A stretch of 64,000 nt of DNA from Mustelus asterias (GCF_964213995.1 NW_027590476.1:1-64000), one strand, 5' to 3'. Shown: positions 1 to 64,000, numbered from the stretch's first letter. Translations and numbers: made by a program. Notes: generated by a model from the sequence alone, not told the origin.

Positions 1-11770: not shown

Positions 11771-12390
11771 CACCCACAGAAACATAGTGAATGTTGAGAA
11801 GTTCTTTGTTTTAACACAGCGTATCACTGAATGGGACTCTGAATGACGGTAACTGGCAACATCCCATAATAGTCTGATTAGTCAGAATGTCAATCACCAG
11901 TCTCGCTCAGAATGAGGAGAAAGTGAAGCTCCCCTCTCTACTCCCCTTCCCCACCATTGACAGTCCTGGCCTCTGCAGCAAATTCCCGTCTGCAAATAAA
12001 ACCCGGATTGATCCATCTTCATCATTACGAACAAAAGCCTGTTTGCAGCTGAAGCTCTGATATTGTGTGATTATATTTTTTTCTAACCAAATGCCATGTT
12101 TTACCAATTGATTAATAATGCGTGTTAGTTAATTGACTGTTCTTTTGTTCACAGCCGTTCAGTGTGACGATCAAAGCTCCCATCCTGAGCAGATGCTGTC
12201 TCGGGAAAGGGAATCGCTTGAACTGAACTGTCGGATCCCCGATGGTTCTGGTATCTGTTGGGTGAATGTTTGATCCGATGTTATTCTGGTTTCCTCTCGC
12301 TGTATTTGAACAGCTGACAGCGCCGCTGTTCATTGTGACTACCTGCCCGCGATTCTAAACAACCCGCAGCAGACAGGAGCACCTATCTAG

Positions 12391-12429
12391 AGTTTTCCTA
12401 CGGCTGTGGGAATGTTTTCTATTACTGTG
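12391..12429 (-). other. Recombination signal sequence, 23-bp spacer (degenerate)
   Basis: CACAGTA-ATAGAAAACATTCCCACAGCCGT-AGGAAAACT directly after YYCAFS. Confidence 0.75.
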
Positions 12430-13159
12430 AGACTGAAAGCGCAGTAATACGCAGCAGAGTCAGTCCACTACAGACCCAATGTATTTAAACTAGTCACTTT
12501 TTTCCCACTCTGGAGTTGCTGCAAAATCTGCTTTATCCTCAGTATCCCAGGAGCTTTTACTCACGATAAATTCCGTTTGTAGATCTGGGAGCTGTCGATA
12601 CCAATCTAAATAAAGTTTAGATTTATTTATTTGTCAGAAGTAATGTTTGCATTAACACTGAAATGAAGTTACTGTGAAATCCCCTCGGTCGCCACACTCC
12701 GGCGGCTGTTCGGGTCAATGCACCTAACCAGGACGTCTTTCAGAATGTGGGAGGAAACCACAGCACGCAGATGAAACCCACGCAGACACAGGGAGAACGT
12801 GCAAACTCCACACAGACAGTGACCCAAGCCAGGAATCAAACCCGCGTCCCTGGTCCTGTGAAGCACTGTGCTACCCTGCCGCCAGTGCCAGCAATAATAG
12901 TTGCTGGCTGTGGCATCAAAGGTGCAGGTCATTGTCACCGCTTCTCCTTGTGCCTTAACATCTGAGGAGCGTCGCTGAGTCACAGAATCTTAGTTAGATC
13001 TGGAAAGAGAAGAAATATAATCACATCTGAACAGTTCAGGCTATAGGGTGCTAAGATTTGAACCGTGCTTGATAAATGCGAGAAAAGATGAAATGTATTT
13101 AATCTCCAAGCACCTGCTCGGAATGATCCGCACACAACCCAGATGCTGAGCAGCCGCAT
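12430..13159 (-). pseudogene. TCR alpha/delta-type V pseudogene (leader 13159-13114; V exon 12999-12430 interrupted by a SINE)
   Basis: Leader MRLLSIWVVCGSFRA|GT; V reads DSVTQRRSSDVKAQGEAVTMTCTFDAT...[SINE]...WYRQLPDLQTEF...KADFA...TDSAAYYCAFS; FR3 deletion and stop. Confidence 0.85.
12610..12885 (-). mobile_element. HE1-related SINE inserted in the V exon
   Basis: CTGTCTGTGTGGAGTTTGCAC core and AATAAAT tail; same subfamily as about 26575-26850 and 28225-28505. Confidence 0.75.
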
Positions 13160-13949
13160 TGTCGCTTTCCTCTGTGTAAAAGTGAGTTGGGTATTTGACG
13201 GTATCTGTTCTACATCCCACTCCCAATAATCTGTTGTTGCCTCAAAATGTCTTCACCTCACTTCTTGTATCCCTGGGGACGCTGTGAACCCAGTGGATGC
13301 TGAGCTGGTGATTCGCAAATGGAATCATCCCGAGCTGGGTGACTCATTCTCAGATTTTGGTTCCAGAATTCACGAGCAGAGCGAGTGTCACTGTCTGGAT
13401 ATACTGACCCCGGATATCGATCTTTTGGTTTTATTCCATTCGTACTTTCGAATTCCCATTGTCTCATTTGCAGGTAACGGCGACTCCCACTCAGGGGATT
13501 TGTTTTTCTTCACACTTTCAAAGGATTTCACAATCGCGGCCGATGCTATTATGTGTCGTTCATCCCTAATAGACCCAAGGGATTTGGTTGACATTTTGCT
13601 GGTGCTCGTGCCGAAGGCTCCCAACATAAAAGCTGCTCATTCACTATTAGAGCTAACCAAAGCTAACATAAAGTGTATGAAGGACGAGGGCGCCAAGGGT
13701 GTTTTGAAAGGAACAATGCGGTCCAGTTAAAAAGAAATGGCAACAGTTATTCAGTAAAATGAGGCGTTACTGACCGATTTATGCAGTCTGCGATGCGTCG
13801 AGCAGCAGATGGGGTCAGACAAAATGTGGTGTGTCGTTCAGGGAAAAAATAAATAAAACATCTTGTTAACGTTCATGTTAGCTTAAACGTTCATCATCGA
13901 TTTCAAAATTGAACACAGTATACATGTGAAATACTTCATTCATTGCTCT

Positions 13950-15645
13950 TCCTGCCAGATGTGGGGGTTCAGGGAGCATTCTAGTGGCCCTGACGGCTAT
14001 GTCTGCGGTAAGTTTGACTAGCTACAGCTCCTCACACACAGCATGGTTCGGTTGGAGCAGCAGCTGGACACACTACGGAGAATCCAGGGAGTATAAAGCA
14101 TGATGGACACTGGCTTCAAAGAAGTAGTCACAACACTGATCCAGATAGGTCGATGGATGACCTCCAGGAGAGGCAGGCAGGAAATGCAAGAGTCTCCTGT
14201 AGCTATTCCCCTCCCATACATATATACCTTTATAGATTTTGTTGGAGGTTGGGGGAAGATAGACTCTCAGGAGGAAATACCAGCAACAACCAAGCCTGTG
14301 GCAACACAACGGGTTCTGCTGGAGAGCAAGGTCGGGCTAGGTCTTAGCGAGTGATAGTAGAAGGATTCTCGATAGTCAGGGACACAGAATGACGTTTCTG
14401 AGGCAGCGAACGACACTCCCGGATGCAGTGTACAAGGATCCATGGCTGTCTCTGAGCAGGTACAGGGCATATGAAACGGGAGGGTAAACAGACAGATATC
14501 ATTGCCCACATTGGCGCCAACGACATAAACATGAAGAGGGAGGAGTCCTGCAAAGACGTTTCTGGGAGTTAGGTAGGAATCTACAAAGCAGGACCACGAG
14601 GATAGTAATCTCAGGATTGCTGCCAGTGCCACGTGCTATTGAGGCTTGTCACTGGGATGTCTTCTGTTGTTTGCACTGTATATAAATGATCTGAAGGAAA
14701 ATGTGGGTGGTCTGATTAGTAAGTTTGCAGATGAAATCAAGATTGGTGGAGTTACTGGTAGTCCTGGGGATTGTCAGAGGATACAGCAGGATCCAGTTAG
14801 ACTGGAAACTTGGGCACTGAAATGCCAGATGGAGGTAAATCGGGACAAATGCGAGGTAATGCATTTTGGAGGATCAGATTTAGGTGTGAGTTACACTGTA
14901 AATGGCAGAACCCTTCGGCACATGAACATACAGAGAGATCTGGGCATGTGGGTACACATCCACCAAAAAGAGGCAACACAGGTGACCAAGGTGATAAAGA
15001 AGGAATATGGCATCCTTACATTCATCGGCCGGGGCATTGAGTAAAATAGTTGGAAAGTCATGTTGCAACTATATAAAACGTTTGTTCTGGCGCATTCAGA
15101 GTATTGTGTGCAGTTTCCGTTGCCACAGTACCAGAATGACGTGGAATCTTTGGCGAGAGTGCAAAGAAAGTTCACCAGGACGTTGCCTGGTCTCGAGGGT
15201 GTTGGCTGTGAGGAGAGTTTGAATGATCTAGGATTATTTTCACCAGAAGGACGGAGGCTGAGGGAACTGAGAAGACCAGACAGAGGTCTGCAAAATTACG
15301 AGAGGCATAGACAGGATGGATAGTCAAAGGCTTTTTCCCAGGGCGCAAGTGTCATTTACAAGGGGGGCAGTGGTTCAAGGTGAGAGGGGAAAATTTTAAG
15401 GGAAATGTATAGGAGAAGTCTTTCACACAGAGAGTGGAGGGTGCCTGCAACGCGCTGCCAGAGAAGGTTGTGGAAGAAGAGACATAAACAACTTTTAAGA
15501 GGCATCTGGATGCGTGCATGAAAAGGGAGGGATCTAGATCGAGTAAGCATAGGAGGTTTTTTTAGTTAGGGCATTATGATGGGCATGGACCTGGAGGACG
15601 GAAGGGCCTGTTTTTGTGCTGTACTTTTCCTTGTTCAATGTTTTT
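13950..15645 (+). mobile_element. Degenerate CR1 LINE (ORF1 remnant joined to the RT/3' end)
   Basis: ORF1-like QESPVAIPL; RT-like LFALYINDL...SKFADE...KCEVMHFG; many stops. Confidence 0.8.
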
Positions 15646-16065
15646 TGTACGAAATCAATTAAATAAACGAAATAACTGAAACGCAAAAGGACAAAAGAGT
15701 TTCTAACATGACAGAGACAGGACGAGCTGGTTTTGTGTTCGAGTTCAGGCTTGAATTTAGCATTTACCATTAGTGCATCTAATTAATGGTGATGCCAATT
15801 GTTGCGGGTTTTGATATCAGCCTTTTAATTGATCACAACTTTACCCTTTGAGTGAGCCAGAAAAGTAACAGAGTTTTCTTTAAAAGATTTTAATATAAGC
15901 TTGAGCAACGACCCTGGGAAACTACAGTTCATATCCGTGGTTAGAAAGTTAGCCAGAGATATTTCATGATACAAAGGCAACTAAAGTTTTCAAAATCAAT
16001 GACAAGTAATTAGCATAAACCAATCACAATCACTTTATGCTGACTTCATTATAACATCCAATCAA

Positions 16066-19037
16066 CAAAGAACAAAGAACAAAGAACAGTACAGCACAGG
16101 AAACAGGCCCTTCGGCCCTCCAAGCCTGTGCCGCTCCTTGGTCCAACTAGACCAATCGTTTGTATCCCTCCATTCCCAGGCTGCTCATGTGACTATCCAG
16201 GTAAGTCTTAAACGATGTCAGCGTGCCTGCCTCCACCACCCTACTTGGCAGCGCATTCCAGGCCCCCACCACCCTCTGTGTAAAAAACATCCCTCTGATA
16301 TCTGAGTTATACTTCGCCCCTCTCACCTTAAGCCCGTGACCCCTCGTGATCGTCACCTCCGACCTGGGATAAAGCTTCCCACTGTTCACCCTATCTATCC
16401 CCTTCATAATCTTGTACACCTCTATTAGATCTCCCCTCATTCTCCGTCTTTCCAGGGAGAACAACCCCAGTTTACCCAATCTCTCCTCATAGCTAAGACC
16501 CTCCATACCAGGCAACATCCTGGTAAACCTTCTCTGCACTCTCTCTAACGCCTCCACGTCCTTCTGGTAGTGCGGCGTCCAGAACGAGACGCAGTACTCC
16601 AAATGTGGCCTAACCAGCGTTCTATACAGCTGCATCATCAGGCTCCAGCTTTTATACTCTATACCCCATCCTATAAAGGCAAGCATACCATATGCCTTCT
16701 TCACCACCTTCTCCACCTGTGTTGCCACCTTCAAGGATTTGTGGACTTGCACACCTAGGTCCCTCTGTGTTTCTATACTCCTGATGACTCTGCCATTTAT
16801 TGTATAACTCCTCCCTACATTATTTCTTCCAAAATGCATCACTTCGCATTTATCCGGATTAAACTCCATCTGCCACCTCTCCGCCCAATTTTCCAGCCTA
16901 TCTATATCCTGCTGTATTGCCCGACAATGCTCTTCGCTATCCGCAAGTCCAGCCATCTTCGTGTCATCCGCAAACTTGCTGATTACACCAGTTACACCTT
17001 CTTCCAAATCATTTATATATATCACAAATAGCAGAGGCCCCAGTACAGAGCCCTGCGGAACACCACTGGTCACAGACCTCCAGCTGGAAAAAGACCCTTC
17101 GACCACTAACCTCTGTCTCCTATGGCCAAGCCAGTTCTTCACCCATCTAGCCACTTCTCCTTGTATCCCATGAGCCTTAACCTTCTTAACCAACCTGCCA
17201 TGTGGGACTTTGTCAAATGCCTTACTGAAATCCATATAGACGACATCCACGGCCCTTCCTTCATCAACCGTTTTTGTCACTTCCTCAAAAAACTCCACCA
17301 AATTTGTAAGGCACGACCTCCCTCTTACAAAACCATGTTGTCTGTCACGAATGAGATTGTTCCGTTCTAAATGCACATACATCCTGTCTCTAAGAATCCT
17401 CTCCAACAACTTCCCTACCACGGACGTCAAGCTCACCGGCCTATAATTTCCTGGGTTATCCCTGCTACCCTTCTTAAACAACGGGACCACATTCGCTATC
17501 CTCCAATCCTCAGGGACCTCACCCGTGTCCAAAGAAGCGACAAAGATTTCCGCCAGAGGCCCAGCAATTTCATCTCTCGTCTCCCTGAGCAGTCGAGGAT
17601 AGATGCCATCAGGCCCTGGGGCTTTGTCAGTTTTAATGTTCCCTAAAAAACCTAACACTTCCTCTCTCGTAATGGAGATTTTTTCTAACGGGCCAACGCC
17701 TCCCTCCGAGACACTCCCGGTTAACACGCCCCTCTCCTTCGTGAATACCGATGCAAAGTATTCATTTAGGATCTCCCCTATTCCCTTGGGTTCTAAACAT
17801 AATTCCCCTCCTTTGTCCCTGAGAGGTCCGATTTTCTCCCTGACAACTCTTTTGTTCCTAACGTATGAATAGAATGCCATCGGATTCTCCTTAATCCTGC
17901 CTGCCAAGAACATCTCGTGACCTCTTTTTGCCCTTCTAACTCCCCGTTTGAGTTCTTTCCTACTCTCTCTGTATTCCTCCAGAGCTCCATCTGTTTTCAG
18001 TTGCCTGGACTTAACGTACGCCTCCCTTTTCATTTTAATCAGATCCTCAATTTCCCTGGTTATCCACGGCTCTCGAATCCTACCTTTCCTATCTTTCCTT
18101 TTCACAGGCACATGCCTATCCTGCAGCCTTATCAATGGTTCCTTAAAAGACTCCCACATGCCAGACACGGACTTACCCTCGAACATCCTCTCCCAATCAA
18201 CATCCACCAAATCCTGCCTAATCCGGCTATAGTTAGCCTTCCCCCAATTTAGCACCCTGCCCGTAGGACAGCACTCATCCTTGTCCATTACTATCCTAAA
18301 GTTAACAGAGTTGTCGTCACTATTTGCCACATGTTCCCCTACCGAAACTTTGACGACCTGACCGGGCTCATTTCCCAGAACGAGGTCCAGTATAGCCCCT
18401 TCTCTAGTCGGGCTATCTACATACTGTTTCAAAGAACCTTCCAGTACGCATTTTACAAATTCCTCCCCGTCCGGACCCCCAGCTCCACGCACTTTCCAGT
18501 CTGTGCCAGGGAAATTAAAGTCCCCCACTACAACAACGCTATTTTTTCTGCACCTATCCAGAATCTCCTGACATATCCTTTCCTCCACTTCCCGTGGGCT
18601 GTTGGGTGGTCTGTAGTGCACCCCCAGCATAGTGACTGCACCCTTCCTGTTTCTGAGTTCCACCCACAGCGACTCAGTACACGACCCCTCTCAGTTGTCT
18701 ACCCTCTGCACCGTGGTAATATGCTCCTTAACTAATATCACTACTCCCCCACCTTTTTTAGCCCCTCCTCTGTCTCGCCTAAAACACTTATACCCCGGAA
18801 TATTCAGCTGCCAGTCCTGTCCTTCTTTTAACCAAGTTTGCGTCACTGCAACCACATCCAAATTCCGCATAAGCATTAAGGCCCTAAGTTCGTCTGTTTT
18901 ACCCGTTACGCTCCTCGCATTGAAGCAGATGCACTCCAGACCTCCAGGCCCACTCAGGTCATCCTCCTCCAGAGTGCTCCTCTTCTTAGCTAGCCTTGCC
19001 CTGGCCCCCAGCTCAACCCCAGCCTCAGTATTTACTG
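16066..19037 (-). mobile_element. Young 5'-truncated CR1 LINE with nearly complete ORF2
   Basis: 838-aa ORF 16147-18663 (APE endonuclease C-part, then GVPQGSVLGP and FADD RT motifs) in frame with 18691-18876 across one stop; (TTCTTTG)n tail; ATCAA on both flanks. Confidence 0.95.
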
Positions 19038-19490
19038 ATCAAGAAAACTTAATAGTACAGCTCGCTTTTGTATCTGTGAATCACTCCCATTTTCCAGTAG
19101 TAGATGTCTAATTCAGGTGCTGTGCCAGTCTAATGGCCTTGGTGTCTCTCTATGAAGCTGTTATAAGAAGACTTTTGTTTTTCATCCTGTGTGAATTTTA
19201 AACTTGTGTGACGATTAGCTATTTTACTAACGCATGGTTTTGAGGGAGGGGGACAATGGAATTTGCAGCCAGCACTTTTGTTCATAAAAATAATAGAATC
19301 ACCCACCTTGTCACCCACCGGCAAGAAACCAGGAGTTAATTTGTTTGTTAACCGAAGTGTGAGTAATGTGCATTGTTATAATGTAATTGATCCTCTGGAG
19401 ACGCTCACACAGAATAAATGAGATGCCCTTGGAGCGTGTGGCATAGCTAAGGTGAGCGGGTTGGAGAGTTTTCTCCCTTTGTGAAAAACG

Positions 19491-21734
19491 ATGCATGGAC
19501 CAGCGAATGGCCCTTTCTATGCCGTTTACTATCCCGTTCTCGCTGCAGTTGGTATTCCAGGTAATTTTTTAATTCCAAAAAGAACTTCGTTTTTGTTCGC
19601 GATGATTATATTGGTTGCATTGTGATGTCTCGACAGAATAGAATGGAGTGAATATTAATCATTCATGTAACTTCTGATATTCAATAATACTTGTTCTTGT
19701 TAGAAATATCTAAATGATTTGGAGGAAAATTTAACTGGTTTGATTCGTAAGTTTGCAGGCGACACAAAGATTGGTGGAATTGTGGATAGGGATGATGACT
19801 GTCAGAGGATGCATCAGGATATAGATTTGTTGGAGATCTGGGCAGAGAGATGGTAGATGGAGTTCAATCCGGAGAAATGTGAGGTAATGCATTTTGGAAG
19901 GTCTGATAAAGATGGGAAATAGACAGTAAATGGCTGATCCCTTAAGAGTATTGATAGGCAGAGTGATCTGGGTGTACAGCTACGCAGGTCACTGAAAGTG
20001 GCAACGCTGGTGGAGAAGGTAGTCAAGATGGCATATGGCATGCTTGCTTTCATCAGCCAGGGTATTCAGTTGAAAAATTGGCAAGTCATATTGCAGTCTT
20101 ATTGAATCTTAGTTATGCCGCACTTGGGAAATAATGTTCAATTCTGTTCGCCACACTACCAGAAGGATGTGGAGTCATTGGAGAGGGTACAGAAAAGATT
20201 TTCGAAAATGTTGCCTGGTAGGAAGGGCATTAGCTATGAGGAGAGGTTGGAGAAACTTGATTTGTTCTCACTGCAACGACGGAGGCTGAGGGGCGACCTG
20301 ATAGTCGTCTAAAGGATTATGAGGGTCATGGACAGAGTAGATAATCAGAAGGTTCTTCCCAGGGCACAAGAGTCAATTACTAGGAGGCATAGGTTTACGG
20401 TGTGAAGGGCAAATATTAAAGGACATTTACGAGGCAAATTCTCTACACAGAGAGTGGTGGGTGCCTGGAACTCGCTGCCAGGTGAGGTAGTGGAAACAGG
20501 TGCAACCGTGACTTTTAAGTGGCGTCTTGACAAGTACATGAATAGGATGGGAATAGAGGGATAATGTTCCCAGATTGGTCGGGTATTTTTTTCAGTTCAG
20601 TCGGGCAGCATGGCCGGTGCAGGCTTTTAGGGCCGCAGTGTCTGCTCTTGTCCTGTAATTTTCTTTGTTCTTTGTTATTTGTTCTTAAAACGTGAAACCT
20701 TCTGGTGTAGATCTTCTGTTAAATATGAGGTTTGTGGGCTTCAATTCAAACGATAATGCCCTGACCAGGATCCGAAAAGAAAGGCCTAATGTTTGGAATC
20801 AGATTTTCAACATTTTTAACCCTCCCTTACAGCCAATTTGATGGCTATCGTGATCCTATCCAGAGGACGGCGTGGACTGTCCCAGTGCATCACCTACTAC
20901 CTGGTGGCAATCGCGGTGACTGATTTCCTGGTTATGATTTCTGCTGTCATCCTCAACCGGATTGGTGGTATTTACTTTCGATATAGTGTCCTCTCCACCA
21001 CCCCCGGGTGCACGGTCAGCAGCGTCCTGGTATATACCACCCGTGATGGGTCCGTCTGGCTGACTGTAGCCTTCACCATCGACCGTTTTGTGGCCATCTG
21101 CTGCCAGAGCCTGAAGACCATATACTGCACCGAGAAAACAGCATTGCTGGTTATCGGAATAGTCTGTGCACTGAGCTGTGTCAAAAACATCCCTTTCTTC
21201 TTCACCTATCAGCCCTTGTATATCCTAGACGGGGTGCCTTGGTTCTGTGATATCAAGTCCACCTTCTACACGTTAACCATCTGGCAGGCCTATCTCTGGC
21301 TAGACCGCATATTAACACCATTGTTTCCATTCTTCCTGATCCTGCTGCTCAACGCTCTGACTGTGAGGCACATCTTAGCAGCCAGCAGGGCCCGCAGGAG
21401 ACTCCGGGGTTCCGAGAGTCGGGGAGACATGGAGATGGAAAACCGCAAGCGGTCTATTGTCCTGCTTTTCGCCATCTCCCTCAGCTTCCTCCTCCTGTGG
21501 GTCATATATGTCGGTCATTTCCTCTACGTACAGATTTCGGGTGAGCCATACTTCACCGGCCTGGATTTCAATGACCCGCAGTACATCCTTCAGGAGACGA
21601 CCAACATGCTGCAACTACTTAGCTCCTGTACTAACATCTTCATTTACGCAGTGATTCAGACCAGATTCAGGGAAGAGATCAAGAACCTGTTGATGTCTCC
21701 GTTCGCCACCCTCAAAGGTTTTCTGAAACGGTGA
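19491..21734 (+). CDS. GPR139/GPR142-like class A GPCR, two exons join(19491..19560,20833..21734), 323 aa
   Basis: Exon 1 MHGPANGPFYAVYYPVLAAVGIP|GT, phase-1 AG acceptor into ANLMAIVIL; seven hydrophobic segments, FTIDRFVAIC, SSCTNIFIY; AATAAA near 21850. Confidence 0.9.
19715..20685 (+). mobile_element. CR1 3' fragment in the GPCR intron
   Basis: KFAGDTKIGG, KCEVMHFG and SPHYQKDVE motifs with stops; TTCTTTG tail. Confidence 0.85.
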
Positions 21735-22096
21735 AAGACTATAGAAACGTTTGCTTTTCTCAGTTAAAGCCTCATTACACATTACCTGCCACCATTGTCT
21801 GCCTTCCATCCTAATGTCTCAGTACATGCCACTTTATGTCCGTCAGCTGAATAAAAAAGTCAATGTTTGGGACCCACTTCGAAAACCTAAGGACTATAAT
21901 GCCGGCTAAGAGTTCTCTGTCACCAGAACTGAAGCAGTGTTGCATTGTTGGCGGTTTCTTGTTTGTTGGTCTGATACATAACCCATGCAATGCGCCTGCA
22001 ATCTGAGTGAAATTCCAGTGACCTCAGGGTCATTTTGCCAAAGAAGAATGTCAGGAATTTATCCCAGAGCCTTGGGTTAATATTTATGCTTAATTG

Positions 22097-22289
22097 GCAC
22101 CCCTGAACCAATCCCCTGCCCATCAATCTAACTCGTTGCAGAGTAAAGCAAAACAGATATCGTGGCTGGAATTTCGAAATGTGAGAGTTGAAGACACCGT
22201 TTCCTATTACGGTGAAGCTCCGTACTGGTATGATGACTGGTCTGGGACTCACAATGGAAGCAACCTGAACAGATATCTGTGCAAAATTA
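22097..22289 (+). pseudogene. Internally deleted V-segment remnant resembling NAR-TCR/IgNAR V, with RSS
   Basis: APLNQSPAHQ (FR1-like) fused to KQISWLEFRNVRVEDTVSYYGEAPYWY (FR3, Cys codon TGT to GGT), then CACAATG-24 bp-GCAAAATTA. Confidence 0.55.
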
Positions 22290-23537
22290 CAATATAAATT
22301 GTCTGGAAATGGAGAGTGAAGTGCCGTCTTAATGTTATTATCGTTTTAATCAGCTTTAATTTAATTGTAATTTTCACAATTCAGTTATAATTGCTGGAAT
22401 ATAATGATAAATATCTGTTTTTTTAACCAGTAATCCGTTTATGTCGTTCATTGGAAGGGAACACCCGCAATCACTGTTACCATAAAGACATTGGTTACAG
22501 AGACTCCATTGAGATTCCCCTAAGATGTTAGCAACCAGTGAACCAACACTGAACTCATGTTGGAATGTTAATAACAGTTACTGAACAATCCATTGAACTA
22601 GTGAAAGAATCAACTGTCCCTTTAAATCGCCTTGATCAACATTTCAAACAGTGCACCCCACCCGAAACCTGCTCGCCCTCTCCCCCCGCCCCCCACCGCC
22701 CCAACCACCCCCCCCTCCCCCCCCCACTCCCACCCCGCCTCGTCCCTCTCGCTATCTTATAGAACTTTTATCCATGAGGCCTTGAATCCCTTCAACTGCA
22801 CCATCCAACAATTCCAGTTAATCTTCTTGCTGCATTCTTCCTAAAGCTTTGTTTCACTGTCCTGTTTCGACGACAAATATTTATCCGCCGTAAGATTCCG
22901 TTCCAGGATTAAATTATCTCAAACCAATTAAACAACGGGAGCTATTGAAGCATTTGATCGAGTCAAAGCTTTCTTAAGGTGTTGAATATCATCCGAATTC
23001 CGATGTTACAGTCAGATCATATTTGTTCTGACCACGGTCTGAAATGTCTTTTAAAAAATCTTAAAAATCCACTGCGGAAACTGGAAGTCTGAAATAAAGA
23101 CTGAAAATGCTGGGCTGTACCAGTCGTACTGACAGCATCTGTGGAGAGAGAAAAAGAGTTAATATTTCGAGTCCTGTGGACTGATGGCTGCAACGGATAC
23201 AATGGCCGATTGGCTGAAAGGCCTCTTTCCGTGCTGCAAAATCCTGTGCCTTTTATGATCCTATTTCGGAACTGCCCACCAGTTTATATTATGGAGGCCA
23301 TTGTCTCTGTGTACATTAGAATCGATCTTGTCTTTGTTACAGTTCGTACAGAACCTCTCTGTTTATATTACAAAAAAAACACACACTCTTAATACGCTTG
23401 ACCCTCTTTCAGTATCTACTGAACTGGACCCAGTCTTCCTTCATATCAGTGCAGGTGATGTGTCAATAATTGGTGTACTAGGCCTTTTCTTTGTATTATT
23501 AAATTGTATTATTAAATTATTAAATTGTATTATTAAA

Positions 23538-23950
23538 ACTGCGTGGGTTTCCTCCGGGTGCTCTGGTTTCCTCCCACAGTCCAAAGATGTGCGGGTTAGG
23601 TTGATTGGCCATGCTAAAATTGTCCCTTAGTGTCCTGGGATGCGTGGACTAGCGGGTAAAATATGTAGGGATATGGGGGTGGGATTGTTGTCGGTGCAGA
23701 CTCGATGGGCCGAATGGCCTCTTTCTGTACTGTAGGGTTTCTATGATTTCTATGATTTCTATGATCATGTTAGGTGTATTAGCCATGCTAAATTGCCCCT
23801 TACTGTCGAAAGATGTGTAGGTTATATGGATTCGCTATATTAAATGCGCGTGGTTTAAGGGATATGACAAAGACGAGGGCCTAGGTGGAATGCAGAAGCA
23901 TTGGGTCAGATGGTCCCTTTCTGCACTGTAGAGTTATATGGTTCTATGTC
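23538..23950 (+). mobile_element. Two tandem HE1 SINE 3' fragments
   Basis: Similarity to 1716-1950; (TTTCTATGA)n tail. Confidence 0.75.
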
Positions 23951-26574
23951 CATGAAATATTTCATCATTTCCCGCGTCAGATATTTGAGCGCTTACTTAT
24001 TTTTCAATAACCCTCAATGGAGAAAATGACCTTTGTTGTAGCAATTTCCATTCAGTTGTCCCAGTGATAGCCTTCAATCCATTTCTGCCTTCTGTGAGTG
24101 TACAAAAACTCCAATCACTCCATGCATTTGAATTGAAGATTATTTAAAAATGTAATTATTTATTGATAACCGTGCGTTGTTGCTTTTGGAGTGATTTCAG
24201 ATAGTCTATTTCGTTCCCAGCATCGACTCTCATGTCTTTCGAGCTCAGTTGGAAAATTGATTAAATCACGTCGTGAATGAGGAGCGGATTACTGACAAAT
24301 GATTAACTCAACCTCTCACAGAAAGGCCTCACACAAAATTCGAACGCGCAAATGATGGCAAAAACGTTCCTGGGCTGTACTTGACAAGAGATAAAGACTC
24401 TCGGAATTCTCAGACTTCTTATTGCTATTGATGCAAAGGATGGAAACCTTTGCTTCTCGCCAGAGAATGTGCAATATTTCTGTTTCTACAAATTTGAACG
24501 TTACCTTTCCAAATCACACAGTAATCGCCCGAAATATTTTAGACTGATTGAACTCCCTGCAGATTGTACAATCTAGAAAAATTGATTTTAAAAATGAATG
24601 AGGATTACATGTAGCATAAAGAGAGACCAGACCTTGTGTAATGTACAAAGTAGTAGGGGCTGGTGTATATGGGCTGCAGAGATTCAAGGCGGCAGCTCAT
24701 CACCACTTTATATGGGTCAATAAGAGCAGGCAACCAATTCTGACCTAACCAGCGACGTCCACATGCTATAAATTATGAATAAAGACAGATATGCCAGTGC
24801 AATGGTAACATAAACTCTTCATGGGAGTAATATAAACCAATATTTGGGCTGCATGGAATAAGAGAGACTGGACCTGCTATAACTTTAGAATAAACAGAAA
24901 AGTTATTTGTGTGATCAGTAAAGAAAAGTACTTTGTCTAATAATAACAAGGAGGAGTCAAATGTACCAAACCAGAGATAGGTCCTTATTCTGAATTGATT
25001 GTGAAACTGTTTGCAGAAGTAATCGTAGAAAGTTAGAGTGCTAGAATTTGAATAACCGGCTCGAGTCTATCAATAACAGAGACTGTCGGGCCTGTGGACA
25101 GACTTGACGCTGATATAAGGAAACAGTGATTCTTATGGCCTTAACGCAGGTTTCTGTGTCATTGTGAGTGACATAGCGATTTGTGTGGTAAATACGGAGA
25201 GAAATGTCACGCCAAACGCAGGAGTGACTAACTCCAATCTGACTGAGGGTTAATATTCCCAAGGCGTACCCCAGAGATTTTTGATATCTGAGGCGACAAT
25301 GCTGCATCTGTCAGAGGAACAGAAAATCACCTGTTCCTTCTCATTCTTACCAATAGTTCCCCACTTACACAGACAGACAAATGTCCGATCCGGCATCTTG
25401 CAGAAAACAAGGTTTAAATCTTCAGCTTAGCACATGCGATGACTAAAATTTGAAATTTCAAAACCTCATCGGAGGAAAAACTGTGCATCAAATATGAAGG
25501 GTAATTGTGCTTTTTCTAAACAACTTATATCGTGTGTTATTCTGTTGAAAGCGATGATTTGTAAAGTGGAATGAATATCGGAATTGTTCCTGGCAATTAT
25601 CAACACACTCAAGTTCTGTTAAAAGACAGGATTGGCACAAGACGACAGCTATATAAATATTCTCTTCTATTAAGTCTCAGTAAAGGACGGAGATGGATAG
25701 AGAAAGGATGTTAAAATAATGGAAGGTAACTTATGCTATCATTTCCCGGCTTCAGAGAACAGAGGGAGCTCAGTGACTGATCCACTGACCATTCACTTAT
25801 CTCCTGCAATGGAAGCGCTAAATAGATCATAACAGCCTCATTTGTAATTGTCACAGCAAGGTGACTACTGTGACTCTGCCCTAACGCTGTGGACAGATAT
25901 CGGTTGTCTTGACAGATCTTCTCATCAGATTGTGGCCCCTGGATTTTTTTTCTGCTCAGAAGTGAGATGTGCGGTTTGGAACCGGCAGCAGAGAAACACC
26001 AAGTTGTTCAAAACAGCCGGAGTCAGTTTGATGTTATCTCCATGAACAGTCTTCCTGCCTGTGAAGGTGAACTCACTCTGAGAGCACCAAGAAAAAACAG
26101 AGAGATTACTGCCGCTCTCAGCATTACATTTACATCCATTCCAATTTTAAAGAATAAAACCAATGACAATATTTGGGTTTTAACACATTAACTGAAGGGG
26201 ACTTGGAGAAAAAAAAGGAAAATTCAAGCAATAATTTTGCTCACAGAGTTATTCTAGAACAGAAAAATGTAGATGTGTTAGGTGTTGTGTGGGGGTAAGT
26301 GAGGGGACAGGTAATGTGAGTGAAATAGTCTGTTTCTCTCACTGAATTTCCTCTGATGAGAATTTTGTGATTCATCTTTTCAGTGAGAAGGTACCTGAAG
26401 CAAAAACTTAAGCATTGTTTACTACTAGCTGCCAGATCCGGCAGGTACCTGTTTTTGTCAGTTGATGGACTGAGAGAGAGGGAGAAGAGAGGTTATCTGA
26501 TTTAGGTACAGTCTGAGACAGAGAGAGGAGAATACAAGCACAGTCAGTCATTTGAAAGATGCATTGCCTTATCA

Positions 26575-26850
26575 GCGGAAGGCACAGTGGTTCGCACTGC
26601 TGCCTCAAAGTGCCAGGGACCCGGATTTGATTCCTGTCTTGGGTCACTGTCTGTGTGGAGTTCGCACATTCTCCGCGTGTCTGCATGGGTTTCCTCCGGG
26701 TACTCCGGTTTCCTCCCAGAATCTGAAAGACGTGCTGGTTAGGCACATTGGTCCGAGCAGGCGCCGGAGTTTGGTGAATACGGCAATTTCACAGTAACTT
26801 CATTGCAGTGCTAATGCAAGCCTTACTTGTGAATAATAAAAATAAAATAA
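26575..26850 (+). mobile_element. HE1-related SINE
   Basis: tRNA-like head, conserved core, AATAAA tail. Confidence 0.75.
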
Positions 26851-27515
26851 ACATCTCTTTTAGGAGCGTCCAGGGCAATTCATTACCTTTAGGTATTGAC
26901 TGAGGCATAGGATCCATAAGTGAATACTCAATAAATTATCATAACATGCTTAAAGACAATTACAGTTAATTGCAGCTCACTTTTGTAAACAATGAAAAAA
27001 TATATGTTTCAGATGCAACCACATCCACACTAACACATACAAGTGCACTCACAGGGGTGGTATGGTTACAAAATGGCTAACACTGCTCTCTTACGACTAA
27101 CCCAGGTTCAATGTTGGCCTTGGGCGTCTGTCTGTGTGAGGTTGCACGTTCTGCCTCTTGGGTTTCTTTCTCGGTGCTTCGTTTCCTCCCACAGCCCAAA
27201 GATGTGCATCTTCGGTGGATTGGTCATGCTAAATTAACCTTTAGTGTCTATTTGCATTGCAACATTGAGACGTTTATTCAGTTCCTAAGTCTCTTTTGAA
27301 TCAGATCATGTTACAAGATTCACCCCAAGCTTCCAAACAAATATTACACACAATACGAGAGTGATTAGATATCGTGCACAACAGCTAATAGTCATTAAGA
27401 AGACGAAACGTATTTTTCCAACCAAAGGCGATTGACAGCTTTCACCCATACGCATATATAATATTTTTTTAAAAGTTAATATCCATCAAGTCAACTAGTT
27501 CTCTTTCTCTCCCTT

Positions 27516-27547
<32 letters not shown>

Positions 27548-28224
27548 ACACTAACTATCAAATGCATTTTGTAGAGAAGTAATAACTGAGACAGTCTCCG
27601 TTTTATTATTAGAACCCAATGTAATACAAATCGAGTCACACGTCCGTTTAATAGTGAATTAAATAGAGCCGAACACCATAATAACCGAGAAGGAGCCTAA
27701 TGGAACATAATGGACACTTTATGCAGATAAACAACACTCGAGAAATGAAAACTCGTAGTTTATCTCGCGGCATTTCCCCGTGTATTAATAAATGAAACTG
27801 CATAGAATGTAATGTGAATAGATACAATGTCTGTGACAATAATCTCTCAGAAGGAGTCAAATGTAGTATATAAAGAGGCATGGCCTAGTGCATGACTGGA
27901 TGCGACTCCACCTAAAGTAATCAGTGTCTAACGTAGCAATAACCGAGAAAGGATTAATTGGGGCACAAATAGAAGCAAGGCACTGTGCATTAATAAACTA
28001 AACTTCAGATCGCGTTATGAACATACGTACAGTGTTGGAAGAAAGATAAAATGAAACATGTCTAGTCCAGTCATAACTGAAACAATTCATATGCAATAAA
28101 ACGATTGCATGGTTAAATGCAGTAATAATTGAAGTATTCAAACTCAATAATTGAGTGTAATCAAACTAAACTCAATGTGCAGTGAAATATAAACGCACAC
28201 ATGGCCGCACTATAGCAAGTGTGG

Positions 28225-28505
28225 GGCGGCATAGTGGTACAGTGGTTAGCACGGCTGCCTCACAGCGCCAGCGACTTGGTTTCGTTTCCTGGCTTAGGTT
28301 CTCCCTCTGTCTCTGTCTATATTGATTTGCCTCCGGGTGCTCCGGCTTCCTCCCACAGTCCAAAAGATGTGCTGGTTCTGTGCATTTTCCATGCTAACCT
28401 CTCCCGCAGTGTACCCGAACAAGTGCCAGAGGGTGGCGACTGGGGGATTTTCACAATAACTCAATTGCAGTGTTAATGTAAGCCTACTTGAGACTCTAAT
28501 AAATA
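28225..28505 (+). mobile_element. HE1-related SINE, diverged
   Basis: GGCGGCATAGTGGTACAGTGGTTAGCAC head and the same body as 26575-26850. Confidence 0.7.
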
Positions 28506-30629
28506 AGTAAAAACGTAAAAAAAGTTCAGTTGTAGGTTCCACGGAATTATAGCCTAATTCAGTAAAAACAGTATAAGATCTGATGTTACAAAACCTGAGA
28601 GGATCAATTGCCGTGGTGACAGAGAAAGACTTGGTACAGTAACACCGCTCCAATAATACTCAAAGACTGCTGAGTGTTTCTGGCATGTTTTTTTTTTCAG
28701 ATCCCATGCATCTGCAGTATCATGTTTTTGCGCAACCAGACATTGGATGACTAAAAGGATGGTCAATAAAGGGACAGTTTTATGGATTGAGTTAAACGAG
28801 GAAAGTGAGATAAAGAGATGTAGTGAGGGAATAATAGAGTTTAAGGGCTAGGTAGGTGAAGGCATCACAAACAGAACGAGATGAGCGCTTTCTGATTGTA
28901 TGGACATTTATCCTATCGTTCCCGCAGGACTCATCCAGCCAATTGGAGAGAATCCCATTACACTCCTGACTTGTAACTTGTGGATGTTGGACAGGTTTTG
29001 GGGAGTCAAGAAGTGAGTTATTCGCCACAGGATGCTTATCAGGTGTTTTGATAATCTAGCCGAACAATAATCTGGTAATCCAGCATCCAGGGACTGCTCA
29101 GTGGTATTCGCGAACGTGTTTAAAATGGGCGATTCAGCGTTGGTAATGCCATTGAATGTCAAGGGGCAATTATAAGAAATTTTCATGTTGGAGATGTCGT
29201 TGCGTGTCACTTGTGTGGCGCAAAACGGTATTAATAATCATCAATTCAGAAAGAGAGAAAGTTTAATTGACCAATGCCGATAAATTCAATAGATTACTGT
29301 ACTTTAGATTACGATAGCATACTATATGCTATAACTACCATAATTTACAAAAATAAATCATTGTTTTCACTAATTATCATCAGTTCACAAACATGAATAA
29401 TTATTTCACCAATTACCATCAATTCACAAAGATAAATAATTATTTCACCAATTATTTTCAGAATTTTATTATATACGAAATGCAGTGGTTTATTTAATGC
29501 AATTTTTTGACATTGAAATGCATTGAGATCACTTTGGCATTTCTGTCACCAAGGAATTAATTCTGTCCCAGAACTCAGTGAGAAATGGAATTAATTCAGA
29601 CCGAGGACAATGACCAGCTACTCGGCAGCCTCTGCGCTTTATTGGCAAGTAATACCCTCACCATCAGACAGAATCTCCTGATATATAACTGGAGCGTGTG
29701 ATCATTTTGAAAGTGACAGGATGAGTGGAAAAAAAACCCTGTACATTAGACTAGGTTGTTGATTCTTAAAATCCCGACTAATTGTTAAACTATTTGGGAA
29801 TGTTTCTATTGCCACTGAGGATATGCTCAATGATTTGTTGCACATGAAAGGACCACAAGTTCCAAATATATGGCCTCCTTAACCTAATAATTTTCCCTTA
29901 TTTTTATCTTGGAAATGAATATTTTCACTATCAGTAAAGAACCATCAGTCCCGCCGAAAAATCTCCTCCATCTCTTAATGAATGCTAGCTCCCGATAACC
30001 TAGGGATGGATTTCACCCAGAAAAAACTGGATGAGTGGAAGGTATTAAACAGACACAAATAGAATAAAGGAGCTGCTTCAACTTATGAGGTAGTCAAGTA
30101 CAAATATGGGAATGTAGAACACCATCTTTCAGGGACATCTACCGACGCATCCATCAATTAATTCACTGATTTCTCAATTCAGGTTTTCAGGCACCCAACT
30201 ATCTTTCATTCCTGCATCAACGCAATCATCCGTTTATTTTTTTGGGTTGATGGTGGCGTAATATTAATGCCATTGGACGTAATCCAGAGGCTCAGATCAA
30301 TGATGTGGGGATAGGGGTTTAAATCCGACAGTGGCAGCTGGTGAGATTGAAATGAAACAATCTGGAAGATATACCGATGGTGACCAGGGAATCCTCTCTC
30401 ATTCCCCAATGTAGAAAATCCGCCATCCCTACCTGCTCTCACCAAGACGTGCCTCCAGACGGACCACAATATGGCTGACCCTTCAATGTCTTATGGCATG
30501 CCGTAGCAAAGCGCTCAATTCATGAACAGTTAGGGGCAGGAAAGGAATATTGGTCTTGACAGTGATCCCACAGCCCCTGAAAACAAAGGGAGAAAAAAAA
30601 CCCAAATATGCATGTTTACGCATTACAAC

Positions 30630-32100
30630 AGCTATAGAAAACCTTGTGTAGGCCGTACTTGGAGTACTGCCTGGAGTTCTGGTCACCACACTACTAGAAG
30701 GACGTGGAAGCTTTGAAGAGAGTGCAACGAAGTTTCATCACGATGTTGCCTGGTCTCGAGGGTGTTGCCTATGAGCGGAGGTTGAATAAACTGGGATTGT
30801 TTCCGAGGAAAATGCAACTGGTTTGATCAGTAAGTTTGCTGATAACACAAAGGTTGGTGGATTTGCAGATCGTGATTAGGACGTTGAGAGGATACAGGAG
30901 GACATAAATCTGTTGGAGACTTAGGCGGAGAGATGCAAGATAGAGTTTACTCCGGACAAATATGAGATAATGCGTCAAGAAGGCATACAGCATGCTTACC
31001 TTCATCGGTCGGGCCATTGAGTTTAAAAATTGGCAAGTCATGTATAAAAAAATCCAAGTGTATAATAACCTGTGCTCATAGCCAACACCATCGAGACCAG
31101 GCATGTTGCAACTTTATAGAACCTGAGTTAGGCTGGATTTGGAATATAGTGTTCAATGCTGGTCACCACACTACCAGAAGGATGTGGAGGCTTTGGACAG
31201 TGTACAGAATAGATTTAACAAGATGTTGCATGGTATGGAGGGCATTAGCGATGCTGACAGGTTGGAGAAACTTGGTTTGTTCTCACTGGAACGACGGAGG
31301 TTGAAGGGCGATCTCATAGATGTCTACCAGATTACGAGGGGCGTGGACAGAGTGGATAGTCAGAAGCTTTTTCGCAGGGTGGAAGAGTCAGTCACTGGAG
31401 GTCATAGGTTTGACGTGCGAGGGGCAAGGTTTAAAGGCGATGGACCGGGCAACTGTTTTACACAGAGGGTGTTGGGTGCCTGGAACTCGCTGATAGGGGA
31501 GGTCGTGGAAGCAGATACGACAGGGGCGCCTTGACAAATGCATGAATAGGATGGGAATAGAAAGATACGATCCCCGGAAGGGGGTGTTTAAGTTCAGTCT
31601 GGCAGTATGGTCGGTGCAGGCTTGGAGGGCCGAAGGGCCTGTTCCTGTGCTGCAATTTTCATTGTTCTTTGTTCTTTGTTTTCACTGGAAAGACGGAGGC
31701 TGAGGGGAGACCTGATAGTGGTGTACAAAACTTTGAGAGACATAGACATGATGGATAGTCAGAGGCTGTTTCAAAGGGTGGTAGTGTCAATTACAAGGGG
31801 GCACAGGCTCAAGGTGTAAGGGTGAAAATTTATGGGAGGAATGCACGGAAAGTTTTTCAGGCAGAAAGTGCTGGGTGCCTGGAACCCGCTACCAGAGCAG
31901 ATGGTGGAAGCAGGCACATTCGCATCATTTAAGAGGTAACTGCGTGGGTACATGAATATGGAGGAAATAGAGGGGTACAGACCAAGTAAGGGCAGAAAGT
32001 TTCTTCTTTTGTTTTTTTGGGACATTATAATCGGCACAGGCTTGGAGGGCCAAAAGGCCTGCTCCTGTACTGCAATTTTCTTTATTCTTTGTTCTTTTTC
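30630..32100 (+). mobile_element. Rearranged cluster of CR1 3' fragments
   Basis: Several partial copies of WSPHYQKDVEAL...LFSLERRRL...FTQRV with TTCTTTG tails. Confidence 0.8.
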
Positions 32101-32290
32101 TTTAACATCAGTCCTCTCTTTGAGTCATCTCTCACAGTCTACCTGTATTTCTTTTCAACCAACCATCGCAATGTCCTGATGTGTTGGTGAGATCATCATT
32201 GTTGCTAACAATGTGCCAGAGAACCTGGTTAACTTTCCTGTCCTGAGAAATGGGAACAGTTTAAAAAAGTTTACAACTTGATAAAAGTAA

Positions 32291-32632
32291 CACAGTGGTT
32301 AGCATAGTGGTTAGCACTGCTGCTTCACAGCTCCAGGGACCTGGGTTCGATTCCCGGCTTGGGTCACTGTCTGTGTGGAGTTTGCACATTCTCCTCGTGT
32401 CTGCGTGGGTTTCCTCCGGGTGCTCCGGTTTCCTCCCATAGTCCAAAGATGTGCGGGTTAGGTTGATTGGCCACGCTAAAATTGCCCCTTAGTGTCCTGA
32501 GATGCGTAGGTTAGAGGGATCAGTGGGTAAAGTATGTAGGGATATGGGGGTAGGGCCTGGGTGGGATTGTGGTCGGTGCAGACTCGATGGGCCGAATGGC
32601 CTCTTTCTGTACTGTAGGGATTCTATGATTCT
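32291..32632 (+). mobile_element. HE1-type SINE, young
   Basis: High identity to 1606-1950. Confidence 0.85.
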
Positions 32633-33194
32633 AAATTGCCTCCAGTCTTGTTGCTAGGTAGATTTGTTTATGAATATTCCTCATTGATACTGTTAAGAAT
32701 TTGACGTTTGCACCCAACATTCTCTGCCTGAAAAACTTCCCCCACACATCTCCCTTAGACTTTACAGACAAGCGGTCAGTACTGAGGAAACAAATCTTTG
32801 ATTTGCAAGTATAAACACCACCAGATGTTTCCTGTGAATAACTTTGGGCGTTTGGCAACCGGCTGGATTGCTGCTAAATGCTGTGTGGGGCAGATGAGCG
32901 TGAATTGAATTGACCCTGCATTGTTGCAAAATAGACGGATGGTCTCTTTATTCTCTGAAAACGTAATTCAGTTTAGTTTTATCTGCTTGCTAAAGGGTGC
33001 GGAAATTAAATAATTACATTTACAATAGAATCAGCGTTTTTAAAGCAGAGACGATTAACTGCAATATCACCATTAGAAATGGGACATTACAATGAATCTA
33101 TTCAGTCAAACCAATTTCCCTACACCAATAAAAGGTCAATTTTAATAACAATGCATTGTAAATGTCAGAGTCCATTCTGTTGGGCGCATGGAAG

Positions 33195-33275
33195 ATGGGA
33201 CGTGGATCCAATCGCCGCCTCCACCAGGGAATCAAAAGGCTGGAAAGTCGCGCCCTTCAGCCGGGTATTTAAATG
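33195..33275 (+). promoter_or_regulatory. Putative IgH VH promoter
   Basis: GGACGTGG and CCAAT motifs plus TATTTAAAT about 95 bp upstream of the leader ATG; no ATGCAAAT octamer here. Confidence 0.45.
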
Positions 33276-33364
33276 CCGCTCACTGGGACCGGAATACAAC
33301 AGTCCGGGAGCTGGTTTGTTCACTGAGTTCCTGACACAACCATTTCCCCCTAATGACCAGAAGG

Positions 33365-33578
33365 ATGAGGTCGACGATATCTCTCAGTTTGTTGCTGACT
33401 TTCTTATCCGGTGAGCAGATTTATTGTCCAAGCCTCTCACTGTTACTGTCTCATTGTTATTTTATCTATGGAATGTTGCAGAGTCAGCAATCATTTCACC
33501 AGGGTTAATCCTCGTGTTTTTTGATATATTTGTACAGGTGTCCACTCGGAGATTATGTTCGCTCAGCCAAAGGCAGAG
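33365..33578 (+). pseudogene. IgM VH leader exon (33365-33410) and truncated VH exon (33538-33578)
   Basis: MRSTISLSLLLTFLS|GTGAG, then TTTGTACAG|GVHSEIMFAQPKAE, matching the shark IgM leader and FR1 start; sequence then switches to a repeat. Confidence 0.85.
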
Positions 33579-34012
33579 AGGCATCGCTGAGAAGAAACTG
33601 ATAGCCACGTTCCGCACACACCAGGACGGCCTCAACCGGGATATTGGGTTCATGTCACACTATTTGTAACCCGCACAGTTGCCTCGACCTGCAGAGTTTC
33701 ACTGGCTGTCTTGTCTGGAGACAATACACATCTTTTTAGCCTGTCTTGATGCTCTCTCCACTCACATTGTTTTGTTTCTTAAAGACTTGATCAGTTGTAA
33801 GTATTCGCATTCCAACCATTATTCATGTAAATTGAGTTTGTGTCTTTATATGCTCTGTTTGTGAACAGAATTCCCACTCACCTGAAGAAGGGGCTTAGAG
33901 CTCCGAAAGCTTGTGTGGCTTTTGCTACCAAATAAACCTGTTGGACTTTAACCTGGTGTTGTTAAACTTCTTACTGTGTTTACCCCAGTCCAACGCCGGC
34001 ATCTCCACATCA
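33579..34012 (+). mobile_element. Penelope-like element 3' fragment
   Basis: IAEKKLIATFRTHQDGLNRDIGFMSHY* C-terminus; 3' region with hammerhead-like motif and ACCCCAGTCCAACGCCGGCATCTCCACATCA end. Confidence 0.75.
33874..33918 (+). ncRNA. Minimal type I hammerhead ribozyme motif
   Basis: CAC-CTGAAGA-A-GGGGC(TTAGA)GCTCC-GAAA-GC-TT-GTG: core boxes, helix II, helix I CAC/GTG, palindromic AGCT in place of helix III. Confidence 0.6.
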
Positions 34013-34285
34013 CGTTCTCTTTTAATCCAATGAATATATGTCATTCAGATAACAGCAGAATGTATTCTTATTATGCCGGGATAGAAACGGAGAAAGATAT
34101 GTGAGTTTCTATAGGGGACAATCAGTGCAGAAACCTAAACGATAGAAGTAGTAGAATATCAAATTGAAATTTGAAAACGAAGCTGTGAAGATAGGATCAT
34201 AATTGTAGTCGAATTATTAATTCCTTGATTTCTTATTGAACAGAATAACAGAGTGTAATTTGTTCAATCGGTCATTCTTTGCTCG

Positions 34286-34583
34286 CACCGCCATCTCCGC
34301 CTACTCTCTACAGCCTGGTCTCCTGTCAGCAACGCAAGTCCGACGGCTCCATCACCTATGGCTGTTTGGCGATGGGCTACTCTCCAGAAATCACCAGCCT
34401 GACCTGGAAGAAAGAAGGGCAGCCGATCACCACTGGATTTAAGACTTACCCATCAGTCAGAAACCATGATGGGAACCTCCTCCCTGAGCAGCAAGTTAAC
34501 CATCACTGAGTCAGGGGGAGCATGCAGCAAAATTAACTGTGAGGTTCGACACAGCGGATCAGACCATAGCATTGAAATGCAAT
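34286..34583 (+). pseudogene. IgM Cmu1 exon (frameshift, acceptor AG to CG)
   Basis: [15 protein letters not shown]...[38 protein letters not shown]; frameshift near 34470; continues [11 protein letters not shown]...INCEVRH. Confidence 0.9.
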
Positions 34584-34793
34584 GTAAGTATTGAGGATCC
34601 TGGGAAGAACAGAAACACTGTTATTAAACTGTATAGAGCCTTGGTTATAACACATATATAGAAATCTCTAGTCCTACTCCATGAAAAAAACGACTCTGGT
34701 GTCGCCTGACGGCAAATAAATTGTCAAAATATAAGTAATTTTATTTGTTATCAAAACATTCTACAAGAAATGACTAACATGTGTTTCTTGAAG

Positions 34794-35105
34794 GTCCGAC
34801 AGATGACATCCCTCCAACCGTTATGCTCACCGTGAGCTCCAGTGAAGAAATCACAAGCAGCAAAGTTGTAACCATCGACTGTTCAATCGTCGGTTTCTAT
34901 CCAAAGTCAGTGGCGGTGAAATGGCTGAAGAATGGACAACCCATGGATTCAGGAATTATCACCTCTCCCGCCTGCAAAGTGAACGGGAACTCCTCGGCGA
35001 GCATGCGGCTGACAGTCTCCGCTCAATGGTTCAGCAAAGCGGTTTACACCTGCCAGGTCACTCATCAAGAACTCACCCGAATTCGGAACATCACCAGCTC
35101 TTTGG
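34794..35105 (+). pseudogene. IgM Cmu2 exon (open, splice sites intact)
   Basis: [11 protein letters not shown]...[19 protein letters not shown]...YTCQVTH; AG/GT phase 1. Confidence 0.9.
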
Positions 35106-35712
35106 GTAAGAGGCACCGACCATCAACCAATAAATCATTGTGCAGTCCGATGTTAATGAACATCAGGAATTCATTGAAGTTAATCCAAAGCACAGGACAA
35201 CTTCTAATTTACTGCCATGTATTTCATTCTGATTTAAGAACTGCATTCGGATTGTTCAACATTTAGGATTTTATCTGAACAGGAAATAATGTTTCCCTCT
35301 ACTTTGATATCATATAGTGTGTAAGGTGGACTTGACGTCAGCTTTGGCCTGAGGCATCTCAGAATATTTAGAGAGAAAGAGAGAGTGTGCCTGACATCAT
35401 TTTTCAGGTAACAGATTCAGGATAAAGAGTTGAAAAGTGTATCCCGTCTATTCAGTGTGTTTTCCTGAGATCAGGAATTGTATATTTGTATTGGGAATGG
35501 TGCAATGTTTATTCATTAGAATGAACGAGTTTAACGATGAGAATAGTTTTCACAGGCCAAGCTGATATTCCATTGTCTATAGAAGATAAAAGGCGACAAT
35601 TAGAGTTTGATATCTGGAAGTTGATTTATTCCCATTTAGAGAATGAAGGCTGAATAATTCTGTTATGATTCTGAAGAGGGAACTGGGGTTGAATTTCAGT
35701 ATCTATTCACAG

Positions 35713-36021
35713 ATTGTTCCCACTGTACTCAGTCCACAGTGACAATACTGCCACCGCGAATGGAACAGGTGTTACTGGAGGCGACTGTAACATCAACCTG
35801 CGTCATTTCTGATTCTCCTTATGGAGTCAGCGTGTCCTGGATCCCAGAAAAGAAGACTTTGAAAGCAGAGATTGCCGAAAAGCCTGGAGAGGATCCTGAC
35901 AGCGTGCTCAGCAATTTAAACATCTCGACACAAGCCTGGCTGAGTGGGGCTGTGTTTGATTGCGTGGTGAGCCATCAGGATCTGCCGACTCCTTTCAGAA
36001 ATTCCATCCACAAGAAAGAAG
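35713..36021 (+). pseudogene. IgM Cmu3 exon (open, splice sites intact)
   Basis: [24 protein letters not shown]...VSVSW...[20 protein letters not shown]; AG/GT phase 1. Confidence 0.9.
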
Positions 36022-37336
36022 GTGAGTGGAGAGTCATTGTGCCTACTTCCAGTGTAAGTGTCAAGGTGAATATTTAATATTCGGTGCATTTCAGGTCTAC
36101 CAGAATTGGTAATTCCACTAACTAATCACTCTGGGACTGTAGAATTTGTATTGAGGAAATTGAGAAGTAGATGAAAGAAAATGAACTGAAGGGGTTTTTT
36201 TTACATAAAAACTTCCTTGTAAAAAATGACTTTCAACATTTTTTCCCCAAACTTCCTGCAAGTTTACTCTCTCTGGAAGATTTTTGTTCAATTTTGGGTT
36301 TAGGTGGAGTAAGACCATGCACCAGACAACGTAAGAGCAGAAGTAAGCCACTTGGTCCTAGACAAGCCCATTCTGGCATGCAGGAAAATCCTGGTTGATC
36401 TGACATTGTAATACTCCATTCTACTTTCCCGCCTTATCCCCATAACCCTTGATTCCCTGACTGATTACAAACATGTCCATATCAGCCTTGAAAATACTTA
36501 ACGACCCAGCCTCTGCAGCCCTCTGCGATAAATACTTCCTTAGATTCGCTACCATCTGAGAGAGGAAATTCGTCCTCATCTCTCTCAACAATGGGCGACC
36601 CTTTCTCTGAGATTATACACTCAGCTCCTGGACTCTGCCACAAGAGGCAAAAAAACAGTAAGAGGGTTGTTCCTCTGATCGAAGGAAAGATATACTGGCA
36701 TTGGAAACAGTCAAAAGAAAGTCCACTAAGTTCATCACGGGTAAGGGAGGATTTTCTTATGATGAGAGGAGAGATACGTTTGTCCTGTGCTTATTGGACC
36801 TTACTGAGACATGTAGGACTCTCGGGAGTCTTGACACGGTAGATGCTGATAGGTCTCCATTTTCATCTTTTTGATCTGTCCAGTTTCCCAGCTCGGAGCG
36901 GAGATGGATACACTTTTCTCTGGGAAATTAATGGGTTGGATTAGGAAGTTTCAGTAATTTACAGCACAGAAACAGGTCATTTGACCCTACTGCTCTATTT
37001 TTAACCTCCGTACCAGACTCTTCTCATCTTCTCCCAGAGGTTCAAGGGAAACAAATAAATGTAATGTACTTGGATTTCCCAAAGCCTTCAATAAGGAACT
37101 GCACTGAAGGCAATTTAATAAGAAAAAAAACCCTTAGTGCTGGTGGTAGTATATCAGCATGGATAGACAATTGGCTAACTAACAGAAGACAGAGAGTCTG
37201 GATCAGGGTAACATTTCAGGCTGGTAAACTTTAACCAGCGGAGTGCCACCGGTACTATTTCTCTAACATCTGGCTCGCCGTTTCATTGTGTCCGGAATTC
37301 TCCAGTTTATTGACATTTATTCTACATTTTCGGCAG

Positions 37337-37728
37337 ATCCACATCTGTGGGAACCGTCCGTCTCTGTCCTCCTGCCCTCTGCAGAAGAAGTCTCCGCTCA
37401 GAGATTCGTCTCCCTCAGCTACTCAGTGAGACGTTTCTCTCCCCGAGAGATCTTCGTCAAGTAGACCGTCAACGACAAGCCACTGAATCCTGGGAACTAG
37501 AGGAACACCGAGGTGATGGCGAAGATCGGCAATAGCTCCTTCTTCATTTACAGTCTGTTATCCATTGCAACGGAGGAGTGGGCTAGCGGCGCTTCTTACT
37601 CCTGTGTGGTGGGACATGAAGCCATCCCCTTGAAGATCATCAACAGAACGGTTGATAAATCCAGCGATATACCCAGTTTTGTGAACATTTTCCTTGCACT
37701 GATGGACACCGTCAACTCATGTCAATGA
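37337..37728 (+). pseudogene. IgM Cmu4 plus secretory tailpiece (two stops, first Cys to Tyr, internal TM donor GT to AT)
   Basis: [24 protein letters not shown]...TAG at 37462 and 37498...[23 protein letters not shown]...LMDTVNSCQ*; AATAAA near 37756. Confidence 0.92.
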
Positions 37729-38914
37729 GAATCAAACAGTTGCATTCAAAACTTCAATAAAATAATAAATGACGAATGAAAATACCCAATCACTGACCTG
37801 ATTGTTTTCCATTCTTACTTCCGTTTGATCTCTTTGACTTACATCTGATATTCAGAGAGTGTCGGATCCGTCTTGTGGAACCAAAGCTCCCACCTCAGAT
37901 ACATCCTGACTTACAGATAGACTGGAGATCATTCATCACAGGATACTGAGATATAACTTCACCAACCTTCCTCCCGCTGAGCAGAAATCTGACGATTTCC
38001 CATTTCTGATGAACAAACACAGCACATTTAGATCTCTGTGTTCCTGTTTCTTTCTTTGTCCATCTCTTTAACCTTGACGTCAGCTTGAAGCTGTTGCACC
38101 ACACCCACTGGGAACTGAAGCGAGGGTCACAAAGAAACATGGAAGAACAAGCCCCCATCAGAGAGAATGGCAGGGAGTGAAATGATTAACACACTGGACT
38201 CCTACTCACCCAACAAAGAGAGGGGAGGGGCATTAGTTTACTCACTGTCCCCCCACTCTCACAAAAAAGAGATGGGAGCGACATTAGTTAGCCCCATGTA
38301 CCACCATAAAACAAATACAGAGAGGGCGTTGGGGCATTATTTATCCAACTATACTCCCACTTTCTCAATGAAAAGATGAGAACGTTATTATTCAGCCAAC
38401 TGCACCTCAACAGATGGAGCCAAAAGTAAAAATTGCTCCATCACTGAGAACGGGAAGCGATGACTTCACTATCCTTCCTCTCCCCAAGCAGGGAGTTTTA
38501 GAAAGGAAGAGCTGCCTAATGTAAGGATTCAGTTGCCAACTGAAGATATTGACTTCTGGTTTACTTGCCGCAGATTTTGAAATCTCATCATGCTAATCTT
38601 TTTACTGAATATGCATTTATGCAACATAATTTTAATGTGTTTTAACTCTCTTGTTCCTATTAATCATTTGCTGCCTTTGATACATCATATTCCAAATTTA
38701 AACCAATGATTGAATCCTCCCTGGTTTTCACTGTTCTGTCCTGGAGTTTTCTGAGATGCAAAAATGAATTATTTCATTCGGTCAGCTGATGTCACCTTGT
38801 CACTCACATGCAAGAAAATTATACACCAAACATTGAAAATATGCTGCATAATTCGTATTGTCAGGTTAATGATTGCCGGTGAAACTTGGAATACCAGTTA
38901 AAAAATACACATAG

Positions 38915-39895
38915 TGACAATACTGCAGAAAACTGACACAATTACAAGTACACATATAGACATACACATCCACACACATCAACACAAATGCACAAATACA
39001 AACACAAATACACATACTCACATTTATGCTCACAAATGCACAGACACGCAAATGTGTACGCATAGACACACATGCATACACCACACAATCACGTATATCC
39101 ATATGCACATTTATGGATAACACATACAAATACAGACAAACAAATATAGACACAGAAGCACATGTTTGCACAACGCACGCACACATACACAAAATGCATA
39201 CATAAATATGCACAAACGCATTCGCCCACAAAAACACGCACAACACAGGCACCACTGAACACACATACAGAGGAGCAATGGCAGTCACACCAACACACCC
39301 ATACACGCAGATTTAAAAACACAGATTGACATACCCACAAATAAACACATACGAAATTATGCAGATGCACAAATACACACATGGGCACACACAAATACAC
39401 AAATGCTCAAACAGGCACAAAAACAAATACATACACACAAGCAATCAAATTAAATAATCACACACAAACCCGCACACACATACACATACAAACATGCAAG
39501 TGCACGCATACATGCACATACACGAATATTTACACAGACCCACACACATAAAACATACATACATATACACAAATAAGGACAGACACATACACACGTGCAG
39601 AGCCACATAAATCTGCGAACACACATACACTGAAACAAATACATATATATTAGCACACGTTAATGCTGAGAGGAATACAGATATAAAGACAAACAATACC
39701 ACACACATTAACACACATAGCACATTATAATCACATATAAGCACATTAGCAGATTATACACAGGCACATAGATGAACAGAGAGCAAAACATTCACATGAA
39801 AATATGCAGAGGTAAGCATTAACATGCTCATACAGAGCAGAACACCACTACACGCATTAGTGCACATGGAGACACAAACACATATCAACACATAG
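38915..39895. repeat. Degenerate (CA/TA)n low-complexity tract
   Basis: Imperfect CACA/CATA/TACA repeats over about 1 kb. Confidence 0.85.
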
Positions 39896-39899
39896 GGTC

Positions 39900-40278
39900 A
39901 TCGAGTCATAGAGGATTACAGCATGGAAACAGGCCCTTCGGCCCAACTTATCCATGCCGCCCTTTTTTTTAAACCCCGAAGCTCATCCCAATTGCCCGCA
40001 TTTGGCCCATATCCCTCTATACCCATCATACCCATGTAACTATCTAAATGCTTTTTAAAAGACAAAATTGTACCCGCTTCTGTTACTTCTGGCAGCTTGT
40101 TCCAGACACTCACCACACTCTGTGTGAACAAATTTCTCCTCTGAACACTTTTGTATCTCTCCCCTCTCACCTTAAACCTATGCCTTCCAGTTTTAGACTC
40201 CCCTACCTTTGGGAAAATATATTGATTATCTAGCTGATCTATGTCCCTTATTATTTTATAGACCTCTATGAGATCTAG
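39900..40278 (-). mobile_element. CR1 3' fragment
   Basis: DLIEVYKII...FTQSVVSVWNKLPE. Confidence 0.8.
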
Positions 40279-41257
40279 AACATAGTTATAAAGAACTATC
40301 AAGATGTAAATACATACAGTAACGCATTAAGAGACACGCGCACTGACTCAGAGAAATGGAAGTAAACATTAATAGTCTGATAGAAATGTGGAATACAAAA
40401 AGGGGGATCATTACCGAGCAACAGGCACGAACACATGCGCATGTATTACGGGTGGCATTAAGAAATAAGCATAGATTTCACACAATAATGCAGTCATACA
40501 CACAGAATTGCAGAAGAATAAAATATACACACTGTTGAAGACGCACAAATACCCAAATGAACATTCATAGGGAAATGAATACGGACATTAACACTCATAC
40601 ATATTAACTCGGAATCAAAGATTAATGCAGAACACGAGATGCTCATACGCACAGCACAAATATAAAATTTTAAATACAAACGGCAAGCAACTGATTGAAA
40701 TAAAATTCAAACTTGACTATATTAATTGGCACATCCTCTGAAAACTGTCCGTATTATACAATGAACGGACAAATACACAGAAGGGGTGCCCTCACTGAGA
40801 AACTAGTTAATGATATACTAAACATTTCGAACATAACTAAACATAGAGGATGGGAACTCACATCTGAATTCCTAAACAACAAAATTCATAGTTTGCAGAT
40901 CAGTAGCAATCTGCTAAAATAATCATCATTGATCAGTGAACGTTCCGCGATATCAACTATAACATACTTCAATAAGGGATAGTGCCAAACTGTTCGAAAA
41001 TGGACTGATCCTGAAGAAAAATTCTTAAGGACTATCTGACAGATTCTGTCTAAGGAATGCAAATAATGAACAGTTGTGAAGATAGTTACGGAGATCGGTT
41101 ACTGAGTCTCCCGAACTTAACAGTAGATATAGTTTAAAAATTAAATTTGAGAATAAATTAACAGCGTAAGAAAGTGAAAATGTAATATAGAAATAACAAT
41201 AAAATTTCCTGGATCAATTAAGTAAATTAATTATATTTCCTTGTCTACGTCCCCTAG

Positions 41258-41468
41258 ACTCCACAGACCGCATCTGGGTTGAAGACAATGAGGATCATAA
41301 TGGCAACAGATGGACAACCGCTTCCGCGTTCATCGTCCTAATCTTCCTAAGCATTTTCTACAGCATCGCAATCAGAAGGGATTTGAAAAACCCCTAAATG
41401 TTTCCTTGATTAAAAACTTTTTAAATCATCTGCTTCATTATTTTATCTCTCTTTTCCAGCTCAAATGA
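41258..41468 (+). pseudogene. IgM TM1 exon (3' end and donor lost; reads through to stop at 41397) and TM2 (41460-41468)
   Basis: CTAG|DSTDRIWVEDNEDHNGNRWTTASAFIVLIFLSIFYS; then TTCCAG|CTCAAATGA (LK*, compare VK*). Confidence 0.85.
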
Positions 41469-43199
41469 TGGGCTGAATTTTGGATTCTGTAGTTTTCCCT
41501 CTGCTGATTATTAAGATGTCTATATGGCACAAATACAATACCTGGTCTTGGTGATTCGAGGAGTAACATTCCGTCAGTTTATGTTCCGCACTTGTAACTG
41601 AGACAAGTGTTGTCGGTATTTCTGTTTTTCAACTTAAAATTTACGGCATAATTATAGTTGTAAGATGATTGTATCTTGGAGTTTCCCCTGAATTTAATGT
41701 ATAAATAAGTACATTTTCATGAAACATATTCACAATTGTTCATTTTCCTTTATCTTGAAGTCCTGTGTTCTTTTTCTGGTTCTTGGTACAATTGTACATA
41801 TATTGGACAGCTCAGAGCGCAAGTGTTCTATTCTCAGTGCAAAGTTCAATCTTCATTTTCCCTTTTGTGAGCTTTAAAATAGACTTTTCTGTAAAATGTT
41901 CTTTGAAATTTTTATTAAATCTTGAATGAAATATGAACAAAATAATCGTCGAGCGAGGGTGTAAAATCTCGCCCTAATTCAATGAAAGAATTGCTGCGCC
42001 ACGCAGCGACCTATGCTGTAAATACATCTTTACCTCGCCTTTTTATGATAAAGTCCAATGATTGAACAGCGAGAACCTCGATGATTTCGCTTCTAACTGG
42101 TCTGTCACTGTCACATGCCAGGTAATTATGAACAGCACGAACTCTGCTTCATCATAGACCGATGCAGGACATTGTGGGAGAAAATAGTTTCCTTTACAAT
42201 GTCCCACCAAGCACGGCCGGTGTCGCAGCATCGTGGCTTGACTGAGTGAATCTCTATATTCCCCGATGAAATGCTCACAAGAAATGCGTACCGCAGACTA
42301 GAATATAACACAAACAGAACAGGGGTGCAAAACATAAAGTGGCCCAAGTGACTGAGGTGTATTTCACACTAACATATCATCGAATGCAAACTTCCAAATA
42401 AAAGGGCTGATGAGATTTACCAGAGTAAAATATTGATGAAATTCTTGAAACCTGGGGTGTATCTGACACAGTTCAGTGCAAACCGTGGGAATTGTTCCCA
42501 GGCTGGGCCTTACTGATACAGAGATTTCAGCTTCGCATTTTGTTTAAAATATACAGGCAGATACATTGTTCTCCCACAGTTCAATTAGATAGTGAAAGGG
42601 TCCACTGTCAAGAAAGTACAATGGCTGTCTGCTTCCACCATTATGGTTGTAATCACTGCCTTCTGTATCCATGATGCATTTCTCCCTCTTTCGCTCCACT
42701 TCCTTTGATGCTAACGCCCAGAACTCATGAGGATCACTCCAGGGATCCTCTCTCCCTGCTCCATTGTCTCTGATGCCATCTCACTAAACTCACTGAGCAA
42801 CACCTCAGAGTTGCAGAGCAGTTCCTTCAACAATTTTTCAGCGATTCCTTCGAAGACTTCCTGTTACAGGAATTTCAGCAAAAATAAAACTCTGTTGGGA
42901 TCCCAGTATCTTCCAATGTTTTCATTCTACTGTGAGGCAATTGATCCTCTGCAGACTTGAGGTGCAGGCATGTTGTTATTTGACGTTTAATATCACAAAT
43001 TACAAGGAGGAAATAATTCAATGTGTTCCATTGTCTGTGGGTCTTCAGTCGATGGTAGCATTAATAGGAAGGCAGATTATTAATTGAAATGACCTCAATT
43101 GAGAGAGACGGATAATCAGCGAGAACTTGGTTTCCTCGTGCATCAGTCGCTGAAAATAGGCATGCAGGTACAGCAAGCAGTGAGAAGACAGACTGCATG

Positions 43200-45845
43200 T
43201 CAGACCATTAGACCATTAGATTTAGGAGCAGAATTAGACCATTCGGCCCAAGGAGACTGCTCCTGCATTCAATCGTGGCAACTATGATTCTCATCCACAC
43301 TCTCCTGCCTTCTCCCCAGAACTCTTGATCCCCTTATCCATCAAGAACCTATCTATCTCTGTCCTAAAGACGCTCAGTGACCTGACCGCCACAGCCCTCT
43401 ATGACAATGAGTTCCACAGATTCACCACTCTCAAGCTGAGGAAATTCCTTCTTCTCTCAGTTTTAAAGGAGCGTCTCTTCACTCTGACTTTGTGCCCTCG
43501 AGTTCTCGTCGCTCTCACAACTGGAAACATTCTCTCCACGTTCACTCTAACCAGGCCTCTCAGTATTCTGTAAGTTTCAACGAGATCCCCCCAGATCCTT
43601 CTAAACTCCATCGAGTATAGGCGCAGACTCTTCAACCGCTCCTCATATGAAAAACCCTTCATTCCTGCGATCATTCTTGTGAACCTCCTGGTGCCCCTCC
43701 AAGGCCAGCGCATCCTTCCTAAGGTATAGGGCCAAAAACTGCTCACACGATTTCAAATAGAGTCTGACCAGAGCCCTATATACCCTCAATAGCACATCCC
43801 TCATCTTATATTCTAGCCCTGTAGAAATGAATGCAAATGTTGAATTTGCCTTCTCAACTGCCAACTGAACCTGCATGTTAACAATCAGAGAGTCCTGAGC
43901 TCGGACTCCTAAGTCCACTTGTGCACAGATTTCGGAAGCCTTTCCCAATCGAGAAGATTTTCTATGCTTCTCTTCTTCCTGCTAATGTGATTAATCTCAC
44001 ACTTTCCAACGTTGTATTCCATCTTCTACTTCTTTGCCCATTCTCCTATCCTATCCAAGTCATTCTGCAGCCTCCCCATGTCCTGAACACTCCCTGTCCC
44101 TCTACATATCTTTGTGTGATCCACAAATTTAGCAACCATGCCCTCAGTTCCATCTTCCAGATCATTAATATATATCGTGAAAAGTTGGAGTCACAGCACT
44201 GACCTCTGTGGAACACCACCAGTCACCCTCGGACCCCATTATCCCCACTCTCTGCCTTATGACTGTCAGCCACTCTTCTATCCATGTCAGTACATTACCT
44301 CCAATAAAATTTGGCTTTTGCTCATTTAGCAGCCTCATGTAAGGTACCTTGTCAAAGGCTTTCTGGAACTCCAAATAAATCACGTCCAATGGCTCTCCTT
44401 TGTCTAATTTCTTCATTCCCGCCTCAAAATACTCAAAAACATTTGTCAGACATGACCTCCACTTCACGAAGCCAAGCTGAATCAGCCCTATTTTACCATG
44501 CATTTCCAAGTAGTCCGCAATTTCCTCCTTAATAATGGACTCCAAGATCTTACCCACCACCGAGATTAGGCTAACCGGCCTATAATTTCCCATCTTCTGC
44601 CTCTCTTCCTTCTCAAAAAGGGGTGTTACATTAGAATTATCCCAGTCCTCTTGGACTTTCCCTGGCTCCAGTTATCCCTGAATGATCATCACCAATGCCT
44701 CCACAATCTCCTCAGCTATCCACTTCAGATCCTGGGGTGTAGTCAATTCAATCCTGGTGATTCATACACCTTCAGACCTTTCAGCTTCCCTTGCTTTCCC
44801 TTCTCTTTAGTGATGGCCATTACATTTACTTCTGCCCCCTGACCTTCTTGAAGTTTCGGCATGTTACTGGTGTCTTCCAACGTGAAGACTGAAACAAAGT
44901 ATCCATTCTGTTCCTTTGTCATTTTTTGTCCCCGATTACTACTTCTCCAGCTGTCCAAAGTCTATCCCTGACTCTCTCTTACCTTTTATATATCTAAGAA
45001 AAAACTCATGCAATTTTCTTTGATATTACTAGCGAGCTTATCATCATATTCATCTTTTCACCCTTTTTGGTTTTTTTCTAGTAGTCCTCTGCTTGCCTTT
45101 AAAGGATTCCCAATCCTCTGGCTTCCCACTATTTCTCGCCTCACGGTATTCTCTTTCCTTTGCTTTTATGCTATTGCTGTCTTCCCTTGTCAGCCATGCT
45201 GGCCTCGTCGTCCCCTTAACATGCTTCCTCTTTCTTGCAATACATTTATGATGTGCCTTCTGAATTGTCCCCCCAAATCTCTGCCACGATTGTTCCACAG
45301 TCTTTCCTGCTAGGCATCCTGTCCAAGCAAATCTGGCCAGCTCCTCCTTTACGGCCTTGTAGTTGCCTTTACTCAATTGTAGCACCGTTTTATCCGATTT
45401 CAAAGTTTCCCCCTTAAACTGAAAGGTGAATTCAATCATATTGCTGTCAATGCCCCTTAGGCGTTCCTTCAACTTAAGTTCCCTGATCAAGATTGCCTCA
45501 TTACACATTACCAGACACAGAAGTGCCTGTTCTGGCACAACCTGCTCCAAAAAAAAACATCGCATCAACATTCCACAATTTTTTTTATCTTCGGATCCGC
45601 TACCAACTTCACTTTCCCAGTCCACCTGCATATTGAAATCCCCCATGCTCACTGTAATATTGCCTTTCTTCCATGCCTTTTTTATCTCCTGACTTATTTT
45701 CTGTCCGACATACTGACGACAGCTGGGGGTCCTGTTCATAACTCCCATCCGGATCATTTTCCCAATTGCAATTCCTCAACTCCACCACACAGATTCTATG
45801 CCGTCCGACCCAATATCCCCTCTTGCTAATGATTTAATTTCGTTT
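43200..45845 (-). mobile_element. Old CR1 LINE ORF2 remnant
   Basis: MGDFN, GNYRPVSL, FQKAFDKVP and RVVNLWNSL fragments in shifting frames. Confidence 0.85.
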
Positions 45846-45859
45846 CATGGAATAATATA

Positions 45860-46365
45860 ATCCTACAGTGCAGAAGGAGCCCATTCGGCCCATCGAGTTT
45901 GTACCGACCACAATACCATCCAGGCCCTATCCCCGTAAAACCACGCATTTACCCGAGCTATTCCCCTTGACACTAAGGGGCAATGTAGCATGGCCAATCC
46001 ACCTAACTTCATAACTTCGGACTGTGGGAGGAAACCAGAGAACCCAGAAGAAACCAACGCAGACACAGGGATAATGTACAAACTGCACACACACAGTCAC
46101 TCAAGCGGGGAATCGAACCCCGGGCCCCTGGCACTGTGCGGCCACAGTGCTAAACACTGTGCCACTGTGCTGTGTTTCTTACCCACTTGGCATGTTGGCC
46201 TTCATAGCGAGAGGTAGTGTGCGCGATTATCCGAATCTCGATGTTACAGCCATATTGTCATTGGGGCGGCATGGTAGCACAATGGTTACCACTGCTACCC
46301 CTAGGCGCCAGGGACCCGGGTTCGATTCCTGTCTTAGGTGACTATTTGTGCGGAGTTTGCACAAT
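45860..46365. mobile_element. Two HE1-type SINEs head to head (45860-46170 -, 46263-46365 +)
   Basis: tRNA-like heads and conserved core. Confidence 0.7.
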
Positions 46366-48135
46366 CTTAGAGTAAGCTTAGGGCCAGTCAAGGACAGGAG
46401 TGGGAAGTTGTGCGTGGAGTCTGAAGAGATAGAAGAGACACCAAATGAATATTTTTCGTCGGTATTCACACTGGAGAGGGACAGTGTCGAGGGGAGTACT
46501 GAGATGCAGGCTGTTGGACTGGATGGGATTGAGGTTCATAGGGAGGAGGTGTTAGCAATTCTGGAAAGGGTAAAAATAGATAAGTCCCCTGGGCCGGATG
46601 GGATTTATCCTAGGATTCTCTGGGAGGCCTAGAGAGGAGATTGCAGAGCCTTTGGCTTTGATCTTTGGGTCGTCATTGTCTACTGGAACAGTGCCAGAAG
46701 ACTGGAGGATAGCAAATGTTGTCCCCTTGTTCAAGAAGGGGAGTAGAGACAACCCTGGTAATTATAGACCGGTGAGCCTTACTTCTGTTGTGGGCAAAGT
46801 ATTGGAAACGATTATAAGAGATAGGATTCATAATCACCTGGAAAGGAATAATTTGATTAGGGATAGTCAGCACGGTTTTGTGAAGGGTAAGTCGTGCCTC
46901 ACAAACCTTATTGAGTTCTTTGAGAAGGTGACCAAAGAGGTGGATGAGGGGAAAGCGGTTGATGTGGTGTATATGGATTTCAGCAAAGAGTTTGATAAGA
47001 TTCCCCATGGTAAGCTGTTGCAGAAAATACGGACACATGGGATTGAGGGTGATTTAGTGGTTTAGATCAGGAATTGGCTAGCTGTAAGAAAACAGAGGGT
47101 GGTGGTTGATGGGAAATATTCATCCTGGAGTTACGTTACGAGTGGTGTACGGCAAGGATCTGTTTTAGGGCCACTGCTGTTGTCATTATTATTAATGACC
47201 TGGATGAGGGCATAGAAGGACAAGTTAGTAAATTTGCGGATGACACTAAGTGGAGTTGTAGACAGTGCGGAGGGAAGTGGCAGGTTACAGAGGGACATAG
47301 ATAAGCTGTAGAGCTGGGCTGAGAGGTGGCAAATGGAGTTTAATGCGGAAACCTGCGAAGTGATTCAGTTTGGAAGGAGTAACAAGAATACAGAGTACTG
47401 GGCTAATGGTAAGATACTTGGTAGTAAGGATGAACAGAGGGATCTGGGTGTCCATGTGCATAGATCCCTGAAAGTTGGCACCCAGGTTGATAGGGTTGTT
47501 AAGAAGGCGTTTGGTGTGTTAGCTTTTATTGGGAGAGGGATTGAGTTTCGCAGGCAGGAGGTCATGTTGCAACTGTACAAAACTCTGGTGCGGCCGCACT
47601 TGGAGTATTGCGTACAGTTCTGGTCGCCGCATTATAGGAAGGATGTGGAAGTGTTGGAAAGGGTGCAGAGGAGATTTACCAGGATGTTGCCTGGTATGGT
47701 GGGAAAATCGTATGAGGAAAGGCTGAGGGGCTTGAGGTTGTTTTCGTTAGAGAGAAGGAGGTTAACAGGTGACTTAATAGAGGCTTACATGATGATCAGA
47801 GGATTAGATAGGGTGGATAGTGAGAGCCTTTTTCCTTGGATGGTGATGGCTAACACGAGGGGACATAGCTTTAAATTGAGGGGTGAGAGATATAGGACAG
47901 ATGTTCGAGGTAGGTTCTTTACTCAGAGAGTAGTAAGGGCGTGGAATGCCCTGCCTGCAGCAGTAGTGGACTCGTCAACATTAAGAGCATTCAAATGGTT
48001 ATTGGATAAACATATGGATGATATTGGAATATTGTAGGTTAGATGGGCTTTAGATAGGTTTCACTAGTCGGTGCAACATCGAGGGCCGAACGGCCTGTAC
48101 TGCGCTGTAAAGTTCTATGTTCGATGTTCTATGTT
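46366..48135 (+). mobile_element. CR1 LINE, 5'-truncated RT region
   Basis: KSPGPDGIYPRIL, NYRPVSLTSVVGK, KFADD; (TTCTATG)n tail; frameshifts. Confidence 0.9.
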
Positions 48136-51100
48136 CTGTGTGAAACAATTGCCCCTCTGGACCCTTTTGCATGTCTCTCCTTTCACCTTAAACCTATGCC
48201 CTCTAGTTTTAGACTCCCCCATATTTGGGAAATGATATTGACTATCAAGCTGATCAATGTCCCTCATTACTTTATAGACCTCCATAAGATCACGCATCAC
48301 TTTTCTAAGGTCCAGAGAAAAAGGTCCCAGTCTATCCAGTCTCTCCATATAACTCAAACCATCAAGTCCTGGTAGCATCCTAGTTAATCTCTTCAGCACT
48401 CTTTCTATTTTAATAATATCCTTTCTATAATAGGGTGACCAGAACTTGCACAGTATTCCAAGTGTGGCCTGACCAATGTCTTGTACAACTTCAACAAGAC
48501 GTCACAACTCCTGTATTCAATGTTCTGACCAATGAAACCAAGTATGCCGAATGCCTTCCTCATCACTCTGTCCACATGTGACTGCACTTTCAAGCAGCTA
48601 TGAACCTGTACTCCTCGTTCTCTTTGTTCTGTAACTCCCTCCAACGCCCTACGATTAACTGAGTAAGTCCTGCCCTTGTTCAATCTGCAAAAATGCATCG
48701 CCTGGCATTTATCCAAATTAAACTCCATCTGCCATTCGTCAGCCCACTGGCCCAATTGATCAAGATCCCCTTGCAATCCGAGATAACCTTCCCCACTGTC
48801 CAATATGCCACCGACCTTGGTGACATCTGGAAACTTACTAACCTTGCCTCCTATATTTTCATTCAAATCATTAATATCAATATCAGAGGACACAGCACCG
48901 ATCCCTGAGCCACACCTCAGGTCACAGGCCTCCAGTTTGAAAAACAACCCTCTACAACCACCGTCTGGCTTCTGTCATCAAGCCAATTTTGTATCCATTC
49001 AGGTACCCCACCCTGGATACCGTGAAATTTTAACCTTATGCAACAATCTACCATGCGGTACCTTGCCAAAGGCCTTGCTAAAGTCCATGTAGACAACACC
49101 AGCTGCACGGTCCTCATCTACCTTCTTGGTTACCATTTCTAAAAACACAATCAAATTTGTGAGACATGACTTTCCACTCACAAAGCCATGCTGACTGTCC
49201 CGAATCAGTTGTTGCGTCTCTAAATGCCTGTAGATCCTGTCTCTCAAAATAACTTCCAACAACTCATCCACCACAGGTGTGAGGCTCAACGGCCAGTAGT
49301 TCCCAGGCTGTTCCCTGCAGCCCATTTTGAACCAAGGTACAACATTTGCTACCCTCCAATCTTCAGGCACCTCACCTGTGACTATCGATGATTCAAATAT
49401 CTCTGCTAGGGGACCTGCAATTTCCTCCCCTGCCTTCCACAATGTCCTGGGATACACTTCATTAGGTCCCGGGGATTTACCTACCTTGATGGACTTTATG
49501 ACTTCCAGCACCTCCTTCTCTGTAATATGTGCGCGCCTCAAGTCATCACCATTTATGTCCTCTAGTCCTCTAACATCCATGCTTTTCTCAACAGTAAATA
49601 CTGATGAGAAATATTCATTTAGGATCTCAACCATCTCTTGTGAATCCGCACATAGATGACCTTGTTGATCTTTAAGAGGCCGTACTCTCTCACTAGTTAC
49701 TCTTGTGGCCTTTATGAGTTTGCAGAAGTTCTTTGGATTGTCCTTTGCCTTGTCTGCCAAATCAATCCCTTGTCCCCTTTTTGCCCTCCTGATTTCTCTC
49801 TTAACTCTACTCCTACATCCAATAGACTATTCAAGAGATTCACTTGATCCCAGCTGCCTATGCATGTCATGTGCCTCTTTCTTCTTCTTGACCAGGCCCT
49901 CAATATCCCGAGTCATCCACGGTTCCCTACTTCTACCAGTCTTGCCCGTCACTCTTCAGAGGAATGTGCTTAGTCTGAACCCAGGTTAACACACTTTTGA
50001 AAGCCTCCCACTTACCAGCTGTCTCTTTGCTTTCCCACATATTCCCCCACTTAACGTTTGAATGTAGCTGCCTGTTACCATCAAAATTGGCCTTACCGCA
50101 ATTTAGAATTGTAACTTTTGGGCCAGACCTATCATTCTCCATCGCCATCTTAAAACTAATAGAATGATGATCACTGGTCCCCAAATGATCCCTCACTAAC
50201 ACTTCTGTCACCTGCCCTTCTTTATTTTCCAAGAGGGCATCAAGTTTTGCCCCCTCTCTAGTCGGGTCATCCACATACTGAATGAGAAATTCCTCGTGAC
50301 TACACTCAACAAATTTCTCTCCATTCAACCCGCTAATGCTAAGGCTGTCCCGGTCAACGTTGAGAAAGATAAAATCCATTAATATTGCCGTCCTATTTTT
50401 CTTGGAGCTATCTGTAATCTCCTTACGTATATGCTCCTCAATTTTGCGCTGTCTATTTGGGGGCCTAAAGTATAACCCTATGACAATTCTACCCATATAC
50501 ACTCAGTGGCCGAACCCTCGGATATATCCCCTCTCAGTACTGCTGTGATGTTCTCCCTAATCAAAAGTGCCACACCCCCTCCTCTCTCACCTCCTGTTCT
50601 ATCTTTCCTCTAGCATCTGTACCCTTGAATATTGAGCTGCCAGTCCTGTCCCTCCCTTAGCCATGTTTCAGTAATTGCTATAATATCCCAGTCCCCGGAC
50701 CCATCCGTGCCTTCAGTTCTTCTGCCTTGCCCGTCAGAACTCTTGCATTGAAATAAATGCAGTTTAATCTGGACTTCCCTCGCTCTCTGCTCTGCTTTTG
50801 CCTGATGTGTCTGGTGCTAGGATGACTGACAATGCCTTTCCAACTTAATGTGCTCTCTTTAACAGCTGTTCTGTCCTCAACGTTCTCTTCTGTCTCCCTA
50901 CTGCTTTGGGTCCCACCGCTCTGGCGCGAGTTTAAACCCTCCCGAGCGGCTCATGCAAATCTCCCCCCACTAGGGTATTAGTCCCCTTCCAGTTTAGGTG
51001 TAACCCATCCCTCTTGAACAGGTCACCCTTTCCCCAGAAGAGATCCCTGCCCCTGCACCAGCTCTTAAGCCACGCATTCGGCTGCCTAATCTTCCTATTC

Positions 51101-51771
51101 TCACCAACATGTGGCACCAATAGTAGTCCAGAAATTACAAACTTCGAGGTCCTGCACTTTAGCCTTCTGCCTAACTCTCTATATTCACACTTCAGGACCT
51201 CATCCCTTTTCCTATCTATGTCGTGGATACCAATATGTACAACGACCTTTGGCTGGTCACCCTTCTCCTTAAGAATGTCTTGCAACTGCTCAGAGACATC
51301 CTTGACCCTGGCACCCGGGAGGCAACACACCATCCTGAAGTCTCGATCGCGGCCACAGAAACGCCTGTCTGTGCCTCCACCTAGCAAGTCCCCTATTACT
51401 GCAGGTCGCTTGCTCTTTGCCCGACCCTGCGCTACAGAAAAACCAGGTTTGGTGCATCAGGGCAGGCTGCTGCTGGTATCTTCCCCTTAAAGGCTACCCC
51501 CTTCAAAACGATATACCTGTTTGAAAGGGGAATAGCCACTGGAGACTCCTGCACCACCTGTCTGCCTCTCCTGGCGGTCACCCATCTGCATGACTGAAGC
51601 TGTGATGTGAAAACCTTCTTGTAACCTGTGCCCATCACACTCTCTGCCCCCCGTATGCTTCGCAGTGCATCCACCTGCTGCTCCAACCGAACAATGTGAT
51701 CTTTGAGGATCTGCAACTAGACATTCTTCCTGCACATATAGTTATCAGGGAGAGTAGATTGCTCCCTAATT

Positions 51772-52180
51772 TTTGATTTGATTTTATTTGATTTATTATT
51801 GTCAGATGTATTAACATATAGAGAAAAGTATTGTTTCTCGTGCGCTATACAGACAAAACATACCATTCATAGAGAAGGAAACGAGAGAGTGCAGAATGTA
51901 GTGTCACAGTCATTGCTGGGGTGCAGAGAAAGATCAACTCAATGCAAGGTAAGTCCTTTCAAAAGTGTGACAGCAGCAGGGAAGAATCTGTTCTTGAGTC
52001 TGTTGGTACGTGACCTCAGACTTTTGTATCTTGCTCCCAAAGAAAGAAGGTGGAAGAGAGAATGTCCGAGGTGCATGGTCTCCTTAATTATGCTGGCTGC
52101 GTTGCCGAGGCATCGGCAAATGTAAAGAAAGTTATTGGATGGGAGACTGGTTTGCCTGATGGATTGGCCTACATTCACCA
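51772..52180 (-). mobile_element. Rex1/Babar-like 3' fragment nested in the CR1
   Basis: RYKSLRSRTNRLKNRFFPAAVTLL; (AAATC)n-type tail; homologous to 11380-11770. Confidence 0.7.
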
Positions 52181-52397
52181 CCTAATTTCCCACATCTGGC
52201 AGGAGGAGCATACCACTGCCCCAACTGTCATACTGCCTTTAAACAGGTGAAAGGATAAAATAATCTCAACCCACCTTTCCCTTGCTTGTAGCCCTCCCAA
52301 AGTCTTTTTTGGTGGTTCGAGGAAAAGGTAGGCACGGAAACACTGAAGTAGCGTTTGGCATTTAGCTGTCCCTTTACAACAGCTCCTCCACAGACAA

Positions 52398-52736
52398 CCT
52401 TCTGGTTGCAGTAACTGCGACAATACAAATCTTACCTGCAACAGCCAATCAGCTCCGCCACTCTGCTGCCCTCACCTGGACACTTATCTTCACACGAAGA
52501 TGGAGGGTCCCTTCCGGACGTCCACCTTCTGGTCGCAGTGACTGCGTCGATGCAAATCTCACCTGCAACAGCCAATCAGCTCCGCCGCTCTGCTGCCCTC
52601 ACCTGGAAACTTGCTTCACACAAAGATGGAGGGTGCCTTCCGGACGTCCACCTTCTGGTCGCAATGACAGCGCTGATGCAAATCTTACCTGCAACAACCA
52701 ATCAGTTCCGTCGCTCTGCTGCCCTTACCTGGACGT
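52398..52736. repeat. About 2.7 tandem copies of a 126-127 bp unit
   Basis: Units start CCTTCTGGT at about 52398, 52525 and 52651; each holds CCAATCAG followed by CTCCG/TTCCG. Confidence 0.85.
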
Positions 52737-52750
52737 GATGATCTTTTCAT

Positions 52751-53057
52751 GTCCTTGTGAAGGAGATTCTGTCACCCAGCCGCCCTCATTAGATATAAAG
52801 AAAGAATGAGATGCAGTGATATTGACCAGTACGTATAATACTACAGTGAAGAACTATATATCATGCTGGTACCGACAATACCCAGATACACAGCCCGAGT
52901 TTGTGTTCTTGAAAAACTCCTGGGATTCTGCGGTCAAAGCATATTTTGCCAAAATCCGTTTCTCTGCTGAGCTCCAGACTGAGAATAAATTTACCAGATT
53001 AACAAGCTCTGGGCTGGAGGTGACTGACTCTGCCTTGCATTACTGTGCTATCAGTCT
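52751..53057 (+). pseudogene. TCR alpha/delta-type V pseudogene
   Basis: GPCEGDSVTQPPSLDIKKE*DAVILTST...WYRQYPDTQPEF...RFSAELQT...TDSALHYCAIS; stop, first Cys to Ser, acceptor AG to AT, leader not found. Confidence 0.88.
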
Positions 53058-53096
53058 CACAGTTTAAGCATTCATTCTGATCACCGTACAAGAAAT
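53058..53096 (+). other. RSS, 23-bp spacer (degenerate)
   Basis: CACAGTT-TAAGCATTCATTCTGATCACCGT-ACAAGAAAT. Confidence 0.75.
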
Positions 53097-53799
53097 GTCG
53101 GCGGGAGTCGCTATGTACTGCAGGTGATATAGAATCGGAGATGGTTGCAACCACAGTGTTCAGCGGCGATTCCATGTACCAGAATACTCAACGAAATGAA
53201 CCTAAATTAACCTGGGATCAAACTGTAATCTAACGGTAAGCAGCAGGGGCTAAGTAATCAAACTGCAGAAGCCAATGGAACAAAGACACCGCGCAGTGCC
53301 ACAATGACACCCCTCACCCCTACCTTCAATAATTTCCTGTCTTGTCAGACTGATCAATCATGAGCTGGATATCAGTGAATGGAAATAGGCTGTGTTAGAG
53401 GGCAATGTCCTGACCATGGAAATACACCCACTGTTGGAGAGCGGGAGGGGGAATGTAAGCATCCTCTTTTAAATTGGCACTGTCGCTAATAAAACAGATT
53501 TAAAACCAATCATCGCACTCAACCAAACATACTGAAGGCCATCTGTGCAGATGAGAATTTGGACTCAATTTCCCGGTGGCCCGCAAACTGTGGATTTCGT
53601 CAGTTGCAATAATAAAAATAACCAGAAAAAGTAAGAACATTTCATCAGCATCCGTTAGCCATTTGAGAATTCTGTGGATTCTCAGGCAGAAGACCATTTG
53701 CCATGCATCGCAAGCGAGGGAACAACTCACGCTTGGCATGTTTACTGTTGAATGGAGATCACTGGATCACATTGCACTCGGGCAGGAGAACGGTAATTT

Positions 53800-54110
53800 T
53801 CCTCATCATAGTTCACCATTCCACAGTGAGAGAACCTGAACGGTTTCCCATCAGTGCACATATGTTGATGTGACAACAGATTGCAGGAGCTTTGATCGCG
53901 TTTCCCGCAGTCTGGGCATTTAAATGGTCTGTCAGTTGTGTGAATTCGCTGGTGTCTCAGCAGGATGGGTGCTTGACTCGATCCCTTCCACCTTTGGAGC
54001 AGATGTAAGGTCCCTTGTGAGGGTGAACTCGCTGGTGTCCCCGCAGACGAGAAGAGTGAGTGAATCATTTCCCACACAGAGCAGCTGAATGGCATTAATG
54101 CCACACCGCG
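53800..54110 (-). pseudogene. Decayed C2H2 zinc-finger array
   Basis: HQRIHTTDRPFKCPDCGK...LLSHQHMCTDGKPF with HTGERPF-like linkers and frameshifts. Confidence 0.75.
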
Positions 54111-54204
54111 TTAATGAAACACCTGTGAAATTCAGAGACAATGAATGGCCGGACGATTACTACTTGCTCTGAATTCTCCTGACTTGGCAGTGCAGTTGAT
54201 GTTA

Positions 54205-55410
54205 TCTACAGTGCAGTTGATGTTGTCTGCATGGACTTTAGCAAGGCCTTTGACAAGGTACCGGATGATAGGTTGTTGCATGAGGTTAAATCTCACGGGA
54301 TCCAGGGTGAGGTATGTAAATGGATACAAAATTGACAGAAGTCAGAGGGTGGTTGTGGAGGGTCGTTTTTCAAACTGGAGGCCTGTGACCACCGGTGTGC
54401 CTCAGGGATCAGTGCTGGACCTACTGTTATTTGTCATTTATATTAAAGATTTGGATGAGAATATCGGAAACATGGTTTGTAAGTTTGCAGGTGACACCAC
54501 GATTGGTGGCATAGTGGACGGTGAAGAACGGTATCTCCAATTGCAACGGGATCTTGATCAATTGGGCCAGTCGGCCGACGAATGGCAGATGGAGTTTAAT
54601 TTCGACAAATGCGAGGCGATGCATTTTGGTCGACTGAATCAGAGCAGGACTTACTAAGTTAATGGTAGAGCGTTGGGCAGAGTTACAGAACAAAAAGATC
54701 TAGGGGTACAGGTTCACAGCTCCTTGAAAGTGGAGTCACAGGTGGACAGAGTGGTGAAGAAGGCATTCGTCATGCTTGGTTTCATCTGTCAGAACATTGA
54801 ATACAGGAGTTGGAATGTCTTGTTGAAGTTGTACAAGACATTGGAACGGTCGCAATGGAATACTGTGTGCAGTTCTTTTCACCCTATTATAGAAAGGATA
54901 TCATTAAACTTGAAAGAGTGCCGAAAACATTTACTAGGATGCTTCCGGGACTGACGGTTTGAGTTATAAGGAGAGGCTGGATAGACTGGGATTTTTTTTC
55001 CTGGAGCATAGAAGGCTGAGGGGTGATCTTACAGAGATCTACAAAATAATGAGAGGCACAGATTAGCTAGACAGTCAATATCTTTTCCCAAAGGTAGGGG
55101 AGCCTGAAACTAGTGGGCATAGTTTCAAAGTGAGAGGGGAGATATACAAACGTGTCCAGAGGGGCAATTTCTTAACATAGAAGGTGGTGAGTGTCTGGAA
55201 CAAGCTGCCAGAGGTAGTAGTAGAGGCGGGTACAATTTTGTTTTTTAAAAAACATTTAGATAGTTACATGGGTAAATTGGGTTCAGAGGGATATGGGCCA
55301 AAAGCGAGCATTGGGATGAGCGTAGGGGCTTAAAATAAATGAGCGGCATGGACAAGTCGGGCCGAAGGGCCTGTTTCCATGCTGTAATCTTCTATGACTA
55401 TGGCTCTATG
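54205..55410 (+). mobile_element. CR1 RT/3' fragment
   Basis: GVPQGSVL, KFAGDT, KCEAMHFG; same family as the 48-52 kb copy. Confidence 0.85.
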
Positions 55411-56446
55411 CCCCTTTGTGGCTTGCCGGTCCTGTGTGAGCCATCCTTACCACCGAAATCTGATTCTAAGAGCTGCTGTATGGTGATGATTGAAGACAGA
55501 GTCCCTGAACTACTCCAAGGACGAACCCGCACTTGACTGCACATGGATTTTGTTCAGATTTCCGGTATTTTCAATATTTTACATTTTTTTTAATAGAACA
55601 AATCCATTTATTTTTAACCATGGTCTGTTACCGTTTGCTTTTAAGCTGCTGTTCCACTTGATTTTACCCAAATGATTCATTTTGTTTGCTTCATCTCTCC
55701 CATTCAGTTCACACTTTGCAATTTAATTTGTGCCGCCCTACAATCTGATTTCTGTATCTGTGTCACACGCCTTCAGTCAATGTTTATCTCTCTTCTCACG
55801 TCCCCTGTGAAAATCCCGACATTGTTTAATCTCTGTTCAATCAACCTTCCCATTGTCCATGTGCCTCCACAGAACTGTCTCGATCCACCTATCAGACTGC
55901 ACGGTACCGCATCGGTGGCAAAGCTAATTGGTGAATTATCAAACTTTTTGCTTTATGTCACATTATAATAAACACCTTTACTTGATTTTTTTTTACATCA
56001 CAAACTCAGTTCGCCTTCATCTGTAACCATCTGTTGGAAATTAATTGTACCCTTTACTGCCGTAAATCTCACCTCAGACTGTACAGATATTGAAGCTGTC
56101 CAAGCTCAGTTAGAATTAGTCTTTGAAGACATTTAGGTTTGGGCAACGTTCGTGTACAAACGCCCCATTAAATGACAATTTCCAACAAGAGCGAATATGA
56201 CAATCTCCCATTGACAACGAGTCACCCGCCATAAAGCGTCTGGGTTAGCAATGAAGAGAAAGTACTGGACCTCACAACGAAATAATTTGTTACAACAGCA
56301 AATAAAATACGAAGAATCTTGCGGTGACTATCTCACCTTCTGACTCCCCAAAGTCTCTCCACTATCTAAGAGTTACAAACCAGGTTTGCGATTTAATATT
56401 TTCAACTTGTCCGGTTCAGTGCAATTCCAACAACACTAAAGAGATT

Positions 56447-57100
56447 TAGAACATAGAACATAGAAAAGAGAACAGAGAACAGTACAGCACAGAACAGGCC
56501 CTTCGGCCCACGATGTTGTGCCAAACATGATGCCAAATTAAACTAATCTTTTCTGCCTGCCCTTGACCCATATCCCTCTATTTCTTGCATATTCACGTGC
56601 TTATCTAAAAGAGCCTTAAACATCCCTATCGTATCTGCCTCCACCACCACCACGCTTGGCAGCGCGTTCCAGATTCCTACCAATCTATGTTTTTAAAAAA
56701 TGCCCCTCACACCTGCTTTGAATTCTTCCCCTTTCACCTTATGAGTGTGCCCCCTAGTGTTAAACATTTCAACATTCTGACGCTCAACCCTATCTATGCC
56801 TCCCATAATTATCGAGACTTATATCAGGTCTCCTCACAGCCTCCACCGCTCCAAAGAAAAGAACCCCAGTCTGTCCAGCCTTTCCTGATAGCTGTATGCT
56901 CTATTCCAGGCAGCACACTCTCCAAAGCCTCGACATACTTTCTGTAATGTGGCGACCAGAATGGAATGGAATATTCTAAGTGTCGCCTAACAAAAATGTA
57001 ATCAAGCTGCAACATTTCGTCCTGAGTCTTGTACACAATGTCCCGACCAATAAAGGCAAGCACGCCATAGACCTTATCTACCAACCTCTCTATGTGTTTG
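56447..57100 (-). mobile_element. CR1 3' fragment
   Basis: FWSPHYRKYVEALE; (TTCTATG)n tail. Confidence 0.8.
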
Positions 57101-57926
57101 GACCATCCAGGGCAAGCTGCCATTTCCATGGAAAAGAACCCACAACCTTAAACATTCATTCCCTCCACAAGCGATACAAAGTGGCAGCAGTGTGTGTTGG
57201 ATACACACTTGATACACTATCTATTGGATATATTGCAGCAAATCGCCATGGCTCCGTCGGCAGCACCTTCCAAAGCCACAAACCTCACTTCCGAAAAGGA
57301 CAAGAGCAGCAGATGCATGAGAAAAGTATCAGCTGCAAGTTCCCCTGCAAGTCACACCGCATCCTGACTTGGAAATATGTCGCCGACATATTTAGCGGAA
57401 TTCCTGGATATTTTTCCCAAAAGATCTACAGCTGCAACTCACATGGAATGTGATAGTTCATGAAGGTGAACTGTCACCATTTCAATTATAATTACGCCAC
57501 CATTTCAATAATAGTTACGAATGGTCAACAATGTCCGACCTTTCCACCTGCTATGAAACAGCTTGCGTTATTAAATAAAATTAATGCCCAGATAATAAAC
57601 TAATTCATTTCTGGAGAAAAAAATGGAGGGCGGAAAAAATATTACATGTCTGCCCTTCCGAGTCCCAAACACCAAGGAAATGTTTAATCCACAGCACTAA
57701 TTGATCAATCCGGTCCTATCTTTACTGTGAAAATAGTAACTGTGACAGAGCTCGGTATGTTTCCATTCACTGAGAGAAATCTACCACATACCGGTCGCAC
57801 TGCACCATGGAGATAGAGGAAGTGAGGTAAGAGCACCCTGAGACACGACAGTAGATTGTTGAGGGTGGGGTTTGGAACCGGAGTTTAAGCATACCCCACT
57901 CTCATTTTACAGAGCAGACAGCGACA

Positions 57927-58389
57927 ATGATCTGCATCTGGGTTTTGTGGGGTGCATTTCTCGCAGGTAATTTTGAATGTAATGCATTTCATATCTTTAT
58001 CATTTCCCAAACATGGGTAAATTAAATATCAAATAACCACAGTTCATATATTTTCCTGTTTGAATATGTTTTCTTTCCAGATCTATGTCATGCCAATTCT
58101 GTCAATCAGATATTCTCCTCGGTTACAAAGACAGAAGGAGAAGCGGTGTCATTACCCTGTAGCTATGAAACTACGAGGAACAGTTATAGATTATTCTGGT
58201 ATAGGCAAAACTCAGATACACAGCTATCGTATACACTGAGGAAGGACAGCGATGGCGATGAATTTAAAGCAGATTTTGCAGAAAATCGTTTCTCTGCAGA
58301 TCTCCAGACCTCGAAGAAATCCATCAATTTAATCATCTCGGGTCTTCAGTTGACAGACGCTGCCGTGTATTATTGCGCTTTCTGGGACT
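57927..58389 (+). CDS. T-cell receptor alpha/delta-type V gene segment, apparently functional; join(57927..57966,58081..58389)
   Basis: Leader MICIWVLWGAFLA|GT...AG|DLCHANSVNQIFSSVTKTEGEAVSLPCSYETTRNSYRLFWYRQ...RFSADLQTSKKSINLIISGLQLTDAAVYYCAFWD; both Cys and the Trp conserved; no stops. Confidence 0.92.
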
Positions 58390-58428
58390 CACAGTGATAG
58401 AAAGCAGGCTCAACCCTGTACAAAAACT
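58390..58428 (+). other. RSS, 23-bp spacer, near consensus
   Basis: CACAGTG-ATAGAAAGCAGGCTCAACCCTGT-ACAAAAACT. Confidence 0.95.
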
Positions 58429-59274
58429 TCGACAACTGCTGCAGTTGGTAGCTCTGGTCCGCTGGAGGATGTGGGGAATCTCTGTTAGATTCAGTCACAA
58501 TGTGCTTTGTGATGTCAGCCCCTCAAACAAACGACTACAGGAAACCAAATTAACCTCGGATCAAACTGCCAGTCAACAGTTTCCAGGAGTGAGAGAGAAA
58601 GCAAAACTATCGATTCCAATCAGGCCGAGACGCAACACAGTACCGTGTTTGAAGAGGGCCGCTCTCATCGCCAAACTCAATGATCTGCTGTTGTGTGAGA
58701 ACTGTTGGTATCAGACGGATTTCATTGATTTAAACATTGCAACTTGAGTTACAATATAATTACAGGGGAGCGGCAGTGATGATGTTCGGCTAAAGTGTGG
58801 GAATGAAAGTCTGACCTCTTTATTACCACGAATAAAACAAAACGATTGTAAATTTAAAATATTCCAGTATTTGGTAGACATCCTGAAAAACATTGGACTT
58901 TGAGGGTGGTCCATTCTTGAGTCCGTTTTGATGACCACAATCCCTAACTTGTGAGATATGTTGATTCTGTATGCACAGTGCCTGATACAAGAACAATCTC
59001 TGATCAAATATACACTGTCAACTGTCCGCAGTGACAGACTAAACAAAACGGTGTGGGGAGATGAGATTACATTGCATTACATGGCAGGCATTCGAAGTAA
59101 GGACATCAAAGGACAAAGAGTCATTTGCAATGTCACAAGTGTATTTATGAAGTTTCTGAATAGAGGTCAAAATCAAACAATCTAAATCCACAAGTGCTCG
59201 CCTCCTTTTTTGACTCATTGCTGTACTTTGCGCTCACTTCCTCTCACGATGGAGGCTGGATAGTTTTTTATATA

Positions 59275-59620
59275 TTCATGCGTGAGATATGGGCGTCCCT
59301 GGCTGGCTAGCATTTATTACCCATCCAGAGTTGACAGAGGGCAGTTGAGAGTCAGCCACATCATTGTGGCTCTGGAGTCACACGTAGGCCAGACCGGGTA
59401 AGGGCGGTAAATTTTCTTCCCTAAAAAAACATTAGTGAACCAAATGAGTCTTTCCGACAATTAACAATGGTTTCTTCAGTCGATTCTTAATTCCAGATTA
59501 TTAAAATTGTACTCAGATTACACCATCTGAGGTGGAGGAATTGGAACTCAGGTCCCCAAGACATGAGCTGAGTTTCTGGATTGATAGTCTCGCGATAATA
59601 CCTCTAGGCCATTGCCTCCG
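59275..59620 (-). mobile_element. DeuSINE (SacSINE1-like)
   Basis: Reverse complement contains GGTTCACTAATG...TTAGGGAAG...GTCTGGCCTACGTGTGACTCCAGAGCCACA. Confidence 0.65.
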
Positions 59621-59959
59621 CAGCAATATAAATGTTACTGAGCGGTGTGATATATCTGCGATATCTCTGCGATATGTCTGGTGGACACTCTCTGTAAATC
59701 CCATGATGGGTTTTATCCGGGTGCTCTTGTCACTACAGCAGGGTGGCGCTCATTCTGTATCATTACACATTGTCCAAATTGTCCCAAACCAACGCTTTGA
59801 AAATTTACAATTCAAGGTAAGTTGAGAAATCACGTTGAAATAAACCATTTTCTTCTTGAAATAAGTGGCATGGGCTCTCAGTCGAACCAAAAGAACCTGC
59901 AGCAACACGGCGCAATTGAACATTGCAGAGAGGCAAGTTAATGCAGAGCGCTGTTAACT

Positions 59960-60032
59960 GCTTCGAGAGTGTCGTGATTATCACGTTCACCTCACACGAG
60001 AAAAGTACCTGGTTCAAAACCGAGCAGAAACA
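59960..60032 (+). pseudogene. tRNA-Val(CAC) pseudogene
   Basis: GCTTCGAGAGTGTCGTGATTATCACGTTCACCTCACACGAGAAAAGTACCTGGTTCAAAACCGAGCAGAAACA. Confidence 0.7.
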
Positions 60033-60934
60033 CTGTTGAATCCTTCTCGTTAAGCGTGAGGAAAGTTTGCATGATTAAGTTCATTTCTCAACATTATCCG
60101 AATCTCGATGTTGCATTAACTCAAATGCTTTTAGGATAATCAGAAATGCTTTATTTTAGGATGCAATGGCAGGAACTAAACGTTTGTATTGTTTGTTGAT
60201 ATATTCGCAACTCGTTCAGTCCACAACAGAATTTAATGGGTTTATAGGTGCAGACTAATATATTTAATCATCATCTGAAACATGTCTAATAGTATTACGT
60301 GCTCATAAAGATAGACACAAGTGATACTGTAAATGAACGAGAGGAAATGGCGCACGTTTCCGAGAAGCATCTTTTTAAAATTGTACTTCATGATCAAGAA
60401 CTTGGAAAAACGACTCAGACAGATGAGGGAATCAAGAATCAGTGCAGACTTGCTCGACTTCCTATAGATGAACGAGATTTAGACGCCAGAATGTTTCACA
60501 CACAGAATAAAGAGGGATCAAGTACAACTAACAAATCATCACTAAATCTCTTCCCTTGAAAGACACGTGATTTTGTTTAAAAAATGATTGTGGTCAATCT
60601 CAAATAAGCACCATGACATATGTATTACCCAGTGATTTCTTTTGTTGGACAGTCAAATTGGCAATTCAATGTTGTATATCTCAGAGATATTGAATAGAGA
60701 ATGAGGACGCCTGTGTTAAATAAATGTATTGATATTAAATGTCGAATAACGACAACTGCTGAATATAACTTGTTGAAATTATTCAACGAAGATGAGAATT
60801 ATGCATTAATGGTTGATTAGACATTATTGCTCCCATAGACATTTGCCGGACGAACGCTTTTTAGTTTTGAAGTACAAGATAATATGAGACTTAAAGTTGG
60901 AAGTAACGGATGTGTTCTTGCATTAAGTGACATA

Positions 60935-61265
60935 CATAGAAACTCTACAGTGCAGAAAGAGGCCGTTTGGCCCATCGAGTCTGCAGCGACCACAATCCCA
61001 CCCAGGCCCTACCCCATATCCCACCCGCTAATCCCCCTAACCTACACATCTCAGGACACTAAGGGGCAACTTTTTTTTTAGCATGGCCAATCAACCTAAC
61101 CCGCACATCTTTGGACTGTGGGAGGAAACCGGAGCACCTGGAGGAAACCCACGCAGGCACGAGGAGAATGTGCAAACTCCACACAGATAGTGACCCAAGC
61201 CGTGAATTGAACCCAGATCGCTGGAGCTGTGAAGCAGCAGTGCTAACCATTGTGCTACCGTGCCG
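60935..61265 (-). mobile_element. HE1-type SINE
   Basis: Reverse-complement similarity to 1606-1950. Confidence 0.85.
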
Positions 61266-61353
61266 ACATGGCTCTCAATCTAATCATTGGAACCTGCAGC
61301 AACACAGTGGAGTTGAACATTGTAGTCAGGCCAATTGGCGGCGCTATGCTGCT

Positions 61354-61430
61354 ATTTCTTGATGTAATGTCATGGTTACCACGTTCGCGGAACACGTGAA
61401 GCGTTCCTGGTTCGAAGTCGCGCAGACACA
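61354..61430 (+). pseudogene. tRNA-Val pseudogene, strongly decayed
   Basis: TGGTTACCACGTTCGCGGAACACGTGAAGCGTTCCTGGTTCGAA at the position homologous to 59960-60032. Confidence 0.6.
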
Positions 61431-63259
61431 CTTCTCGATCTTTCTCATTAAGAGTGCGTGAAGTCTGCATGACCTAAGTCCATTGCTCAACATTATGGGA
61501 ATCTCGATGTTCCATCAACTCAAATGCGTTTCGGAAAATTAGATCCCAGATCAACTCAAATGCTTATAGGAAAATTAGAAATGTTGTATTTTAGGAGGCA
61601 ATGGCAGGAAATAAATGGTTGTAGTGTTTGTACACATATTCGCAACTCGTTCAGTCTACAACAGAAATTAATGGGTTTATAGATGTCGACTAACATGTTA
61701 ATCGCGATAGAATCAAAGAGTCATAGAGAGTCATCGAGGTTCACATCATGAAAACAGGCCCTTCGGCCCATCTTGTCCATGCCGCCCCTTTTTCTAACTC
61801 CTAAGCTAGTCCCAATTGCACGCGTTTAGCCTATATCCCTCTGTACCCATCTTACCCATGTAACTGTCCGAATGCGTTTTGAAAGACAAAATTGTTCCCT
61901 CCTCTTCTACTACCTCTGTCAGCTTGTTCCAGACACTCACCACTCTGTGCGAAAAAAATGTCCCTCTCGACCCTTTTGTATTTCTCCCCTCTCACTTTAA
62001 GCCGATGCCCTCTAGTTTTAGACTGCCCTACCACACACAAATAAAGAGCGATCGAGTATAACAAACAGATCATTCTGAAATCTCTTCCCTTTTAAGATAT
62101 TTGATTTCATTGAAAAACTGACTGTGGTCAATATCAAATAAGCATCATGGGATGTGTATTACTCAGTGACTTGAATTCATTTGTCGGTCAGTCATGTTTC
62201 CATTTCAATGTTGTATATTTCAGAGATATTCAATTCAGAATGAGGACATCGTGTTAATTAAATGTATAGATATTAAATCTTGAATATAAAACAAATAGTG
62301 GAACGAGCTGGTTGAAATTATTCAACGGAAGAGGAGAATTATGTATTAATGACTGAGCATATTCTATGATTCTATGATTTACAGCAGAAATCATTGCTCC
62401 CTTAGACATTTTCTGGATGAACGCCTTTAAATTTTGAAATTCTAGATAAGTTGAGGAATCACGTTGAAAATAACGGTTGTCTTCTTGTATTGCGGTAGAT
62501 GGACTCTAAAAGACACATGAATTGCAGAATCACAACCGCGGTAGGGAACAATATGGAGAAAATGTGGAGGGGGTGAGGGCGATGGAGGAGGAACATTTTT
62601 CCGGTTGGATGTTTCTTTTTATTCAATAACGAGATGTGGGTGTAGCTGGTTGTGTCAGCAATATTACCCATCACTTATTGGTTCTTGAGAAGGTGGTGGT
62701 AATCTACCTTCTTGAACTGCTGCTGTCTATTGGTTTCGGCGCATCCATAGAGCTCTTGGGGGTGGAGGGTGGCGGGGGCGGGGGGAGGGAGCGGTTCGTT
62801 ATTCCAGGACCTTCATAGGACCTTGTCCCAGTGACAGTGAAGGTTCAGCGATATATTTCCAAGTCAGTGTGTTGATTGGCTTGGAGGGGAACTTCCAGAT
62901 GGTAGCGGTCTTGGGTTTGAAAGCTGCTCTCTAAGATGCATTTGGTGAGTTCATGCATCATCCAGACAAGTGGAGAATATTTCATCACACTCTTGACCTG
63001 TGCCTTGTAAATGGTGGACAGGTTTTAGAGACTCAGGAGGTGAATTCCTCACCGCAGGATTCCTAGCCTCTGACCTGCTCGTGTTGCCACTGCACGAACT
63101 GATAAAATGTGTGCTGAGCGACAATATGAGCATTTCTTTTTGTGCTCAGTGTGTAGTGGATTTTCAGCACTTTTCTTTTTTTTTTCTGAATGCATCTTGA
63201 GGCATATGTAACAGCTAATGCCATGCGCTTGTAAAATATTCTTTTCAAGTAATATTCAT

Positions 63260-63432
63260 TAAGAAGTCCCACAACACGAACTTAATGTCCAACAGATTTA
63301 TTTGGAATCAGTACCTGATGAAGGTGGAGTGCTCCGAAAGCTCGAAATTCCAAACAAACGTGATAGACTTTAACCTGATGTGAGACTTCTTACTTTGCCC
63401 ACCCAAGTCCAATGCCGGGCATCTCCACCTCA
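63260..63432 (+). mobile_element. Short Penelope-derived inverted-repeat element with a decayed hammerhead motif
   Basis: 63260-63308 is an imperfect inverted repeat of 63346-63392; CTGATGAAGG...TCCGAAAGCTC in the loop; 3' end homologous to 33930-34012. Confidence 0.6.
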
Positions 63433-63680
63433 AATGATATTCGACAATTGGTCCAGTGAGGGGATTGGTTAGTGGTTGGGCAGTGTTATTGTCTTTAATT
63501 GCAACACGGCAGATTAACTCAGCAACTCAATTCAAGGGCAATTAGGAATGACTGTAAATGAAGAAAGAAAATCACAATGATGGAGCCTATCGTCAGAAGT
63601 AAACAAATAATTTTGACAAAGCTTCTGCCGTATTCTGAAGCGTCGACCCAATATGGAACAACTACTACGAGCTTGCACAC

Positions 63681-63753
63681 GGGCTAGTGGCGCATTGGCT
63701 AACGCGTCTGACTATGGATCAAATGGTTCCAGTTTCGACTTCTGGCTTGCTCG
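63681..63753 (+). pseudogene. tRNA-Arg(ACG)-derived pseudogene, anticodon now ATG
   Basis: GGGCTAGTGGCGCATTGGCTAACGCGTCTGACTATGGATCAAATGGTTCCAGTTTCGACTTCTGGCTTGCTCG; B-box damaged. Confidence 0.8.
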
Positions 63754-63824
63754 GTGCAACTTTAAAAAAAGTTCACAAGTTCCATGTTACTTTTGATGAC
63801 TGTCTTTAGTAACTTTAGATTGAC

Positions 63825-64000
63825 GGGGCGGCACAGTAGCACAGTGGTTAGCACTGCTGCTTCACAGCTCAAGGGTCCCGGGTTCGATTCCTGGCTCGGG
63901 TCACTGTCTGTGTGGAGTTTGCACATTCTCCTCGTGTCTGCGTGGGTTTCCTCTGGGTGCTCCGGTTTCCTCCCACAGTCCAAAGATGTGCGGGTTAGGT
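63825..64000 (+). mobile_element. HE1-type SINE, cut by the window end
   Basis: High identity to 1606-1780. Confidence 0.85.

Follow-up and report, generated by a model that had tools for sequence, protein, structure and literature searches.

How IgH V segments became fixed in loci of the TCR-delta type (VH-delta, TAILV, TCR-mu) is a standing question. In a stretch of the Mustelus asterias genome, IgM exons lie among TCR V segments. The window analyzed here, by which we mean this whole stretch of 64,000 nt (GCF_964213995.1 NW_027590476.1:1-64000), is free of N and belongs to a 313-kb contig (C444) from a heavily duplicated region. An initial annotation had placed an IgM promoter, leader, Cmu1-4, secretory tail and TM exons between TCR-type V segments, and all of these could be located:

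12429..13159, minus strand: V1, a TCR alpha/delta V pseudogene (leader 13159-13114, V exon from 12999)
22142..22230, plus strand: 3' piece of a V exon of NAR-TCR type (55% aa in tblastn, E 2e-5)
33195..33365, plus strand: IgM promoter and 5' UTR, with a TATA-like TATTTAAAT at 33266-33274
33366..33411, plus strand: IgM leader exon with an open frame and a preserved GT donor
33538..33579, plus strand: VH exon stub of 42 nt (GVHSEIMFAQPKAE)
33580..34013, plus strand: high-copy repeat of 434 nt, with a summed contig depth in the millions
34286..34583, plus strand: Cmu1, with the acceptor AG changed to CG and a 1-nt insertion near 34463 (frameshift)
34794..35105, plus strand: Cmu2, open, both splice sites intact
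35713..36021, plus strand: Cmu3, open, both splice sites intact
37337..37728, plus strand: Cmu4 and secretory tail, with the first Cys changed to Tyr and TAG at 37462 and 37498
41258..41373, plus strand: TM1, with a 48-nt deletion after 41373 (called against C770, C71 and C124) that takes the exon end and the splice donor
41460..41468, plus strand: TM2 (LK-stop)
52762..53096, plus strand: V2, a TCR alpha/delta V pseudogene (V part 52762-53057)
57927..58428, plus strand: V3, an intact TCR alpha/delta V (leader 57927-57966, exon 58081-58389)

The V segments, whose type calls rest on PDB and BLAST matches, are in different states of preservation. V1 is split by an insertion of ~260 nt and has an in-frame TAG and a degenerate 23-RSS from 12429; V2 has a TGA stop, has lost its first Cys, has a degenerate 23-RSS from 53058 and shows no leader exon in the sequence read just upstream. 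V3 retains a 23-RSS (CACAGTG/ACAAAAACT, 58390-58428), and its single-V PDB matches are to TCR alpha and V-delta1; homolog searches returned one match (longer) and none (near), as well as 1,854 unnamed Ig-domain matches in the representative set, which give no classification. A look-up of 57800-58500 listed no RNA data set containing it, a result that says nothing about expression either way. The NAR-TCR-type fragment is 78% identical at the nucleotide level to a NAR-type V at ~71.8 kb of C444. At up to 3 mismatches, no RSS is present between 19.7 and 58.3 kb of the window. The distances from the IgM exons to V1 (20 kb), V2 (11.3 kb) and V3 (16.5 kb) are those originally given.

The block is present in six assembled copies, namely the window (C444), C88, C71, C447, C160 and C770. 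Two of these, C71 and C447, are colinear with the window and aligned end to end, and the three others carry the common markers wherever these are retained. A single alignment to C71 (98.8% over 37.7 kb) runs through the IgM exons and V2 and stops before V3, which is covered by an additional block at 97.6%; C447 is colinear at 96-99%. These copies bear on the possibility that the juxtaposition of IgM and TCR V genes is an assembly chimera, as might be suspected from the size of the contig, the duplicated nature of the region and the fact that the stretch is not spanned by any read contig among the matches listed. Against this, the order V1, IgM, V2, V3 is kept without N in copies that have diverged by 1-4%, and Table S1 of PMC12227049 records like interleaving for white shark, catshark and stingray. 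We consider a chimera, which had been named as a finding that would overturn the initial annotation, extremely improbable.

The IgM cluster is not whole, contrary to what had been claimed. Cmu1-4, the secretory tail, TM1 and TM2 are all present and in order, 86-91% identical at the nucleotide level to the exons of an intact IgM cluster (G000:C71:7.06-7.08 Mb), and the top PDB matches of Cmu3 are IgM constant mu (E 1.5e-22). In front of them, however, only 42 nt of V remain and there is no RSS; D1, D2 and JH with their 12/22-23 signals, a full set of which is present in the intact cluster L114, are deleted, and the constant exons carry the lesions listed for Cmu1, Cmu4 and TM1. Where the window has the 434-nt repeat, the sister copy C770 has 5,664 nt that comprise the remaining V, the RSS, the D region, JH and the greater part of the J-C intron. 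The repeat has no Rfam match and may resemble the ends of Penelope-type repeats; its ends are bridged by no Logan contig piece among the matches listed for query 32900-36100 (154,245 pieces lie beyond these). The promoter contains no octamer, and the 5' UTR matches that preceding an intact IgM VH on C138, a contig to which we return below. The window is one copy of a duplicated shark IgH/TCR alpha-delta block, with a V-D-J-less IgM pseudocluster between TCR V segments, and this pseudocluster has likely decayed in place.

Lesions common among the six assembled copies suggest an order for this decay. First, a cluster would have lost its D segments and its V heptamer, a state seen in the three copies that keep V: in C770 and C447 the heptamer reads CATGGGG (C160 gives the same translation), there is no D between V and J in any of the three, and in C770 and C447 two 23-spacer signals face each other across the missing D, with JH present. 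The loss of the Cmu4 Cys, one stop and the TM1 donor deletion, common to five of the six copies, would have followed, and the block would then have been duplicated. Finally, one branch (C444, C88 and C71, the three assembled copies on which this deletion rests) would have lost V to J, with the repeat remaining at the site. Within it, the window and C71 copies both have the Cmu1 frameshift and the second Cmu4 stop, and C88 has the second stop and a deletion of 120 nt at the 5' end of Cmu1. RAG was considered as the cause of the V-to-J deletion and rejected, since its ends lie mid-exon in VH and within the J-C intron, away from any RSS.

Could such a cluster have passed its VH to the TCR-delta repertoire while its constant exons decayed, as the initial annotation proposed? 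The cluster shares a scaffold with TCR-delta D-J-C units, IgH-V/TCR-delta chimeras are described in PMC12227049 and PMC6795676, and the VH frame of C770 is open. A donor would, however, need an open IgH-type V with a working 23-RSS, and in this family V is either deleted or followed by the heptamer CATGGGG, with the first V cysteine lost in C447; the D-delta nearest to the C71 copy is ~1.15 Mb away. The V-keeping sisters, with a dead heptamer and no D, imply that the family cannot donate VH to TCR delta. We regard this proposal as very improbable and already largely refuted.

The relic might instead be kept for a V-less secreted fragment, with the leader spliced to Cmu2-Cmu3 and an end at the first Cmu4 stop. 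Its promoter is present, open frames and intact splice sites of compatible phase are found in the leader, Cmu2 and Cmu3, and V-less IgW transcripts are reported in sharks (PMC5192425). Yet Cmu3 of the window differs from that of C447 at 12 nt, with 8 of the 93 residues printed altered, C770 has Cmu2-Cmu4 deleted, and C88 is missing the 5' end of Cmu1. By a simple count of differences, Cmu3 appears to change between copies as expected without selection, and retention of the relic for such a fragment seems hardly credible. Decay in place is the reading we carry forward.

The surroundings of the block are best seen on C71, a 20.4-Mb scaffold. Besides a copy of the block, it has TCR-delta D-J-C units (7.12, 11.02 and 12.25 Mb) and, at 18.37-18.43 Mb, J-alpha/C-alpha, whose 18.42-Mb C bears CLATDYF, the tra signature. 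Among the best candidates, TCR-type V (6.5-17.4 Mb) alternate with Cmu3 matches (5.4-13.5 Mb). The TCR D, J and C genes that the initial annotation had asked to be located are thus on this scaffold as assembled, and by this linkage the interleaved V segments are not orphons. The window's own contig has no C-delta, and no J among the matches listed. C546 was considered as a haplotig of the J-alpha array of C71 and rejected at an identity of 85-92%. The arrangement, with TCR alpha/delta-type V exons between IgH clusters (three in the window) and, for the C71 copy, a scaffold that also bears TCR alpha/delta J and C, is that of the AgRC (Flajnik et al. 2025, PMC12227049), for which that paper describes IgM clusters among TCRa/dV and NARTCR V near TCR alpha/delta, some labelled 'IgM (missing V)', 'IgM pseudo?' or 'IgM C only'; in white shark, TCR-type V exons lie between IgH clusters that include the first two of these labels. 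The relic itself is ordinary, and it adds nothing to what the paper reports.

The new part, which is worth checking, concerns the TCR-delta units. Among 112 scored candidates, 19 are TCR-delta constant genes; their C exons are without stop in all cases, the TM exon is open in all 19, and a hinge is listed for 18. They carry the trd signature CLXXXFXP (PMC10322711) as CLASDFSP and a TCR-type TM with Arg and Lys (...GLRILFFK...), and are preceded by D (5' 12-RSS, 3' 23-RSS) and FGxG J segments. A PDB search with the C-delta exon returned generic C1-set domains as its best 60 matches. NCBI automatic names for these copies read 'alpha chain-like'. Three of the genes are on C71, the IgH scaffold, megabases from J-alpha (12.27 Mb for that nearest to the array). 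At the canonical position, no C-delta was found in C71:18.33-18.374 Mb (44 kb before J-alpha) or in C546, where gaps could hide one.

The 5' parts of the delta units vary between NAR-TCR, IgH-like V, TCR V and IgM VH. Two divergent IgH-like V lie directly 5' of D-delta at C71 7.10 Mb and on C173, and one was seen on C90, C110 and C111. In six other units a TCR V is joined to D-delta; these joins are trimmed, with two P-type bases in C401, and one junction is common to C436 and C119, which are 3.3% apart (C96 has the same translation).

On C138, a 966-kb contig, an entire IgM D1 runs directly into a D-delta that has been trimmed, with the junction within 217,694-217,720. D1 is untrimmed to the heptamer edge, D-delta is trimmed by 7-8 nt, there are no added bases, and the 23-RSS of D-delta is kept. 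Relative to the unjoined unit at C71:7.05-7.16 Mb, with which the flanks are colinear on either side (no N in 54 kb), the join corresponds to a deletion of 55.3 kb between 12/23-compatible signals, the 3' 22-RSS of IgM D1 and the 5' 12-RSS of D-delta, both of which have been removed, as in a RAG coding joint. Over 449 nt, the spacer between VH and D agrees with IgM clusters in 4 places, at a rounded 100%, and the VH is open, of IgH type, with an RSS equal to that of the intact clusters. As a result, an intact IgM promoter-leader-VH stands ahead of J-delta and C-delta. A recombinase-type deletion between the two D signals would have fused these parts, and ordinary cis V-D-J joining within the unit is predicted from its sequence to give IgHV-TCR-delta chains. 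The proposed route from Ig V to TCR delta, which fails for the relic, where V is lost, C is kept and the ends are not at RSS, thus reappears at C138 by another mechanism: with D1 joined to D-delta, Cmu was deleted outright there rather than left to decay.

The join is present in the assembly and is likely germline, as judged from the sequence. The main alternative is that haplotigs or error copies make up most of the C-delta set and that the assembler took up the join from a lymphocyte that had rearranged its DNA. The junction occurs only once in the assembly, short, unplaced contigs hold 16 of the 19 C-delta copies, so that unpurged haplotypes may inflate the count, and somatic IgH-to-TCR-delta trans-rearrangement is common in sharks, according to PMC12227049. 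Yet only 4 of 171 C-delta pairs differ by 0.22% or less (distances are approximate for C96, C119 and C850), the three copies on C71 are 1.3-3.0% apart, and a fourth type is 8% away from them. Logan contigs of run X2 contain both the main and the divergent type, with summed depths of 85-130 and 40, respectively, which are sums and not copy numbers; the V-D-delta junction common to diverged copies likewise speaks against an artefact. In run X5, from another organism, one 503-nt contig runs across the C-delta exon. In the 1.5 kb after the join, C138 differs by at least 3.6% from all 14 other copies compared (6 of which align poorly, at 27-33% with large indels, and to which C436, C96, C119 and C3311 do not belong), so that no unjoined twin was found among them. 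C138 and the C71 unit are 99% alike upstream and 96% downstream of the join, which suggests that the direct parent is unassembled or that the join crossed paralogues. On balance, we consider the artefact unlikely, though of all the alternatives weighed it deserves the most attention, and continue with a probable germline join in a multiplied set of units.

The process that duplicated the block likely also multiplied the TCR-delta D-J-C units, with their 19 assembled copies. A joint explanation by a duplicated block with a decayed IgM pseudocluster, multiplied TCR-delta units and a probably germline C138 fusion appears quite probable from the sequence. With less assurance, but still in preference to its opposite, we propose that TCR delta in this shark no longer follows the single-translocon layout: 10 or more D-J-C-delta loci would be scattered through the IgM array, some wired to different variable modules by germline RAG activity, and one turned into a ready-made chimeric minicluster (IgM promoter-VH-DH/D-delta-J-delta-C-delta) by heritable Ig-to-TCR trans-rearrangement. 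This would be a snapshot of the origin of a VH-delta/TCR-mu-like locus, and the V-less IgM of the window would be debris of the same duplication churn.

No species in the AgRC Table S1 (PMC12227049) has more than one TCR-delta constant entry, and where there is one (stingray, catshark) it lies immediately upstream of TCR alpha; Mustelus asterias differs in its 19 assembled copies, one with an apparently fixed IgM-D/TCR-D join. Shark IgH V-TCR-delta trans-rearrangement and TAILV (Criscitiello 2010, Deiss 2019 and Ott 2021, as cited in PMC12227049, PMC6795676 and PMC5192425) likewise place an IgM-type VH on TCR-delta D-J-C, but the passages covered describe trans-rearrangement as somatic and between loci, whereas C138 has half of the event in the assembled genome, with Cmu deleted. 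Germline-joined shark IgH clusters (VD-J, VD-DJ, VDJ; PMC5192425, PMC6795676) also have coding-type joints at RSS borders in genomic DNA, yet these are inside one Ig cluster, while the partners in C138 are an Ig D and a TCR D. Marsupial and monotreme TCR-mu, named in 2023 as the only TCR with germline-joined V (PMC7615758), shares TCR-delta-related repeated units, IgH-like V and germline-joined V, but stands apart as an unlinked locus with 5-9 clusters, in contrast to the units mixed into the IgM array here; the newt (PMC12698447) has a duplicated TRD and pre-joined V. Among the papers listed by our literature search, none reports multiple shark C-delta or a germline Ig-D/TCR-D join; nurse-shark studies (Deiss 2019, Ott 2021, Criscitiello 2006, 2010), in which the number of C-delta genes or Ig pseudoclusters within TCR-delta BACs may be covered, and the supplements to PMC12227049 (PDF), PMC3964593 and PMC10322711 lay outside it.

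The C-delta units and C138 thus bear on the question of how IgH V became fixed in TCR-delta-type loci. If germline, a fusion of Ig D and TCR D whose two parents can both be recognized within a single genome would illustrate a concrete mechanism, in which RAG works in germ cells on a pair of Ig and TCR signals, and VH-C-delta transcripts from the C138 unit should then carry parts of the fused D. If many of the C-delta loci work, one would also have to ask how allelic exclusion is maintained in shark gamma-delta T cells.

The window (positions 1–64,000 of the 313-kb contig C444) contains no N, and every IgM part that the initial annotation had placed between 33195 and 41468 was found there, on the plus strand. 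The exons of this relic are 86–91% identical to those of an intact IgM cluster at 7.06–7.08 Mb on C71, a 20.4-Mb scaffold of the same assembly. The cluster had been called whole, which it is not, as its VH exon is cut to 42 nt and the remainder of the V, the RSS and JH are gone:

33538–33579, plus strand: VH exon stub, 42 nt, followed by a repeat
33580–34013: high-copy repeat, 434 nt, directly after the VH stub

The repeat is of very high copy number, has a sharp end at 34012 and gave no match in an Rfam search. Relic sequence picks up again at 34014, within the J-C intron; relative to a sister copy on contig C770, 5,664 nt are absent, including the rest of the V, its RSS and JH. A RAG event is ruled out as the cause of this deletion, because its ends are not at an RSS. 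Among the remaining exons, Cmu1 combines acceptor loss with an insertion of 1 nt, Cmu4 carries two TAG codons and no longer has its first Cys, and TM1 lacks 48 nt, donor included; the reading frames of Cmu2 and Cmu3 are open. The relic is a real, V-less and dead cluster of a published kind.

It is flanked by three TCR alpha/delta-type V segments, and the window also holds an NAR-TCR V fragment:

12429–13159, minus strand: V1, split by an insertion, with a stop
22142–22230: NAR-TCR V fragment
52762–53096, plus strand: V2, with a stop, Cys lost
57927–58428, plus strand: V3, intact, with a 23-RSS

The PDB matches of V3 are TCR alpha and V-delta1, and a sawshark V-J-C model has a V that is 51% identical to V3 and a C that is 49% identical to the C-delta of this assembly. 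Directly upstream of V2 (52400–52760), where a leader and intron are expected, a ~125-nt unit is repeated three times. Just past the window, two facing NAR-TCR cassettes lie amid more TCR V segments (C444:71,600–83,000; stretches L015–L016).

The proposed interleaving of an IgM cluster with TCR V genes is real, both here and on C71, where, among the best candidates scored, TCR-type V matches (6.5–17.4 Mb) alternate with IgM Cmu3 matches (5.4–13.5 Mb). As posed, however, the finding is already known, since the same arrangement appears in PMC12227049: TCR alpha/delta-type V exons stand between IgH clusters, and its Table S1 has white shark entries ‘IgM (missing V)’ and ‘IgM pseudo?’ interspersed with TCRa/dV, and a stingray entry ‘IgM C only’. 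Nor are the V segments orphons on a chromosome devoid of TCR D, J and C, for C71 carries, at 18.37–18.43 Mb, a J array of 33 FGxG motifs together with a constant gene bearing the tra signature. A second J-alpha-like array (C546:138,800–207,700; L141–L147) has 88 FGxG motifs in 69 kb and is 85–92% identical to that on C71; C-delta was not found within 44 kb upstream of the C71 array, nor on C546. Small similar J arrays on two large scaffolds (C22:53.06 Mb and C24:52.67 Mb) may represent either a duplication of TCR-beta or TCR-beta plus TCR-gamma.

Near-identical copies of the block, matched by Cmu3, V1 and V3, lie on C88, C71 (8.27–8.33 Mb), C447 and C160; C770 is matched by V1 and V3, and Cmu2–Cmu4 are deleted there. 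As the window is colinear without N with C71 (98.8% over 37.7 kb in a single alignment) and with C447 (96–99%), a chimeric assembly is unlikely. The V deletion is common to C444, C88 and C71, and V and JH are retained in C447, C160 and C770. Because these V-retaining copies have the V heptamer CATGGGG and no D between V and J (in C160 by translation only), the relic family was likely unable to rearrange already before the deletion. In C770 (L005:5260–5680) and C447 (L001:4950–5360), only ~370 nt separate V from JH; the gap lacks a D, and both signals are of the 23-spacer type. The C447 copy has lost its first V cysteine, and its Cmu3 differs from that of the window by 12 nt and 8 amino-acid changes, which is compatible with decay. 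The suggested route, by which such a cluster gives its V to the TCR delta repertoire while its constant exons decay, does not apply to the relic.

Searches for the TCR constant exon found 19 copies with DNA (19/19 candidates) and 19 with protein (19/112 candidates):

C71, 7.138, 11.043 and 12.271 Mb: three C-delta copies
C90, C96, C106, C110, C111, C115, C119, C123, C138, C154, C173, C181, C401, C436, C850 and C3311 (short contigs): 16 C-delta copies

C and TM exons are open in all 19, and a hinge is listed in 18. Their closest named proteins, labelled Mustelus asterias, bear the automatic name ‘alpha chain-like’. Judged by sequence features, these genes are nevertheless delta, because they carry the trd signature CLXXXFXP (from PMC10322711), lie downstream of J segments and, in unjoined units, of 12/23-flanked D segments, and in some cases follow NAR-TCR cassettes. 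Over ~5 kb (cut points approximate for C96, C119 and C850), the copies differ by at most 0.22% in 4 of 171 pairs and by 0.43–8.8% in the rest; those on C71 are 1.3–3.0% apart. They form two main types ~8% apart, both present in sequencing run X2. A diploid has up to two alleles per locus, and 19 real sequences therefore imply at least ten C-delta loci; the three on one scaffold together with the 8%-divergent type set a floor of four.

One unit, at C71:7.05–7.16 Mb, comprises in order an intact IgM cluster, an NAR-TCR V, a supporting V, two divergent IgH-like V, D-delta segments, five J and C-delta. The 966-kb contig C138 is colinear with it on either side of a deletion:

C138:217,694–217,728, minus strand: join of IgM D1 to TCR D-delta, 55.3 kb deleted relative to C71:7.06–7.12 Mb (stretches L085 and L111)

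The left end is the final base of D1, at the 22-RSS heptamer, and the right end lies inside D-delta, 7–8 nt beyond the 12-RSS, with the D-delta 23-RSS retained; the join shows the features of a 12/23 coding joint, here linking an Ig segment to a TCR segment. The VH-D spacer is 100% identical (rounded) over 449 nt to those of ordinary IgM clusters (C971, C143, C71, C140). An intact IgM promoter, leader and VH with its RSS thus stand directly upstream of J-delta and C-delta, the fused D (27 nt) is open in all three frames, and this layout would allow VH to join D and J-delta in cis. The junction occurs once in the assembly. Over the 1.5 kb past the join, each of the 14 other copies compared is at least 3.6% different, so that none of them is an unjoined twin, and from this we infer that the junction is germline.

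In six more units, a TCR V is joined to D-delta:

C71, 11.02 Mb, at 11,023,780 (L058)
C401 (L093), with two P-type bases at the junction
C850 (L105)
C436 (L096)
C119 (L103)
C96 (L100)

C436 and C119, 3.3% diverged, have one common junction (C96 the same by translation); a somatic origin is excluded for any junction that duplicated copies have inherited. The C850 join could be polymorphic or of very recent origin, since around C-delta this contig is only ~0.06% different from the unjoined unit at C71 12.27 Mb. Separately, an IgM cluster at C71:7,316,800–7,317,200 (L011) appears to carry a genomic V-D-J join that is out of frame.

In sharks, published work documents germline joining inside single Ig clusters as well as somatic trans-rearrangement from IgH to TCR delta (PMC5192425, PMC6795676), and describes the TCR genes as translocons (PMC6795676); marsupials have clustered TCR-mu with germline-joined V (PMC7615758), and a newt has duplicated TRD with pre-joined V (PMC12698447). 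In the literature covered by our search, which excludes the four most relevant nurse-shark papers, neither numerous C-delta genes in a shark nor a fixed join of Ig-D to TCR-D was found, and the novelty of both is therefore provisional. Both the multiplication of TCR-delta units and the C138 fusion are found beyond the window, and the evidence for them comes from a single assembly; they answer the question of how Ig V segments could enter the TCR delta repertoire through a different mechanism from the one first proposed.
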